Notes: a model not told the origin generated them from the sequence alone. A DNA stretch of 64,000 nt from Candidatus Multivorans sp. (GCA_965247095.1 OZ251997.1:2912001-2976000), one strand, 5' to 3'; positions 1-64,000 are shown, counted from the first letter of the stretch. Made by a program: numbers and translations.

Positions 1-2
1 GC

Positions 3-545
3 GCCGTAGCGCCCCTTGCGTGCCCTGATCCGCTCGCTCCAGAGCAGACGCTCGCCGTCGAAGGAGAAGTGCGGATCGAGCACCGCCTTGCCGTTGTCGC
101 CGAACCGGGTCAGCAGCGTGAAGTGTTTGCCCTTGCGGTCGATGTCGTAGAGCTCGCTGTGCAGCGCCCGGTCGGGGGTCAGAAGCTGCAGCGGATCGGC
201 GACGAACTTGAGCCGCTTGGGGTGGCTCTGGACCTGAACGATCAGCCGCTCGCCCGAGGGGTGCCACACGGGGTTGACCACGTTGTCCTTGCGGAACTCG
301 TACATCTCGCAGGTCAGGCAGCGCTCCGCGAGCCGGTCGGTGGAGGTCACGTAGACGTCGTATCGGCCGTCGGTTCCGGCCTTGTCGTAGGCCAGCCACT
401 CACCCTGGCGGGACCAGTCGACGCGGGCGCCGCCTTCGATCCAGCGCTCGATGCGGACCACTTCCAGGGCTTCAGGATCGGCGCCGGCCGCGGATGCGGC
501 GGTGATGGCGAGAGCAGCCGTCAGGCATGGAATCAGTGCCAGCAT
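3..545 (-). CDS. TolB/PD40-like beta-propeller secreted protein, partial (runs off window start)
   Basis: Not in the ORF track. Manual translation MLALIPCLTAALAITAASAAGA (signal peptide) ... VDWSRQGEWLAY ... NPVWHPSGERL ... DPHFSFDGERLLW shows PD40-like repeats. Alternative ATG at 575. Confidence 0.7.
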   Translation of the reverse strand, partial: MLALIPCLTAALAITAASAAGADPEALEVVRIERWIEGGARVDWSRQGEWLAYDKAGTDGRYDVYVTSTDRLAERCLTCEMYEFRKDNVVNPVWHPSGERLIVQVQSHPKRLKFVADPLQLLTPDRALHSELYDIDRKGKHFTLLTRFGDNGKAVLDPHFSFDGERLLWSERIRARKGRYG

Positions 546-627
546 GGAGTGCCTGCGCGCGAACGCTCCGACCATCGGATGCAGACTACCAGCGCTGCGG
601 TCGCGGGCTGCTAGCGTCCTCTTCCTG

Positions 628-1770
628 ATGCGCCGGTTCGCGGCACCTGCCCTCATCGCTCTTTGGATCGTCGGCTCGGCGCCTTTCCTGGGTCGGCTCA
701 CCCAGTGGGTTCGAGAGGAGCTCGACCGATCCCTCCTCGTCATCGTGCCGACGATCCTGTTCTGGATCGCGGCGGCTGCGTTCGTGGTCTGGGTTGTCCG
801 TTCCGCCCGCCAACTGCGCTGGTCCAACTACGCCGCCCTCGCCGTGGGGGCGCTCTGGGCCGTGGCCCAGGCGACCGCCCTCGCCCGCGGCCGCCCCGAA
901 GAGTCCGCGCTCGAGCGGATGCACCTGGTGCTCTACGGGTTGGTGGCGTTGCTGCTCTACCGCGCCCTGCTGCGCGCCGGCCGGGCGGCACTCGCCGCCG
1001 CGGTCGTCGCCGCGGTCGTGACCGCACTGGTGGGCGTCGCGGACGAATTCGTACAGTGGCTGGTCTGGCTCCGTGTCGGCGACGTGTACGACGTCCTGCT
1101 CAACGCTTCCGCCGCCGGCTGCGGCGTCGTGTTCGGCGTGGGGTTGTTCGGGTTCGACGATGCGGCGCCCAGCCGCGCCGAGCTACGGGGTGTCGGTGTG
1201 TTGTGGTCCTTCCTCGTCCTGGCGTCGGCCGGCTTGCTGGAACTGACCAACCTCGGCCACGTGATCGAAGATCCCGAACTCGGCCGGTTCCGCAGCCACT
1301 ACAGCGCCGAGCGCCTGGAGCGTCTGAACGAGAACCGCCGTGCGCGCTGGGCAACCAGCCTGCCGCCGATGCGGTCGGCTTTTCAGCCCTGGCACATTGA
1401 GGACCACTTCCTCTCCGAGGCCGCCTGGCACGTTCAGATTCGCGAGGAGGCGTACCGGGCTGAGGATTTGCCGACGGCGGCTGCCGAGCAGGCGATCCTG
1501 AGCCGCTACTACCCGGCCGTACTGGAACTGGTGACGCCCGACGGCACTCTCCGCTACCCCTTTCAACCGGAGAAGGTCCTGCGCTTGGAGGAAGAGGGAG
1601 CGGTCCCGGTACCGACCTACGAAAGCCCCGCCGGCGGCAGCAGGATCTGGATCTGGCCCAGACGCTACACATGGTTGGCGTGTGCTGGCTTGCTTCTCCC
1701 CTTGAGCCTGATCTTGTACTTCGATCCGAAGACTCGGGAGGCGCGTCGAGAAGAACGGGGCCGCCGCTAG
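628..1770 (+). CDS. VanZ-like domain membrane protein
   Basis: Multiple TM segments; ERMHLVLYG and GVADEFVQ...RVGDVYDVLLN resemble VanZ motifs. Start moved to ATG 628. Confidence 0.65.
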   Translation: MRRFAAPALIALWIVGSAPFLGRLTQWVREELDRSLLVIVPTILFWIAAAAFVVWVVRSARQLRWSNYAALAVGALWAVAQATALARGRPEESALERMHLVLYGLVALLLYRALLRAGRAALAAAVVAAVVTALVGVADEFVQWLVWLRVGDVYDVLLNASAAGCGVVFGVGLFGFDDAAPSRAELRGVGVLWSFLVLASAGLLELTNLGHVIEDPELGRFRSHYSAERLERLNENRRARWATSLPPMRSAFQPWHIEDHFLSEAAWHVQIREEAYRAEDLPTAAAEQAILSRYYPAVLELVTPDGTLRYPFQPEKVLRLEEEGAVPVPTYESPAGGSRIWIWPRRYTWLACAGLLLPLSLILYFDPKTREARREERGRR

Positions 1771-1777
1771 CGCCGCC

Positions 1778-2887
1778 TCAGTCGCAGCCCTCGCGGGTCT
1801 CCTCGATCAGGCCGTCGACGACGGCGTTCAGGTCGCCCTCTTCGGCGCGGCGCAACTGGCGGTCGGCGCTGGTGCCCTCGGCGAGGATCGTGTGGACGTA
1901 CTCGGCTTCCTTGCGGATGCCGAGTTCGTCCAGCACGTCGTCGACGAACTCGAGCAACTCCAGGGTCAGGAAGCGCAGCGGGACCTCCTCGGCCTTGCCG
2001 AAGTCGATCATCTTGCCGTCGATGCCGTAGCGCATGGCCCGCCACTTGTTCTCGTAGAGCAGGTGCCGGGGGTACCGGCGCCAGGCCTGGTTGTCGCGGC
2101 GCAGGCGGATCAGCTTGCCGACGATCGCCATGAACAACGCGGTCAGGCAGAGCGCCTCCTCGATCTTCGTGCAGACGTCGCAGACCCGGAACTCGATGGT
2201 CGGGAACTTGGGGTGCGGCCGGACGTCCCACCAGATCTGGGTCGGCTCCTCGATGCACTTCGTCTTCACGAGGACATTCACGAGGCGCTCGTACTCGGCG
2301 TAGGAACGGAACGAGGGCGGCAGGCCGGAGCGGGGCAGGCTTTCGAAGACCACCGAGCGATAAGACTTGAGCCCCGTCTTCCGCCCCTGCCAGAACGGTG
2401 AGCTAGTCGACAGGGCGAGCAGGTGGGGCAGGAAGTAGAGGGACTGGTCCATCACGTCGATCCGCAGATCCCGTTCCGGCACGCCGACGTGGACGTGCAT
2501 GCCGAAGATCAGCATGCGCCGCGCGACATCGCCGAAGCTCTCCTGCATCTTGATGTAGCGCTGGGCCTCGGTGACGTCCTGCTCCTGCCATGCGGAGAAC
2601 GGATGGCTGCTGGCGGCGGCGATGCACAGGCCGTTGTTGGCCGCCAGCTCGGCGACCCTTCGCCGCAGCCGGATCAGTTCCTGTCGCGCTTCGCCGATCG
2701 TCCTGCAGACCTCGCTGCCGACCTCGACCTGGCACTGGAGCTGCTCGGCCTTGATCTGCTCCTGGAGCACGATTTGACCCTGTTCCAGGAACTTCTGGAT
2801 GAAGGGCTTCAGTTCGCGGCTCTCCGGGTCGATGATCTGGTACTCCTCTTCGATGCCGATCGTGAGCTCGGGGAGCTTCGTCTTCAT
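1778..2887 (-). CDS. ybdK: Carboxylate-amine ligase (glutamate--cysteine ligase 2, YbdK family)
   Basis: TIGIEEEYQIID, GMHVHVG, WWDVRPHP, IEFRVCD and ENKWRAMRYG motifs. Confidence 0.9.
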   Translation of the reverse strand: MKTKLPELTIGIEEEYQIIDPESRELKPFIQKFLEQGQIVLQEQIKAEQLQCQVEVGSEVCRTIGEARQELIRLRRRVAELAANNGLCIAAASSHPFSAWQEQDVTEAQRYIKMQESFGDVARRMLIFGMHVHVGVPERDLRIDVMDQSLYFLPHLLALSTSSPFWQGRKTGLKSYRSVVFESLPRSGLPPSFRSYAEYERLVNVLVKTKCIEEPTQIWWDVRPHPKFPTIEFRVCDVCTKIEEALCLTALFMAIVGKLIRLRRDNQAWRRYPRHLLYENKWRAMRYGIDGKMIDFGKAEEVPLRFLTLELLEFVDDVLDELGIRKEAEYVHTILAEGTSADRQLRRAEEGDLNAVVDGLIEETREGCD

Positions 2888-2970
2888 GCGTCTTCTCCGG
2901 GAAAGGGGAAGCAGTTTCGTTGCGGGACCAATCAATCGTATCCGGCTGCTCTGATACCCTGCGCGCTGCC

Positions 2971-4758
2971 ATGAGCCGGCTCGCGACCACTGCCTCGCGT
3001 GCGCTCGCTCGCGGCCTGATTGCCGTTCTCGTTGCTGCCGCGGTCCTGCTTGGACCCGCCTGCGGAGGGACTGGGGGGGCGCCTTCAGACGACGCTTCCT
3101 CCTCGTCCTGGGACTTCTACGGTCGGGCAAAGGCAGCGGAGGGGCAGGACGGCATGGTCTCGAGCGGCCACGGTCTGGCGTCCGACACCGGCGCCCGTGT
3201 CCTGGAACGGGGCGGCAACGCGGTCGACGCCGCGGTCGCGGTGGGCTTTGCCCTGGCGGCGGCGCTGCCGGCGGCGGGGAACATCGGCGGCGGCGGCTTC
3301 CTGGTCTATCGGTCGAACGAGGGCGAGGTCCGGGCGCTCGACTACCGCGAGAAAGCGCCGGGGGCGGCGACCCGCGACATGTTCCTCGACGACGGCGGCC
3401 AGGTCGCGGAGAGCGCGGTGATCGGCCATCTTGCGGCCGGCGTGCCCGGATCCGTGGCCGGGTTGTGGGAGATGCACCAGCAGTACGGCTCCATGCCCTG
3501 GGCCGACCTGGTCGCGCCGGCGATCGAGTTGGCGCGCGGCCACGAGGTCGACGAGGTCCGGTCGCGGAGCCTGGCGTCGGCGGCCGAACGGCTCAACCGG
3601 TTCCCGGCCAGCGCCGAACAGTTCCTCCAGGGTGGCGAGGCGCCGGCGCCGGGGACGCTCCTGGAGCAGCCCGACCTGGCGGCGACCCTGACGGCGATCG
3701 CCGAGCAGGGACCGGACGGTTTCTACCGGGGCCCGGTCGCCGACCTGATCGTGGCCGAGATGGAGAAGGGCGGAGGCCTCATCTCGCATCAGGATCTCGC
3801 CGACTACGCGCCGGCCTGGCGGGCGCCGGTCGAGGTCGAGTACCGCGGCCACACGATCTACTCGATGCCGCCGGTCTCGTCCGGCGGTCTGACCCTGGGC
3901 CTGATCCTGAACGTGCTGGAAGGCTGGGATTCCCTGCCTCCGTTCGGCAGCGCCGAACTGATCCACCTGGAGGCCGAGACGATGCGACTCGCGTTCCGTG
4001 ACCGCAACACGTTGCTCGGCGACCCGGACTTCGTCGACGTGCCGCGGGCGCAGTTCGAGTCCCAGGACTACGCCGACGGGCTGCGGGTGGAGATCGATCC
4101 CGAGCAGGCAACGCCCCTGCCGCCCCTTGAGATCGCGCCGCCGGCTGAGAGCACCGAAACGACCCACTACTCCGTGGTCGATCGCTGGGGCAATGCGGCC
4201 TCGATCACCACGACGATCAACAGCGGCTACGGCAACGCGGTCGTCGTCACCGGCGCCGGGTTCCTGCTCAACAACGAGATGGACGACTTCGCCGCCTCGC
4301 CGGGCCAGCCGAACCAGTTCGGGCTGGTCGAGGGCGAGAACAACGCGATCGTCCCCGGCAAGCGAATGCTGTCGTCGATGACCCCGAGCATCGTCCTCGA
4401 CCCGGATGGCGATCTGATGATGGTCGTCGGCACGCCCGGTGGTCCGACGATCATCACCACCGTCTACCATGTGATCTCGAACGTGATCGACCACCGCATG
4501 ACCCTGCAGCAGGCGGTCGAGAGCCCGCGGGTGCATCATCAGGCGTGGCCCGACAAGATCTTCTACGAGCAGGGCGGCCTTTCCGCCGCGACACTCGAGG
4601 GTCTGGCCGCGCGCGGCCACGAACCGTTCGAACGCGGCTTGAGCGGCGACGTGTCGGCGATCCGCGTCAGGGAAGAGGCGCTCGTCGGTGTCGCCGATCC
4701 GCGGCGGGGAGGCGGCGTCAGCGCGCCGCGGGGAGACGCGCCCGCGGGAGTCGAGTGA
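2971..4758 (+). CDS. ggt: Gamma-glutamyltransferase
   Basis: GGNAVDAAVA, LDYREKAP, catalytic ETTHYSVVD, LNNEMDDF, PGKRMLSSMTP and GTPGG; N-terminal export signal. Confidence 0.95.
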   Translation: MSRLATTASRALARGLIAVLVAAAVLLGPACGGTGGAPSDDASSSSWDFYGRAKAAEGQDGMVSSGHGLASDTGARVLERGGNAVDAAVAVGFALAAALPAAGNIGGGGFLVYRSNEGEVRALDYREKAPGAATRDMFLDDGGQVAESAVIGHLAAGVPGSVAGLWEMHQQYGSMPWADLVAPAIELARGHEVDEVRSRSLASAAERLNRFPASAEQFLQGGEAPAPGTLLEQPDLAATLTAIAEQGPDGFYRGPVADLIVAEMEKGGGLISHQDLADYAPAWRAPVEVEYRGHTIYSMPPVSSGGLTLGLILNVLEGWDSLPPFGSAELIHLEAETMRLAFRDRNTLLGDPDFVDVPRAQFESQDYADGLRVEIDPEQATPLPPLEIAPPAESTETTHYSVVDRWGNAASITTTINSGYGNAVVVTGAGFLLNNEMDDFAASPGQPNQFGLVEGENNAIVPGKRMLSSMTPSIVLDPDGDLMMVVGTPGGPTIITTVYHVISNVIDHRMTLQQAVESPRVHHQAWPDKIFYEQGGLSAATLEGLAARGHEPFERGLSGDVSAIRVREEALVGVADPRRGGGVSAPRGDAPAGVE

Positions 4759-4768
4759 CGGGCCGCAC

Positions 4769-4831
4769 ATGAACGGCCGGCGCATCTTCGCCGCGGTGAC
4801 GTCACGTCGCGTCGGCATCGACATCTCATGA
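4769..4831 (+). repeat. Diverged tandem copy of the 5' end of the next gene, forming a 20-aa ORF
   Basis: 4769-4827 matches 4828-4886 at 48/59 nt. Encodes MNGRRIFAAVTSRRVGIDIS*; its TGA overlaps ATG 4828. Confidence 0.9.
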
Positions 4832-7800
4832 ACGGTCGGCGGATCTTCGCTGCGGTCACCGTAGGTCACCTCGGCATCGACATCTTCAACAGCATGGGGC
4901 CGGTGCTGCTGGCCTTCCTGAAGGCGCCGCTCGGCCTCAGCGTCACCCAGGTCGGCTTCGCTCTCGGTCTCTACCAGTTCCTGGCCGGCGCGACCCAGCC
5001 GGGGTTCGGCTGGGTAGTGGACCGCTTGGGCACCCGGTTCCTGGGGCCGGCAAGCGTGGCCGTCAACCTGGCCTGCATCGGCCTGGCGGTCGCCGCCGCC
5101 GACGCCTTTGGCAGCTACGCCCTGTTCCTGATTCCCTTCGCCATAGCGGCGGTGGCTTCCGGCGCGTTTCATCCGCTCGGCGTACTGCACGCCAGCACCG
5201 CGGATCTCTCGCGCTCATCTTTCTTCACGGCCGTGTTCTTTTTCTTCGGCCAGGTCGGGCTCGCCTGCGGACCGATGCTGGTCGGCTACGCGCTCGACCG
5301 CTCCGGTCTGACGGGCGTCTACTGGCTGTTGCTGGTGGTGGCGCCGGTTCCGCTCTTCATGGCCTTCGCGATGGGACCGCGGCGGCTCCACGAGCGGCGT
5401 TCGGAGTTGCTGCTCGAGGAAGAGGCGACGGCGGGAAACACGGGGCCGAGCGAACCCGCCCAGCCGGGTGTCATCGCGCTCCTGGCGCTGATCTTCGCGG
5501 GCCGCGCCTGGGTCTTCATCGGCACCCTCGTGTTCCTGCCGCTGCTGTTCAGACAGCAGGGTTGGAGCGGTCTCGAGCAGGGCGCGGTCGGCGGCCTGTT
5601 CACGCTCGGCGGCGCCATCTCAGCCATCGCTGCCGGCGCGCTCGTTGATCGTTGGGGCCGGCGCCTTGTGGTGTTCGTGCCCACCCTGCTCGGCGCCTTG
5701 CTGCTGGCGGTGCTGCCGGGGTCGGGAACCTGGGCGTTTGCGGTCGCCCTGGTGTGCGGCGCCCTGCTCGGGGCGCCCCACTCGGTCCTGATGGTCATGG
5801 CGCAGTCGCTCCTGCCCTGGCGGCGGGGCCTCGCTTCCGGCAGCGCACTCGGTTTCCTGTTCGCCATGGGCGCGGTGTCCAGTTCGGCCATCGGGTTTCT
5901 TGCCGAGCGCTTTGGGCTGGCTGAGGTGCTGCAGGTGGGTTCCGTGATCGGCGTGGCCGTGGCCTTTGCCTCCTTGCTGTTGCCCAGGGAGCGTCCGTCG
6001 CGTTTCGCCGCGGCGCCGGCGGTGTCGGCGGTTCTCGTCGTTGCGACCCTGGGCCTGACCTTGTTTGGGGCGCGCCCGGCCGCGGCGAGCCTGAATGGCG
6101 AGATCAACGGGCAGGTGCGTGACGTCGCGACGGACCTTCCGCTGGCCGGGGCCGAGATCAGGATCACCGGCGACCAGTTGTACAGCCCCCGGATCGTTCA
6201 CGCCGGGGACGGCGGCAGCTACCGTGCGCCCGGCCTGCCGCCGGGCGTCTACCACGTGGAGGCGACGGTGGACGGCTACGTCACCACCGTGGTGGAAAAC
6301 CTGGTTCTGGTCGTAGGCGGCGTTCTGCGGGTCGATTTCCAGATGCGGAGCGGCAGCGCCTCGATGCTCGAACTCGTCTCCTCGCCCCTGCTCGATGTGG
6401 TGACCGGCAGTGACGGGAATGTGCTCGCGGGCGACGATCTGCGGGAACTGCCGGGCAGTACCGCCGCCGTCAATCTCGATCTTGCCGCGGGTCTGGACCC
6501 GGCGGGCGGCGATCTCTCCGTCAACGGTTGGTCGCCGGGCTTCGCCACCTACCGGGTAGACGGCCAGGATCGCGTACTGCCGGGCCTTTCGGCGGCCGCC
6601 GTCGATCCGCGCTGGGTGGATCAGGTGCGGGTGCGTTCGATGGACTTCGCGGCGGCGATGGCCGGGCCGCACGTCGACGTGATCACGCGCTCGGGAGGGA
6701 CCGAGTGGAGTGTCAATGGCGGCTGGTCGGTGGTCGAACCGTTCGACACCGGGGAGCGGCCCGCGCTGCGTCTGCTGGGCGTGGAGCGGTTGCCCGCGGG
6801 TGGCGTCGATCGGAGGAGCGTGGATGGCGAGGAGGCGACCGTGTTCCTCGGCGGGCCACTGCGGGACAAGCGCGCCCGGGCCTTCGGCGGCTACTCGACG
6901 AGTCGCACGAGTGGGGAGGTGGAGCTCTTCGGCGCCGGTGCGCCGGTGACCTGGAAGGAGACGATCGAGCAGTCGGTGGGCAAGTTCGACTGGTGGGCCG
7001 GATCGGCCAGCAACCTGACTCTGAAGCACCATTCGGGATCGAGTGAGCTGGACGGCCGGAGGCCGGCGCTCCTGGTGCTTCCTTCGGCCGACGGGCGGGA
7101 GAACCGCCGGTCCACCGAGGAGACGACGAGCCTCAACGTCGAATGGGGAATCACGGACCGACTCTGGCTGCGAGTATTCGCGGGACGCTCGGACCAGCGG
7201 GGCCGCGAGGAGCCGTGGCAGGACGCCGGCGTCTACTTTGCGGCGCCTGCCGGAGGCCGCGCCGCGGGGTGGTACGAAGCTCGTCCCGCCGGCCTTGTCC
7301 GCCGAGCGGCGGAGCGCCGGAACTGGGCGGTCGAGCCGTCCTTCTTCCTGTTCGACCACACCCTGGAAGTGGGCGTGCAGAACTCCCGGGGAGACCTGGA
7401 GTTGGTCCGGTCCGACCATCCCGGAAGGCTGCTGGCGTTGCCCGGCGGGGCGCTACCGGAGTGGAGCGGCCGGCCCCTCGCGGCCACCGGTCTGCGGCAG
7501 GAGAAGCGTGCCCTCTACGTCCAGGACGCCTGGCGTCTGGCGGGTCCGTTCGACCGCCGCGTCACCCTCCACCTGGGTCTGCGTGCGGAGGAGGAGAGGA
7601 CCGGCCCGCTTGAGTTGGCTTTCGACGACCGCACGGAGCCGCGGCTCGGCTTTGTCTGGGATGTCGGCGGCCGCGGCAAGTGGAAGGTTTACGGCGGTGG
7701 GGCCTGGTCGCATGTCGACGCGTTCCGGTCGTTTGGCGGTCTGGCGGGGATCGACGCCGCGGGCGGTCTTGAGGCGGGCGATTTCTTCGGTTCCGGCCTC

Positions 7801-8766
7801 GACTTCGGCCGCGCTGCGGTGGATCCCGATCTGCGTCCAGGCCTCGTGCGGGAGGTGCAATTCGGTACCCGCTACCAGTTCCTGCCTGACGTGGTCATCT
7901 CGGCGCGCCTCGCCCGGCGCCGCCTTCGCGACGGCATTCGCCTGGTGCCCACCCTCGTTGACGGAGAGGTCGTGTCGACCCTGCTGACCCCCGGCCGCGG
8001 CGCCGGCCGCGCACCCTGGGGCGAGACCGGCGCCGACCTGCCGCGACTCGAGCAGGAGTGGTGGGGCGCCGAACTGAACGCGAACGTCGGTCTCAGCCCG
8101 GCCTGGCGCGTTCATCTCACCTACCTTTGGAGCCGGCTGACCGGCAACCACGAGGCCGGCGGCCTCGGGCTTCAGGCCCTCAGTGGGATGGACGTTCATC
8201 CGGGAGTGGCCGCGCTCGACCTCTGCTCGTCGCCGGTGCCCTGCGACGTCTTCGATGTGACCGATGAGAGCCGGCGTCTCGACGCCGACCGCGAGCACCA
8301 GCTCTCCGGCTGGCTCGTGCTGTCTCCCGGCGACCGGTTGTTGATGGCCCTCGTTTACCGCTTCCGCACCGGCGGGGCTTACGTGCCGCGGACCATGGCG
8401 GTACGCCTCGACGAGGCGAACCGCATCCTCAGCACCGGCCTCGCGCCGTTGCCTCGGAGTCCGGACACGCCGATCAAGAGCTCCGACCTCAAGCGCGCGG
8501 ACCTCTCCCTGACCTACCGCGTGCCGCTGCGCTCCAACGACCGGCGCCTGTCCCTGTTCGCCGAAGCCCTGAACGTCTTCGACCAGGACGCGGCGTCGGT
8601 GCTGTGGCCGCTCGCCTACCTCGATCCGGTACTGATCGGCTTTGGTCAGAGCGACCTGCTTGCCGCGGCGGCCGCGCAACAGGCGAGACCGGACCTCCGT
8701 GAGTCCCGGCCGGCTGCGTTCCCGGACAGCCGGCGGGTGCGTGCCGGGTTGCGGTTGCAGTTCTGA
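4828..8766 (+). CDS. Fusion of an MFS transporter (Fsr-like, aa 1-~388), an internal signal peptide (aa ~389-420) and an Oar-like TonB-dependent receptor
   Basis: MFS motif A in both halves (GWVVDRLGTR, GALVDRWGRR); then GEINGQVRD...LPLAGAEI...GLPPGVYHVEATVDGY (carboxypeptidase-regulatory-like domain), VDVITRSGG, ALYVQDAWRL...VTLHLGLR, EPRLGFVWD and the C-terminal RVRAGLRLQF barrel signature. No in-frame stop. Confidence 0.85.
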   Translation: MNGRRIFAAVTVGHLGIDIFNSMGPVLLAFLKAPLGLSVTQVGFALGLYQFLAGATQPGFGWVVDRLGTRFLGPASVAVNLACIGLAVAAADAFGSYALFLIPFAIAAVASGAFHPLGVLHASTADLSRSSFFTAVFFFFGQVGLACGPMLVGYALDRSGLTGVYWLLLVVAPVPLFMAFAMGPRRLHERRSELLLEEEATAGNTGPSEPAQPGVIALLALIFAGRAWVFIGTLVFLPLLFRQQGWSGLEQGAVGGLFTLGGAISAIAAGALVDRWGRRLVVFVPTLLGALLLAVLPGSGTWAFAVALVCGALLGAPHSVLMVMAQSLLPWRRGLASGSALGFLFAMGAVSSSAIGFLAERFGLAEVLQVGSVIGVAVAFASLLLPRERPSRFAAAPAVSAVLVVATLGLTLFGARPAAASLNGEINGQVRDVATDLPLAGAEIRITGDQLYSPRIVHAGDGGSYRAPGLPPGVYHVEATVDGYVTTVVENLVLVVGGVLRVDFQMRSGSASMLELVSSPLLDVVTGSDGNVLAGDDLRELPGSTAAVNLDLAAGLDPAGGDLSVNGWSPGFATYRVDGQDRVLPGLSAAAVDPRWVDQVRVRSMDFAAAMAGPHVDVITRSGGTEWSVNGGWSVVEPFDTGERPALRLLGVERLPAGGVDRRSVDGEEATVFLGGPLRDKRARAFGGYSTSRTSGEVELFGAGAPVTWKETIEQSVGKFDWWAGSASNLTLKHHSGSSELDGRRPALLVLPSADGRENRRSTEETTSLNVEWGITDRLWLRVFAGRSDQRGREEPWQDAGVYFAAPAGGRAAGWYEARPAGLVRRAAERRNWAVEPSFFLFDHTLEVGVQNSRGDLELVRSDHPGRLLALPGGALPEWSGRPLAATGLRQEKRALYVQDAWRLAGPFDRRVTLHLGLRAEEERTGPLELAFDDRTEPRLGFVWDVGGRGKWKVYGGGAWSHVDAFRSFGGLAGIDAAGGLEAGDFFGSGLDFGRAAVDPDLRPGLVREVQFGTRYQFLPDVVISARLARRRLRDGIRLVPTLVDGEVVSTLLTPGRGAGRAPWGETGADLPRLEQEWWGAELNANVGLSPAWRVHLTYLWSRLTGNHEAGGLGLQALSGMDVHPGVAALDLCSSPVPCDVFDVTDESRRLDADREHQLSGWLVLSPGDRLLMALVYRFRTGGAYVPRTMAVRLDEANRILSTGLAPLPRSPDTPIKSSDLKRADLSLTYRVPLRSNDRRLSLFAEALNVFDQDAASVLWPLAYLDPVLIGFGQSDLLAAAAAQQARPDLRESRPAAFPDSRRVRAGLRLQF

Positions 8767-9302
8767 TGTCGGCTCAGGCGCAGGGAGACCGCAAGGTCAT
8801 CATCATCGCCGGGCCCAACGGGGCCGGGAAGACCACGTTCGCCTTGGAGTACCTGCCGTATGAGCCGGCCTGTCCGATCTTCGTCAACGCCGACCTCATT
8901 GCGGCGGGCCTGTCGCCGCTCCAGCCGGCAGCGGCGCTGTTTCGAGCCGGCCGTCTGATGCTGCAGGAGATTGACGATCACGCGAACCACGGCCGGAGCT
9001 TCGCCTTCGAGACGACGCTCGCTGGTCTAGGCTATGTACGGAGGATTCGCCGGTGGCAGGGCATGGGCTACGTGGTCAAGTTGATCTACCTGCCGCTCGC
9101 GACTCCCGAGGAGGCGATCAAGCGTGTGGAGCAGCGGGTGAAGCAAGGCGGCCACGGCATTCCTGAAGACATCATCCGGCGGCGCTTCGACCGGAGTTTG
9201 AAGAACTTCCGAACCGTGTATTGCGACATCGTTGACATCTGGCAGGTCCTCAACCGACGTGGTTACGATCTCGTCGTTGTGGAGGAGGGGGACAACCGAT
9301 GA
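8766..9302 (+). CDS. Zeta-toxin-like P-loop ATPase/kinase (COG4185-like)
   Basis: IIAGPNGAGKTT Walker A, FVNADLIA, SFAFETTL and RVKQGGHGIPE. Confidence 0.85.
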   Translation: MSAQAQGDRKVIIIAGPNGAGKTTFALEYLPYEPACPIFVNADLIAAGLSPLQPAAALFRAGRLMLQEIDDHANHGRSFAFETTLAGLGYVRRIRRWQGMGYVVKLIYLPLATPEEAIKRVEQRVKQGGHGIPEDIIRRRFDRSLKNFRTVYCDIVDIWQVLNRRGYDLVVVEEGDNR

Positions 9303-9508
9303 GAGCGCAGAAGCGGCAGCTTCCTGTCTCACGACTTGACGATCCTGACATGCAGGCTGCACCCGCCGCTATGGAGCGCGCCCTGAGGCGTGCCCACAAG
9401 GTCGCGCACCAACACGGCACCACCGTTCTCGTGGTGGAGAGCGGCAAGCTGGTCGAAATCGAACCGGATCCGGCGATGTACGAAGACAAGTCGGGGCTCA
9501 GACCATGA
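9299..9508 (+). CDS. Small partner protein of the zeta-like ATPase (putative antitoxin)
   Basis: 69 aa, ATGA overlap with the upstream gene; ALRRAHKVAHQHGTTVLVVESGKLVEI. Confidence 0.6.
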   Translation: MRAQKRQLPVSRLDDPDMQAAPAAMERALRRAHKVAHQHGTTVLVVESGKLVEIEPDPAMYEDKSGLRP

Positions 9509-9512
9509 ATGA

Positions 9513-9550
9513 CCGGCGCGAAGCGCCGGCCTCCGGAAGTTCTGCCGCGC
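9513..9550. repeat. Palindromic dispersed repeat shared with the element at 43324-43414
   Basis: ccggcgcgaagcgccggcctccggaagttctgccgcgc is a near reverse-complement copy of about 43327-43364. Confidence 0.7.
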
Positions 9551-9581
9551 CAGGCCACGTGCGAAGGATCCAGCCGAGGGA

Positions 9582-9926
9582 ATGCGACAACCGATGAAAG
9601 CGGAGGACCGCCTCGTTGCGGCCATGGTGGACGCCATCGTTGCCGAAGTCGATCCGGAACGGGTGATTCTCTTCGGCTCGCGGGCGCGAGGGGAGGAGGG
9701 GGAGAAGTCGGACGTGGACCTCGTCGTGATCGAGGCCGAGCCGTTCGGCGAGAGCAGGAGTCGGCACGCGGAAATGGTGCGCATTGATGTCGCGCTCGCG
9801 AAGTTCAGGGTGCCTGCGGACGTCCTCGTCTACAGCGAAGACGAAGTCGAGTACTGGCGCGATTCGATCAACCACGTGCTGGCGCGTGCACTGCGGGAGG
9901 GGCGAGCCCTCTATGAGCGACCCTAA
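9582..9926 (+). CDS. Minimal nucleotidyltransferase (MNT) antitoxin
   Basis: VILFGSRARG...SDVDLVVI motif; possible alternative start at 9594. Confidence 0.85.
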   Translation: MRQPMKAEDRLVAAMVDAIVAEVDPERVILFGSRARGEEGEKSDVDLVVIEAEPFGESRSRHAEMVRIDVALAKFRVPADVLVYSEDEVEYWRDSINHVLARALREGRALYERP

Positions 9927-10158
9927 GTGCGCTCGTCCGATCACCCACAACATCGCCCAACTGCTCGACGCTCTGCAAGCGCATGAGATGGAGGCCGTGG
10001 GCTACCGGGATCTGATTGCCCTCAATCCGTATGCGGTTCGGCTCCGCTATGTGGGGCAAGAGCCCGAGACGCCGGGAGTCGATCGTGAAGCGGTCGTTGG
10101 GCGAATCGAGTCGCTCATGGAGCGGGTGCAGTGGCAACTGAGTCGCTCGCTCCAATAG
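9913..10158 (+). pseudogene. HEPN-domain toxin with probable internal deletion
   Basis: MSDPKCAR joins directly to PITHNIAQLL...LNPYAVRLRY. Only 81 aa; lacks the FHAQQAxEK-type helix expected in MNT-associated HEPN proteins. Confidence 0.65.
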
Positions 10159-10168
10159 AGCCTGGCGC

Positions 10169-10328
10169 CAAGGTCATCATCATCGCCGGGCCCAACGGCG
10201 CCGGGAAGACCACGTTCGCCCTGGAGTACCTGCCCTATGAACCGGTCATCAGGCGGCGGTTCGACCGGAGCTTGAAGAACTTGGTGGAGAACGGCGAGAT
10301 GGTGGAGATCGAGCCGGCACCGAACTGA
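10169..10328 (+). pseudogene. Collapsed copy of the zeta-like ATPase and its partner gene
   Basis: Three joined segments matching 8792-8868, 9172-9208 and about 9433-9472. Confidence 0.85.
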
Positions 10329-10338
10329 GCGGTTGCCG

Positions 10339-10725
10339 CTACCACGAGATCCGCACGGGATACTGAGAAACCAGCCTGTCCGGCGTTACCAGCGTCATGC
10401 CGTGCTCGATCGCCTGGCAGATCAGGAGGCGGTCGAAGGGGTCCTTGTGGAGGGGCGGGAGACGTTGTAGCTGCAGAGCGCTCGCTTCATCAAAGGGGAG
10501 GCTCTCAAAGCCGTGGCGCCTGCGCTGTTCGGGCACGAAGAGCTGAGGGTCCTGTGGCAACGGCAATCGGCCGAGGCCGTGTTTCACGGCGATTTCCCAA
10601 GCCGACGATGCGCTGAGATATACGGTGAACGCCGGGTCGGACACGGATCTTCGGACGGTCGCCGGCAGCCTGCGGTCATCCAGGCACCACCAGAGGAAGG
10701 TGCAGGTGTCGAGTAGCAGCTTCAC
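10339..10725 (-). CDS. vapC: PIN-domain VapC toxin
   Basis: MKLLLDTCTFLWW, SAWEIAVK and HKDPFDRLLICQA; GTG start overlaps the antitoxin stop. Confidence 0.9.
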   Translation of the reverse strand: MKLLLDTCTFLWWCLDDRRLPATVRRSVSDPAFTVYLSASSAWEIAVKHGLGRLPLPQDPQLFVPEQRRRHGFESLPFDEASALQLQRLPPLHKDPFDRLLICQAIEHGMTLVTPDRLVSQYPVRISW

Positions 10726-10979
10726 TCGTCGGGGAAGACCGGTCCGTTCTCGAAGGCTTCGATGAAGTCGTCCGGCAGCGGATCGAAGAACGACTCCGGG
10801 ATCGTGAACTGTCCGCGGCACAGTCCAATGGGTCGGGGCTTCTTGCGCTCCCGCGGCAGCGGCCGGATCTCGGCGACCGGCTTGTTGCGACGGCAGAGGA
10901 TGATCGTCTCGCCTTCCTTGAGTTCGGCGATGTGGTGGGACAGGTGAGTCTTCGCTTCGTGCATGTTGAGTCGCTTCAT
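10722..10979 (-). CDS. Phd/YefM family antitoxin
   Basis: LNMHEAKTHLS...GETIILCRRNKPVAEI...FFDPLP. Confidence 0.9.
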   Translation of the reverse strand: MKRLNMHEAKTHLSHHIAELKEGETIILCRRNKPVAEIRPLPRERKKPRPIGLCRGQFTIPESFFDPLPDDFIEAFENGPVFPDE

Positions 10980-11085
10980 GACTGGAAACTTAGTTCATTT
11001 TCTGAGTCGTTGTCAAAGGGGGAAGATGACCGTGGAACCTCAGGACCCCTATGCGGAGGGAGAGCGAGGTCCTGCGATGCCGCGC

Positions 11086-13650
11086 CTACACCAGTTCGCT
11101 CAGCCGCCGGAGCGCCGCCAGCAGGTCCGGCTGCTCCGTCAGTACGCCGCGCAGCGGGTCGGTCTTGAGCTTCTTGAGCCGCTCCGGCACCGAGTGGATG
11201 TTGTGGTCGCGCAGGTCGAGGCCGGGTTTGACCTCGGACCAGCGGAGCGGTGTGGACACCGGCGCCGCGGGGAGCGGGCGGACGCTGAAGGGGGCGACCA
11301 GGAGGCGGCCGCGGCCGTTCTGGACGAAGTCGATGTAGACCTTGCCGTCGCGACGTTCGGGGTTGCGGGTGATGGTGGCGATGTCGGGCAACTGGCGGCA
11401 GATGATCTGGGCGATGAGTTGGCCGAGGCTGCGGGACTGTTCGAAGGTGCAGGCGCCGCCGAGCGGCAGGAGGACGTGCAGGCCGCTCGAGCCGCTGGTC
11501 TTGACGAAGCTGGGCAGCTTGATCTTCCGGCACAGGCGGCGGATGGCCAGGGCGATCTCGATCACGTCCTCGAACGGTGCGTCCTTGGGGTCAAGGTCGA
11601 GGATGCACCAGTCGGGCTGGCCGAGCTGGTGGCGCCGGCTGGACCACACGTGGAGGACGATCGCGCCCAGGTTGGCGACGTAGATCAGGCTCTCCCGGTC
11701 CTGGCAAACGAAGTACTCGACTTCCTTGTCCGTCCGGGGATTGGTCAGCTTGACCCTCTGCAGCCAGTTCGGTGCGAAGTCGGGCGCGTTTTTCTGGAAG
11801 AACGACTTGCCGTGGATCCCGTCCGGATAACGGGTCATCACCAGCGGACGGTCGGTGAGGTAGAGCTGCATCGCGTCGGCGATGGCGGCGTAGAAGTCGA
11901 TCAGGTCGCCCTTCGTGTAGCCCTCGACCGGCCAGAAGACCTTGGAGGTGTTCGTCACTTCGACGCGACGCTCCGGCGGCGCCGGCGGGGTGGCCCCGGG
12001 GGCTCGCGGCCCGGCGCCGCGCACGCAGTCCTCGATGGGCTTGTCATCGCGTAGGCGCAGAAAGACCGGGTGCCGGAGCATGCCGTGGGGCGTCCACTCC
12101 TTGTAGCGGACCTCGCAGATCAGCTCCGGGTCCGGCTCGACCCAGGTCTGGTCTTCGATCCGGCCGCCCATCAGGTCTCCCGCGGTCAGCTCGTCGCCCG
12201 CGGGCGACCGGCAGGGCGGCGCCTCAAGCTGGGCCAGGGAGAGCCGTTCGGTCAGTTCGCTGAGTGCGGCGTCGCTTAAGCCGGTGCCGACGCGCCCGGC
12301 GTAGACGAGCCCGGCAGCCTCGGCGTCCCACACCGCGAGGTGGAGCGAGCCGAAACCGACCCGGCTGCCCTTGGGCGGCGACATGCCGACGATCGCGAAG
12401 TCGGCGGTCCGTTCGGTTCGCAGCTTCACCCAGGACGACGAGCGGCGGCCGACGTAGCGGGAGTCGCCGTCCTTGGCCATCGCGCCCTCGAGGCCCATGG
12501 CCGCCACCTGCTCGAAGAAGGCCTCGCCCTGTTCCTCGATGTGGTCCGAGTAGCGGAGCGGTCCGGCCGGGGACAGGACCTTCGCCAGCAGGGCCTTCCG
12601 CTCCACGAGGGGCAGCGACCTCAGGTCCGACCCCTCGAAGGCGACGAGATCGAAGGCGAACAGGGTCGCGGGCCGGCGCACGGCGGCCTGTTCGATGTCG
12701 ACCGGGCGGCTGAGCAGGGCCCGCGTCTGCAGTCTGGCGAAGCTCGGTCTGCCGCCTGAGTCGAGCGCGACGACCTCGCCGTCCAGCACCAGGGACCGCA
12801 CCGGCAGGGCCCGCAGGGCGCGGGTCAGTTCGGGGTAGAGCGCGGTCACGTCGCCGCCGTTCCGGTAGCGCAGGAAGACGCTGCCGCCTTCCTTGGCCGC
12901 CACCAGCCGGTAGCCGTCGTACTTCAGCTCGTAGATCCAGCCCTGGCGCGAGAAGGGCCGGGCGCCGGTGACCGCCAGCATCAGCGGCAGAGACCGCGGA
13001 TCGACCCGGCGGCTGCGCGCGGCCGAGTCGGCGACGTCGGCGCGAACCTCCTCGATCCGCTCGCATCCGTCGCGCAGTTCCTCGACGGTGAGACCCGAGA
13101 GCACGGACTGGGGCGGCAGGTCATCGTCGCTGTCGCCGCCATCCGGCCGCGCGGCGGCGTCGGGCTTCTTCATCAGCAGCCACTGGTTCCCGTCGTCCTG
13201 CTGGCGCGGGTCTCTGATGCGGAACAGGGTCCAGACACCGCGCAGCTTGTAGCCGTGCAGCTCGAACAGGAGCTTGCCGGCTTCCATGCCGGCGACCGGA
13301 TCCTCGAGCGGCCTCCAGCGGCCGCTGTCCCAGACGATCATCGCGCCGGCGCCGTAGTTGCCGGCGGGGATCGATCCTTCGAAGTCGGCGTACTCCAGCG
13401 GGTGGTCCTCGGTGGCCACCGCCAGGCGCTTGACCTCCGGGTCGAGACTGGGTCCGCGCGGCACGGCCCAGGACTTGAGCGTGCCTTCGAGTTCCAGGCG
13501 CAGGTCGAAGTGGACCCGGCGTGCCGCGTGCTTCTGGACCACGAAGCGGCCGCCGCCTGTCCCCGTCGCAGGACCGAAGGGTTCTGGCGTCGCCTCGCTC
13601 GATCGCTTGCGGCGGTAGGCCTCGAGATTGCCGCTCGGCATCCGCTGCAT
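11086..13650 (-). CDS. ligD: DNA ligase D (phosphoesterase-ligase-polymerase)
   Basis: FVVQKHAARRVHFDLRLE (PE domain), ELKYDGYR (ligase motif I), RYPDGI, LDLDP and KTSGSSGLH (polymerase domain). Confidence 0.95.
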   Translation of the reverse strand: MQRMPSGNLEAYRRKRSSEATPEPFGPATGTGGGRFVVQKHAARRVHFDLRLELEGTLKSWAVPRGPSLDPEVKRLAVATEDHPLEYADFEGSIPAGNYGAGAMIVWDSGRWRPLEDPVAGMEAGKLLFELHGYKLRGVWTLFRIRDPRQQDDGNQWLLMKKPDAAARPDGGDSDDDLPPQSVLSGLTVEELRDGCERIEEVRADVADSAARSRRVDPRSLPLMLAVTGARPFSRQGWIYELKYDGYRLVAAKEGGSVFLRYRNGGDVTALYPELTRALRALPVRSLVLDGEVVALDSGGRPSFARLQTRALLSRPVDIEQAAVRRPATLFAFDLVAFEGSDLRSLPLVERKALLAKVLSPAGPLRYSDHIEEQGEAFFEQVAAMGLEGAMAKDGDSRYVGRRSSSWVKLRTERTADFAIVGMSPPKGSRVGFGSLHLAVWDAEAAGLVYAGRVGTGLSDAALSELTERLSLAQLEAPPCRSPAGDELTAGDLMGGRIEDQTWVEPDPELICEVRYKEWTPHGMLRHPVFLRLRDDKPIEDCVRGAGPRAPGATPPAPPERRVEVTNTSKVFWPVEGYTKGDLIDFYAAIADAMQLYLTDRPLVMTRYPDGIHGKSFFQKNAPDFAPNWLQRVKLTNPRTDKEVEYFVCQDRESLIYVANLGAIVLHVWSSRRHQLGQPDWCILDLDPKDAPFEDVIEIALAIRRLCRKIKLPSFVKTSGSSGLHVLLPLGGACTFEQSRSLGQLIAQIICRQLPDIATITRNPERRDGKVYIDFVQNGRGRLLVAPFSVRPLPAAPVSTPLRWSEVKPGLDLRDHNIHSVPERLKKLKTDPLRGVLTEQPDLLAALRRLSELV

Positions 13651-13755
13651 TCTCCCAGAAGCCGGCCGGCATACCCGGGGAGACCCCGGCCGCCAGTGTC
13701 AACGGAGCTTGCGGAAGAACGGCCGAACCGGTTTCGGTGCTAAGGTTTGCCGTCT

Positions 13756-14691
13756 ATGCCTGCTCGTTCCGTTGGCGCCGGCACCGTCTCGTTCGGCCTG
13801 GTTTCGATTCCCGTCCGGCTGTACTCGACGTCGGAGACCTCAGGCGGCGTCCGCTTCAACATGCTCGACCCGAGCGACAACACGCGGGTCAAGCAGCAGT
13901 TGGTCAACCCCCGGACCGGCGCGCTCGTGGAGCGGAAGGAGACGATCAAGGGCTACGAGTTCGGCAAGGGGCAGTACGTCACCTTCAACAACGAGGAGAT
14001 CCAGGAACTGCAGGAGAAGGCCTCGCCGGCGATCGAGATCACCGAGTTCGTGCCGCTGGCCGAGGTCGAGCCGATCTACTTCGAGAAGTCCTACTACCTG
14101 GGGCCGGAGAAGGGCGGCGAGCGCGCCTACCGGCTGCTCAGCGAGGCGATGCGAAGCACGGGCCGCTCGGCGCTGGCCAAGCACGCCGCGCGCGGCAAGC
14201 AGTATCTGGTCATGCTGCGGCCCTACGCCTCGGGTCTGCTGATGCAGCAACTGAAGTACGAGGACGAACTGAAGGCCTTCGACGAAGTGCCTCTGGGCGA
14301 AGAGACCGAACTCAAGCCCGGCGAACTCGAACTCGCGGTGCAGTTGATCGAGCAGATCGCCTCCGACGACTTCAGGCCGGACCAGTACACGGATGAGGTG
14401 CGCAAGCGGCTGTGGGACGCGATCCAGAGCAAGATCGATGGCCGCGAAGTCGCCGAGGACGAGACCGAGGCGCCGCAGGCGCAGATCATCGACCTGATGG
14501 AGGCGCTCAAGGCGAGCCTGTCGAAGAACGGCGAGGACGAGACCGAGGCAGGCGATGGCGCGGGCAGTTCCCGCAAGGCCGGCGGCGGCGCCAAGACCGC
14601 GAAGAAGGCGGTCGCTGATAGCAAGACAACAAAGAAGAAACGCGCGCGGCGGGCGAAGGCGGAACCAGCGCGCAGGGCCGCGGTTGGTTGA
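13756..14691 (+). CDS. ku: Non-homologous end joining protein Ku
   Basis: GTVSFGLVSIPVRLY, KGYEF, YFEKSYYL, IIDLMEALKASL and a basic C-terminal tail; divergent from ligD. Confidence 0.95.
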   Translation: MPARSVGAGTVSFGLVSIPVRLYSTSETSGGVRFNMLDPSDNTRVKQQLVNPRTGALVERKETIKGYEFGKGQYVTFNNEEIQELQEKASPAIEITEFVPLAEVEPIYFEKSYYLGPEKGGERAYRLLSEAMRSTGRSALAKHAARGKQYLVMLRPYASGLLMQQLKYEDELKAFDEVPLGEETELKPGELELAVQLIEQIASDDFRPDQYTDEVRKRLWDAIQSKIDGREVAEDETEAPQAQIIDLMEALKASLSKNGEDETEAGDGAGSSRKAGGGAKTAKKAVADSKTTKKKRARRAKAEPARRAAVG

Positions 14692-14887
14692 CGTGAGCCG
14701 CCGTCAGTGAAGCCCTCACGGCGAGGGCGTCAGTGCGGCTACGGCCGCGTCTATTCAACTGACTGGATCCGCGCACGCACACAGGCAGGGAGCGGCTAAG
14801 GTATTGCTTCGTCTTCGTCGTCCGTAGGCGGCCTGATCGGCCGTCCAAGAGCAGAACCGACCAGTCGTCAATACAGGAGTCCCCGAG

Positions 14888-15415
14888 ATCGCAACCCCAT
14901 CTAGAGAGCCGCGCATCAACCACCGGATCCGGAAAAGCCCGGTACGGCTCATCGATCAAGACGGTACCCAGTTGGGTGTCGTCGCCTTGGATCAGGCCAA
15001 GACGCGCGCTGAGGCAGCGCAGCTCGATCTCGTCGAAGTGGGTCCCAACGCGGACCCGCCCGTTGTCCGTATCCTGGACTGGGGCAAGGTCAAGTTCGAA
15101 CGCGACAAGAAGAACAAGGAGTCGCGGCGCAAGGCGGCGACGATCGATCTGAAGGAGGTCAAGTACCGGCCGACGATCGACCCGCACGACTACCAGATCA
15201 AGACCGACCGGGCGCTGCGCTTCCTGCGCGAGGGGAAGAAGGTCAAGGTGACGATCTTCTTCCGCTACCGGCAACTCCGCCGCCCCGAACTCGGTTTCGC
15301 CATCCTGGACAAGGTGAGCACGGCGATCGACGGAGTCGGCGAGGTCGAGACTCGCTCCGGACTCGAGGGCCGTCAGATGACGATGATCCTGAATCCGCTC
15401 GCGCAGGAGGACTGA
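14888..15415 (+). CDS. infC: Translation initiation factor IF-3 with non-canonical ATC start
   Basis: AGGAG at 14875-14879, then in-frame ATC 14888 giving (M)ATPSREPRINHRIRKSPVRLIDQDG; also DLVEV, PPVVRILDWGK, IDPHDY and KVKVTIFFR. Confidence 0.9.
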   Translation: MATPSREPRINHRIRKSPVRLIDQDGTQLGVVALDQAKTRAEAAQLDLVEVGPNADPPVVRILDWGKVKFERDKKNKESRRKAATIDLKEVKYRPTIDPHDYQIKTDRALRFLREGKKVKVTIFFRYRQLRRPELGFAILDKVSTAIDGVGEVETRSGLEGRQMTMILNPLAQED

Positions 15416-15448
15416 GGCCGGACGAGGGTTGCCGCGCGAGCGGTACAG

Positions 15449-16000
15449 GTGGTCATGCGGATCCCGGTCGTCATCTTTGGGGTGCTGGTTGCACTCTGCG
15501 CCGTGGTGCTGGTGCTGGCGCTGGTGGAGGAGCCGGCGGACAGCCGCGGCATCGACCATCCCGAGTACCAGACGATGCGCCAGGGCGGCAGCACCGACCG
15601 CCACGACTCTGTCCTGTTCTGGGGCTGGCTCTACGGCACCCTGTCGATCGTCCTGTTCGTGGGGCTGATGGCGCTGGGGCTCCGGCGGGGCGGCAAGCTA
15701 CCGGCGGGCAGCGGCCGTGCTCTGTCCTGGGGGCTGGGGCTCTTTGTCCTGGTGTTCACGATGCTGGTGTTGAGCTACCGGGCCTACGCCGAGCCGGGCG
15801 CGGAGCGCGCGCTGTTCGGGTCCTTCCCTGAGCCCACGGCGTGGATGCTCTACGCGCTGTGGCCGGTGCCGGTCGTCTTCGTCGTGCTCTACATGCGCTA
15901 CTTCGACCGATGGGTGATGAGCGATGAGGACGTGGCCGAGTTCGAGCGGTTGGTGGCGCGCTCACGGCGCGACCGCGAAGCGTCCGAAGGCGACGGCTGA
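15449..16000 (+). CDS. Four-TM membrane protein coupled to the symporter
   Basis: Four hydrophobic segments; its stop overlaps the next ATG (TGATG). Confidence 0.7.
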   Translation: MVMRIPVVIFGVLVALCAVVLVLALVEEPADSRGIDHPEYQTMRQGGSTDRHDSVLFWGWLYGTLSIVLFVGLMALGLRRGGKLPAGSGRALSWGLGLFVLVFTMLVLSYRAYAEPGAERALFGSFPEPTAWMLYALWPVPVVFVVLYMRYFDRWVMSDEDVAEFERLVARSRRDREASEGDG

Positions 16001-17481
16001 TGGACGGCGGCAACATCGTCATCCTGACCTGCATCGGGGTCTACCTGGCGGTCTGCATCGCGGTCGGTCTGTGGGCGCTGCGGCGGACGAAGTCGACCCG
16101 CGATTTCTTCATGGCCGGCCGGGACCTGGGGATCATCGTCACCGCGCTGGCCGTGTTCTCGAGCACGCTTTCGGGCTTCGGCTTCGTCGGCGGGCCGGGA
16201 CTCGTCTACCGGATGGGCCTGAGTTCGCTGTGGATGGTGGTCTGCGCCTCGGTCGGGTACGTGATCGCCTTCTACCTGCTCGGCAAGCGCCTGCGTCTGT
16301 TCGCCGAGCTGCGGGACTCGATCTCGCTGCCCGATGTGGTGGCGGCGCGCTACCGGAGCGAGTGGAGCCGGTTGCTCACCGCGATCGCCATCCTGCTCGG
16401 GGTGATGGGCTACCTGGCAACCCAGATCCTGGCGATGGCCACAGTCCTCCAGGACATTCTGAGGAGCACGCTGGGAAGCGGTATCAGCATCGAGGCGTGC
16501 GTCGCCCTTTCGTGTGCCGTGCTGGTGTTCTACTGCGTCACCGGCGGCATCATCGCCTCCGTATACACGGACCTGATTCAGGGCTTCGTGATGATGGTTG
16601 CCGCGGTGCTGGTGCTGCTGGCTGCGATCGCCGCGATCGACGGCGGCTTCGCCGGCATGAGCGAGGCGATCATGGCCGACGATCCGGAGTCGATGTCCCC
16701 GTGGGGCGCGGCGGGGATGATGAACTCGCTGTCCTGGTACTTCGTTTTCGCTCTGGGCCTCGCCGGTCAACCGCACATCATCACCAAGATGATGATGAGC
16801 CGCCGGGTGAAGGATGCGCGCAGCATCCTGCCGGTATCGCTCGGGGCCTACGTGGTCTCTGCCCTGCTCTGGATCAGCATCGGCCTGGTCATGCGCGCCC
16901 TGGTGCTGCAGGGCCTCCACCCGGAGATTCCGGGCGCCGACGCCGCGGCGCCGCAGTTTCTGCAGGCGTTCGCCCATCCGCTGCTGGCGGGCGTGGTCTT
17001 CGCCGGCCTGTTCGCCGCGATCATGTCGACGGCGGATGGCTTTCTGAACATCGGCGCCGCCGCCGTGGTTCACGACATTCCCCAGTTCTTCCGAGGGCGT
17101 TCGGTGAAGAACGAGCTTTTCTGGGCCCGCACCTGGACCCTGATTATCGCGGTCCTGGCGTCGCTGTTCGCGCTCTACAGCGGCGAGGGCCTGGTCGCGC
17201 TGCTCGGCGCGTTCGGTTGGGGCACCTTCGCCGCCGCACTGGTGCCGACGGTAGCGATCGGCTTCAACTGGAAACGGGCGACCGCCACCGCTGCCAACGT
17301 CGCCATCCTCTCCAGCCTGGTGATCAACTTCTCGATCCAGGTATTCGGGCTGCGGGTGCCCTTCGGCATCGACGGCGGCGCGCTCTCGCTTCTCGTCTCC
17401 CTGACCCTCTTCTTCGGCATCTCCCTGCTGTCCAAACCGCCGCAACTCGCCCCCGACGTCGCGGCGGTCATGGACATGTGA
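16000..17481 (+). CDS. Sodium:solute symporter (PutP/PanF-like)
   Basis: DFFMAGR, SGFGFVGGPG, GGIIASVYTDLIQG, GQPHI and AAIMSTAD. Confidence 0.9.
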   Translation: MDGGNIVILTCIGVYLAVCIAVGLWALRRTKSTRDFFMAGRDLGIIVTALAVFSSTLSGFGFVGGPGLVYRMGLSSLWMVVCASVGYVIAFYLLGKRLRLFAELRDSISLPDVVAARYRSEWSRLLTAIAILLGVMGYLATQILAMATVLQDILRSTLGSGISIEACVALSCAVLVFYCVTGGIIASVYTDLIQGFVMMVAAVLVLLAAIAAIDGGFAGMSEAIMADDPESMSPWGAAGMMNSLSWYFVFALGLAGQPHIITKMMMSRRVKDARSILPVSLGAYVVSALLWISIGLVMRALVLQGLHPEIPGADAAAPQFLQAFAHPLLAGVVFAGLFAAIMSTADGFLNIGAAAVVHDIPQFFRGRSVKNELFWARTWTLIIAVLASLFALYSGEGLVALLGAFGWGTFAAALVPTVAIGFNWKRATATAANVAILSSLVINFSIQVFGLRVPFGIDGGALSLLVSLTLFFGISLLSKPPQLAPDVAAVMDM

Positions 17482-17496
17482 CCGCGCCGGCGCCGG

Positions 17497-18660
<1,164 letters not shown>

Positions 18661-18765
18661 TCAGACGCTACCATCAGTAGTGGCGCCCGGTCGTGTGGTC
18701 GACGTGAGGGCGTAAATGAGGAGGAAGAGAATCTGAAGTAGAACCTCTAAGGGAGGGAAAGACAA

Positions 18766-19371
18766 ATGCGCAAACTGCTCATGGAGCTGATCGGCACGAT
18801 GTTCCTGATGATGGCTGTGGCCTTCTCAGGGAACAATCCCATCGCCGTCGGACTGATGTTGGCGATGATGGTCTACAGCGGCAGACACCTGTCTGGCGCC
18901 CACTACAACCCGGCAGTGAGCGTAGCCGCCTGGATGCGAGGCAAGATCGGGGCGGCGGATGCCCTCAAGCACATGGTGGCCCAACTCGTTGGCGCCGGTT
19001 TGGGCTGGTGCGTCTTCCGGCTCGTCACGGGCGACGGCTTCGCCCTGATGCCGGTCGCGGAGCATGAACTCTGGCACGGTATGTTGGTCGAGGCGCTCTT
19101 CACGTTCGCGCTCGCCACCGTGGTCCTGAATGTTCGCTCGGACAACTCCGCTCACGGTCTGGCGATCGGCTTCGCGCTCGCGGCAATGGTGTACGCCGGC
19201 GCTGGCGTCTCGGGCGGCGCCTTCAACCCGGCTGTCGGGATCGGGCCGCAGATCATGGGCGCGATATCAGGCGGCAGCTTCGATGCCTCCACGCTGGCGC
19301 TCTACGGGGTCGGCCCGTTGGTCGGCGGTGCTTTGGCGGCGGTCGTCTACAAGTTCCTTAACGCCGACTAA
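18766..19371 (+). CDS. Aquaporin (MIP family)
   Basis: SGAHYNPAVS and SGGAFNPAVG motifs; about six TM segments; strong RBS. Confidence 0.9.
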   Translation: MRKLLMELIGTMFLMMAVAFSGNNPIAVGLMLAMMVYSGRHLSGAHYNPAVSVAAWMRGKIGAADALKHMVAQLVGAGLGWCVFRLVTGDGFALMPVAEHELWHGMLVEALFTFALATVVLNVRSDNSAHGLAIGFALAAMVYAGAGVSGGAFNPAVGIGPQIMGAISGGSFDASTLALYGVGPLVGGALAAVVYKFLNAD

Positions 19372-19410
19372 GGTTCGCGGCGCCGGCATAGTCCGGCCCG
19401 GAAACCGCGC

Positions 19411-21132
19411 GTGACCCCGGTTTCGGCCCACCGACCGGGGCACGTCGCGGTGCGTTTGCTGCTGCTCGGCGCGGCAGTTGTGTGGGTGCAGGGCGCCTTC
19501 CCGGGCCTTGCTGCGCCGGTTCGGGCGCAAGCGATCGATGCGTCGATCGATGTACTGGACTACCGCTTCGAGCTGGTGCTCTCCGATACCAGCGACGAGA
19601 TCGAGGGCCGGGCGGTGATCGGTTTCCGCCTCCTGCAGGCGGTCTCCGAGGTCGAGTTCGATCTGGATGACGTAGACGGCAGTAGCTACCTGGAGCATGG
19701 TGACGCGGCCCTGGAGAGCGGCGGCATGGAGGTGTCCTCCGTTGCCTACGTCGGCCCTCCCGGATCGGGCCGAGAGTTCGTCCCAACGGCGTCGTTCGAT
19801 CATGGGGACGATCGCCTGCGGGTCAGCCTCGGCGACGACGCCCGCGTCGGCGAGAAGCGACACCTCGAAGTCCGCTACCGCGGTGTGCCCGCCGACGGCC
19901 TGACGATCGGTAAGAACCGCCACGGCGACCGCACCTTCTTCGCCGACAACTGGCCGAATCGGGCCCACCACTGGCTGCCGGTGGTCGATCACCCGTCGGA
20001 CAAGGCGCTGGTCTCCTTCGCGGTCACCGCCCCGGCGCACTACCAGGTCGTCGCCACCGGCGCCTTCGTCGAAGCGGTCGATCTCGACGGCGGCCGGCGG
20101 CGGACCGAGTGGCGCAGCCGGGCGCCGGTCGCCACCAAGGTCATGGCGATCGGCGTCGCCCGCTTCGCCCGCGGCAGGGAAGCCACGGTCGACGGCGTGC
20201 CGGTCGAGACCTGGGTCTACCCGCAGGACCGCGAAGCCGGCTTGCGGGCGTTCGCGCCCGCCGCCCGGGTGGTGGGCACGTTCGAGCGGCGGCTGGGCGA
20301 GTACCCCTACGCCAAGCTCGCCAACGTGCAGACCACGACCCGCTGGGGCGGCCTGGAGAACGCGGGCAACGTGTTCTACGACGAGGACGCGGTCATCAGC
20401 GAGAACGGCATCGAGACCCTGATCGCCCACGAGGTCGCCCACCAGTGGTTCGGCGACGCGGTGACCGAGAGCGACTGGCCGCACGTCTGGTTGAGCGAGG
20501 GCTTTGCGACCTACCTCACCGCCTGCTACCTGGACTGGACGTACGGCCGCGAGCGCTTCCTGGGGCAGATGGACGCGGCGCGCGAACGGGTCCTCAGGTA
20601 CCTCGAGCAGGCGCCGGACTCGGTCATCGTTCCCGAGGCCGTGCCCGACCCGCGGCGTCTGCTCAGCCCGAACGTCTACCAGAAGGCCGCGTGGGTGCTG
20701 CACGCGCTCCGCGGCGAAGTCGGCGACGGCACCTTCTGGAGGGGCATGCGCACCTACTACCAGCGGTTCCGCGACCGCAACGCCTCCACCGCCGACTTCG
20801 CCGCCGTCATGGAGGAGGTGTCCGGCCGCCGGCTCGACTGGTTCTTCGACCAGTGGCTTCGCCGGCCCGGCGTGCCGGAACTCGAGATCGAGTGGAGCTA
20901 CGACGCCGCGGCGTCGGCGGTCGGCTTGCAGGTGCGGCAGCTTGGACCGACGATCTACCGGCTGCCTCTGGACGTGGAGGCCGTGCTCGCCGATGGCCGC
21001 ACCGTGCGCGGGCGGGTCGATGTCGAGGGTGAACTGACGACGGCGACCGTGGCAGTGCCGGAGCATCCGGCGCGCCTCCGGATCGACCCGGACGGCTGGC
21101 TGCTGATGCGGTACACGGTGGAGGAGAAGTGA
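19411..21132 (+). CDS. M1 family zinc aminopeptidase, exported
   Basis: GGLEN, HEVAHQWFG, WLSEGFATY and VYQKAAW; N-terminal signal peptide. Confidence 0.9.
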   Translation: MTPVSAHRPGHVAVRLLLLGAAVVWVQGAFPGLAAPVRAQAIDASIDVLDYRFELVLSDTSDEIEGRAVIGFRLLQAVSEVEFDLDDVDGSSYLEHGDAALESGGMEVSSVAYVGPPGSGREFVPTASFDHGDDRLRVSLGDDARVGEKRHLEVRYRGVPADGLTIGKNRHGDRTFFADNWPNRAHHWLPVVDHPSDKALVSFAVTAPAHYQVVATGAFVEAVDLDGGRRRTEWRSRAPVATKVMAIGVARFARGREATVDGVPVETWVYPQDREAGLRAFAPAARVVGTFERRLGEYPYAKLANVQTTTRWGGLENAGNVFYDEDAVISENGIETLIAHEVAHQWFGDAVTESDWPHVWLSEGFATYLTACYLDWTYGRERFLGQMDAARERVLRYLEQAPDSVIVPEAVPDPRRLLSPNVYQKAAWVLHALRGEVGDGTFWRGMRTYYQRFRDRNASTADFAAVMEEVSGRRLDWFFDQWLRRPGVPELEIEWSYDAAASAVGLQVRQLGPTIYRLPLDVEAVLADGRTVRGRVDVEGELTTATVAVPEHPARLRIDPDGWLLMRYTVEEK

Positions 21133-21430
21133 CCGGGCGGTTCCTGGGGGCCGCAGGCAGAGTCGGGGACACCTCGGGAGCCAGCCAACACTTCTGGTCT
21201 GGCGACCGATAGCCGATTGGCTATAGTCGCTGCATTCCGACATCAATCCGCAGACCGTCCACACCCTACCGCGAGCCGAAGTCATGTCGGCTCCGCGAGA
21301 TAGGCCGCACTGAGCCGATTCGTCCACATGTACTCCGGTTACGGAGCGCCTTGCGGCACCGCCGAGCTTCTGGTATTGCTCTGGCCATGGTGCTGGGGAC
21401 GCCCACACACAAGGTACAGGCGAAGTCGCA

Positions 21431-21814
21431 ATGCTGAGCCGCAGCCCAAACGCCAACACGATGACGCGGCCCGCCAAGAGAGACATCAACCACCGCTGGC
21501 GGGCCATCGCCGACGACCACGGGGATTGCACCGGCTTGCCGAGGCACCACTGCCATCGCGCGGGTACGCCCTCCGTGGACGGGGACGCCAGGAAGATCGA
21601 CGTTCACGCCGACACTGTGATCTCGCTGAAGTCGATGTTGAAGCGGCGCCTCTGCGGTACCCATGGCCGGGTGCGCTTCAGGCACGTACACCACAATGTG
21701 AACCGGTTTGCGGGGCGCGTGGGCATCCGCGACATCGACACCTCGAACACTTCGCCGAACTCACCGATAGCTTCCTCGGTAAGCGGCTCCGCTACAAAGG
21801 AACTCAGCAAGTGA
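21431..21814 (+). mobile_element. Degenerate IS1595-family (ISXO2-like) transposase remnant
   Basis: DDHGDCTGLPRH...SMLKRRLCGTH...HVHHNVNRFAGRVGIRDIDT and, after a frame change, GKRLRYK resemble IS1595 C-termini. No terminal inverted repeats identified. Confidence 0.55.
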
Positions 21815-22443
21815 AAAATGAATCTTTGGCCAACGACATTTCCGACTTCTTGGGGCATGAGAGGTTCGGTACGATTCTTGCCGATCCGCCTTGGCGCTTC
21901 GCCAATCGCACTGGCAAGATCGCGCCTGAGCATCGCCGCCTCTCGCGATACGGGACTCTCACCCTAGAGGACATCGCGGCACTGCCCGTAGCCGACTACG
22001 CTAGAGACCGGGCTCACTGCTACCTGTGGGTGCCGAATGCTCTCCTTCCGGACGGGCTCCGTGTACTCGAATCTTGGGGTTTTCAGTACAAGACCAATTT
22101 GATCTGGCACAAAGTCCGGAAAGACGGCGGATCGGATGGCCGAGGTGTCGGGTTCTACTTCCGCAACGTGACAGAGATCCTATTGTTCGGCGTCCGAGGC
22201 CGGAAGGTCCGGACGCTTGACCCCGGTCGGAGCCAAGTCAATTTGATTGCCAGCCGGAAGCGAGAGCACTCCCGCAAGCCGGACGAGCAATACGACCTGA
22301 TTGAGAGTTGTAGTTGGGGGCCTTACCTCGAGCTCTTCGGGCGCGGTACCAAGGCGAACTGGACGGTATGGGGAAACCAGGCAAAGGACTACACTCCTGA
22401 TTGGCCGACCTACAGCCACAACTCGGCTGCCGCATCTCCGTGA
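21811..22443 (+). CDS. MT-A70 family DNA adenine methyltransferase
   Basis: ILADPPW, CYLWVPN, GFYFRNVTE, HSRKP and YLELFGR; GTG start. Confidence 0.9.
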   Translation: MKNESLANDISDFLGHERFGTILADPPWRFANRTGKIAPEHRRLSRYGTLTLEDIAALPVADYARDRAHCYLWVPNALLPDGLRVLESWGFQYKTNLIWHKVRKDGGSDGRGVGFYFRNVTEILLFGVRGRKVRTLDPGRSQVNLIASRKREHSRKPDEQYDLIESCSWGPYLELFGRGTKANWTVWGNQAKDYTPDWPTYSHNSAAASP

Positions 22444-23189
22444 ACCTGTCCGATCTGGAGAGAATCGGCTTCAACGTAAGAACCGTCAACCACGCACTGG
22501 CCGTGCTCACGAACGACTTTTGTGGGCCGCTCGAGGAACTCTGTGCGTCGCTTGCTGCGATTCGCATCGAAGATGTCGAACTGATTCGAGGTGGCGGCGG
22601 TGAGTCCCAGCCGACGCAGCGTCTTCGGCGTGCTTTGGCGGCTCAAGGATGGGAGAAGCGGAAGATTCTCATTAGGAAGACAGTCGACGGCGAAGAACGT
22701 GCTGCGATTTCCCACGAAATCGACCATGTGCGTAGGGCTGCACAAGGAGTGGTGGCCCTGGAGATCGAATGGAACAACAAGGATCCCTTCTTCGATCGCG
22801 ATCTTGAGAACTTCCAACGGCTTCATAGCGAGGGTGCCATCAGCGTGGGCGTTATCGTGACGCGCGGAGACTCGCTACAGGATGGTCTAGTGAGCATCGT
22901 AGCTCGGTTCGCTGTCAATCACGAGGTCACGGGCTTCGAGGATCTTCGGGGATTCGGTGTGGACCCGACGGCCCGCCAGCGCCGCATGGTCAAGGACACT
23001 GGAGCCGCTTTCGTGGATGCTTGGGCACGCAAGTTCGTAGGCGACAAGTTCGGGAGGGCGACAACCCACTGGGAGAAGCTTCACCAGCGGATAGAGAGAG
23101 GCGTTGGCAATCCGTGCCCGTTGTTGCTGCTTGGGATACCGGCGGCGTCGGTCCACGAGGCGAGGGCTGCGAACGAAGGCGAAACATGA
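22440..23189 (+). CDS. BglII/BstYI-family type II restriction endonuclease
   Basis: SHEIDHV...VALEIEWNNKDPFFDRDLENF; GTGA overlap with the methyltransferase stop. Confidence 0.8.
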   Translation: MNLSDLERIGFNVRTVNHALAVLTNDFCGPLEELCASLAAIRIEDVELIRGGGGESQPTQRLRRALAAQGWEKRKILIRKTVDGEERAAISHEIDHVRRAAQGVVALEIEWNNKDPFFDRDLENFQRLHSEGAISVGVIVTRGDSLQDGLVSIVARFAVNHEVTGFEDLRGFGVDPTARQRRMVKDTGAAFVDAWARKFVGDKFGRATTHWEKLHQRIERGVGNPCPLLLLGIPAASVHEARAANEGET

Positions 23190-23337
23190 GTAGTCCAAGC
23201 GCCACTCACTCGGCCGACTGTCGGGCAGATTCGAGTTTCCGTCGACCCGCCGGCGGAAGCGGACCAAGGTGTCACCGCCAGCCGTGGAACGGACTGACGA
23301 CGTCAGCGCCAGCCCGGCAACCGCTGAAGGAGACACC

Positions 23338-23585
23338 ATGTGCAGGAAATCCACGTCCTCTAGAACTTCGAGCCGCCCGCGGGGCACCGAGGAAGTGCGA
23401 GCGGCGGCACTTCAGTACGTGGAGAAGGTCAACGGTTCGACCATGCTCGCGCGGAGGCGACGGCCTGGCTGTTCGAGGAACTCACGACGAACGCGCAGCC
23501 GCGCAGTCGGGAGCCGGGAGCGGAGAAGGCGAGGGACCGCTGGCGGCTGCGCGAGGAGCGGATCGCGGCAGCCGCGTCTGGCTAG
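23338..23585 (+). pseudogene. Degenerate copy of the DUF2277-like gene at 24697
   Basis: Aligns from ATG to TAG with 24697-24984 (EEVRAAALQYV.KV.GST is shared), with a frameshift and an internal deletion of about 40 nt. Confidence 0.85.
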
Positions 23586-24599
23586 CTAGTCCGCTCCCCG
23601 TCCTTCTGCCAGAACGCGCCGCCCCGCCGGAGTCAGGCGGTAGCGCTGGTTCCGCGCACTCGGCGCCTCGGGACTCGTCATCTCGACCAAGCCGCCACTC
23701 ATGGCGGGCCCGATGTATCCCTGCCGCAGCCACTTGCGGTCGCGCAAGCCCAGCGCATGGAGCAGTTCGCGCCCGGACATCTCGCCGTCGACTACGCGTA
23801 TGAGCCGCCTAACCTGGGGGGTAACCTGGGGTGATTCCTGGGGGGCGGTCTGCTCCACAGCGGCCAGGATCGCGTCCAGCATGAAGGCGATGAAGCGCGT
23901 GCTTTCGCCATCCGCGGAGCTGAGTTCAATCGCCTCGTAGTACTGGCCCTGACGGGCGCGCACGACGCTTTCCACCGGCACGTGGGCGAACAGCGGCTTC
24001 CAGCGGGTGAGGATCAGGGTCTGCCAGAGTCGCCCGAGGCGACCGTTGCCGTCCTCGAAGGGGTGGATGAACTCGAACTCGTAGTGGAACACGGAACTGG
24101 CGATGAGCGGATGTTCCTCCGAATCTTGCAGCCAGCCGAGAAGGTCGGCCATCAGCCCCGGCACGCGGCCGGCCGGTGGACCGATGTGGTGGACGCCGTC
24201 GGGACCGATTACGCCCACCGCGCCGGCGCGGTACCGGCCCGGCGCCTCCACCAGCCCGGTCATCAGGATCTCGTGGGCCGTCAGCAGGTCGGCCTCGCTC
24301 GACGGCGCCCAGCGATCGAGGAGGTCGTAGGCCGCAATCGCGTTCCGCACCTCCTGGATGTCCTTCGGTGGCGCCACGACCCGCTTGCCGTCGAGGATCG
24401 CAGAGACTTGCTCTTCCGACAGCACGTTGCCTTCGATCGCCACGGAACCGTGCACCGTGCGAACGCGGGCCTCACGCCGCAACCGCAGGTCCAGCCCCAG
24501 TCCTGCGGCCTCGGCTCGACCGACCGCTTCGCCGACCTGTTCCACCTGGGACAGGATTGCGGACGTGATCGAGAAAGGCGGAGGCGTCACTGCGCTCAT
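23586..24599 (-). CDS. Fic family protein
   Basis: HPFEDGNGRLGR Fic motif, GSVAIEGN and a C-terminal HTH-like region. Confidence 0.9.
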   Translation of the reverse strand: MSAVTPPPFSITSAILSQVEQVGEAVGRAEAAGLGLDLRLRREARVRTVHGSVAIEGNVLSEEQVSAILDGKRVVAPPKDIQEVRNAIAAYDLLDRWAPSSEADLLTAHEILMTGLVEAPGRYRAGAVGVIGPDGVHHIGPPAGRVPGLMADLLGWLQDSEEHPLIASSVFHYEFEFIHPFEDGNGRLGRLWQTLILTRWKPLFAHVPVESVVRARQGQYYEAIELSSADGESTRFIAFMLDAILAAVEQTAPQESPQVTPQVRRLIRVVDGEMSGRELLHALGLRDRKWLRQGYIGPAMSGGLVEMTSPEAPSARNQRYRLTPAGRRVLAEGRGAD

Positions 24600-24696
24600 G
24601 ACCCGAACTTTGGCACAGCACCCGCCGCGCACGAGATCCAAGCGCCGATCAATACCCGGCCCCGATACGATCCGGTGGACCGATGGAGGAAGACCC

Positions 24697-24984
24697 ATGT
24701 GCAGAAACATCCGCGTCCTCTACAACTTCGAGCCGCCCGCCAACAGTGAAGAAGTACGCGCGGCGGCGCTCCAGTACGTGCGCAAGGTCAGCGGTTCGAC
24801 CAAACCGTCACGCGCCAACGCGGCTGCCTTCGAGCAGGCTGTGGATGCCGTCGCGGAGGCGACCGCACGGCTGCTCGAGGAACTGACCACCACCGCGCCG
24901 GCCCGCGACCGCGAGGTCGAGGCGGAGAAGGCCCGCGAGCGCTGGCGGCAGCGCCAGCAGCGAATGGCCGCGGCTTCGGGCTAG
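24697..24984 (+). CDS. DUF2277-like small protein
   Basis: MCRNIRVLYNFEPPA..EEVRAAALQYVRKVSG; GGAGG RBS. Confidence 0.85.
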   Translation: MCRNIRVLYNFEPPANSEEVRAAALQYVRKVSGSTKPSRANAAAFEQAVDAVAEATARLLEELTTTAPARDREVEAEKARERWRQRQQRMAAASG

Positions 24985-26252
24985 GCGCCGGCGGCCGCCG
25001 ACTCCGCCCGCATCACGTCGTCGTAGTAGTCGATGACCCGGCGCACGTAGGCGCGCTTCTCGAGGTAGCTGCCGGGGTAGAAGCTGCGCTTGAAGCCGTA
25101 GATGATCACGTTGCGGAGGTCGTCCTGAGACAGGTTGAAGGCCTTGCAGGCGGAGGCGATCTCGTTGGTCACCGTGGTGCGGGACATCAGCCGGTTGTCG
25201 GTGCAGAGGGTGACGGAGAGCCGGTCCTTGACCATCCGTCCGAAGGGGTGGTCGGCGAACTTGCGTAGGTGCTGGATGCTCTGCAGGTTCGAAGTGATGC
25301 AGACCTCGAGGGTGATGCGCCGGTCGCTGATGTACTGCGTCAGGTTGCGGATGTAGCGCTCGGGATCCTTCGTCGCCGTCGAGTTCGGGTTGTCGCGGCG
25401 TAGCCGGTCCACGTCGTAGAGATGCGTACCGTGGCCGATTCGGTCGGCGCCGAGCAGTGTGATGGCCTGGTAGATGCTCTCCGGCCCGTAGGCCTCGCCG
25501 GCGTGGACTGTCTTCATCAGGAAGTTCTGCTGCGCGAACAGGTAGGCGTCGCGATGGAGCGAAGCCGGATTGCCGGCTTCGGCGCCAGCCAGATCGAAAG
25601 CCACGATCGGCAGTCCGAGGCGGTCGCGCGCCTCGACCACCGCTCGGGCCAGCGACAGCGACGCCGCGGCGTGGACCTCCGGCTGCGTGAACCCCTGAAG
25701 GGCCGAGTACAGCCCGTGGTAGTAGGGGCTGTGCCCGGGGCCGAACATCCGCAGCGCGCAGGCGATGATCCCGTAGCGGAAGGGCGGTTCGGCGCCGCTC
25801 TTGACGCCGTCTGTGGCCTCATGCTCCTGTCGCACGCGGTTCAGGCCGCGGTCCACGGCCGCCAGCACGCCGGCCGTGTCGAGGTCCGGGCCGGTATGCA
25901 GTTGAGGCGCCAGCCGGACCTCGACGTAGCACACGCCCTCGGCCAGGTTGTCGACGCCGAGTTCGTAGGCCGTGCGTTCCAGCGCCTCGGCCGCGCACAG
26001 GGCCGGCGAGGTGTAGGAGAAGGCGCGGAGGTAGTCCTCCAGGTCGTCGTAGGTCTCCTTGAAGACGAGTTCCAGCAGGCCTTCCGGGGTCTGGGAAGGA
26101 AGCTCCAGACCGGCGTCGCGCGCCAGCTCGATCAGCGTGTCGAGCCGGAGGGAGCCGTCGAGGTGGACGTGGACATCGGTCTTCGGCAGCCTGCCGATCA
26201 GGTCGGCAGAGGGGACGGGTCCGTTCGGGTCAGTATGATTCGCGGTCTGCAT
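24981..26252 (-). CDS. add: Adenosine deaminase family protein
   Basis: LPKTDVHVHLDGS, DLAGAE, TVHAGE, RIGHG, EVCITSN and TDN. Confidence 0.88.
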   Translation of the reverse strand: MQTANHTDPNGPVPSADLIGRLPKTDVHVHLDGSLRLDTLIELARDAGLELPSQTPEGLLELVFKETYDDLEDYLRAFSYTSPALCAAEALERTAYELGVDNLAEGVCYVEVRLAPQLHTGPDLDTAGVLAAVDRGLNRVRQEHEATDGVKSGAEPPFRYGIIACALRMFGPGHSPYYHGLYSALQGFTQPEVHAAASLSLARAVVEARDRLGLPIVAFDLAGAEAGNPASLHRDAYLFAQQNFLMKTVHAGEAYGPESIYQAITLLGADRIGHGTHLYDVDRLRRDNPNSTATKDPERYIRNLTQYISDRRITLEVCITSNLQSIQHLRKFADHPFGRMVKDRLSVTLCTDNRLMSRTTVTNEIASACKAFNLSQDDLRNVIIYGFKRSFYPGSYLEKRAYVRRVIDYYDDVMRAESAAAGA

Positions 26253-26305
26253 AGCGCAGTGTACAGGCACCTGTGGATTGGCGACTCTTGTCAGGGAGCG
26301 AGACG

Positions 26306-26428
26306 ATGACGACGACCAGACGTTCCTTTCTTGGTGGCATGAGCAGTCTCGGAGCAGTGCTGCGCGCCGAGTACCACAACGGCTGGCAACTCCCGCAGGT
26401 CACGGGCGCCGAGGCTTCGGCCGGCTGA
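26306..26428 (+). pseudogene. 40-aa stub: Tat signal joined to a Gfo/Idh/MocA-like C-terminus
   Basis: AGGGAG RBS, then MTTTRRSFLGGMSSLGAVLRAEYHNGWQLPQVTGAEASAG*. Confidence 0.5.
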
Positions 26429-26444
26429 TTCGCGAGTTGCCACC

Positions 26445-27347
26445 CTGACCCTGCTCGAAGACTGCCGGCTTGGCGCCGCGACCATCCTGTTCGGCGAAGG
26501 CTCCGGCAAGTACCCCGACAACAACGCCCTGCTGGTGGAGGGCGCTGAGTCGACGATGCTGATCGACCCTTCGCTCGGCGTGCGCGCCCGCGGCCGGAGC
26601 GCCCTGCCCGCCGTCGACCTCGTGCTGCTCAGCCACTGCCACGAGGACCACACCGCGGCGCTGCCTCTGTTTCCGGACGCGCCGGTACACGTCCACGAGG
26701 AGGACCTGTGCGGCCTCCTCGACTTCGACGGGTTTCTGGGCATCTTCGGCGTCGAACCGGAGCGCCGCGAGGAGTACGGCCGGCACCTGCAGACCACGTT
26801 CTTCTACGAGCCCCGGCCCGACGCCGTCCCTTTCCGCGACGGCGATCTGTTCGACCTCGGCGGCGGCGTGTCGGTGCGGGTGATCCACACCCCGGGCCAT
26901 ACTCGGGGCCACTGCTGCTTCCTGATCGAGCCCGACGGCATCCTGTTCCTGGCCGACATCGACCTGACCGGCTTCGGCCCGTACTACGGGGACGACTGGT
27001 CGGACCTTGCCGCCTTCGAGCGTTCGCTCGACCTGGTGCGCGGCATCGAAGCGGCGCACTACGCCACCGGCCATCACATCGGTCTGCTCGAGGACCGGGC
27101 CGCCTACCTGGGCCGTCTCGAGCGCTACGGCGATCGCATCCGCGATCGCGAACGGCGCTTGCTCGAGTACCTGGGGCAACCGCGGACGATGGACGAGATC
27201 ACGGACCACCGCTTCGTCTACCGTCCTCAGGACGCGGGCGCCGGGATCCCGAAGGTCGAGCGACGGAGCATGCAGCTCCACTTGGACCGGCTGCAGCAGG
27301 GCGGCCGGGTCGAGCGCAGTGGAGAGACGTATCGGGCGCTGCGTTAG
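26445..27347 (+). CDS. MBL-fold metallo-hydrolase
   Basis: SHCHEDH, HTPGHT, FLADID and TGH. The frame is open upstream of GTG 26535 (ILFGEGSGKYPDNNALLV), so the start may be CTG 26445. Confidence 0.85.
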   Translation: MTLLEDCRLGAATILFGEGSGKYPDNNALLVEGAESTMLIDPSLGVRARGRSALPAVDLVLLSHCHEDHTAALPLFPDAPVHVHEEDLCGLLDFDGFLGIFGVEPERREEYGRHLQTTFFYEPRPDAVPFRDGDLFDLGGGVSVRVIHTPGHTRGHCCFLIEPDGILFLADIDLTGFGPYYGDDWSDLAAFERSLDLVRGIEAAHYATGHHIGLLEDRAAYLGRLERYGDRIRDRERRLLEYLGQPRTMDEITDHRFVYRPQDAGAGIPKVERRSMQLHLDRLQQGGRVERSGETYRALR

Positions 27348-27382
27348 CATTCCTGGCCAGGGAATCGCCGAGGAGGCCATTG

Positions 27383-27979
27383 ATGAAGGTTGGGGTCGGT
27401 TGGTTCGGTTTGCCGGCGTTGTTGATGGCTGGAACTCTGGCCGCGGCGCCGCTGCCGGGTGAGGCCGGTGACGCCGGGCCGGTCGCCGAACGGCTCCTCG
27501 ATCCGGACGACATCTACCCGGTGACCTCGGACCAGTTCCAGGGCATCCTGGATCACCATCGCGGCAAGGTGGTCATGGTCAACATCTGGGCTACCTGGTG
27601 TAAACCCTGCCTGGATGAACTGCCAGCCCTGAACGATCTGCAGAAGAACTACCGCGAGCGCGGTCTGCGGGTGCTCGCGGTCTCCGCGGACGATCCCAGG
27701 AAGATGAAGAAGATCCGGGAGTGCTTCAAGGAGCGCGCCCCCGATCTCACGTCCTACGTGGCGGTCGGGCCGCCGCCCGAGCAGGGGCGCAAGGGGAAGA
27801 AGCAGCGGTGGGAAGACTCGAGGAAGTTCATCCGCGCCTTGTACGAGGACTGGCCGTCCAAGTTCCCGACCACGTTGATCTTCGATGCGGAGGGCGAACT
27901 CAAAGAGACCGTGATCGGCGCGCGGAGCCACTTCCAGTTCGCGCTGCTGCTGGAAAGGATGTGGGGAGCCGACTTCTGA
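27383..27979 (+). CDS. TlpA-family thiol-disulfide oxidoreductase
   Basis: GKVVMVNIWATWCKPC, FPTT and a signal peptide. Confidence 0.88.
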   Translation: MKVGVGWFGLPALLMAGTLAAAPLPGEAGDAGPVAERLLDPDDIYPVTSDQFQGILDHHRGKVVMVNIWATWCKPCLDELPALNDLQKNYRERGLRVLAVSADDPRKMKKIRECFKERAPDLTSYVAVGPPPEQGRKGKKQRWEDSRKFIRALYEDWPSKFPTTLIFDAEGELKETVIGARSHFQFALLLERMWGADF

Positions 27980-28080
27980 CGCCGAAGCCCTGGCCTGTTG
28001 GCGGCGGGTCTATACTGCCAGTCAGGTTCCGTACCGGCTCCTTTCGGGGTCGGTCGCTGCGCCGGAAACAGGAGGTTCGA

Positions 28081-28647
28081 TTGTCCGTCAAGAGAGTGGC
28101 CCCGACCTGGGTCTGGGCTTCGGTTCTGATTGCGGCCTTGCTTGCCGTTGCGCTGCCCGCGATCGCGGACGACGCGGCATCGGCGGAGCATCTGCTCGAA
28201 CCGGACACGATCCACCCCGCGACCGCGGAGCAATTCCGGACGGTACTCGAGCACCACCGGGGCAAGGTGGTGATCGTCAACTACTGGGCCACCTGGTGCA
28301 TCCCCTGCCTGCAGGAACTGCCCGAGCTCGACCTGCTGCAGGAGCGCTACGGCGACCGCGGCCTGAAGGTGATTGCCGTCTCGTTGGACGATCCGGAGAA
28401 GCTCGAGGACCGGGTGCGGCCGTTCTTCGCCAAGCGAGCGCCCGGCCTGGTCTCCTACCTCGCCACCGCCGGCGACAACTCGGTGGACTTCGTCACCTCG
28501 TTCGATCCCGAGTGGCCCGGGGCTCTGCCGACCACGATGTTCTTCGATCGCAGTGGCGAACTGACCAACATCCATCTCGGACGGATGCTGTACGCGGAGT
28601 TCGAAGAGGCGGTGCTCGAGTTGCTTGAGGCCGACGGGGGATCCTGA
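28081..28647 (+). CDS. TlpA-family thiol-disulfide oxidoreductase (tandem paralogue)
   Basis: GKVVIVNYWATWCIPC and LPTT; TTG start after GGAGG. Confidence 0.88.
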   Translation: MSVKRVAPTWVWASVLIAALLAVALPAIADDAASAEHLLEPDTIHPATAEQFRTVLEHHRGKVVIVNYWATWCIPCLQELPELDLLQERYGDRGLKVIAVSLDDPEKLEDRVRPFFAKRAPGLVSYLATAGDNSVDFVTSFDPEWPGALPTTMFFDRSGELTNIHLGRMLYAEFEEAVLELLEADGGS

Positions 28648-28700
28648 TCCGGGTCGAGCGAGCCCGCACGGTGTCTCGCCGACATCGGCAACCCTACAGA

Positions 28701-28746
28701 AACGTGGGCATCCTGCCCGCTCACCGAACGTGGCATCCTGCCCGCA
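28701..28746. repeat. Two tandem REP-like palindromes
   Basis: aacgtgggcatcctgcccgc and aacgtggcatcctgcccgc; the first matches the reverse complement of the gcgggcaagatgcccgcgtt unit within 43324-43414 at 18/20 nt. Confidence 0.7.
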
Positions 28747-28841
28747 CCCGGCCTTGCCGGGCGAGAGCCCGGAAGCTGCGGACTGCTTCCCGGTGTTGTC
28801 GGTTTTGGGCGCCGAGACAGAGGCGCTTAGGAGGGACGCGA

Positions 28842-29954
28842 ATGTCAGACCCGGTCTTCGAGCACTTCGGCTTTTCCGACGAGTACGGTCCGGAGAAGGT
28901 CGTCACCCTGTACGAGCCGCGGTGCGGCCTGCAGGGGATCGTCGTCATCGACAACAGCGCCGCCGGACCGACGATGGGCGGCATCCGCATGGCGGCCGAC
29001 GTCTCGGTAGAGGAGGTCTGCCGGTTGGCGCGGGCCATGACGTGGAAGAACGCGATGGCCAGTCTGCCTCACGGCGGCGGCAAGGCGGGCATCCGCGCCG
29101 ACCCACGGTCGCCGAACCGGGAGGCCTTGGTGCGGCAGTTCGGCCGGGCGATCAGGCAGTTGGTGGACTACATCCCGGCCCCGGACATGGGCACGGACGA
29201 GACCGCGATGGCCTGGATTCGCGACGAGGGCGGCTGCTCGGTCGGCCTGTCCAAGGCGCTGGGCGGGATCCCTCTCGACGAGGTTGGTTCGACCGGTTTC
29301 GGTCTCGCCATCGCCGCCGAGGTGGCCGAGGAGGCGGGCGTTGTGAGACTCGAAGGCGCCACGATCTCGATCCAGGGTTTCGGCAACGTCGGTCGACCGG
29401 CGGCCCGGTTCCTGGCCGAGCGGGGCGCGCGGCTCGTCGCGGTCACCGATCTCGACGGCACGATCCATGACCCGAACGGCATCGACATCGACGAACTCGT
29501 GGCGACGATGGATGCGACCGGCGGGGTGACCGCCTACCCGCGCGGCAGCCGGGTGGAAGGCGACGCCTTCCTGGACCTGGAGGTCGACTTCTTGGTGCCG
29601 GCGGCGCGTCCCGACGTGATCGACAGCGGCAATGCGGGCCGCGTAGGCTGCAAGGTCGTGCTCCAGGGGGCGAACATACCGGTCACGCCGGCCGGCGAAC
29701 GGATTCTCCACGACCGTGGTGTTCTCTCGATTCCCGACTTCGTCGCCAATGCCGGCGGCATCATCTGCGGCGCGGTCGGGTACGCGGGCGGCTCGGAGAG
29801 GCAGGCGTTCGAGAGAATCGAGGACACGGTGCGCGAGAACACCCGCGAGGTGCTGGAACTGGCCCGGACCGAGGGATGCCTGCCGCGCGAGGCGGCGATG
29901 GGTATCGCGCAGCGACGCGTCTCGGAAGTGATGGCCTATCGCCGCGCCGACTAG
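28842..29954 (+). CDS. Glu/Leu/Phe/Val dehydrogenase
   Basis: GGIRM, LARAMTWK, HGGGKAG, PAPDMGT, IQGFGNVG, GAN and PDFVANAGG. Confidence 0.9.
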   Translation: MSDPVFEHFGFSDEYGPEKVVTLYEPRCGLQGIVVIDNSAAGPTMGGIRMAADVSVEEVCRLARAMTWKNAMASLPHGGGKAGIRADPRSPNREALVRQFGRAIRQLVDYIPAPDMGTDETAMAWIRDEGGCSVGLSKALGGIPLDEVGSTGFGLAIAAEVAEEAGVVRLEGATISIQGFGNVGRPAARFLAERGARLVAVTDLDGTIHDPNGIDIDELVATMDATGGVTAYPRGSRVEGDAFLDLEVDFLVPAARPDVIDSGNAGRVGCKVVLQGANIPVTPAGERILHDRGVLSIPDFVANAGGIICGAVGYAGGSERQAFERIEDTVRENTREVLELARTEGCLPREAAMGIAQRRVSEVMAYRRAD

Positions 29955-29977
29955 CGGCAGGTCGAAGTCGACACGGA

Positions 29978-30907
29978 ATGAAGCCCCACAACGCACTCGC
30001 CGAACCGGCGGTCGACCGGCGGTCCGAGCGGCGCGGCGACGCCGAGTGGCTTGCGGGGCGCCTCGCCGACCCCGAGAGCCTGCTGACTGTCGTGTGGCGG
30101 GAGCGCAGTCTGGTCATCGACGCCCATGGCGATCGCGCGCCGGCGCCGGGGACGGTGCCTGTGACCGCGGCATCGGCGCTGGTCGAGCAGACGGAGGAAC
30201 TCGTCTACCTGGGTGACGCGGCCGGCCGGAGCTACTTCTCGATCGACCTTTCCGACCGGGACGATCCGCTTCCGGGAGCGTTGCGGGGCGCTGGTCGGTT
30301 GGTCGATCTGCGCCAGGTCGGTTCCGCGATGAGCGGTCCAGACGGCAACCTGCTTGCCTACGCCCGGGCTATGGCGACCTGGCATCAACGCCACCGCTTC
30401 TGCGGCCGTTGCGGCGCGGCGACGTCAAGCCGGAACGCCGGTCACTTGCGGGTGTGCACCGGCTGCGGCGCCGAGCACTTCCCGCGCACGGACCCCGCGG
30501 TGATCATGCTGGTGCACACGTCGAGCGGCGGCGACGACTCGTGCCTGCTCGGCCGCCAGGCCACCTGGCCGCCCGGCATGTTCTCGGCCCTGGCGGGCTT
30601 CGTCGAACCTGGTGAGAGCCTGGAGAGCGCCGTGGCGCGCGAGGTCCAGGAAGAAACCGGCATCGCCGTCGACACCGTGGAGTACCACTCCTCTCAACCG
30701 TGGCCCTTCCCGACCTCGATCATGCTGGGCTTCTACGCCACGTCCCCCGGCGGCGACGTGCAGGTGGACACCGAGGAACTCGAGCACGCGGTCTGGGTGA
30801 GCCGCTCCGACCTCGAGTACGCGATCAGAGCCCGCGAGGTGCGGTTGCCGCTGCCGCTCTCGATCGCTCGCAGGCTGATCGACGACTGGCTGCGCGGGCT
30901 CGCGTAG
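29978..30907 (+). CDS. nudC: NAD(+) diphosphatase NudC
   Basis: HRFCGRCG...C..C zinc finger, FPRTDPAVI, Nudix box GESLESAVAREVQEETG and SQPWPFP. Confidence 0.92.
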   Translation: MKPHNALAEPAVDRRSERRGDAEWLAGRLADPESLLTVVWRERSLVIDAHGDRAPAPGTVPVTAASALVEQTEELVYLGDAAGRSYFSIDLSDRDDPLPGALRGAGRLVDLRQVGSAMSGPDGNLLAYARAMATWHQRHRFCGRCGAATSSRNAGHLRVCTGCGAEHFPRTDPAVIMLVHTSSGGDDSCLLGRQATWPPGMFSALAGFVEPGESLESAVAREVQEETGIAVDTVEYHSSQPWPFPTSIMLGFYATSPGGDVQVDTEELEHAVWVSRSDLEYAIRAREVRLPLPLSIARRLIDDWLRGLA

Positions 30908-30919
30908 CATGGGTCGGCA

Positions 30920-31966
30920 ATGACCCTCGACTCCACGAACGGCGCCGCCGGCAGCCAGCCGATCGACCGCCTGGGACGACCGATCCGCGATCTGCGCATC
31001 TCGGTCATCGACCGCTGTAACTTCCGTTGCACGTTCTGCATGCCGGCGGACCGGGAGTACAAGTTCCTGCCCAGGCAGCAGTTGATGACCTTCGAGGAGA
31101 TCGAACGCCTGGTGCGGCTGTTCGTCGAGCTCGGCGTGCGCAAGATCAGGCTCACCGGCGGGGAGCCGCTCCTGCGCCGGGACATCGAGGACCTTGTCCG
31201 GCGCTTGGCCGCCACCCCCGGCATCGACGACTTGGCCCTGACCACGAACGGCGTTCTGCTCGGGGCCAAGGCGCAGGCGCTCGCCGACGCCGGCCTCAAC
31301 CGGGTCACGGTCAGCGTCGAGTCGCTGCGGGACGACGTCTTCGGCCGCGTCAACGGTCTTGGACACGGCGTGCAGCAAGTGCTCGACGGCATCGACGCCG
31401 CGGCCGACGCCGGTCTCGGCCCGATCAAGATCAACACGGTCGTCATGCAGGGCACCAACGAGGACGAGGTCGCCGACATCGCGGGCTACTTCAAGGAGCG
31501 AGGCCACATCGTGCGCTTCATCGAGTTCATGGACGTCGGCACCGTGAACGACTGGAGCCTCGACCGCGTAGTGACGGCGGCCGAGATCACCGACCGGATC
31601 GCCGAACGCTGGGCCTTCGAGCCGGTCGGCCGCGCCCAACCGAGCGACGTCGCCGAGCGCTTCCGCTACCTCGACGACGGCGTCGAGTTCGGCGTCATCT
31701 CCTCGATCAGCCGCCCCTTCTGCGGCGACTGCGCCCGGGCGCGCCTCTCCTCCGACGGCCGCCTCTACACCTGCCTGTTCGCCGACACCGGCCCCTCGAT
31801 ACGGGATCGCCTCCGCTCCGGCGTGACGGACGAAGAGCTGCTCGCCTTCCTTGCCGGCCACTGGCGCGGCCGCGAGGACCGCTACTCCGAGATCCGCGCC
31901 GAACGCCTGCGCGCGGGTTTGCGGACGCCGGCGGAGCGGGTGGAGATGTTCCGTATCGGCGGGTAA
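30920..31966 (+). CDS. moaA: GTP 3',8-cyclase MoaA
   Basis: LRISVIDRCNFRCTFCMP, LTGGEPL, FIEFM, FCGDC..R...CLF and C-terminal IGG. Confidence 0.95.
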   Translation: MTLDSTNGAAGSQPIDRLGRPIRDLRISVIDRCNFRCTFCMPADREYKFLPRQQLMTFEEIERLVRLFVELGVRKIRLTGGEPLLRRDIEDLVRRLAATPGIDDLALTTNGVLLGAKAQALADAGLNRVTVSVESLRDDVFGRVNGLGHGVQQVLDGIDAAADAGLGPIKINTVVMQGTNEDEVADIAGYFKERGHIVRFIEFMDVGTVNDWSLDRVVTAAEITDRIAERWAFEPVGRAQPSDVAERFRYLDDGVEFGVISSISRPFCGDCARARLSSDGRLYTCLFADTGPSIRDRLRSGVTDEELLAFLAGHWRGREDRYSEIRAERLRAGLRTPAERVEMFRIGG

Positions 31967-32088
31967 AGCGAGAGCTTCACGCCGTTGCGTATACTAGCGC
32001 ACCGTTGGGAGCCCCGGTGGGCGGCACGTCGGGCGAACACGCTCTAGGGTCAGGAGTCGTTCCGGATGGCAGTGGCATCAGGTTTGGC

Positions 32089-34158
32089 ATGGTTGGGCTG
32101 ACGAAGGAGGCCATAGGCGCGGCCGCGTGCCCTTCGTTCAGACCGCCGCACGGAGTCGATGGGATGATCGATGCGGCCAAGCGTTGCCTGCTGAAGCAGC
32201 AGAACCCGGATGGCCACTGGTGCGGCGAACTGGAGGGCGACACGATCCTGGAGTCCGAGTACGTGCTGCTGCTGTACTTTCTGGGCCGGGGGACCGATCC
32301 GCAGACATCCAAGTGCTGCCAGCGAATCCGCGGCCAACAACTGAAGAGCGGTGGCTGGTCGATCTACCCGGGCGGTGGGACGGATGTTAGTGCTTCGGTC
32401 AAGGCGTATCTGTGCCTGAAGCTCGACGGGGACGATCCGGAAGCGGCCCACATGCTGGCCGCGCGACGCGCCATCTGCTGCGCGGGCGGACTTCAGGCCT
32501 GTAACTCGTTCACGAAGCTCTATCTGTCGATCTTCGGCCTGTGGAGTTGGCGGCGGGCGCCATCGGTGCCGCCCGAGATCGTCCTGCTGCCGCGCTGGTT
32601 CTACTTCAACCTGTACGAGATGTCTTCCTGGTCACGGGCGATCCTCGTGCCCCTGTCGGTGATCTGGGCGCTGAAGCCCAGCGCGCCGCTTGCAGTTGGC
32701 CTGGACGAGTTGCACACCAGCGTGTTGCCCAGCCGTCGCCGGCTGACCGCTTTCGAGCGGGGCTGGTCTGTTGTTTTCCGCGCAGTGGACCTGCTGATCA
32801 AGTCTGTCGAGGACGTCGGCCCAGTCGCTCCCTGGCGACGCCGCGCACTCAAAGCGGCCGAGCGGTGGTTGGCTGCACGGATCGGAGAATCCGGCGGCCT
32901 TGGGGCTATCTTCCCGGCGGTCGTCAACGCGGTCATCGCCCTGCGATGCCTTGGCTACGACGAGGATCATCCCCTCGTGGCCAGTCAACTGCGCGAACTC
33001 GAGAGGTTTGGGATCGAAGAGGAAGGCGAACTCCGTATACAGCCTTGCTTCCCGCCGGTTTGGGACACGGCGCTGTCGGCGAACGCTCTTCTGGCAGCGG
33101 GCGAGGACGCCTACAGTGACCCGATGCAGGACAGCCTGTGTTGGCTGCTCGACCGAGAAGTGACGGTCGCCGGGGACTGGCAGCACAAGAGTCTGCAGAC
33201 AGCTCCCGGCGGCTGGTTCTTCGAGTACCGGAATGAATCCTACCCGGACTGCGACGATACGTCGGAGATCCTGTTCCTGCTCGCTCGCCTCCACGGTCGG
33301 GACGCGGAGACGGAGGCCAGGCGGCGGGCCGCGGCAGCCCGGGGGTTGCGCTGGCTGCTGGGCCTGCAAAACCCGGACGGCGGGTGGGCGGCCTTCGACC
33401 GCCGCTGCGACAAGAAGGTCCTCACCCTCATTCCGTTCGCCGACCACAACGCGATGATCGATCCCAGCACGTCGGATATCACCGCGCGCGCGATCGTGGC
33501 CCTGCTGGCGCACGGCCACCCGGTCTCGAATCCACCACTCCGGCGGGCGACGGCTTTCCTGCTCCGAGAGCAGGAGGCCGACAGCTGTTGGTACGGCCGC
33601 TGGGGGGCGAACTACATCTATGGCACGTGGCTGGCGTTGAGCGCTCTTCGGCGGATCGCCGACGGCCTCGAGGCGGACTTGGTTGGCGCCGGCGCAGACG
33701 GGAGCAAGAATGGCGCTTCCCGGTTGATGAGCCAGCGCTTCGTGAATCGGCTAGCCGGCGCCATTCAGCGCGGACGTGACTGGCTGCTCAGTGTGCAGAA
33801 CGGGGACGGAGGCTGGGGTGAGTCTCTGAACTCCTACGACGACCCGCGCACCCGCGGTCAAGGCTCAAGTACGGCCTCCCAGACGGCCTGGGCCATGCTC
33901 GGTGTCATGGCGGCTTCCGAGCCGCAGCTGGCGGGCGGCGGCGCCGGTCGCGTCCCTCGGGCGCTGGAACGAGGCGTGTCCTTCCTTTCGGAGAGGCAGC
34001 GGCAGGATGGTTCGTGGTATGACCGGGAATGGACCGGCACCGGCTTTCCCCGCGTCTTCTATCTCCGGTACCACCTCTACGCTCAGTACTTCCCCCTTGA
34101 GGCGTTGGCCGCCTACCGCCGCCTCGGCCTGGCGGATTGGTCGGGGCCGGTGAACTGA
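32089..34158 (+). CDS. shc: Squalene-hopene cyclase
   Basis: QNPDGHWCGELEGD, PVWDT, YPDCDDT (DxDD), several QW motifs and FPRVFYLRYHLY. Start is ATG 32089 or 32164. Confidence 0.95.
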   Translation: MVGLTKEAIGAAACPSFRPPHGVDGMIDAAKRCLLKQQNPDGHWCGELEGDTILESEYVLLLYFLGRGTDPQTSKCCQRIRGQQLKSGGWSIYPGGGTDVSASVKAYLCLKLDGDDPEAAHMLAARRAICCAGGLQACNSFTKLYLSIFGLWSWRRAPSVPPEIVLLPRWFYFNLYEMSSWSRAILVPLSVIWALKPSAPLAVGLDELHTSVLPSRRRLTAFERGWSVVFRAVDLLIKSVEDVGPVAPWRRRALKAAERWLAARIGESGGLGAIFPAVVNAVIALRCLGYDEDHPLVASQLRELERFGIEEEGELRIQPCFPPVWDTALSANALLAAGEDAYSDPMQDSLCWLLDREVTVAGDWQHKSLQTAPGGWFFEYRNESYPDCDDTSEILFLLARLHGRDAETEARRRAAAARGLRWLLGLQNPDGGWAAFDRRCDKKVLTLIPFADHNAMIDPSTSDITARAIVALLAHGHPVSNPPLRRATAFLLREQEADSCWYGRWGANYIYGTWLALSALRRIADGLEADLVGAGADGSKNGASRLMSQRFVNRLAGAIQRGRDWLLSVQNGDGGWGESLNSYDDPRTRGQGSSTASQTAWAMLGVMAASEPQLAGGGAGRVPRALERGVSFLSERQRQDGSWYDREWTGTGFPRVFYLRYHLYAQYFPLEALAAYRRLGLADWSGPVN

Positions 34159-34173
34159 GAACGGCGCCGAACA

Positions 34174-35175
34174 ATGCGAACCCCACTCCATATGGTGACG
34201 GACAACGTCAAGCACCAGGTGCGCAACGCCCTGGCGGGCAACCGCCGCTATCCCTTCGTCCTCATGCTGGAGCCCCTGTATACCTGCAACCTGGCCTGTA
34301 TCGGCTGCGCGGTGGAACGCCATACCGGCAAGTTGAAGGATCGTCTGCCGGTGTCAGATTGTCTCGACGCGGTCGATGTGACCGCGGCTCCTGTGGTTTC
34401 GATCTGCGGCGGCGAGCCGACGGTCTACCCCGAACTTCCGGAGCTGATCGAGGGCATCATCGCCCGGCGTCGGCATATCTACCTTTGCACCAACGCGTTG
34501 CTCCTGGACACCAAGGTCTTCGACCGTGTCGCGCCGAACAAGCGGTTGACGCTGAACATCCATCTGGATGGCATGAGGGAGACCCACGACTACGTCTGCG
34601 CTCGCGAGGGCGTGTTCGACAAAGCGGTCGAAATGCTCAGGACGGCCAAGGAACTCGGTTACCACGTCACCACCAACACGACGGTGTTCAAGGAGACGAA
34701 GATCGATGAGGTCGAAGAGCTATGCCGGTTTCTGCGAGATCTCGGCGTCGACGGCATCCTGATCTCGCCGGGCTACCAGTACCAGTCAGTGGGCCGGGAC
34801 ATCTTCCTGAGTCGCCAGGATACCGAGCGGAAGTTCAAGCGCATCCTCGAGATCGCGGACGGTTACAAGCTGACCTCGACCCCGATGTTCCTGGAGTTTG
34901 CCGCCGGTCTCAGGGACTACTCCTGTTCACCGTGGAGCACCGTGACCCGCACGCCCATGGGTTGGAAGGGACCCTGCTACCTGATCGGCAAGCGCTACTA
35001 CCCGACGTATCAGGAGTTCTGGGAAGAGACGGATTGGAGCTACTGGGAGTCGCGTCAGGACCCGCTATGTCGTAACTGTGCGATGCACTCGGGCTTCGAA
35101 GCATCGGTCGTGCGCGAGATCCACAAGAGCCCACGCGACGCAGTGCGTTTGGCTGCATGGTACGTGACCGGCTGA
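34174..35175 (+). CDS. hpnH: Adenosyl-hopene transferase (radical SAM)
   Basis: YPFVLMLEPLYTCNLACIGC, YLCTNA and CRNCAMHSGFE; follows shc. Confidence 0.92.
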   Translation: MRTPLHMVTDNVKHQVRNALAGNRRYPFVLMLEPLYTCNLACIGCAVERHTGKLKDRLPVSDCLDAVDVTAAPVVSICGGEPTVYPELPELIEGIIARRRHIYLCTNALLLDTKVFDRVAPNKRLTLNIHLDGMRETHDYVCAREGVFDKAVEMLRTAKELGYHVTTNTTVFKETKIDEVEELCRFLRDLGVDGILISPGYQYQSVGRDIFLSRQDTERKFKRILEIADGYKLTSTPMFLEFAAGLRDYSCSPWSTVTRTPMGWKGPCYLIGKRYYPTYQEFWEETDWSYWESRQDPLCRNCAMHSGFEASVVREIHKSPRDAVRLAAWYVTG

Positions 35176-35227
35176 GCGATCGACTGCGCCGCCACTCGGG
35201 GTTTCCAGTCCGCGTCGTGCGCTCTCA

Positions 35228-36220
35228 GTGACGGTCCTGGTCACCGGCGGCACCGGCTTCGTCGGCGCGCACGTCGTCCGGGCGCTGCTCGCCCGCAGGG
35301 ACGACGTTCGTTGCTTGGTAAGAGCCGCCTCAGACTGCGCCAATCTCGAGGGCCTGGACGTGCAATTGGTCGAGGGCGATCTGCGGGCCAGGGCAAGCCT
35401 CGACGCGGCCTGCGGAGACTGCGAACAGGTGTACCACTGCGCTGCGGACTATCGGCTGTACGTCCGTGACCCCAACCAACTCTACGCCTCGAATGTCGAC
35501 GGAACACGGAACTTGCTGGCCGCCGCAGCGAAGTCCGGCGCCCGGCGCATTGTCTACACGAGCTCGGTCGGCGCCCTCGGGTTGGAACCCGGCGGCCAGC
35601 CGGCGACCGAGGCCACGCCAGCCACCGAGGCGTCCATGGTCGGGCATTACAAGCGAAGCAAGTACCTCGCCGAGCGCGTCGCCGAACGAGCCGCGAGGGA
35701 CGGTGTGCCCGTGGTCATCGTCAACCCCTCTACACCAGTCGGCGAGCTGGACATCAAACCGACGCCGACTGGACGGATCGTGGTCGACTTTCTGAACCGC
35801 CGCATGCCGGCCTACGTTGACACGGGACTGAATTTGATCGATGTCCGCGATGTCGCCCACGGTCACCTGCTGGCGGCCGAGCGTGGCCGCGTGGGTGAGA
35901 AGTACATCCTCGGGCACCGAAACTTCACCCTGCGGGAGTTGTTGCACCTCCTGGCCGAGATCACCGGCCTCAGGGCGCCGCGTTTGCGGCTGCCGCATTG
36001 GCTACCGCTCGTCTTCGCCGCTGCTGGTACCGGCTGGGCGGAGGTTACCGGAGGGGAACCGCGGGTTTCGCTCGAGAGCGCGCGCATGGCCCGGCGCCGG
36101 ATGTTCTTCGACGCCGCCAAGGCGGTTCGAGAGTTGGGGCTGCCCCAAACGCCAGTCGTCAACGCGCTGGAGCGGGCGGTCGGATGGTTCGAGGCGAACG
36201 GGTACGTGCGGAAGCCGTGA
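35228..36220 (+). CDS. hpnA: Hopanoid-associated NAD-dependent epimerase/dehydratase
   Basis: VTGGTGFVG, HCAADYRL, YKRSK, DIKPTPTG and YVDTGLN. Confidence 0.88.
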   Translation: MTVLVTGGTGFVGAHVVRALLARRDDVRCLVRAASDCANLEGLDVQLVEGDLRARASLDAACGDCEQVYHCAADYRLYVRDPNQLYASNVDGTRNLLAAAAKSGARRIVYTSSVGALGLEPGGQPATEATPATEASMVGHYKRSKYLAERVAERAARDGVPVVIVNPSTPVGELDIKPTPTGRIVVDFLNRRMPAYVDTGLNLIDVRDVAHGHLLAAERGRVGEKYILGHRNFTLRELLHLLAEITGLRAPRLRLPHWLPLVFAAAGTGWAEVTGGEPRVSLESARMARRRMFFDAAKAVRELGLPQTPVVNALERAVGWFEANGYVRKP

Positions 36221-36272
36221 CGAGATCGGCGACTGGACTGGGGTCACATTGGGCGGCGTGCCCGGGGCGGCC

Positions 36273-37034
36273 ATGACGGCCATGGGACGTTCCGGTGCCG
36301 GCGCCCGAACCGTCTACCTCGCTGCGATGAGGTTCGAGGTTGCGGCCTTGCTCAGACGCCTCGAGGACGCGCGCCGCGTTCCCGGGCCGGGGGGATCGCC
36401 CGCTGTGGTGGGGCGTATTGGCGGCGCCGACGTGGTGATCGCCGTATCCGGCGTCGGCGCGCGCCGTGCCCGAGCGACGGCCGACTGGTGTGTCCGTCTG
36501 GCGGCGCGCGACACGTGTCGGCAGGCGGTGTGGATCGGTGTCGCCGGCGCCCTGTCGCCCGATCTTGCGGTCGGCGACCTGGTGGCGGCCGAGAGCGTCG
36601 TGGCAGAGGACGGCTCCACCGGTCTTGACCTGGATGCGGACTTGGCCGCCCAGCTTGCGACTCGGGGCTGCGTCCTCGGCCGGTTGGTCACCGTGCCCGG
36701 CCTCGTGGTCCGAGCCGAAGAGAAGGCGGCGCTTTGGCGTCGGACGGGAAGCGTGCCGCTGACCGCAGTGGATATGGAGACCTGGGAGGCGGCGCGGCTG
36801 TTTCAAGCTGCCGGTGTCCGTTTCGCTGCGGTGCGAGCGATCAGTGACACGGCGGCGGAGAATCTGCCAGCGGTGCTCGAAGCGGCGATGCGGTCCGATG
36901 GCAGGTTGAACCGGAGCTTGATCGCCCGCCGCGCATTGCTGCAGCCGGCAAGTTGGGCGGCGCTCGGCCGGCTGCGCCGTGCGGCGGCTGCTTGCGCCGA
37001 ACCGCTTGCCGCGGCCGCGGCTTCGCTCGCGTGA
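36273..37034 (+). CDS. hpnG: Nucleoside phosphorylase-like protein (HpnG-like)
   Basis: SGVG, IGVAGAL, AVDMET and VRAISD; position in the hpn cluster. Confidence 0.7.
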   Translation: MTAMGRSGAGARTVYLAAMRFEVAALLRRLEDARRVPGPGGSPAVVGRIGGADVVIAVSGVGARRARATADWCVRLAARDTCRQAVWIGVAGALSPDLAVGDLVAAESVVAEDGSTGLDLDADLAAQLATRGCVLGRLVTVPGLVVRAEEKAALWRRTGSVPLTAVDMETWEAARLFQAAGVRFAAVRAISDTAAENLPAVLEAAMRSDGRLNRSLIARRALLQPASWAALGRLRRAAAACAEPLAAAAASLA

Positions 37035-37147
37035 TGCCATCCACTCCCTCCTCTGGCGTCGATCGCCGGCGACGCTGGCAGCCCACCAAGGAGAGGTACC
37101 TAAGGTCGTTGCGCTCAAGGTGTTGCGGTAGACTGACCGGATGATCT

Positions 37148-38209
37148 TTGGCCTCCCCTCGTAGCGTGAGCACCCGGCCCCTGTTGGCAGCCGCGGAGGG
37201 AGAGCGCGACCGCAAGGCTGAGCACATCCGGCTGGCGCTTGATCGGCGCATGCAGGTCGAGCGGAGCTACTTCGACGACTACCGGTTCGAGCATCGGGCG
37301 CTGCCCGAGATCGACTTCGATGATGTGAGGATCGGCGCCGAGTTCCTGGGGCGGGAGCTGAAGGCGCCGCTGCTCATTTCGTGCATGACCGGGGGCACGG
37401 GGGTTGCGGAGCAGATCAACCGGCGTCTGGCGGAGGCGGCCGAGGCGGGGCGCGTTGCTCTGGGAGTCGGGTCGCAGCGCAAGGCGATCGACGATCCGGA
37501 GACGGCGGCGACGTTCCGGGTTCGGGAGTTCGCGCCGAACGTGCCGATCCTGGCCAACCTGGGCGCGGTGCAACTGAACTACGGCTACGGCATCGACGAG
37601 TGCCGGGCGGCGGTCGACATGGTCGAAGCGGACGCCCTGGTGCTGCACTTGAACGCGCTGCAGGAGGCGTTGCAGCCGGAGGGGCAGTTGAACTTCCGGG
37701 GCCTGCTGCCGAAGATTGCGCGTGTGGTCGAGGCGATGGAGGTGCCGGTGATCGTCAAGGAGATCGGTAGCGGCATCTCCGGGACGGTCGGCCGGGAGTT
37801 GGCGAACGTTGGCGTCCGGATCCTGGATACGGCGGGTGTGGGCGGTACGAGCTGGGCGCGGATCGAGGCGGCGCGGGCCGACGAGATCGTGCTCGGCGAG
37901 CGCTTCGCCGACTGGGGGCTGCCGACGCCGGAGTCGATCCGCCAGTTGGCCCAGGTGCCCGGTGTGCAGGTGATCGGCAGCGGCGGCCTCCGGTCGGGCA
38001 TCGACGCCGCGAAGGCGCTGGCGCTCGGCGCCGACATCGCCGGCATGGCCTTCCCGTTCCTGGAGGCTGCGAACGCGTCGACCGCCGCGGTGATCGATCG
38101 GATCGATCGCACAGCCTTTGAGCTGCGCATCTCCATGTTCTGCACCGGGGCTGTGGATGTCGCGGCATTGCGCCGGGCGCCCTTGCTGCGCGGGAGTGGC
38201 GATGGCTGA
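37148..38209 (+). CDS. fni: Type 2 isopentenyl-diphosphate isomerase
   Basis: RKAEHI, ISCMTGG, GVGSQR, HLNALQE, VKEIG and GGTSW; start is 37148 or 37166. Confidence 0.95.
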   Translation: MASPRSVSTRPLLAAAEGERDRKAEHIRLALDRRMQVERSYFDDYRFEHRALPEIDFDDVRIGAEFLGRELKAPLLISCMTGGTGVAEQINRRLAEAAEAGRVALGVGSQRKAIDDPETAATFRVREFAPNVPILANLGAVQLNYGYGIDECRAAVDMVEADALVLHLNALQEALQPEGQLNFRGLLPKIARVVEAMEVPVIVKEIGSGISGTVGRELANVGVRILDTAGVGGTSWARIEAARADEIVLGERFADWGLPTPESIRQLAQVPGVQVIGSGGLRSGIDAAKALALGADIAGMAFPFLEAANASTAAVIDRIDRTAFELRISMFCTGAVDVAALRRAPLLRGSGDG

Positions 38210-39461
38210 TCGACTGAGTCCTGAGCTCGAGACGGCGGCGGCCGAGATGGCCGGCGCAGAACGCGGATTCCACCGGTTGCCGCAGGATCTCGACGCGACG
38301 GCAAAAGCCGCGGTTCGGCGTCGGGCCCTGGACCTCGCGAGCGGCAGCGGGCCGCTCAGCGCCATCGGCAGCTACACCCTGGACGACGAACGAGCGTCCA
38401 GTCAGCACTGCGAGAACTTCATCGGCGCCGCCCAGGTGCCGATGGGCGTGGCCGGCCCGGTCCTGGTGCGGGGCAGCGAGATCGACGGCACGGTCTTTGT
38501 ACCGATGGCGACCACCGAGGGCGCCCTGCTCGCGAGCGTGAACCGCGGCTGCCGCGCGATCACCGCGGCCGGCGGCGTCACCGTGTTCGTCGAGGACATC
38601 GGCATGACCCGGGCGCCGGTCTTCCGTACCAGCGGGATCAAGGAGAGCCGGCGCCTGCTCGACTGGCTGCAGGCGAACGAGGAGACGGTCCGCGCCAAGG
38701 CCCAGGAGACGAGCCGCTATCTGAAGCTGCTCGAGATCCGCCCTTCGGTGGTCGGCAGCACGGTCTTCTTGCGGTTCCGCTTCGCCACCGGCGACGCGAT
38801 GGGCATGAACATGGTGACGATCGCCGTCGACCGCGTCGTGTCCGAACTCATCGAACCGGAGACCGGCGTCGAGTGCGTCGCTCTCTCCGGCAACTACTGC
38901 GTCGACAAGAAGCCCTCCGCGGTCAACTACCAGCTCGGACGCGGTAAGCGCATCCACGCCGAAGTCGTACTCGACGAGTTGACCGTGCGCAAGGTGCTCA
39001 AGTCGGAGGCGAAGGCGCTCCAGGATGTCGCCTACCGCAAGAACCTTCTCGGTTCGGTGGCGGCCGGCGCGCTCGCCTTCAACGCCCAGTTCGCCAACGT
39101 GCTCGCGGCGGTGTTCGTGGCCTGCGGCCAGGACGTCGCCCACGTGGTCGAGGGTGCGATGGGCGTTGCGTCGTTCGAGGCTCGGGACAACGGATCGGTC
39201 TACGCTTCGGTCTACATGCCGGACGTGCCGTTGGCCGCGATCGGCGGCGGCACGGGTCTGGACACGCAGCGCGAGGCGCTCGAGGTGATGGGCGTGAGGC
39301 CCGACCGGGATCGGCCCGGTGCGGCGGTGCGGCGCCTGGCCGAAATCGTCGGCGCGGTCGTCCTGGCCGGCGAACTCTCGCTGACCGCGGCGTTCACCTC
39401 GCGCGATCTGGCGCGGGCGCACGAGCGGCTGGCCCGCTCTGGCCCGGCGAACGAGGACTGA
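38202..39461 (+). CDS. hmgA: Class I (archaeal-like) HMG-CoA reductase
   Basis: CENFIG, PMATTEGAL, TGDAMGMNM, SGNYCVDKK, GGGT and GELSL...AH. Confidence 0.95.
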   Translation: MADRLSPELETAAAEMAGAERGFHRLPQDLDATAKAAVRRRALDLASGSGPLSAIGSYTLDDERASSQHCENFIGAAQVPMGVAGPVLVRGSEIDGTVFVPMATTEGALLASVNRGCRAITAAGGVTVFVEDIGMTRAPVFRTSGIKESRRLLDWLQANEETVRAKAQETSRYLKLLEIRPSVVGSTVFLRFRFATGDAMGMNMVTIAVDRVVSELIEPETGVECVALSGNYCVDKKPSAVNYQLGRGKRIHAEVVLDELTVRKVLKSEAKALQDVAYRKNLLGSVAAGALAFNAQFANVLAAVFVACGQDVAHVVEGAMGVASFEARDNGSVYASVYMPDVPLAAIGGGTGLDTQREALEVMGVRPDRDRPGAAVRRLAEIVGAVVLAGELSLTAAFTSRDLARAHERLARSGPANED

Positions 39462-39470
39462 TCGCCGGCC

Positions 39471-40571
39471 ATGGCCGACGCCACATCGGTGCGGCTGAGC
39501 GTGCCCGGGAAGGTGATCCTGATGGGCGAGCACGCCGCCGTCTACGGGCGACCGGCGGTGGTGGCTGCTGTTGATCGTCGGCTTGAGGTGGAAGCGTGTC
39601 TGGGGCCGGTCAGCCGCGGGTTGGTGCGCGGCCGGGTTCGTCTCGACCTGCCGGACATCGATGTCCTGGAGGAGCATTCCTGGTCGGAAGTGGAGGAGTT
39701 CGCGAACCGGGCACGCCGGCGCTGGCGCGCGTTCCAGGCCGGGGAAGAGTCCTTCCGGGCGGATCGTGATCGCAACGCCCTGGTCCGCATCGCGGTCGGT
39801 GAGGCGCTGGCATCGTTGGCGCCGCCGGCGTTGGCCAGCTTGCAGAAGCGGTCGCTCGAACTGCGGCTGCGGTCGGCGATCCCGGTCGGCGCCGGGCTGG
39901 GCAGTTCGGCGGCGGCCGCGGTTGGCGTGGTCGCTGCGGTGCGGGCAGTGGCGGGTGGCTTCGACGGAGACGAACTCGCGGCGATCGAGGGCGCTGCGCT
40001 CGAAGTCGAACGGCGTCAGCACGGGTTTCCGTCGGGGATCGACAGCGGTACGGTCCTGCGTGGCGGCGTCCTCCTCGTGCGACGCGAGGGCGAAGAGCTG
40101 CGCTGCGATGACCTGCCGCAGCGGGATTGGCTGCGATGCGGCACCCTGATCGTCGATAGCGGAACGCCCGGTCAGACGACGGGCGCCGTGGTCACGACCG
40201 TTCGCATGCGCTACGAACGGGATCCCGATGGGGTTGCCGAGGTGCTCGACCGCATCGGCGCGGCGGCGGAGGCCTTTCGCGAGGCCCTCGTCGCGGACAG
40301 GGAGCCTCAGGCGGCGGCTGCGATCGCGGCGGGGCACCGCGGCCTGGTTGATCTCGGCGTCGTACCGCCGGCGATCGCGACGCGGATCGGCCGGGTCGAG
40401 GCTGCGGGCGGCGCCGCGAAGGTCTCGGGCGCCGGCGCGTTCGAGGGCGAGTCGGCGGGAGCGCTGGTCTGCATGCTCGGGGGACGGGACGTGGGTACGG
40501 TCGAAGGCCTGTCGGATCTCGCGCCGGTCGATGCGGCCATAGGCGCCGAGGGTCTGCGGTTCGAGGACTGA
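39471..40571 (+). CDS. mvk: Mevalonate kinase
   Basis: PGKVILMGEHAAVYG, PVGAGLGSSAA, HGFPSGID and AKVSGAG. Confidence 0.92.
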   Translation: MADATSVRLSVPGKVILMGEHAAVYGRPAVVAAVDRRLEVEACLGPVSRGLVRGRVRLDLPDIDVLEEHSWSEVEEFANRARRRWRAFQAGEESFRADRDRNALVRIAVGEALASLAPPALASLQKRSLELRLRSAIPVGAGLGSSAAAAVGVVAAVRAVAGGFDGDELAAIEGAALEVERRQHGFPSGIDSGTVLRGGVLLVRREGEELRCDDLPQRDWLRCGTLIVDSGTPGQTTGAVVTTVRMRYERDPDGVAEVLDRIGAAAEAFREALVADREPQAAAAIAAGHRGLVDLGVVPPAIATRIGRVEAAGGAAKVSGAGAFEGESAGALVCMLGGRDVGTVEGLSDLAPVDAAIGAEGLRFED

Positions 40572-40613
40572 CCTTGGGAGCCGAATGCGGCCGACCTGCC
40601 GGCGTTTCCAAGG
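40572..40613. repeat. Degenerate REP-like inverted repeat
   Basis: ccttgggag...gccggcgtttccaagg; the ends are complementary and resemble the cctgggaac end of the other copies. Confidence 0.4.
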
Positions 40614-40648
40614 CGGCTGTGCGGCGGCTGTAGGCTCGGCAGCGAATC

Positions 40649-41713
40649 ATGAGTTCCACCTTCGAACCGGCGCGCGAGCCGGGCCCGGTGACCGCGGAGG
40701 CGCCGTCGAACATCGCCTTCATCAAGTACTGGGGCGCCCGCGATCTCGAAGGCGATTCTGAGGGTCCGGTGCCGTTCAACCGATCCCTGTCGATGACCCT
40801 CGACGCGTGCCGTTCCATCTGTTCGGCGTCGCCGCTCCCGGACGGCAGGGACGACGAGATCTCGTGGCTGGACAAGCCGGCCGGCGACCGGCCGGGCGCC
40901 CCGGTCGAGCCGCCCCCGGCCTTCGTCGAGCGCACGAAGCGGCACCTCGACCGGCTGCGCGAGTGGTCGCGTCAGACCGCGGCGCCGTACGCAGGCGGGT
41001 TCCGGATCGCGACGTACAACACCTTCCCGACGGCTGCCGGCATCGCCTCGTCGGCTTCCGGTTTCACGGCCTTGACGCTTGCCGTCGCGACCTGCATGGG
41101 CTTCGACCTCGCGCCGCGAACGCTCTCCGGGCTGTCGCGGAGCAGCGGGTCGGGTTCGGCCGCGCGTTCCGCCTGGGGCGGCTACGTGGAGTGGCCGGAC
41201 GCGGACAGCAAGGCGGCAGTTCAGATCCTGGACGAGCGGGCCTGGGTGCTGTGCGATCTGGTCGCCGTCGTCGAGACCGGGGCGAAGAAGGTGTCGTCGC
41301 GGGACGGCCACCGGCGGGCCGAGAGCAGTCCATACTTCGCGCCGCGTCTGGCCGCGCTCGACGGAAGGCTGGAGCGGGTGCGCGCCGCGTTGTGTGGCCG
41401 CGACTTCGAGGCGCTCGGCGACGCGGTCGAGGAGGAGGGGATCGAGCTGCACCTGATCGCGATGTCCTCCCGGCCGCCGGTCTACTACTGGTCGCCGGGG
41501 ACGATCGAGGTGCTGGCGGCGGTCCGCGGCTTGCGGGCCGACGGCGTTGCCGCCTACGCCACGATGGACGCCGGCGCGAACGTCCACGTGATCTGCCAAC
41601 CGGCCGATGCGCCGCAGGTGGCGGACCGGTTGGAGGCGCTCGACAGCGTCCAGTACGTCCTGCGCGACCGCACCGGGGGCCCGCCGGTGTGGCGGAGCGG
41701 CGCCGAACTCTGA
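40649..41713 (+). CDS. mvaD: (Di)phosphomevalonate decarboxylase, probably acting on mevalonate 5-phosphate
   Basis: NIAFIKYWG, SLSMTL, FPTAAGIASSASG, GSGSAARS and TMDAGANV. Substrate is inferred from the adjacent ipk and the absence of pmk. Confidence 0.9.
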   Translation: MSSTFEPAREPGPVTAEAPSNIAFIKYWGARDLEGDSEGPVPFNRSLSMTLDACRSICSASPLPDGRDDEISWLDKPAGDRPGAPVEPPPAFVERTKRHLDRLREWSRQTAAPYAGGFRIATYNTFPTAAGIASSASGFTALTLAVATCMGFDLAPRTLSGLSRSSGSGSAARSAWGGYVEWPDADSKAAVQILDERAWVLCDLVAVVETGAKKVSSRDGHRRAESSPYFAPRLAALDGRLERVRAALCGRDFEALGDAVEEEGIELHLIAMSSRPPVYYWSPGTIEVLAAVRGLRADGVAAYATMDAGANVHVICQPADAPQVADRLEALDSVQYVLRDRTGGPPVWRSGAEL

Positions 41714-41715
41714 TC

Positions 41716-42603
41716 ATGGCCGCCGGCTCGAGGCAGGAAGAGACCGATGCGCGCGGTCGGTTGAGCGTGACCCTGGTCAAGCTCGGCGGCAGCCTGATCA
41801 CCGACAAGACGAAACCGCGCACCGTCGAGAGGGAGCATTTGGGTCGCCTAGCGGCCGAGATCGCCGCCGGGTGGTCGGGCGGCGGCCTGATCGTCGGCCA
41901 CGGCAGCGGCTCCTTCGGTCACCCGGAGGCGCGGGCGGCCGGCCTGGTCGGAGGCGCTGGCGGTCGGCGGCTCGACTCGCCGGCGGACCGCATGGGCATC
42001 GCCCGCACGCAGTCCGCTGCACAGGCTCTGCACCGGACGATCGTCTCCAGTCTGATCGATGCCGGGGTGCCGGCGTACTCCCAGCCGCCGTCCGGATTCC
42101 TGGTCGCGGAGGACGGCAAGCCGCACGGTGATCCCCCCGCGCCCCTGGCCGAAGCTCTGCGGTCGGGCCTGGTGCCGGTAACCATGGGTGACGTGGCGAT
42201 CGACCGCCGGCGCGGGGCGGCGATCGTCTCGACCGAGACGGTGTTCGAGTTCCTGGCCGGCGCGCTGCCTGCGCTCGGGATCGAGGTGCGGCGCGCCTTG
42301 TGGCTGGGTGTTGTGGCGGGCGTCCTGGATGACGCGGGACGGCTGATTCCGCGCATCGACGAGACGAACATCGAGGCCGCTTCGGCGGCCGCCGGCGGTT
42401 CGGCGGCGGTCGACGTGACCGGCGGCATGGAGCACCGCCTGGTCACCGCATGGCGTTTGGCCCGGGGCGGCGTGGAGTCGCTGATTCTCGACGGCCGCGA
42501 GCCGGGCCTGCTGGAATCCGTGCTTCGGCATCCGGGACGGGCGGCGGAAGTCGCCGGTACACTCGTCCGTTCCAGCGAACGACCCTGGAGATCGCCTACG
42601 TAG
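41716..42603 (+). CDS. ipk: Isopentenyl phosphate kinase
   Basis: VKLGGSLITDK, GHGSGSFGH (IPK-specific His), GD and DVTGGM. Confidence 0.9.
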   Translation: MAAGSRQEETDARGRLSVTLVKLGGSLITDKTKPRTVEREHLGRLAAEIAAGWSGGGLIVGHGSGSFGHPEARAAGLVGGAGGRRLDSPADRMGIARTQSAAQALHRTIVSSLIDAGVPAYSQPPSGFLVAEDGKPHGDPPAPLAEALRSGLVPVTMGDVAIDRRRGAAIVSTETVFEFLAGALPALGIEVRRALWLGVVAGVLDDAGRLIPRIDETNIEAASAAAGGSAAVDVTGGMEHRLVTAWRLARGGVESLILDGREPGLLESVLRHPGRAAEVAGTLVRSSERPWRSPT

Positions 42604-42641
42604 GCACGCGCGGCCGCCACGCCACGTGCCGTTCCGACATC

Positions 42642-43322
42642 ATGAACATGCGCGCGAGCAGCACAGTCGAGGACTACCTGAAGTGCATCTTCCGGGCCGA
42701 GCAGGAGGCGCGGCAGAGCGGGCAGGACCTCGTGCCCATGGGCCGGATCGCGGCTCTCCTGGAGGTGGCGCCGGCTTCGGTCACCGCGATGATGAAGACC
42801 CTGGCCGAGTCCGGTCTGGTCGCCTACGAGCCCTACAGCGGTGTGCGGCTGGCGCCCGCGGGCCGCAAGCTGGCGGCGCACGTCCTCAGGCGGCACCGGC
42901 TGGTCGAGCTGTTTCTGGTCAACAAGATGGGGTTCGACTGGAGCGAGGTTCACTCCGAAGCCGAACTGCTCGAGCACGCGGTTTCCGAACGGATGATCGA
43001 GCGGATGGACGAGATGCTGGGCCATCCGTCAGTCGACCCGCACGGCGATCCGATCCCCAGGGCAGACGGCCACATCGAGATCGTGGATCATCCCAGCCTT
43101 CTGAAGTGCGCGCTGAACTGCACGGTCGAGGTCGTGCGGGTCACCGATCAGGACGCCGAGTTCCTGCGCTTCGCCGAGCGCGAGGGTCTGACGCCGGGGA
43201 AGTCGGTCGAGGTGGCGGCGCGGGACGAGACCGCGGGCAGCGTCGCGGTGATCTCCGGGACGCGACAGCTCAGCCTGGGCTTCCCGGCCGCCTCCAAGGT
43301 GCTGGTGCGAGAGGCGCCGTGA
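42642..43322 (+). CDS. DtxR/MntR family metal-dependent regulator with FeoA-like domain
   Basis: VEDYLKCI, RRHRLVELFL, EAELLEH and DPHGDPIP. Confidence 0.92.
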   Translation: MNMRASSTVEDYLKCIFRAEQEARQSGQDLVPMGRIAALLEVAPASVTAMMKTLAESGLVAYEPYSGVRLAPAGRKLAAHVLRRHRLVELFLVNKMGFDWSEVHSEAELLEHAVSERMIERMDEMLGHPSVDPHGDPIPRADGHIEIVDHPSLLKCALNCTVEVVRVTDQDAEFLRFAEREGLTPGKSVEVAARDETAGSVAVISGTRQLSLGFPAASKVLVREAP

Positions 43323-43323
43323 G

Positions 43324-43414
43324 CTAGCGCGGCAGAACTCCCAGAGGCCGGCGCTCCGCGCCGGATGCGGGCAAGATGCCCGCGTTCCCAGGTCGGATCG
43401 TTCTGCCGCGCTAG
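43324..43414. repeat. 91-bp MITE-like element with perfect 15-bp terminal inverted repeats
   Basis: CTAGCGCGGCAGAAC (43324-43338) and GTTCTGCCGCGCTAG (43400-43414); internal hairpins ccggcgc-tcc-gcgccgg and gcgggca-aga-tgcccgc. Confidence 0.75.
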
Positions 43415-43929
43415 GCCGCCGTCTCGCCGCCGGTCGGGGTGACCACGAACAGCGGATCGCCCCGGTCGACGGTCTGACCGACCTCGACCAGGAGCTTGTC
43501 CAGGCGGCCATCGATCTCCGACTGGATCTCGTTCTCCATCTTCATCGCCTCGAGCACGAGGACACCCTGGCCGGAGGCCACTTCCTCGCCTTCGCCGGCG
43601 AGCACCGCGGTCACGCGGCCGGGCATGTAGGCCGTGGCCTCGAACACGCCGTCCTCGGGCTGCTGTGCGGCGGCGGCGAAGTCCCGCGACCGGGGGTCGA
43701 TCACCCGCAGTTCGGATCCGTCGACGACGTAGACGCCCTTGCCGAGGGCGCGCACACTCGCGGTCGCCTGGCGTCCGTTAACGATCACGCTCAGCATGTC
43801 CGGCCGGCCCACCGTCGCGGCGTCGACCCGGTACTCGCGGCCGTCGACGGCAATGGTCCAGTTGCCGTCCGCTTCGGCCTGGGCCTCGACCAGAACTTCA
43901 CGGTCGGCGCTGGCGACGATCAGTTCCAA
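43411..43929 (-). CDS. Biotin carboxyl carrier protein
   Basis: MPGRV and LEAMKMENEI biotinylation motif. Confidence 0.92.
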   Translation of the reverse strand: MELIVASADREVLVEAQAEADGNWTIAVDGREYRVDAATVGRPDMLSVIVNGRQATASVRALGKGVYVVDGSELRVIDPRSRDFAAAAQQPEDGVFEATAYMPGRVTAVLAGEGEEVASGQGVLVLEAMKMENEIQSEIDGRLDKLLVEVGQTVDRGDPLFVVTPTGGETAA

Positions 43930-45464
43930 GTCGTTCCCCGCCTGCTGTCGCGGCGCGCGGCGAGCTGCCAGTTGGAGCGCGTCGCGTCGCTCTTGGACGT
44001 CGCCGCGGCGCCGTTCGCGTGGTTGCGCCCGAGGTGGGCTAGGACCGCTGCCAGCACCGGCAGGTCGCCTTCAAGCGTGTCGCCGTTCGCGGTGGGCGCC
44101 CGGAGGTCGCCGTTCTCCAGCTTGCGGTCGAGCATAGAGATGTCCATGTTGCCGGCGAGGAAGTCCTCGTCTTCGAGCAGCAACTCGAACAGGGCCAGGT
44201 TGGTGCGGATGCCCTCGACCCGGGTTTCGGCCAGGGCCCGCCGCAACCGCGCCAGGGCGTGGGCGCGGTCGCGGCCCCAGACGATCAGCTTGGCGAGCAG
44301 GGGGTCGTAGTGGATCGTGACCTCGGCGCCCTCGTAGACGCCGCAGTCGTTGCGGACCCCCGGACCTTCGGGCAGGCGGAGCAGCTCGATCCTCCCGGGC
44401 GACGGAGCGAAGCCCCGGAACGGATCCTCCGCGTAGAGGCGGACCTCGACCGCATGGCCGCGGGGTTCGATGCCGCTGCGTAGCGCTTCCGGCAGCGCCT
44501 CGCCGGCGGCAATGTCCAGTTGCGCGTCCACGATGTCGATGCCCGTGACCGCTTCGGTCACCGGGTGCTCGACCTGGATTCTGGTGTTCATCTCGAGAAA
44601 GTAGAACTCGCCGTCGGGGTCGAGAAGGAACTCGACCGTGCCGGCGCCGACGTAGTTCACGGTTTCGGCGGCGCGCACCGCGGCCGCGCCCATGCGCCGG
44701 CGCAGGTCCGGGTCCACCGCCGGCGACGGCGCTTCCTCGACGACTTTCTGGTGGCGTCGTTGAAGCGAGCACTCCCGTTCCCCGAGAGAGACGACCCGCC
44801 CGTGCCGGTCGCCCAGGATCTGGATCTCGACGTGCCGGGGACGCTCGACGAAGCGCTCGATGTAGACGGACGCGTCGTTGAAGCTGGCGCCGGCTTCGGA
44901 GGAGGCGCCCCGGAACGCGGCCGCGAGTTCCTCCTCTGCGCGCACCAGGCGCATGCCCTTGCCGCCGCCTCCGGCCGAGGCCTTGAGCATCACCGGATAG
45001 CCGATCTCCCTGGCGGCGGCTCGGGCTGCGGCGGCGTCGGCCAGGGGCTCGGTACCGCCCGGCACGATCGGAACTCCGGCCGCCGTCATCAGGCGCCGGC
45101 TCTCGATCTTCGACCCCATGGCCGCGATCGCCTGCGAGGACGGGCCGATGAAGGTCACGCCGCGCTCCTCGCAGCGGCGGGCGAAGTCGGCGTTCTCGGA
45201 CAGGAAGCCGTAGCCGGGGTGAATCGCGTCGGCACCGATGTCTGTGGCCAGGTCGACGATCTTCCCGGCCAGCAGATAGCTCTCGATGGACGGCGCCGGA
45301 CCGATGCAGTGGGCCTCGTCGGCCATCTGGGTCGCCAGGCCGTCTCGATCCGCCTCGGAGTAGATGGCGACGGAGACGATGCCGCGCTCCCGCAGCGCCC
45401 TGATGATGCGCACCGCGATCTCGCCGCGGTTCGCGACCAACACCTTCTGCAACCTGTTCGTCAT
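43920..45464 (-). CDS. Biotin carboxylase subunit of an acyl-CoA carboxylase
   Basis: KVLVANRGEIA, HPGYGFLSEN, GGGGKGMR, RECSLQRRHQK and EMNTRIQVEHP. Confidence 0.95.
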   Translation of the reverse strand: MTNRLQKVLVANRGEIAVRIIRALRERGIVSVAIYSEADRDGLATQMADEAHCIGPAPSIESYLLAGKIVDLATDIGADAIHPGYGFLSENADFARRCEERGVTFIGPSSQAIAAMGSKIESRRLMTAAGVPIVPGGTEPLADAAAARAAAREIGYPVMLKASAGGGGKGMRLVRAEEELAAAFRGASSEAGASFNDASVYIERFVERPRHVEIQILGDRHGRVVSLGERECSLQRRHQKVVEEAPSPAVDPDLRRRMGAAAVRAAETVNYVGAGTVEFLLDPDGEFYFLEMNTRIQVEHPVTEAVTGIDIVDAQLDIAAGEALPEALRSGIEPRGHAVEVRLYAEDPFRGFAPSPGRIELLRLPEGPGVRNDCGVYEGAEVTIHYDPLLAKLIVWGRDRAHALARLRRALAETRVEGIRTNLALFELLLEDEDFLAGNMDISMLDRKLENGDLRAPTANGDTLEGDLPVLAAVLAHLGRNHANGAAATSKSDATRSNWQLAARRDSRRGTTWN

Positions 45465-45560
45465 GCCAGGAGGCGAATCCTAGCGCCGCGCAAGCTCCTG
45501 GGCCCGAAAGCCCGGCCCGCACGGGAGTTATAGTGTTTGTTCCTACTTGCAGGAGAGACG

Positions 45561-46552
45561 ATGAACGTGGAAGGAAGCCTCGGACATGACGGCGGCGGCG
45601 GCGAGAAGTGGGGTCCTCCGGTGACCAGGAAATCCCTGATGCGAGGCGGTCTGGCGGCGCTGCTGGTGGCGCCGTGGACGGCATCGTCTCTCGGCGCTGG
45701 AGGCGGTCAGGAATCGGACGATTCCGATGCCGAGGCGTCGGGCCGGACCCAGGGTTCTGGCGCCACCGACGACGAGATCGTCCTCGGTGTGTCCGCCGCC
45801 TTTTCGGGCCCGTCGAGGGGTTTGGGCGCCGAGCTCTACCGGGGCGCCATCGCCTACTTCAACCAGGTGAACGACAACGGCGGCATCGAAGGCCGCAGGA
45901 TCAGCATGAAGCTGTACGACGACGGGTATCAGCCCGACCCGTGCGTCCAGAACACGATGAGGCTCATGCTGGAGGACAAGGTGTTCCTTCTGTTCGGCTA
46001 TGTGGGAACGCCGACCGTGACCCGCGTGCTGCCGATCCTCAAGAAGTTCCAGAACGAGAGCATCTTCCTGTTCTTCCCCTTCACGGGCGCCCAGCCGCAG
46101 CGTGAGCCGCCCTACGGCGATTTCGCCTTCAACCTGCGGGCTTCCTACAACCAGGAGACGGCCGGGCTCGTCGACAACCTGGTGGGCATCGGCAAGCGGC
46201 GGATCGCGGTCTTCTACCAGATCGACGCCTACGGGCGGAGCGGCTGGGCGGGCGTCCGGGCGGCGCTGGCGAAGCACGGAGAGAAGCTCGCCGGCGAAGC
46301 CACCTACAGCCGGGGCGAAAGTTCACGGGCAGCATGAGGAAGCAGGTGGAGATCCTCCGGCGGCTCGGTCCGAGCCCTGGCCGGGCGGGACTGGAGGAAG
46401 CCGTGTTCTCCGTCCGCGACTTCGATCTCGGGATCAGCGAGCGGGTGTCGTTCGGACCCGATCGGCGCCAGGGGCTTCAGAGCGTGTACCACGCCGTCGT
46501 GGAAGACGGTCGATTCGTGCCCTTGGACGACTGGGGAGCCAGGTTCGCCTGA
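45561..46552 (+). pseudogene. LivJ-like periplasmic binding protein, frameshifted and internally deleted
   Basis: GVSAAFSGP, YDDGYQP, GYVGTPT and NLRASY. Frameshift near 46318; the C-terminal remnant is ORF 46334-46552; combined length is short for the fold. Confidence 0.7.
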
Positions 46553-46569
46553 GATCGGTTTCTCCTGAG

Positions 46570-47057
46570 ATGAGAATCCACAGGCTGTTTCAGAAGACGA
46601 GGTGCGGCATTTTCGCCGTCTTCGGCCTGATCGTCCTGTCGACTTCGATTCTCTGCATCTACACCGTCGACACGGAACTGTTGGCAGAGTACGAGACCAA
46701 CACCCAGAACATTGCCAAGACGATCGCGGACTCGAGCGTCGGCATTCTCCTGGATGTCGTGGCGCTCAAGATTCAACGGGCGATCGGGCAGCAGGTCTAC
46801 CTGATCTGCGTCATCCTGGTCCTCGGCGTGCTGGCCTCGATCTGGCTGATCAACCTGGCGGCGAAGCCGCTTGGAGAACTCCTCGCCTACGCGGTGGAAC
46901 TGGCCAAGGACGGCGAGAAGGAGGAACTTGCCGAGCGCGACATTCTCGGGCGCGACGACGAAGTGGGGCACTTGGCGCGTCTGTTTCTTCACGTAAGGCG
47001 GCAGGGGGCCGAAGGGGGACGCAGACAGCGGCTTCGGGCGTTCCGGGGCAGGAGTAG
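46570..47057 (+). pseudogene. Two-TM HAMP-domain protein, probably internally deleted or truncated
   Basis: TM, a very short periplasmic loop, TM, then KPLGEL...RDDEVGHLARLF; the frame runs on into the next gene. Confidence 0.55.
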
Positions 47058-47066
47058 GCGGTCGGC

Positions 47067-48329
47067 GTGCGGGTACCGAGGACCGTCATCGCCCTGCTGT
47101 GCACGACGCTGCAGTTGTGCTTCGGGACGGTCTACGCCTGGAGCTTCTTCCAGACGATGCTCGTCCGGCAGGTTGGGTGGACGTTCTCGCAGACGGCATG
47201 GGCCTTCAGCATCACGATCTTCTCGCTCGGCGTATCGGCGGCGTGGGCCGGACAGATGCTGCCGCGGCTCGGGCCGAGGAAGCTGGCGGTGATCGGCAGC
47301 GTGATGTTCTCGGGCGGTTACGTCATCGCGGCCGGCTCCCTGACACTGGGCATGCTGCCCCTCTTCTACCTCGGCTACGGGGTGATCGGCGGCGCCGGCA
47401 TCGGGCTGGGTTACGTGACTCCGGTGGCGACGGTCGCGAAGTGGTTTCCGGACCACAAGGGGCTGGTCACCGGGATCGTCGTCATGGACCTGGCTCAGGT
47501 CTTTCTCTGGCTCGGCATCATCTTCGCCTGCGTTCTGATCCCCTGCAGTCTGTTGTTGAGCGATCCGCCGGCGCCGTCGACGCTCCCGACCCAGGTTGCC
47601 GGGCCGTCGGGGGCGGCCGGGCTTCCAGGAGCGGAAGCGCTGCCGGAGGAGTCCCTGGCGGTCAAGACCTATCTCGGGTCTCAGCAGTTCGTGTTCATGT
47701 GGATCGTGTTCTTCTTCAACATCGCGGCTGGCATCACGGTGATCAGTTTCCAGTCCGAGCTGCTGCAGGAGGTCTGGGGACTCTCCGACCCGTCCCTCGA
47801 GCCGGCGACGCTCGCCGAGTACGGAGCGACGCTCATCGCGATCAGTTCCCTTTGCAATGGAGTCGGGCGGCTGTTCTGGGGTCTTCTATCCGATCGCCTC
47901 GGGCGGGTCAGAGTCTTCCGCATCCTGCTCGCGAGCCAGATGGTGGTCTTCGGCTTTCTGATGACGGAGACGAACCCCTGGGTCTTCTCGGCCCTCGTGT
48001 GCTATGTCCTGCTCTGTTTTGGAGGCGGATTCGCCACGATGCCTCCCTTCGTCCTCGACGTGTTCGGGTCGAAGAAGATGTCCTCCATCTACGGCGCGGT
48101 GTTGACTGCCTGGGCGGCGGCTGGGCTCGTCGGGCCCGTGTACCTGGGCTACCTGAAGGACGTGTACCCGGATCGGGCCGTCATGTACTGCTTCCTGGTC
48201 GGAATCCTGATGCTTGGCGGCGGCTACCTGTTCTCCTACCTGCTGACCGACAACCGGATTCGGCTGGGGCGCCCGACTCTCGAAGGGACGCTTCGCGAGT
48301 ACGGGATTCCGGTTCCCGGCAAGGGGTAG
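47067..48329 (+). CDS. OFA-family MFS transporter (oxalate/formate antiporter-like), possibly internally deleted
   Basis: GTVYAWS, GLGYVTPV...KWFPDHKGLVTG, NGVGRLFWG.LSDRLGR and FGGGF; appears to lack the GFG.G helix after GIVVM. Confidence 0.8.
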   Translation: MRVPRTVIALLCTTLQLCFGTVYAWSFFQTMLVRQVGWTFSQTAWAFSITIFSLGVSAAWAGQMLPRLGPRKLAVIGSVMFSGGYVIAAGSLTLGMLPLFYLGYGVIGGAGIGLGYVTPVATVAKWFPDHKGLVTGIVVMDLAQVFLWLGIIFACVLIPCSLLLSDPPAPSTLPTQVAGPSGAAGLPGAEALPEESLAVKTYLGSQQFVFMWIVFFFNIAAGITVISFQSELLQEVWGLSDPSLEPATLAEYGATLIAISSLCNGVGRLFWGLLSDRLGRVRVFRILLASQMVVFGFLMTETNPWVFSALVCYVLLCFGGGFATMPPFVLDVFGSKKMSSIYGAVLTAWAAAGLVGPVYLGYLKDVYPDRAVMYCFLVGILMLGGGYLFSYLLTDNRIRLGRPTLEGTLREYGIPVPGKG

Positions 48330-48360
48330 CTGCCGGAAGCCGTTGGGCTCCGCGCCTGCT

Positions 48361-49248
48361 ATGTTCGCGACTCTCTTTCGATCGTTCCGACCCGCCCAAT
48401 GGAGCAAGAACGTCTTCGTTCTGGCGCCGGCGGCGTTCGCCGGCGGCCTGACGGATCCGGGCACGATCGCGGCGGCGGTGCTGGCGCTGGCCGCGTTCTG
48501 TGCCGCGGCGAGCGCCGTGTACCTGTTCAACGATCTGCGGGACCGCGAACTGGACCGGCGCCATCCAAGGAAGAGGCTGAGGCCCGTGGCGTCAGGCGCC
48601 TTGGGCCCGGCGCCGGCTCTGGCGGCCAGTGCGGTGCTCGCCGCCCTTGCCCTGGGCGCGGCGTGGAGCCTGAACGGCCGGACGGCGCAGCTCGTGGCCG
48701 CTTACCTTGTGGTCAACGTCTGCTACAGCCTGTGGTTGAAGCGGATCGTGATCGTCGACGTGATGGTGCTGTCGAGCGGCTTCGTGATCCGGGTGCTGGC
48801 CGGCGCCGCCGCGGTCGGGGTCGCGGTCTCCGCCTGGCTGGTGCTCTGCACCGTCTTTCTGGCGCTCTTCCTGGGTTTCTCCAAGCGCCGGCACGAACTG
48901 GTGCTTCTCGTCGGTGAGGCGGGCGAGCAGCGGTCGGTGCTGAATCACTACAGCCCGACGTTCCTCGATCAGATGATGAACGTGGTGACCGCCTCGACGC
49001 TGCTCTCCTACGCCCTCTACACCACGGCCGACGAGACGGTCGCCCGTTTCGGCGCCTACAGCCTGGTCTGGACGGTTCCCTTCGTGCTGTTCGGCATCTT
49101 CCGCTACCTGTACCTGATCCACCAGGCCGAGAACCCGAAACAGCGCAATCCGACGGAGCTACTGCTGTTCGATCCCCCGTTCCTGGTCAACATGGGGCTC
49201 TACGGCCTGACCGTGATCCTCATCGTCTACCTTCCGCCGGCGCAGTAG
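48361..49248 (+). CDS. UbiA-family prenyltransferase (decaprenyl-phosphate phosphoribosyltransferase-like)
   Basis: RPAQWSKN, YLFNDLRDRELDRRHPRKRLRPVASG, GFVIRV, KRRHEL and FRYL. Confidence 0.9.
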   Translation: MFATLFRSFRPAQWSKNVFVLAPAAFAGGLTDPGTIAAAVLALAAFCAAASAVYLFNDLRDRELDRRHPRKRLRPVASGALGPAPALAASAVLAALALGAAWSLNGRTAQLVAAYLVVNVCYSLWLKRIVIVDVMVLSSGFVIRVLAGAAAVGVAVSAWLVLCTVFLALFLGFSKRRHELVLLVGEAGEQRSVLNHYSPTFLDQMMNVVTASTLLSYALYTTADETVARFGAYSLVWTVPFVLFGIFRYLYLIHQAENPKQRNPTELLLFDPPFLVNMGLYGLTVILIVYLPPAQ

Positions 49249-49258
49249 CGCCAGCACC
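49141..49258 (+). repeat. Left direct repeat of the island (3' end of the ubiA-like gene)
   Basis: Ungapped 103/118 nt match to 55681-55798. Confidence 0.92.
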
Positions 49259-50791
49259 ACGGCCCGCGCACGAGAACAGCGTTACCTCGTCGGAGATCGG
49301 TTCGTCGCTGCAGGTGAGCTGTGCCGGGGCGAAGAAGCTGAGCGCCATCAGCCTGTGCTTGGTCTTGACCAGGAAGCGGGCCCGGCCGTCGCATCGATCG
49401 AGCAGCTCACCTAGATCCTCTGCCAGAGCGAGAGGGGCTTCGAAGTAGGGGTAGGGCTCCGGCCAGATCGTGTGCCAGCTCGAGCGCTCGAAGCCGTAGA
49501 AGCCGAGACCGTGAGCCTTGACGCCAAGCGCGTCGACACACTCGCTCGCCGTCACGCCGGCGCCACCCAATGCCTGCGCGAGCTCGCGGGCGTCCCGCTT
49601 GCTGGGAACGTAGGCGGCAGCACCCTTCAGCAGGATCAGGACCATTGCCGCGATCAGCACCCGGCGGCCCCAGCGCGCAGGCGCGCTCGAGCGAGCCTGC
49701 GAGATGGTGAGCATCACCAGATAGGGCGCTATCGGCAGGATGTAGAGCGAGAGCTTCGACTTGGCCAGACCGAAGACCACGAGGGGCAGTACGGTCGACA
49801 GAATCAGGTAGCGGTGCAGAGGGTCGCGCCACAGAGTGCTGAGCCGGGTTCGCTCTTCCTTCGATCGCCACCGACCCAACCAGGTCAAGGACCACGGCAG
49901 GCCGCCGAAGACCAGGACCGGGCCGTAGATCCGGATGCCTGCCCACCATCCGGAATTGCGGTCGTAGGTGTCCTTCCACAGCCGGCCGGCGACCTGATTG
50001 TCGAGGAAGTACGCGGCGGCGCCCGGTAGATCTCTCGATACGCCGGCGTACCACGAGAGGCCGACCGCCGTGCCGACCAGCGCCGCCGCCCACAGCTCCG
50101 GCCGCGAAAGGAACCGGCGGGGCCCGGGATCCCAAAGCCCAAACGCGACCATCGGCGCCACGAACACCAGTGCGGAAGTGCCCTTGGTGAGCAGCGCCAA
50201 ACCAATCGAGACACCCAGCAGCAGAGCCCAACGCCATCGCTCGCCCAGTGGCTGAGACTCGCGCCACCGCCAGTACGAGAAGGAGGCCGCGGTGGTCCAG
50301 AGAACCAGCAGAGTGTCCGGGGTCAGCACGTTCGCCGCGAGACCGGGGAGGAGAGTCGTCACATACGCAGCGCCCGTGAGCCTGCCGACCCGTTTCCCCC
50401 AGGCGGCGCCCGACCAGGCTGCCACCAGGCAGGCCGTAGCGGAAAGAGCCAGCGACTGCCCGATGCGAGCGCCCCACTCGTTGACGCCAAGGAGCTTGAA
50501 GCCCGCCGCGATGGTCCAGTAGATGGCCGGGGGCTTGTCGAGATAGACGAGTCCCTGCAGACGGGGCACGAACCAGTCGCCGCTCCGGAACATGGCGAGG
50601 GCCGCGTCGGCGTAGCGCCCTTCGTCAGGTTCAAAGAGTCCTCGCGAGCCCTGAAACGCGAGAGCGATCCCGAAGATGACGAGCCCGTACAGGAACACGT
50701 CAAGGGGAGGGCTCGGTTCGCGCCCAGACGCCAGTGGGGTGGTCCCGGTTTCCAGGACGGTTGGGCGGTTCAGTTCAGACAGCCGGATCAC
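49220..50791 (-). CDS. ArnT/GT39-like integral membrane glycosyltransferase, copy 1
   Basis: EPDEGRY, YLDKPP, LLTKG and SKLSLYILP; start uncertain (GTG 50791). Confidence 0.88.
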   Translation of the reverse strand: MIRLSELNRPTVLETGTTPLASGREPSPPLDVFLYGLVIFGIALAFQGSRGLFEPDEGRYADAALAMFRSGDWFVPRLQGLVYLDKPPAIYWTIAAGFKLLGVNEWGARIGQSLALSATACLVAAWSGAAWGKRVGRLTGAAYVTTLLPGLAANVLTPDTLLVLWTTAASFSYWRWRESQPLGERWRWALLLGVSIGLALLTKGTSALVFVAPMVAFGLWDPGPRRFLSRPELWAAALVGTAVGLSWYAGVSRDLPGAAAYFLDNQVAGRLWKDTYDRNSGWWAGIRIYGPVLVFGGLPWSLTWLGRWRSKEERTRLSTLWRDPLHRYLILSTVLPLVVFGLAKSKLSLYILPIAPYLVMLTISQARSSAPARWGRRVLIAAMVLILLKGAAAYVPSKRDARELAQALGGAGVTASECVDALGVKAHGLGFYGFERSSWHTIWPEPYPYFEAPLALAEDLGELLDRCDGRARFLVKTKHRLMALSFFAPAQLTCSDEPISDEVTLFSCAGRGAGATAPAEGRR

Positions 50792-50997
50792 CGACGCTGG
50801 ACCGCCTGCTCGACCAGGTCCATGGTGCGTACGATGCGCTGGCGTATCTCGTCGAATCGACGCCCACGGTGTTCTTTGCCTTCCATTCCGGCTACGGGAC
50901 GGGGCGAACGCGCCGTAGAGACTAGCAGTCCCCGCCCGGCGCCGCACCGCCCCCTCTGACGCGCGTCCCGCCCCGGGCGGCAGGGGACTCCGCGGCC

Positions 50998-51029
50998 CTC
51001 AGCTTCCTCTCAGACTCGCCATCTACAGT
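50998..51029 (+). promoter_or_regulatory. Putative OmpR-family binding box plus -10 element
   Basis: CTCAG-cttcct-CTCAG-N10-TACAGT, ending 6 nt before ATG 51036; same architecture at 55623-55654. Confidence 0.6.
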
Positions 51030-51035
51030 AGCGGC

Positions 51036-51896
51036 ATGATCGATAGCTTGAGCTACACTGCTCCCGCTCAACCCGAGCTCGGACCTTGTCAATCGTCAAT
51101 GGCTGTCTCGTTGGTCATTCCCGCTTACGACGAGGAAGAGTCCATCGTCAAGGCCGTCCACGAGGCCTTGGCTGCGCTGTCACGTTTGGCGGACCAGTTC
51201 GAGGTCCTGCTGGTCGACGACGGAAGTCGGGACGCGACTGCCTCGCGGGTGACGGAAGAGTTCGGCGGTCTCGACTCCGTACGCTTGCTGCGTCATCGAC
51301 GCAACAGCGGCTACGGAGCGGCGCTTCGCACAGGGTTCTCCGCAGCCCGCTTCCCACTCTTCGCCTTTACCGACGCAGATCGGCAGTTTCACCTGGATGA
51401 CCTGGGCCTGCTGCTCGGGGCCCTCGGCGGCCGCGATGCCGCCTGTGGCTACCGCTTGAACCGCAAGGACGACTGGCTCCGACTGCTGTACTCGAAGATC
51501 TACAACCAGCTCGTTCGCGGCCTCCTGGGGCTGGATGTCCGCGATTGCGACTGTGCCCTCAAGGTGTTCAGGCGCTCGGCTCTCGAGGGCATCCCGATTC
51601 GAACCAACGGGTTCGTCTTCAACGCCGAGCTCCTGGCCAGGCTGTCGAACCGGGGCGCCTCGATCGTCGAGGTCGGCGTTCGGCACCGCCCTCGACGCGA
51701 TGGTCAGAGCACCGTGTCGCCGCTACATGCTCTACCGGTTGTTGCCGAGCTCCTGAGATTCTGGTGGTCGGATCATCTGTTTCCCCAAGGCGGCCCGCGG
51801 CGCTCGCGCGCCTCTACGGCGCCGGAGTCGGCGCTTCCCGCGCACGAGAACAGCGTCAGTTCAGAGGAGATCGGCTCGTCGCGGCAGGCGAGCTGA
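51036..51896 (+). CDS. GT2 polyprenol-phosphate glycosyltransferase (ArnC/Dpm1-like)
   Basis: SLVIPAYDE, VDDGSRD, NSGYGAALRTG, FTDAD and DCDCALK. Confidence 0.9.
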   Translation: MIDSLSYTAPAQPELGPCQSSMAVSLVIPAYDEEESIVKAVHEALAALSRLADQFEVLLVDDGSRDATASRVTEEFGGLDSVRLLRHRRNSGYGAALRTGFSAARFPLFAFTDADRQFHLDDLGLLLGALGGRDAACGYRLNRKDDWLRLLYSKIYNQLVRGLLGLDVRDCDCALKVFRRSALEGIPIRTNGFVFNAELLARLSNRGASIVEVGVRHRPRRDGQSTVSPLHALPVVAELLRFWWSDHLFPQGGPRRSRASTAPESALPAHENSVSSEEIGSSRQAS

Positions 51897-53317
51897 GCCG
51901 AAGCGAAGAAGCTCACAGCCACTTGCTTGTGCTTGATGTCGACCAGAAAGCGGGCTCGGCCCTCGCATCGATGCAGCAGCCCACGCAGGTCGTCTGCCAG
52001 AGCGCGAGGCGCTTCAAAGTAAGGGTATGGCTCCGGCCAGAGCGTGTGCCAAGTGGATCGCGGGTAGCCGTACAGGCTCAGGCCGTGAACCTTCGTTCCA
52101 AGCACGTCGATGCACTCATTCGCCGTCACGCCGGTGCGATGCAGCGACTGCGCGAGTGCACGGGTATCCCGCTTGTTGGGAACGTAGGCAATCACACCTT
52201 TTACGACGGCCAGGACCATGGTCGCGATCAACACCCGGGCGCCCCACCGAATGTGCGCTCTTGAGCGTGCCTGCGAGATGGTGAGCATGACGAGATAGGG
52301 CACTACCGGAAGGATGTAGAGGGGTAGCTTCGACTTCGCCACGCTGAAGACCACCAAGGGCAGAACGGTAGACAACACCAGGTAGCGATGCAAAGGGTCG
52401 CGCCACAGGCTGCTGAGTTGTTGCCGTCCCGCCTTCGATCGCCACAGCCCTAGCCAGGTCAAGCACCACGGGAGGCTGCCGAAGACCAGAACCGGGCCGT
52501 AGACAGTGAGGCCTGCCCACCAGTGAGGGTTGCGACCGTAGCTGTCCTTCCACAGCCGACCGGCCACCTGATTGTCGAAGAAGTAGGCTGCGGCGCCCTG
52601 GACATCTCTCGACATGCCGGCGTACCAGGAGAGACCGATCGTCGTGCCGATCAGCGCCGCCGCCCACAGCTCCGGCCGCGACAGGAACCGGCGAAGTCCC
52701 GGCTGCCAGAACCCGTAGGCGACCATCGGAGCCACGAGCACCAAGGCGGCGGCGCCCTTGCTGAGTAACGCAAGACCAATCGAGAAACCCAGCAGAAGGG
52801 CCCAGCGCCATCGCTCGGCCGAGCGCTGAGACTCGTGCCACCTCCAGTACGACCAGGAGACTGCGGTGGTCCAAAGGACCAGAAGCGTGTCGGGAGTCAG
52901 CGCATTCGCCGCGACGCCAGGAAGGATAGTTGTCACATACGCAGCGCCCGCGAGTCTGCCGACCCGTTTCCCCCAGGCTGCACCGGACCAGGCCGCCACC
53001 AGGAAGGCAGTGGCCGTGAGAGCCAGCGACTGCCCGATTCGAGCGCCCAACTCATTGACGCCGAGGAGCTTGAATCCTGCCGCGATGGTCCAGTAGATGG
53101 CCGGCGGCTTGTCGAGATAGACGAGGTCTTGCAGGCGGGGCACGAGCCAGTCGCCGGTACGAAACATGGCGAGAGCCACGTCGGCATAGCGCCCGTCGTC
53201 GGCTTCGAAGAGTCCCCGTGAGCCCTGAAACGCGAGGGAGATCCCGAAAATGACGAGCCCGTAGAGCAGGAGGTCGAGTCGAGCGCGCGGTTCGTGTCCG
53301 GGCCCCGGAGTGCTCAC
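51773..53317 (-). CDS. ArnT/GT39-like integral membrane glycosyltransferase, copy 2
   Basis: EADDGRY, YLDKPP and SKLPLYILP; co-linear paralogue of copy 1. Confidence 0.88.
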   Translation of the reverse strand: MSTPGPGHEPRARLDLLLYGLVIFGISLAFQGSRGLFEADDGRYADVALAMFRTGDWLVPRLQDLVYLDKPPAIYWTIAAGFKLLGVNELGARIGQSLALTATAFLVAAWSGAAWGKRVGRLAGAAYVTTILPGVAANALTPDTLLVLWTTAVSWSYWRWHESQRSAERWRWALLLGFSIGLALLSKGAAALVLVAPMVAYGFWQPGLRRFLSRPELWAAALIGTTIGLSWYAGMSRDVQGAAAYFFDNQVAGRLWKDSYGRNPHWWAGLTVYGPVLVFGSLPWCLTWLGLWRSKAGRQQLSSLWRDPLHRYLVLSTVLPLVVFSVAKSKLPLYILPVVPYLVMLTISQARSRAHIRWGARVLIATMVLAVVKGVIAYVPNKRDTRALAQSLHRTGVTANECIDVLGTKVHGLSLYGYPRSTWHTLWPEPYPYFEAPRALADDLRGLLHRCEGRARFLVDIKHKQVAVSFFASAQLACRDEPISSELTLFSCAGSADSGAVEARERRGPPWGNR

Positions 53318-53408
53318 GGAGCGCCACCATGCTCGGCACCCCGGGTACGATCGCAGCAGTGGCGCAATCCGTGCGCGAAACTACGGACCCGATCTTCCAA
53401 TGACGACG

Positions 53409-54878
53409 TCAGCGCAGTTTGGACAGTGTGATCTGGACCAGACTATCGGCCTGGAGGCGAGTCTCGATCTCGAATCCGAGAAGATCGGAGAAAGCCTGCA
53501 CGATGGCGAGCCCCAAGCCGACATTGCGGTCGCCGGCGCGCGCCGAATCCTTGCGCCAGAAGCGATCGAACATGACCGCCAGGTCGTCGTGATCGAGGCC
53601 GGCTGCGTAGTTCGAAACGGTCAGGGACAAGCGTCGGTCGGATTCGTCGAGACGGACAGCAACTGCCGTTCCCGGCCGGCTATGGTCGACGGCGTTCGAG
53701 AGCAGGTTCGAGAGCACTAGTCGGAACATCTCTCGATCGGTTTCGATAACCGCGCCGGGCTGAACCCTGTTTTCGAACGTCAGCCCCTTCTCTTGAGCCC
53801 GTTCTTCGAGAGGTCTCCAACTCTCGGAAACGATGTTCGAGACAACGACCCGGCCTGCGCGCACCTTCTCGCCTCCCTCATCGTAGCGGGCCAATGCCAG
53901 AAGCTGGACCACGATGCTCTCCATCTGAAGACCGATTGCCAGGGCGTTGTCGAAGAACCTCCGCGTCGCTGCCGAGTCCTCCGGCCACCGGGATCCAACC
54001 TCGCACAAGTTCTGGAGTTCGGCAATCGGCGTCTTCAGCTCGTGGGCAATATCGCTCGTTAGCTGTCGCTCACGGTCAAAGGCGTTCTCTAGACGCGTCA
54101 AGAGTTGGTTGAGTTGCTCCACAACAGGTGCAAGCTCTCGCGACGGCAACGCCAAGTTCACCCGCCGGTCGAGCGACTTCGCGTCGAGGTCTTGAACCTG
54201 ACCAGCCAGGTCGTCGAGCGGACGCAGCCCAACCTTCAAGGAACCCACGATGAGCGCCGCGACTGTAGAGAGAAGCAGTCCCGTGAAGCCAACGAGAGAC
54301 CAACGGATCCGGGAGGTCTGCCCGTCGAGAGTTCCACGCTCACGGGCCACGAGAACGGTCGCCGTGTGCCGCTCTCTTCCCAGGTTCCCCTCGGTGGAGT
54401 CGAGGATGGGCTCGTCGTCGGGAGGTAGTTCTTCATCGGATTCGTCATCGATCTGTGGAACAAAGTCGATCCGGACCAGACGACCCCGTCTTCCGTCGGG
54501 TAGGCGTGTATCGGCGAACCGCGTGGGTACGGCCCGCTCGGGATCTCGGAGCAGGGAAGTACCGGATTGTTCTTCATCGATGTCGAACGAGGCCGATCGT
54601 GCCAGGAGCGTCTCGCCATCGAGCCACAGTTCGAAGTAGTAGGGGTCCGTACGGGACTTGAACTCGGGCATGAACTCGTCTGCGAACTCGAACTCGACCT
54701 CGCCCTGATCCTCCTCCGTCAGGGTCGCGAGGGCCCGCGCCTTCGACTCGAGGGCGCGGTCGAACTCCCGCTCCAGCCAACGCCCGACTGTGACTTCGAG
54801 GACAAGTCCCGCGGAAAGGATGAGCGAGCCGACGCCGCCGAGGAGCCAGACCGCTAGATGAGTGCGAATCGAGCGCAC
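53409..54878 (-). CDS. Sensor histidine kinase (QseC/PmrB-like)
   Basis: Two TMs, HAMP, DIAHELKTP, NLLSNA, FDRFWR and GLGLAI. Confidence 0.93.
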   Translation of the reverse strand: MRSIRTHLAVWLLGGVGSLILSAGLVLEVTVGRWLEREFDRALESKARALATLTEEDQGEVEFEFADEFMPEFKSRTDPYYFELWLDGETLLARSASFDIDEEQSGTSLLRDPERAVPTRFADTRLPDGRRGRLVRIDFVPQIDDESDEELPPDDEPILDSTEGNLGRERHTATVLVARERGTLDGQTSRIRWSLVGFTGLLLSTVAALIVGSLKVGLRPLDDLAGQVQDLDAKSLDRRVNLALPSRELAPVVEQLNQLLTRLENAFDRERQLTSDIAHELKTPIAELQNLCEVGSRWPEDSAATRRFFDNALAIGLQMESIVVQLLALARYDEGGEKVRAGRVVVSNIVSESWRPLEERAQEKGLTFENRVQPGAVIETDREMFRLVLSNLLSNAVDHSRPGTAVAVRLDESDRRLSLTVSNYAAGLDHDDLAVMFDRFWRKDSARAGDRNVGLGLAIVQAFSDLLGFEIETRLQADSLVQITLSKLR

Positions 54879-55564
54879 TACGCCATGGCTCCTCGTTCGG
54901 TCTCGATCACATAGCCGAATCCACGCCGGGTCTCGATGATCGACGGTTCGTCGCCGCGACGGATCTTCCTTCTCAGGCTGGAGACGAGAACCTCGACTGC
55001 GTTGTGCGATACATCCTTGTCGCTGTGGTAGAGATGTTCGAGTAGCTGATCGCAGGAGAACACTCGGCCGCGCCGATACGCAAGAAGCTCGAGCAGCGCG
55101 TACTCACTGGGCGTCAGGGGAATGGACTCGCCTTCGCGACGAACGCGCCGGCCGGCTGTATCGATCTCCAGAGGGCCGACGCGAAGTCTTGGATTCTTGG
55201 CCCGGTAGCGTCTCCGCACCAGGGCCTGGAGGCGCGCACAGAGCTCGTCGAACGAGAAGGGCTTGACGAGATAGTCGTCCGCTCCCATCTCCAAGCCGGT
55301 GACGCGATCTTCCACCCTGTCCTTGGCGGACAGGATCAGGATGTGGGTGTCCTGGCCGCCCTTTCGAAGACGGCACAGGACTTCCAGTCCTGACAGGAAG
55401 GGAAGCATCAGGTCGAGCACGATCGCGTCGTAGGCGTACGTCTCGGCGAAGGCAACGCCCGTCTTGCCGTCGGTCGCCAGGTCGACGGCGTAGCCGGCCT
55501 TCGTGAGGCCGCGACCCAGGGAATAGAGGAGCCTCTCAGAGTCCTCAATTATCAGAACCTTCAT
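54878..55564 (-). CDS. OmpR-family response regulator
   Basis: MKVLIIED, LDLMLP, GADDYLVKPF and IETRRGFGY. Confidence 0.95.
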   Translation of the reverse strand: MKVLIIEDSERLLYSLGRGLTKAGYAVDLATDGKTGVAFAETYAYDAIVLDLMLPFLSGLEVLCRLRKGGQDTHILILSAKDRVEDRVTGLEMGADDYLVKPFSFDELCARLQALVRRRYRAKNPRLRVGPLEIDTAGRRVRREGESIPLTPSEYALLELLAYRRGRVFSCDQLLEHLYHSDKDVSHNAVEVLVSSLRRKIRRGDEPSIIETRRGFGYVIETERGAMA

Positions 55565-55622
55565 GACTGCGCCCCTACCTGGTCGAGAGTAGCCCAGCAA
55601 AGGTGGACTTCACGCTCTCTCG

Positions 55623-55654
55623 ACTGTGCCGCATCAACCTGAGTGAAGGCTGAG
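55623..55654 (-). promoter_or_regulatory. Putative autoregulatory box plus -10 element for the response regulator
   Basis: Minus strand reads CTCAG-ccttca-CTCAG-N10-CACAGT. Confidence 0.6.
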
Positions 55655-55680
55655 GACTGGTGTCGGAGTCAGAGTTCGAC

Positions 55681-55798
55681 CAGCGCAATCCGACCGAGCT
55701 ACTGCTGTTCGATGTCCCGTTCCTGGTCAACATGGGGTTCTACAGCCAGGCCGTGGTCCTGATCGTCTACCTGCGACCGGCGTAGCAACGCCAGCACC
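55681..55798 (+). repeat. Right direct repeat of the island (orphan ubiA-like 3' end)
   Basis: Encodes QRNPTELLLFDVPFLVNMGFYSQAVVLIVYLRPA*, homologous to the C-terminus of 48361-49248. Confidence 0.92.
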
Positions 55799-56901
55799 CA
55801 GGGCAGCGCCAGCAGGCCAACGAGGACCGCGAACCAGAGAGTCGCGGCGCGGACGATGACGGTCGAGGCCATGGCAGCGTCGAGAGCGACCCCCTGACGC
55901 TCCAGCAGGAGGACCAGCGAGCCCTCGGCGGCCAGCAGGCCTCCGGGGAGCATGGAGAGGGCGCCGGCCACGGTGGAAGCCGCGTAGTCGAACACCGAGG
56001 CGAGCATCGGGACGGCCGGTTCGTAGTGCCGGACCACCAGCGCGCAACCGACTCCCTCGGCCGCCCAGGCAGTGGTGGAGAGCGCCAGTCCGGCGAGCAG
56101 CGTCCGTGGCTCGACGAGCCGGTTGAACGCTTGGTGGATGTCGATCAGCACGGCCGCGCGTCCGGCGCCCAGCCGGGTCTTCGCCAGCATCGGCATGAGG
56201 CGGTCGACAAGTGGCCGGTAAATCACCGCGACCACGGCGGCGGCCGCGACGAGAACGATCGCTGCTGTGAACGAACGTTGACCGGTGAAGACCAGTACCG
56301 ACGACGACAGGAGCAGCAGGACGGCGAGCACGTCCAGCAGCCGTTCGGTGACCACCACGGCGACGACGGGGCGAGCCCGGCCGCCGCCGAACTGATGGAC
56401 CAGCCACGCCTTCGCCAGGTCCCCGGCCTTTCCCGGCGTGAGCGCCAGCAGGAAGCCGGTCAGGAAGATCGCCAGGCTGCGACCCAGCGGGAGACGGACC
56501 TCGAGCCGGCGGAGGTAGTAGTGCCAGCGCAGGAAGCGCAGACCGTAGTTGACGGCGGACAGCAGCAGCACCAGGGTCAGTACGCCGACGTCGAAGTCTC
56601 CGATGAGATCGCGGATCTGGTCGAAGTCGCCCACGAATCCGAGCACCGCGAAGGTCACGGCGCCGAGCAGGAGGAGGACGAGGAGACCCCTCCCGATGCT
56701 GCGGAACGGGTGGGTCGGGTCGGCGGCGCGGTAGCGGGGGAGCGGCACGGGAGGCGGTACCGGGGCGGCATGGACGGTAGCAGCTTCACAGCCGTACAGC
56801 TCTACGGGCCGCGGTGGGCGCGGTCCGGCACGGCGCCATGCCATCCGTGCGCCCGATGACGGTCGCACGGACTGGGTCGCTTGTGGCGCGAAACGCGCCA
56901 C
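55699..56901 (-). CDS. Lysylphosphatidylglycerol synthase TM-domain (UPF0104 flippase-like) protein
   Basis: NYGLRFLRW, TPGKAGD, ERLLD, PGGLLAAEG and RAATLW; start uncertain. Confidence 0.82.
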   Translation of the reverse strand: MARFAPQATQSVRPSSGARMAWRRAGPRPPRPVELYGCEAATVHAAPVPPPVPLPRYRAADPTHPFRSIGRGLLVLLLLGAVTFAVLGFVGDFDQIRDLIGDFDVGVLTLVLLLSAVNYGLRFLRWHYYLRRLEVRLPLGRSLAIFLTGFLLALTPGKAGDLAKAWLVHQFGGGRARPVVAVVVTERLLDVLAVLLLLSSSVLVFTGQRSFTAAIVLVAAAAVVAVIYRPLVDRLMPMLAKTRLGAGRAAVLIDIHQAFNRLVEPRTLLAGLALSTTAWAAEGVGCALVVRHYEPAVPMLASVFDYAASTVAGALSMLPGGLLAAEGSLVLLLERQGVALDAAMASTVIVRAATLWFAVLVGLLALPWVLALLRRSQVDDQDHGLAVEPHVDQERDIEQQ

Positions 56902-56923
56902 AAGGGTTGCTAAGCTGATCCCA

Positions 56924-58423
56924 TTGATGTCGAGCAGCGCGAAACTGCACGCGCGGCGCCCCGTGGCGTTCAGGATCGCGCTCTATGGAGCACTGCTCGT
57001 CGTGGCGGTCGTTGGCGCCGTGTTCCTGCCGCGTACGCCGGCGCCGGTCTTCGACACGGCTTGGTCCGGGGTCGACTACGAGGCGAACGAGGATGTCCGG
57101 CGGCTGCAGGCCCTGGTCCGGATCGACACGACGCCCGAGGGGGGCCGGGAGATCGACGCCGCTCGCTACCTGGCGGGGATCCTGGAGGACGCCGGCCTGC
57201 CGGTCGAGATCGAAGAGCATCCGGGCGCGAAGGCGAACCTGTGGGCGATCCTCGAGGGGGCAACCGAGGAGGCGCTGGTCCTCCACAACCACCTCGATGT
57301 CGATCCGATACGCCGTCCCGAGGAGTGGGTCGTGCCGCCTTTCGAGGGCCGGATCGATCCGCCCTGGATCATCGGGCGGGGCGTCTTCGACATGAAGAGC
57401 GTCACCGTCGCCCAGCTCGCCGCGGTGCTGGCGGCGAAGGAGCGGATGGACGAGACCGGCCTGCGTCCAAAGTACTCGCTGATCTTTCTCGCGACCAGCA
57501 GCGAGGAAACCGGCAGCGATCTGGGTACCCGCCACATCCTCGCCACCCGGCCGGAGCTGACCCGCCGGTTTTGGGCCGTGCTCACGGAGGGCGGGGTGCT
57601 GGAGGCGCCCTGGCCCGGTGAGGTCAAGTACTGGGGCACGTCATTCGCTCAGAAGCAGTTCCTGGAGGTAACCGCGACCAGTGCGTCGGCGGAACGGCTG
57701 GAGCGGCTCCGCGCGGCTTTGCTCGAGGCGCTGCGCACGGCGCCGCCGACCGCCCTGGTGCCGGAGGCGAAGGCGTTCGCCGCCGCCTACGGACCGTCGC
57801 GTCATCATCCGGACTACCGTGCCGCCCTGGCCGAGCCCGAGCGTGTGCTGAGCGAGCCCGAGTTGTTCGAGCGCCTGCCGGATCTGCTCAAGGCGTTGTT
57901 CCGCAACGAGGCGCACCCGTTCGCGGTCGAAGTGTCTTCCGCGGGCGGCTACCGGTTGCGGATCGTGCTCCACGTGCTGCCCGGTCTCGACGCCGACGTA
58001 GCGGCGGCCGAACTGCTGCCCGGCCGGCGCCTGGACGGCATCGACATCCGGATTCACGAGCGCCGCGGGGCGGTACGCGGAAGTCCCCTCGACCACCCCG
58101 CGTACGTGCGGTTGATCGATTCGCTGCTTGGGCGGACCGGCGTCGAGCCGGGCCGGGTCGGTCCCTACCTGCTGACCCGGTATGCCAACGACGCCCGGTT
58201 CTTCCGTCGGCACGGCATTGCCGCCTACGGGTTCACTCCATTCCTGCTTCTCTCCGTCGACACGATGACCGTGGCGGGTCCGAACGAGAAGATCGCCTTG
58301 CCAGCCTTCGTCGAGGGCGTTGAGTTGTATCGCCAGGTTGTGCTCGACCTGCTCGATGCTGCGCCATGGCCGGACAGTTCCGCCGCTGCGGCCGCGAACT
58401 CCTTTCGGGAGGCTGCCCGGTGA
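56924..58423 (+). CDS. M20/M25/M40 metallo-hydrolase with N-terminal membrane anchor
   Basis: HNHLDVDP, GRGVFDMK, SEETG, TEGG and DARFFR..GI.AYG. Confidence 0.85.
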   Translation: MMSSSAKLHARRPVAFRIALYGALLVVAVVGAVFLPRTPAPVFDTAWSGVDYEANEDVRRLQALVRIDTTPEGGREIDAARYLAGILEDAGLPVEIEEHPGAKANLWAILEGATEEALVLHNHLDVDPIRRPEEWVVPPFEGRIDPPWIIGRGVFDMKSVTVAQLAAVLAAKERMDETGLRPKYSLIFLATSSEETGSDLGTRHILATRPELTRRFWAVLTEGGVLEAPWPGEVKYWGTSFAQKQFLEVTATSASAERLERLRAALLEALRTAPPTALVPEAKAFAAAYGPSRHHPDYRAALAEPERVLSEPELFERLPDLLKALFRNEAHPFAVEVSSAGGYRLRIVLHVLPGLDADVAAAELLPGRRLDGIDIRIHERRGAVRGSPLDHPAYVRLIDSLLGRTGVEPGRVGPYLLTRYANDARFFRRHGIAAYGFTPFLLLSVDTMTVAGPNEKIALPAFVEGVELYRQVVLDLLDAAPWPDSSAAAAANSFREAAR

Positions 58424-59883
58424 TGGTGGGGAGCGTACGGCGAGGGTTGCGGTCCGGCCTGGCGGCAGCCGCGCTGTTCGCGGCGGCGCCGGTGCTGGCC
58501 GGCACCGGCCCCGTCGCCTGGCTTCAGCAGTACCTTTCCTTCGATACGAGCAATCCGCCCGGCGGCGAGCGTCCGGCCGCCCTGTACCTGGCTTCGCTGA
58601 TCGAAGAGGGCGATCCCGGCGGAGAGATCGAGGTCCGGGTTCTCCTGAGCCCCGACGGACGCGCAAACCTGTACGCGCGATTGCCGGCGAACGCGGTGGA
58701 AGCGACTGGCGGCAGCCTAGTTCTGCTGCACCACCTCGATGTCGTGCCGGCGGGCGAGGGTTGGAACCGACCGCCGTTCGGCGGTGAGCTGCACCGCGGG
58801 CGGATCTGGGGCCGCGGCGCGCTGGATGCGAAGAGCCTCGGCGTTGCTCATCTGAACGCCATGCTCGATCTCCTCGAGAGCGATCGTCCCCGGCGCCGGG
58901 ATCTGGTCCTTGTGGCCAGCGCCGACGAGGAAGCGGGCGGCGAAGACGGCGTCGGCTGGCTGCTGGAAGAGCACCCGGAACTGTTCGGCGACGCCGAGGC
59001 GGTGCTGAACGAGGCGGGCGTCAACCGGATGGCCGGCGCCCGGCTGCTGTGGTGGGGAATCGAGACGGCGCAGAAACAGGTGCTCTGGCTGCGGGTCACT
59101 GCCGCCGGCAGGGGCGGCCACGGCTCGGGATTCAACCCCGCGAGCCCCACTCATCGGCTGCTGCGGGCCCTGAACCGGGTCCTGGACCTGGAGCATCCCT
59201 GGCGGGTTACCGCCGCGTCCCACCAGGCGTACCGTGCGCTGGCCGGGTTCCGTCCGGGCGAGTTCGCCGAGGTCTTCGATCAGCCGATCGAGGTCGTTCA
59301 GGCCGAACTCGACCGCCGGGTCCGGGACGGCGGGTTGGACCGGATTCTCCTGCCGGGCATGTCGGCGAGCTTCCGCGACACGGTTCAGATCACCCGGATC
59401 GACAACGGCGCCGGGCCGGTGAACGTGGCGCCCGGTGCGGCGGGCGCGCTGATCGACGCGCGCCTGCTGCCGGACACCGATGTCGAGGGGTTCCGCCGCC
59501 GGGTGGAGACGGTGCTTGGCAGCGGCATCCATGTCGAGGAGCTGCTGCGCTCCGGCGGCAGTCCGGTGTCGAGTACGAGCAGCGACGTCTACCGGACGTT
59601 GGAGCGGGTTCTCGGCGTGCGCGCCCCGGTGGCGCCGACGATGATTGCCGGCGCCACCGACTCCCGCTTCTTCCGCCGCCGCGGCGTGGACGCCTACGGC
59701 TTCTCGCCCTTCACGCTCTCCGCCGACGATGCGGGCGGCATCCACGGCGCCGACGAGCGGATACCGGTCGAGGGCTTCCTCCGCGGCTGCGAGATGATGA
59801 AGCGGGTCGTCGCCGCCCTCGTCCTTGCGGAGGACGACTCCGCGCCGCCTGCCGCCGGCGGCGCCGGCCGCAGGAAGCCATGA
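58423..59883 (+). CDS. M20/M25/M40 metallo-hydrolase, exported
   Basis: HHLDVVP, WGRGALDAK, ADEEAGG, LNE, GATDSRFFR and IHGADE. Confidence 0.88.
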   Translation: MVGSVRRGLRSGLAAAALFAAAPVLAGTGPVAWLQQYLSFDTSNPPGGERPAALYLASLIEEGDPGGEIEVRVLLSPDGRANLYARLPANAVEATGGSLVLLHHLDVVPAGEGWNRPPFGGELHRGRIWGRGALDAKSLGVAHLNAMLDLLESDRPRRRDLVLVASADEEAGGEDGVGWLLEEHPELFGDAEAVLNEAGVNRMAGARLLWWGIETAQKQVLWLRVTAAGRGGHGSGFNPASPTHRLLRALNRVLDLEHPWRVTAASHQAYRALAGFRPGEFAEVFDQPIEVVQAELDRRVRDGGLDRILLPGMSASFRDTVQITRIDNGAGPVNVAPGAAGALIDARLLPDTDVEGFRRRVETVLGSGIHVEELLRSGGSPVSSTSSDVYRTLERVLGVRAPVAPTMIAGATDSRFFRRRGVDAYGFSPFTLSADDAGGIHGADERIPVEGFLRGCEMMKRVVAALVLAEDDSAPPAAGGAGRRKP

Positions 59884-60671
59884 TGCTCGAAGAGGCGCCG
59901 GCGATGGCCATCTTCGGCGCGACATACGCGGCGGTGATCGGCCTGTGTGTCGGCAGTTTTCTGAATGTCGTCGCCCACCGCCTGCCGCGCGGGGAGTCGG
60001 TGGTCCGGCCGCGTTCCCGCTGCCTGAGCTGCAGCGGCAGGATTGCCGGCCGGGACAACCTGCCGGTTCTGAGCTTCGTGCTGCTCCGTGGCCGCTGCCG
60101 GATGTGCGGCGGGCGGATCTCGTGGCGCTACCCGGCAGTCGAGGCCACCGCCGGTCTCCTCTGGCTCATCACCTGGCTCACCTTCGGACCGACCGTGGAC
60201 GGTCTGGCGGCGGCCGTCTTCTCGAGCCTCCTGCTGGCCCTCGCGGTGATCGACGCGGCCCACTTCCTGCTCCCGGATCGACTGACGTACCTGACTCTGG
60301 GCCTCGGTCTGGCGGCGTCCTTCGGAGTCAGTTGGACGACGCCGCTCGCGTCGGTGCTTGGCGCCGCCGCCGGCGCCGCGGTGCTGCTCCTCATGATCGG
60401 CGCCTGGTACCTGCTCCGCCGCGTCCGCGGCATGGGCCTGGGTGATGTGAAGATGCTCGCCGGTGTGGGCGCCTTCCTCGGTCCTTACGGGATGTTGCTC
60501 ACGCTCTTCCTGGCCTGCCTGTTCGGCGCGGTCTTCGGGCTTCTGCTCATGGTCCGCGGGCGTCTGGGCTGGGGTTCACGCTTGCCCTTCGGAGTCTTCC
60601 TGTCGATCGGCGCGGCCGGGTCGCTGTTCTTCGGGCCGCGCCTGATCGCCGCCTACGCTTCCCTGCTGTAG
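59880..60671 (+). CDS. pilD: Prepilin peptidase (A24)
   Basis: GSFLNVV, two CxxC pairs, ID...LPD, MGLGDVK and LPFG. Confidence 0.93.
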   Translation: MMLEEAPAMAIFGATYAAVIGLCVGSFLNVVAHRLPRGESVVRPRSRCLSCSGRIAGRDNLPVLSFVLLRGRCRMCGGRISWRYPAVEATAGLLWLITWLTFGPTVDGLAAAVFSSLLLALAVIDAAHFLLPDRLTYLTLGLGLAASFGVSWTTPLASVLGAAAGAAVLLLMIGAWYLLRRVRGMGLGDVKMLAGVGAFLGPYGMLLTLFLACLFGAVFGLLLMVRGRLGWGSRLPFGVFLSIGAAGSLFFGPRLIAAYASLL

Positions 60672-60689
60672 CTGGCTGCGAGAGCCGCC

Positions 60690-60733
60690 CCTGGGAACCC
60701 GGGTGGCGCGATTCGCGGGCGTCCCGCCCGCAC
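60690..60733. repeat. REP-like palindrome
   Basis: cctgggaac...cgcgggcgtcccgcccgcac, similar to the units at 28701 and 43367. Confidence 0.55.
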
Positions 60734-60776
60734 TTCCGCGTGCGAGATCACGGGCCCCGATTCCGTCTTGATCGGT

Positions 60777-61223
60777 ATGGAGAGTTCCCGCCGTCCCGTT
60801 ACCAGCCGGCAGAGGTGCGGCGGCTTCACCCTGGTCGAAGTGCTGGTCTCCTGCGCCTTGCTGGGCCTAGCCGCCGCGACGCTGATGTCGCTTCTGGTTC
60901 GATCCGGCCTGAACAACCTGGAAGCGCGTCGAGCCGATGCCCTGGCCGCCATGGCGCGCTCTTCCCTGGACGACCTCGGGAACGCGGACAACGTCGAGCA
61001 GGTCTGGTGTCCCTCGATCTCGGCCTGGCGAGATGACTGCGGTGCGGAGGCGCCGCAGTTCCGGCGCTCGGTGCATGCGGTACCGGTCACAGTGCCGGCC
61101 CTTGCCGGAGAGTCCGTGGAAGTGGAGGAGGTGACGGTCGAAGTGACCGCCCTGCAGGTGGGCCGCGCCGCCGGGGAGAGGACGATCCGCCTCGTCACGT
61201 TCCGCACGGCGGGGGTCCGGTGA
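60777..61223 (+). CDS. PilV-like type IV minor pilin
   Basis: Class III signal G|FTLVEVL followed by a hydrophobic helix. Confidence 0.75.
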   Translation: MESSRRPVTSRQRCGGFTLVEVLVSCALLGLAAATLMSLLVRSGLNNLEARRADALAAMARSSLDDLGNADNVEQVWCPSISAWRDDCGAEAPQFRRSVHAVPVTVPALAGESVEVEEVTVEVTALQVGRAAGERTIRLVTFRTAGVR

Positions 61224-62248
61224 AGGTCGACCGGCGCCGCTGTTTGCCCGTCGGGCGACCGGACTCCGGCGCCAGCCTGATCGAGACACTGGTCGCGTTC
61301 GGTCTGACCGTGGCGGTTTCGGCGGCCGCCCTCTCTTTGTTCGTTCTTCATCAGCGACTGGCCCGGGCTCAACTCGAGGCGGCGTCGCTCCAGCAGGCGC
61401 AGCAGGCAGTCCACCGCGAAGTGCGGCGAACACTGCGCGCCGCCGGCCGTGGCGGCCTGATCCACCAGTTGCCCGGGCAGGCGCCGCGTCCCGAACTCGC
61501 GGTCGAGGTCGAGAAGCACGTGAGCGCGGGTCACGCCGTCGGCGCCAGGACGGCGGCCGAGGCAACCGACGTTCTGGTGGTCCGCGGCGTGATCAACGGT
61601 CCGCTCTACTGGGTCGACGAGTACCGATTCGACCCGGCCGCGAGGCGCGGCTGGGTTCAGGTGCGCGCGCAGACCGCATACGGCTCCGACCACTCCCTCG
61701 AGATGCTCCGAGAGGCCGGCGATGCCGGTGACGACGCCCTGCTCCTGGTCTCCGGTGACGCGACTGGGGTTCACGCCGTGGTCCCGATCGTCGACGTGGT
61801 CTTGAGCAACCCGGGCCGGGACCGCACGTTGCGGGTCGAGTTCCATGCCGATGCCTCGCGGGGTCCGTTCGCGGCCGGCTACCTTTCGATGTCGAGCGGC
61901 GGGAGCTGGCCGGCCGGCTACATGGGCAGGGTCGACCGGGTCGGCGTGCTCGAAGAGTGGCGGTTCTACATCTCACCGCCGGACCCGGATTCGCTGCCGG
62001 GATCACAACTGGCGATGGCCCGCCTCTATCCCGGTACGGGGATTGCCTGGCGCCGTCGCAGCGTGAACCTGGCCCAGGTGATCGCGGACGACATCGCCGA
62101 CCTGGAGGTCGCGGTCGACGAGATGGGAGAAGGTCGTGGATGGAGCATCACCGTAGTCAGTACCGCCCGGGTTGGAGAACCGGCCGCGGCGGCGTTGCGG
62201 GTGCAACGGACGGCTGCCACCGTGGTTCGGATGAGGAACCTGCAGTGA
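61220..62248 (+). CDS. PilW-like type IV minor pilin
   Basis: G|ASLIETL, LRAAG and VIADDIADLEV; GTGA coupling to the upstream gene. Confidence 0.7.
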   Translation: MKVDRRRCLPVGRPDSGASLIETLVAFGLTVAVSAAALSLFVLHQRLARAQLEAASLQQAQQAVHREVRRTLRAAGRGGLIHQLPGQAPRPELAVEVEKHVSAGHAVGARTAAEATDVLVVRGVINGPLYWVDEYRFDPAARRGWVQVRAQTAYGSDHSLEMLREAGDAGDDALLLVSGDATGVHAVVPIVDVVLSNPGRDRTLRVEFHADASRGPFAAGYLSMSSGGSWPAGYMGRVDRVGVLEEWRFYISPPDPDSLPGSQLAMARLYPGTGIAWRRRSVNLAQVIADDIADLEVAVDEMGEGRGWSITVVSTARVGEPAAAALRVQRTAATVVRMRNLQ

Positions 62249-62358
62249 GCTTGGATCCCGGGAAGCCGCCGGCTGGGGTGCGGGGCAGCTCCACAATGCG
62301 GGTGAACATGGATCCTGGCAGGCTGCCGGCTGGGGTGCGGGGCAGTTCCACCCTGCTG
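62245..62358 (+). repeat. In-frame 57-bp tandem duplication of the pilX leader
   Basis: 62245-62301 matches 62302-62358 at 47/57 nt. Confidence 0.85.
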
Positions 62359-64000
62359 GTCACCTTGATCCTCCTGCTCCTGAGCGGTTCCTGCCTGGCC
62401 CTGCTGATGGCAACCCAGACGCAGATGCTGATCTCTTCCGGGCAGAAGTTGCAGGCTCGTCTGCTCGCTGCAGCGGAAGGCGGCCTGCAGCTCGCCGTGG
62501 CGCGCGGGGTCGCCGGCGCCGCCGACCCTTACACGCGTAGCCTGGGCGCCGGAGCGCCGGGCGCCGAGATCACGGTCGAAGTCACGGGCTTCGTTCCGAT
62601 GGCGGACGGCGCATGCCACCTGTGCATGGCCAACCTGGACGGCTCGTTGGGCTCGCTTGGCGGTCTGCGCCGGGTCAGCCACGTCGCCGGAGCGGCCGCC
62701 ACGGCGCCGAGCCGCTTGGATGGTCTTCCGCCTCCCAGACGGGAGCTGACCGCGGTGGTCGACCTGATGCCGTGGCCGGTCGGTGCGAGCGATGAATGGG
62801 ACCTCGCCGGAACTGCAACGGCGGCGCGAGGCCGGATCCGGGATGCCGCCCTGAGCGAGATCGGCGCCTACGATGACGATGCCCCGCTGACGGTGACGAG
62901 GATCGCCGATCCGGACACCGGCACGCCGCGGACGGTGGCGGTCGGAGGACTTGGCCGGGCCGGCCGCCTTCTCTACGCCTTTGAACTGTCGCCGGAGGTC
63001 CGACCGCTGTGGCGCTTTGCCGATAGCGCGGACGCGGATGGCAACGGCGCGCCCGACCTCGGCTACACAGTGTCGAAGCCGGCGATTGTGCCGCTGCGGC
63101 TCGGCGCCCGTGTCCGCGCGGTCGCGGTGTTCGGAGGCGGCTTCGACCCCGAGCGGTCGAGCGAGGTGGGCAACTGGCTGTACTTCGTGGGGATCGACAG
63201 CGGGCAGGTGCTGTACAAGCGGTCGCTTGATGCGCCGGTCACCGCCGCGCCTGCGGCGGTGGACACCAGGGGCGATGGACTGGCCGATCGGCTCTACGTG
63301 GGAACGACCGCGGGCAGCCTGTACCGCGTCGACCTGTCGGCCCCGGTCGAACTCGAGGCGGGCCGCGTTCCGGCCGGCGCCTGGAATCCGCGGCGGGTGT
63401 TCGACACCGGCGGCCTGCCGATTCACCATCCACCTGCGGCGATCCCGCTGCCGGCGCTTGGCGCTTACGCTCTCGCCTTGGGCGCCGGCGGCGCCGCCGA
63501 CCCTGAGGCCGGCGCCGAAGAAGCAGTGGCCGGCCGGTTCTACCTGTTCGTGGAGCGCGGCGCCGGCGGTCCCGGTTCAGCGGACCGACTTCCTCACCTC
63601 GATCTGGAGAGTCCGCCCCGGGGCGTCGATCGGTTGGCCCCGGCGCTGGCGCCGCGGGAGCAGGGATGGTCGCTGGCCCTGGGCGTGGGGGAGCGTCCGG
63701 TCTCCGCGCCGCTGGCCGCCGGCGGGCTCCTCACCTTCTTCACCCTGCGCCCGACCGGGCCGGACGGCGGAGAGATCCGCAGGTACGCGCTGCGGCTTCG
63801 CTCGGGCGACGCCGCGGGCGCCGGACCCCGTTCGCAGCTTACAGATCGCAACGCGTCGTGGCCGTCACCCGCCCTCGGGGCGCCGACCCGGATCGAGGTC
63901 GACCATCCGGGGAGTCTGGCCGCTCCGCTGCTTCAGCCTGACGAAATCGCGATTCTCGAGGGGCTCCGGGATCAGATGCCGCAGCGTTGCCGGTTCGACG
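62245..64000 (+). CDS. PilX-like N-terminus fused to a PilY1/PilC-like beta-propeller, partial
   Basis: Not in the ORF track because it runs off the end. Checked codon by codon with no stop: RG|SSTLLVTLILLLLSG...AAEGGL, then DLGYTVSKPAI, AVFGGGFD and VDTRGDGLADRLYVGTTAGSLYRVDL. Confidence 0.75.
   Translation, partial: MSLDPGKPPAGVRGSSTMRVNMDPGRLPAGVRGSSTLLVTLILLLLSGSCLALLMATQTQMLISSGQKLQARLLAAAEGGLQLAVARGVAGAADPYTRSLGAGAPGAEITVEVTGFVPMADGACHLCMANLDGSLGSLGGLRRVSHVAGAAATAPSRLDGLPPPRRELTAVVDLMPWPVGASDEWDLAGTATAARGRIRDAALSEIGAYDDDAPLTVTRIADPDTGTPRTVAVGGLGRAGRLLYAFELSPEVRPLWRFADSADADGNGAPDLGYTVSKPAIVPLRLGARVRAVAVFGGGFDPERSSEVGNWLYFVGIDSGQVLYKRSLDAPVTAAPAAVDTRGDGLADRLYVGTTAGSLYRVDLSAPVELEAGRVPAGAWNPRRVFDTGGLPIHHPPAAIPLPALGAYALALGAGGAADPEAGAEEAVAGRFYLFVERGAGGPGSADRLPHLDLESPPRGVDRLAPALAPREQGWSLALGVGERPVSAPLAAGGLLTFFTLRPTGPDGGEIRRYALRLRSGDAAGAGPRSQLTDRNASWPSPALGAPTRIEVDHPGSLAAPLLQPDEIAILEGLRDQMPQRCRFD

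Follow-up and report, generated by a model that had tools for sequence, protein, structure and literature searches.

Described here is a gene of an uncultured Acidobacteriota lineage in which an inner-membrane permease and an outer-membrane-type receptor share one reading frame. The window, that is, the whole 64,000-nt stretch of DNA analyzed, contains a stop-free, ATG-started ORF (4828..8766, + strand) of 1312 aa, as established from the ORF listing and translation. It genuinely joins, in frame, a permease gene to the receptor gene that came after it. The chain begins with a 12-helix MFS permease (aa 1–385) and continues with a positive loop, a 13th hydrophobic helix, the motif A418-A419-A420 before S421, a CarboxypepD_reg domain, a plug, and a 22-strand TonB-dependent barrel. 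Probably, this one chain is cut to supply both membranes; its topology, its cleavage, the final location of the halves, and the substrate are inferred. If true, an inner- and an outer-membrane transporter would be synthesized in a strict 1:1 ratio from a single chain. An earlier note on this DNA had proposed a single ORF combining an MFS transporter and a TonB-dependent receptor with an internal signal between them, and the frame, the Pfam matches, and the junction bear this out. The ORF is divided as follows:

4828..5982 (+): MFS permease half, aa 1–385; 12 helices, with motif A behind helices 2 and 8
5983..6006 (+): cytoplasmic positive loop, the would-be n-region, P386–F393, with R387, R389, and R392
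6007..6066 (+): 13th hydrophobic helix, the h-region, aa 394–413
6067..6087 (+): c-region, G414–A420, containing P417 and A418-x-A420; signal peptidase I is predicted to cut behind nt 6087, between A420 and S421
6088..6348 (+): predicted mature receptor N-terminus (SLNGEINGQVR...) and CarboxypepD_reg N-terminal extension
6349..6804 (+): TonB-box-like stretch (SMLELVSSPLLDV) and plug domain
6805..8766 (+): beta-barrel of 22 strands with RLQF as its end, stop codon included

The Permease and Receptor Halves

The N-terminal half matches MFS_1 (PF07690) in Pfam over two stretches (E 2.9e-24, 86.1 bits against a cut-off of 33.4). Motif A, a G-x-x-x-D-R-x-G-R-R-like sequence, lies after helix 2 and helix 8 of the two six-helix halves of MFS permeases. 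According to translation and hydropathy, it is present in both halves here (G61-W-V-V-D65-R-L-G-T-R70 and V273-D-R-W-G-R-R279), and its D and R positions are invariant or nearly so in the alignment of relatives. In an AF2 model of the N-terminal 520 aa, the 12-helix core is confident, with pLDDT >90 over most helices. Standalone MFS homologues of about 400 aa carry the name FSR-family fosmidomycin-resistance-like MFS. The MFS relatives are labelled as an efflux-type family; the direction of transport by this permease is undetermined.

The C-terminal half contains a CarboxypepD_reg domain (PF13620, aa 426–507, E 1.5e-13), modeled by AF2 as a beta-sandwich with pLDDT >90, and a TonB_dep_Rec_b-barrel domain (PF00593, aa 759–1250, 40.5 bits against a cut-off of 27). 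The AF2 model of the whole receptor half has a pLDDT of 81.4 and a pTM of 0.87. In Foldseek, each of its best 50 PDB matches is a TonB-dependent transporter (E 9.5e-33 to about 2e-25), with TM-scores normalized by target of 0.47–0.72. The Pfam Plug domain (PF07715) has no match at E <= 0.1 in the 1312-aa protein. The AF2 model places a folded plug between the extension and the barrel, inside the barrel, and the Foldseek alignments, of 828–1064 columns, cover the plug of the targets. Upstream, the stretch (A/S)-L-(D/E)-L-V-SSPLLDV can be aligned to E-x-V-x-V-T...P-x-I-D-V in homologues and is 2 residues shorter. With no Pfam Plug match and a shortened TonB-box region, TonB dependence of the receptor is not established. 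The C-terminal residue is F in the window and in 21/21 full-length relatives; a C-terminal aromatic residue is the beta-signal for BAM.

Conservation of the Fusion

We found the same architecture, fused and not as two separate genes, in 23/24 genus-mates and 34/35 public loci with an orthologous receptor. In all of these the junction is in frame, and identity is 63–93%. Residues 1–1312 of the query lie in one stop-free frame in 20 of the 24 genus-mates, and three additional genus-mates, beyond these 24, have open frames of 1319–1354 aa. The 34 fused public loci span 1306–1332 aa, except for one that runs off the end of its contig and one of 1419 aa with a frameshift near its 3' end. In the protein database, 35 clusters of fused proteins, about 1300 aa long, are present. 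In a single genome, G011 (locus L013), the two halves are in different frames; given this split, the receptor may work without fusion.

Long open frames occur by chance in high-GC genomes, and G011 differs by one base, within a C run, at this same place. A base or stop missed in the assembly could thus have joined two ordinary genes. This explanation can be practically dismissed: the frame is kept in all 37 distinct junction sequences, which come from many independent assemblies, and amino-acid conservation flanks the junction on both sides in that one frame. Judged from these comparisons, the fusion is no assembly error and the open frame extends far beyond chance. Mapping of reads across the junction, suggested in the earlier note, is largely redundant because about 37 junctions were assembled independently.

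The substitution rates indicate that both halves are under purifying selection. Among 21 full-length genes (209–210 pairs), dN/dS is 0.17 for the MFS half and 0.22 for the whole receptor (0.21–0.23 for its parts), and the relaxed selection on the receptor that would have spoken against the proposal is absent. Residues 386–416, at the junction, have a dN/dS of 0.47, and their dS of 0.71 is not depressed relative to the 0.54–0.76 observed elsewhere (21 genes).

Gene Neighborhood and Origin of the Fusion

Four further ORFs surround the fusion gene:

1778..3130 (−): GCS2-type glutamate-cysteine ligase, divergent; Pfam GCS2 E 1.8e-61
2971..4758 (+): gamma-glutamyltranspeptidase (ggt) with an N-terminal export signal; Pfam G_glu_transpept E 3.2e-166
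4769..4831 (+): 20-codon upstream ORF, whose TGA overlaps the main ATG (ATGA)
8766..9302 (+): zeta-toxin/AAA_33-like kinase ORF (Pfam), whose ATG overlaps the fusion stop (TGATG)

The position behind ggt, pointed out in the earlier note, is conserved: ggt lies directly upstream in all 35 loci with an orthologous receptor. Its product begins with MSRLATTASRALARGLIAVLVAAAVLLGPAC. The ggt stop (4756–4758) is 69 nt before the fusion ATG, a distance of 10 nt in relatives devoid of the short upstream ORF. This 20-codon ORF partially repeats, in tandem and in another frame, the 5' end of the fusion gene itself; it is found in 7/24 loci and, by eye, in 12/35 loci. The GCS2 ligase adjoins ggt in all 35 loci with an orthologous receptor and in 8/14 distant Acidobacteriota loci. 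Since the genes of an exported GGT and of a GCS2 ligase are conserved next to the fusion, we propose that the substrate may be a gamma-glutamyl compound; this is an inference. The kinase ORF follows the fusion in only 3/35 related loci (L041, L043, and L073) and is probably not part of the system.

In five of the 14 distant Acidobacteriota loci (L095, L079, L037, L082, and L044), the MFS orthologue and the CarboxypepD_reg/TonB-barrel gene behind it are separate. As in the fusion, the orthologous MFS gene (48–58% identity) directly precedes the receptor gene, and GGT and GCS2 genes lie upstream, with a GAF-GGDEF gene between GGT and MFS in L082 and L095. Here, however, two polypeptides are made and the receptor has its own, ordinary N-terminal signal peptide. 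These receptors are shorter (about 720–860 aa) and very divergent, with 27–37% identity restricted to the N-terminal 100–280 residues, and they form the sister group of the fused receptors (100 SH-aLRT). Stop and start codons overlap in three of the pairs, as ATGA (L095), TTGA (L079), and GTGA (L037), which implies translational coupling. Because distant relatives hold both genes unfused with overlapping stop and start, the fusion looks like the result of a one-base frame change that internalized the receptor's own signal peptide. In the older arrangement, the receptor start codon would have overlapped the permease stop, and a change of one base would have merged the two frames.

The Junction Resembles a Signal Peptidase I Site

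The junction features listed in the earlier note are all present: the basic stretch P386-R-E-R-P-S-R392, the hydrophobic residues 394–413, R416-P-A-A-A420 followed by S421, and the C-terminal RLQF at the far end of the chain. The loop has a net charge of +1 to +4 in 37/37 junctions. Helix 13 has a Kyte-Doolittle hydropathy of 2.08 over 19 residues; across the 37 junctions its sequence is variable and its hydrophobicity is kept. In the AF2 model, residues 390–421 are helical, with pLDDT <50, and helix 13 is not packed on the MFS. The AAA-S of the predicted site corresponds to nt 6079–6090. Position −1 is A in all 37 distinct junctions and position −3 is A in 35 and V in two, position −2 being free (eight residues: S, A, W, M, H, F, Y, and R). 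P occupies −4 in 32/37 junctions and −6 in 29/37; P is never found at +1, where G, Q, S, or R stands, and the LNGEI that follows the predicted cut is invariant (37/37). R, a residue uncommon in the c-regions of signal peptides, is found at −5 in 23/37 junctions and weighs against this reading. A418–A420 aligns with the A-x-A motifs, cut before Q, of the N-terminal signal peptides of standalone homologues of 950–1050 aa. Signal peptidase I substrates combine a positive n-region, a hydrophobic h-region, a helix breaker at −4 to −6, and small residues at −3 and −1, according to the part of the published description available to us (PMC9360617). The pattern across the 37 sequences is that of signal peptidase I; cleavage is inferred from it, in the absence of proteomic data. 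Because this export signal begins only at residue 386, behind a complete 12-helix permease, it does not meet the criterion of an N-terminal location and is internal, not a classical signal peptide. The same genome encodes two signal peptidase I genes, BamA, and nine TonB_C matches over the cut-off.

As cleavage is not shown, the chain might also remain intact or be degraded, with the receptor never at the outer membrane, and the fusion would then be a recent neutral or slightly harmful accident. The low AF2 confidence for residues 390–421 and the missing Pfam Plug domain are compatible with such a fate. It would not explain, however, why purifying selection on the receptor (dN/dS 0.20–0.23) is as strong as on the barrel of any working gene, why the confident plug-and-barrel fold and the C-terminal F are kept, or why residues −1 and −3 are constrained next to a free −2. 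Moreover, helix 13 and the first folded periplasmic domain are just 7 residues apart, too few for an uncut chain to extend as far as the outer membrane, and the fusion has lasted throughout a clade whose dS is about 0.55–0.75. We hold this alternative to be very unlikely.

Is the Receptor Translated from an Internal Start?

The earlier note had stated that no ATG with a well-spaced ribosome-binding site occurs at the junction. There is indeed no in-frame ATG, but the window has two in-frame TTG codons (L383, nt 5974–5976; L385, nt 5980–5982), a GTG (V399, nt 6022–6024), and an SD-like AGGGAG at 5986–5991. None of these is conserved in relatives. Nor did we find a conserved independent start elsewhere at the junction: between the end of helix 12 and position −24, 27/37 junctions have no in-frame ATG, GTG, or TTG, and 4/37 have none even up to −13.

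The receptor could nevertheless be made mainly by internal initiation, at a relic of its old start (CTG, TTG, or GTG behind a GGAG-like motif) or at TTG 383/385 in the window. In that case its signal peptide would be an ordinary N-terminal one and the read-through fusion a tolerated by-product. In favor of this, the codon at the old-start position is CTG in 27 junctions, TTG in four, and GTG in two of the 37, an SD-like 4-mer lies 5–16 nt upstream in 21/37, the window has the AGGGAG and the two TTG codons given above, and G011 has CTGA exactly at the site of the ATGA, TTGA, or GTGA of relatives outside the clade. However, in the window itself the codon aligned with the old start is TTC (F393), and three junctions have other codons; L080 has CTT. 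The SD-like motif is missing in 16/37 junctions, and the 27 junctions mentioned above have no canonical in-frame start that would preserve the whole h-region. The dS of the junction is unreduced, whereas an embedded ribosome site would reduce synonymous divergence, and no promoter-like site was found in 2500–10500. In the absence of a stop codon, each ribosome translating the permease continues into the receptor and the fusion chain is made regardless; conservation of the frame in 34/35 loci would be unexpected for a useless by-product. Main production of the receptor by internal initiation thus seems unlikely to us. Because of the CTG, TTG, or GTG at the old start and the SD-like 4-mers upstream, some internal initiation in some species cannot be excluded.

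Cleavage of a single chain remains the reading that we prefer. The testable outcomes that, according to the earlier note, would refute its interpretation were all examined and none was encountered, which supports this interpretation overall. The ribosome would produce one 1312-aa chain, whose 12 MFS helices would enter the inner membrane such that helix 12 ends on the cytoplasmic side. The loop 386–393 and helix 13 (394–413) would act as an internal in-to-out signal, threading the next ~890 residues through SecYEG. Signal peptidase I would cut after A418-A-A420, and helix 13 would stay on the permease as a C-terminal tail. The freed CarboxypepD_reg-plug-barrel polypeptide, with its C-terminal F, would be delivered to BAM and become a TonB-dependent outer-membrane transporter.

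Comparison with Known Systems

We found no described MFS-receptor fusion in the literature. Neighboring genes encode a TonB-dependent receptor and a single-subunit MFS-type permease for the same substrate in FptA/FptX, RhtA/RhtX, and the Xanthomonas sucrose locus. Unlike the fusion, these operon pairs consist of separate genes and proteins. The receptor half meets the criterion of the Oar-type subclass, a CarboxypepD_reg (PF13620) extension before the plug. Oar-type transporters, such as Oar of Myxococcus xanthus, have the same order of signal, CarboxypepD_reg extension, plug, and 22-strand barrel, as far as the consulted portion of the source describes them (PMC6434023); they differ from the receptor half in its lack of a Pfam Plug match and its shortened TonB-box region. 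In the same portion of that survey, 34,893 TonB-dependent transporters are sorted into five N-terminal architectures, none with a membrane permease in front (PMC6434023).

TraG/TraG* of the F plasmid resembles the fusion in that its N-terminal part is a polytopic inner-membrane domain and a large periplasmic domain comes next. An internal signal peptidase I site after Ala451 has been proposed for TraG; its C-terminal domain seems to need anchoring and its release is doubtful, in the excerpt of the study at hand (PMC7555446). TraG has no outer-membrane barrel and is unrelated in sequence to the MFS-receptor fusion.

The cytochrome b-c1 polyprotein FbcH comes closest as a precedent. From Thony-Meyer's work, its internal signal sequence is reportedly cleaved to give two mature proteins. 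Fusions of this type are documented in Bradyrhizobiaceae, to judge from the available extract of the report (PMC4986455). The MFS-receptor gene meets the frame criterion of the cytochrome b-c1 type: as in FbcH, a polytopic inner-membrane protein is followed, in one reading frame, by an exported protein, with an internal signal between them. The two fusions have no sequence relationship. Both FbcH products are subunits of a single complex and remain in the inner membrane, whereas the second product of the MFS-receptor gene is a beta-barrel, inferred to depart from that membrane and, once across the periplasm, to be assembled through BAM.

One Frame Encodes a Permease and an Outer-Membrane-Type Receptor

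The ORF at 4828..8766 (+), identified by ORF listing and translation, starts with ATG and runs without a stop for 1312 aa. Pfam recognizes both a permease and a receptor in it, which bears out the earlier note, read from the sequence alone, in which one stop-free frame of this length was said to join an MFS half to a receptor half.

Pfam matches over cut-off in the fusion protein
N-terminal half: MFS_1, E 2.9e-24
aa 426-507: CarboxypepD_reg, E 1.5e-13
aa 759-1250: TonB_dep_Rec_b-barrel, E 4.1e-10

Pfam gave no match to the Plug model in the fusion, and an NCBIfam search returned only sub-threshold matches. According to hydropathy and sequence, the permease half is of the standard 12-helix type, ending at L385, with two copies of motif A (D65-R70 and D274-R279). 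In an AlphaFold model of aa 417-1312, based on 108 aligned sequences (pLDDT 81.4, pTM 0.87), a beta-sandwich and a plug-like domain accompany a barrel. Every one of the model's 50 best matches in the PDB is a TonB-dependent transporter (E 9.5e-33 to about 2e-25), among them PqqU, YddB, FusA, FpvA, FepA, SusC, and RagA, and the protein ends in F in 21/21 full-length relatives. As the TonB-box region is recognizable yet two residues shorter than in unfused (standalone) homologues, TonB dependence is likely but not established. In a second AlphaFold model, of aa 1-520, the permease and the beta-sandwich are confidently predicted, and aa 390-421 form a helix of pLDDT < 50 that does not pack on the permease. 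Signal peptides usually appear in models as such low-confidence, unpacked helices.

Conservation and Selection

The genome is assembled as a single contig of 4.6 Mb. Among 24 genomes of the same genus, 20 carry aa 1-1312 in one stop-free frame (70-86% identity). Three are broken elsewhere, by contig ends (G008), a frameshift near the 3' end (G012), or a run of N (G017), with the junction in frame, and in one, G011, the halves lie in different frames. In another three genus-mates, the frame is open over 1319-1354 aa. In the protein database, we found 35 fused clusters of about 1300 aa (66-99% identity); those that are named are annotated "MFS transporter" of Holophagales or Acidobacteriota. Scanning species-representative genomes with a profile of the standalone MFS relatives yielded 80 loci. 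The permease is followed by the orthologous receptor in 35 of them, in frame in 34 and split in one (L066), whose junction is the same as that of G011. The names given for these loci are Candidatus Multivorans, Multivoraceae, Thermoanaerobaculia, or Holophagales. The comparison with relatives that the earlier note had proposed thus recovered its architecture, with the junction in frame in 23/24 genus-mates and 34/35 loci. A search for other long MFS fusions, among proteins of 721-2296 aa matching the MFS half, returned only the same family, except for a 1029-aa protein covering only 24% of that half. In genomes of the same order but another genus, the MFS half was matched at E <= 1e-20 in only 1 of 72 genomes (33% identity), and receptor matches were at paralogue level only.

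Constraint was estimated from 21 full-length genes (209-210 pairs).

dN/dS along the fusion gene
Permease: 0.17
Junction: 0.47
CarboxypepD_reg domain: 0.21
Plug region: 0.23
Barrel: 0.20

Judged by these substitution rates, both halves are working genes; relaxed selection on the receptor half, which would have counted against the earlier reading, is not seen (0.20-0.23). At the junction, dS is 0.71, not below that of the other parts (0.54-0.76), and so gives no indication that an element acting at the nucleotide level is hidden there. We regard it as virtually certain that the fusion is real, conserved, and selected, and an artefact as practically ruled out.

The two halves have unequal histories. 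The receptor half of the window (6088-8763) is 92-93% identical to those of loci L002 and L043, and the permease half (4828-5982) only 70-72%. For the database proteins P0020 and P0016, identity is 90-91% in the permease half and 72-73% in residues 300-800. L080 is a further locus listed as bearing on this point. Given these unequal identities, the permease and receptor trees disagree, a pattern that suggests recombination with a putative breakpoint near the junction.

A Putative Signal Peptidase I Site at the Junction

Three elements follow one another where the halves meet.

Features of the junction
P386-R-E-R-P-S-R-F393, after L385: positive loop
aa 394-413: 13th hydrophobic stretch (Kyte-Doolittle 2.08)
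G-A-R-P-A418-A-A420 / S421-L-N-G-E-I: c-region and predicted cut

The AAA-S motif lies at nt 6079-6090, exactly where the earlier note had located it. We compared 37 distinct fused junction sequences, numbering A420 as -1 and S421 as +1. Position -1 is A in all 37, and -3 is A in 35 and V in two, while -2 is occupied by S, A, W, M, H, F, Y, or R. P is found at -4 in 32/37 and at -6 in 29/37. Position +1 is G, Q, S, or R, never P, and LNGEI (+2 to +6) is invariant. The h-region varies in sequence and keeps its hydrophobicity, and the loop ahead of it has a net charge of +1 to +4 in every junction. Under the n/h/c rule for signal peptidase I, residues -1 and -3 are small, -2 is exposed to solvent, and a helix breaker lies at -4 to -6 (PMC9360617). 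The junction matches this rule. In agreement, standalone receptor homologues of 950-1050 aa possess ordinary N-terminal signal peptides, whose A-x-A|Q sites align with A418-A420. The same genome encodes two signal peptidases I and BamA, and contains nine TonB_C matches over cut-off.

Only seven residues separate helix 13 from the first folded periplasmic domain, so that an uncut chain could not put the barrel into the outer membrane. We consider it probable that signal peptidase I cuts at A420|S421, releasing an inner-membrane permease and an outer-membrane receptor; cleavage itself is inferred. The converse, an uncut or useless product, has to be set beside the conserved cut-site pattern and the selection on both halves, and seems to us very improbable.

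The receptor might instead be made mainly from an internal start. The earlier note had found no ATG with a well-spaced RBS at the junction. There is indeed no in-frame ATG, but alternative codons had been overlooked: in-frame TTG at L383 and L385 and GTG at V399. In addition, nt 5986-5991 read AGGGAG, which is SD-like. Across the 37 junctions, the sole recurrent candidate is codon -28 (F393 in the window), which is CTG in 27, TTG in four, GTG in two, TTC in the window, and another codon in three; an SD-like 4-mer lies 5-16 nt upstream of it in 21/37. Against such a start, no in-frame ATG, GTG, or TTG occurs from the final three helix-12 codons to -24 in 27/37 junctions, nor up to -13 in four. 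Initiation at codon -28 is impossible in the window, which has TTC there, and its TTG codons 383 and 385 are not conserved. In the light of the unfused gene pairs described below, codon -28 is best read as what is left of the start codon that the receptor once had. Some species may still initiate weakly at this codon, but a mainly internal origin of the receptor is unlikely. Because the permease has no stop codon, the fused chain is made in any case.

Origin from Unfused Gene Pairs

Standalone permease relatives of about 395-436 aa (34-60% identity), named FSR-family, fosmidomycin-resistance-like MFS, occur in other Acidobacteriota and in Chloroflexota. Of 14 distant Acidobacteriota loci, five have a separate CarboxypepD_reg/TonB-barrel gene directly after the permease, encoding a receptor that measures about 720-860 aa and has a signal peptide of its own. 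The permease stop overlaps the receptor start as ATGA (L095), TTGA (L079), or GTGA (L037); in L082, the receptor starts 17 nt after the permease, behind AGGAGG, and in L044 after 65 nt. In a tree of 44 receptors, the five partners, together with one standalone protein, form the sister group of the fused receptors with an SH-aLRT of 100 versus 24 other homologues, although long branches call for caution. The fused clade also has an SH-aLRT of 100 in the permease tree, where its neighbors include unfused pairs. The simplest history compatible with these sequences would begin with two translationally coupled genes, and a change of one base in the stop/start overlap would then have merged their frames. 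After the merger, the old receptor start would have become the Leu codon at -28. In unfused relatives with such an overlap, a single base change can make the signal peptide internal.

G011 (locus L013) and L066, with the same junction, are the only relatives with halves in different frames. In G011, the permease ends in TGA, overlapped as CTGA by a receptor-frame CTG that lies behind GGAG exactly at the -28 site, and the gene is one base shorter than its fused relatives, in a run of C. For both halves, the best tree places G011 within the fused clade (SH-aLRT 98-100), and AU tests do not reject a tree uniting all fused proteins without G011 (receptor, p 0.376; MFS, p 0.128). The G011 arrangement may be a secondary split or the ancestral state, or one base in the run of C may have been miscalled. 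The G011 permease tail lacks positive charges and its permease branch is long (0.63). P0036 (868 aa), its receptor as annotated publicly, begins downstream of the signal peptide.

Genomic Neighborhood and Substrate

A gene for an exported gamma-glutamyltranspeptidase (GGT) lies directly upstream of the fusion, with a divergent GCS2 glutamate-cysteine ligase gene beyond. Both are present in 35/35 loci with the orthologous receptor and, at 8 of the 14 distant ones, close to the unfused permease. As these neighbors are conserved, a role in the traffic of gamma-glutamyl compounds receives weak support, and we advance it only tentatively. The direction of transport is undetermined, the family label of the permease being derived from an efflux protein. 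One Oar-type receptor is reportedly needed for protein secretion, as far as the accessible part of that paper goes (PMC6434023).

The GGT N-terminus (window 2971-3070 (+)) ends LLGPAC-GG and may be a lipoprotein-type rather than a signal peptidase I signal. At two distant loci, ggt is separated from the permease by a gene for a GAF-GGDEF diguanylate cyclase (L082 4788-5930, L095 4672-5874); it is absent from the fused clade, where ggt abuts the fusion. Three ORFs lie downstream.

ORFs downstream of the fusion
8766-9302 (+): zeta-toxin/AAA_33-like kinase; its ATG overlaps the fusion stop (TGATG)
10339-10821 (-): PIN-domain ORF, beyond the zeta-toxin-like ORF
11086-13650 (-): LigD gene, beyond the zeta-toxin-like ORF

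The zeta-toxin-like ORF was rejected as a member of the system, since it follows the fusion in only 3/35 loci (L041, L043, and L073). Between 2500 and 10500, scans for promoter-like sites (0 versus 0.3 expected) and terminator-like sites (4 versus 3.6 expected, none at the junction) were uninformative.

A 20-codon ORF at 4769-4831 (+), MNGRRIFAAVTSRRVGIDIS*, precedes the fusion. It is a partial tandem copy of the fusion's own first codons, offset by 59 nt and in another frame, and its TGA overlaps the main ATG (ATGA). It also occurs in L009, L014 (two copies), L016, L021, L022, and L024, and a separate examination found it in 12/35 loci; length and overlap are kept, and the second half of the peptide varies among species. 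This ORF might act as a leader or in coupling, or it might be a recombination scar at the 5' end.

Implications and Comparison with Known Systems

In the current view, each outer-membrane beta-barrel is synthesized as a precursor of its own, bearing an N-terminal signal peptide, and is exported post-translationally. In the present gene, the barrel instead makes up the last 890 residues of a polytopic inner-membrane protein, an arrangement conserved clade-wide. Cleavage of the chain would mean that a barrel emerging behind 12 membrane helices can be handled by Sec, signal peptidase I, and BAM, and that nature offers here an example of transporters for the two membranes being produced obligatorily at 1:1. 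It would also give a Rosetta-stone link, with permease and receptor acting on the same substrate. Acidobacteriota have hundreds of orphan TonB-dependent receptors for which links of this kind are difficult to establish. These 1300-aa proteins are annotated only "MFS transporter", and their receptor half is therefore invisible to annotation-based surveys. More speculatively, the permease might serve as a membrane-targeting leader, the receptor being exported co-translationally in the wake of an SRP-targeted protein and not by the usual post-translational route; the helix-13 tail and the N-terminal extension of the receptor would stay in contact after the cut, so that a single substrate would have its own uptake (or export) route across the envelope. 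We hold this extended scheme to be decidedly unlikely.

We found in the literature neither an MFS-receptor fusion nor a bacterial polyprotein supplying both membranes, most subscription journals and supplements being outside our coverage, and only an unrelated paper under the names of the clade, again without most subscription journals. The cytochrome b-c1 fusion is reported in Thony-Meyer's work to be processed into two mature proteins at an internal signal. A survey of 34,893 TonB-dependent transporters describes, in the part available, five N-terminal architectures, none with a permease (PMC6434023). The fusion shares with F-plasmid TraG a proposed internal signal peptidase I site, from which release is now doubted in TraG according to the available portion of the source (PMC7555446). 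The cytochrome b-c1 fusion likewise has, within a single frame, a polytopic membrane protein followed by an exported one, with an internal signal between them. Such fusions are documented in Bradyrhizobiaceae (PMC4986455).
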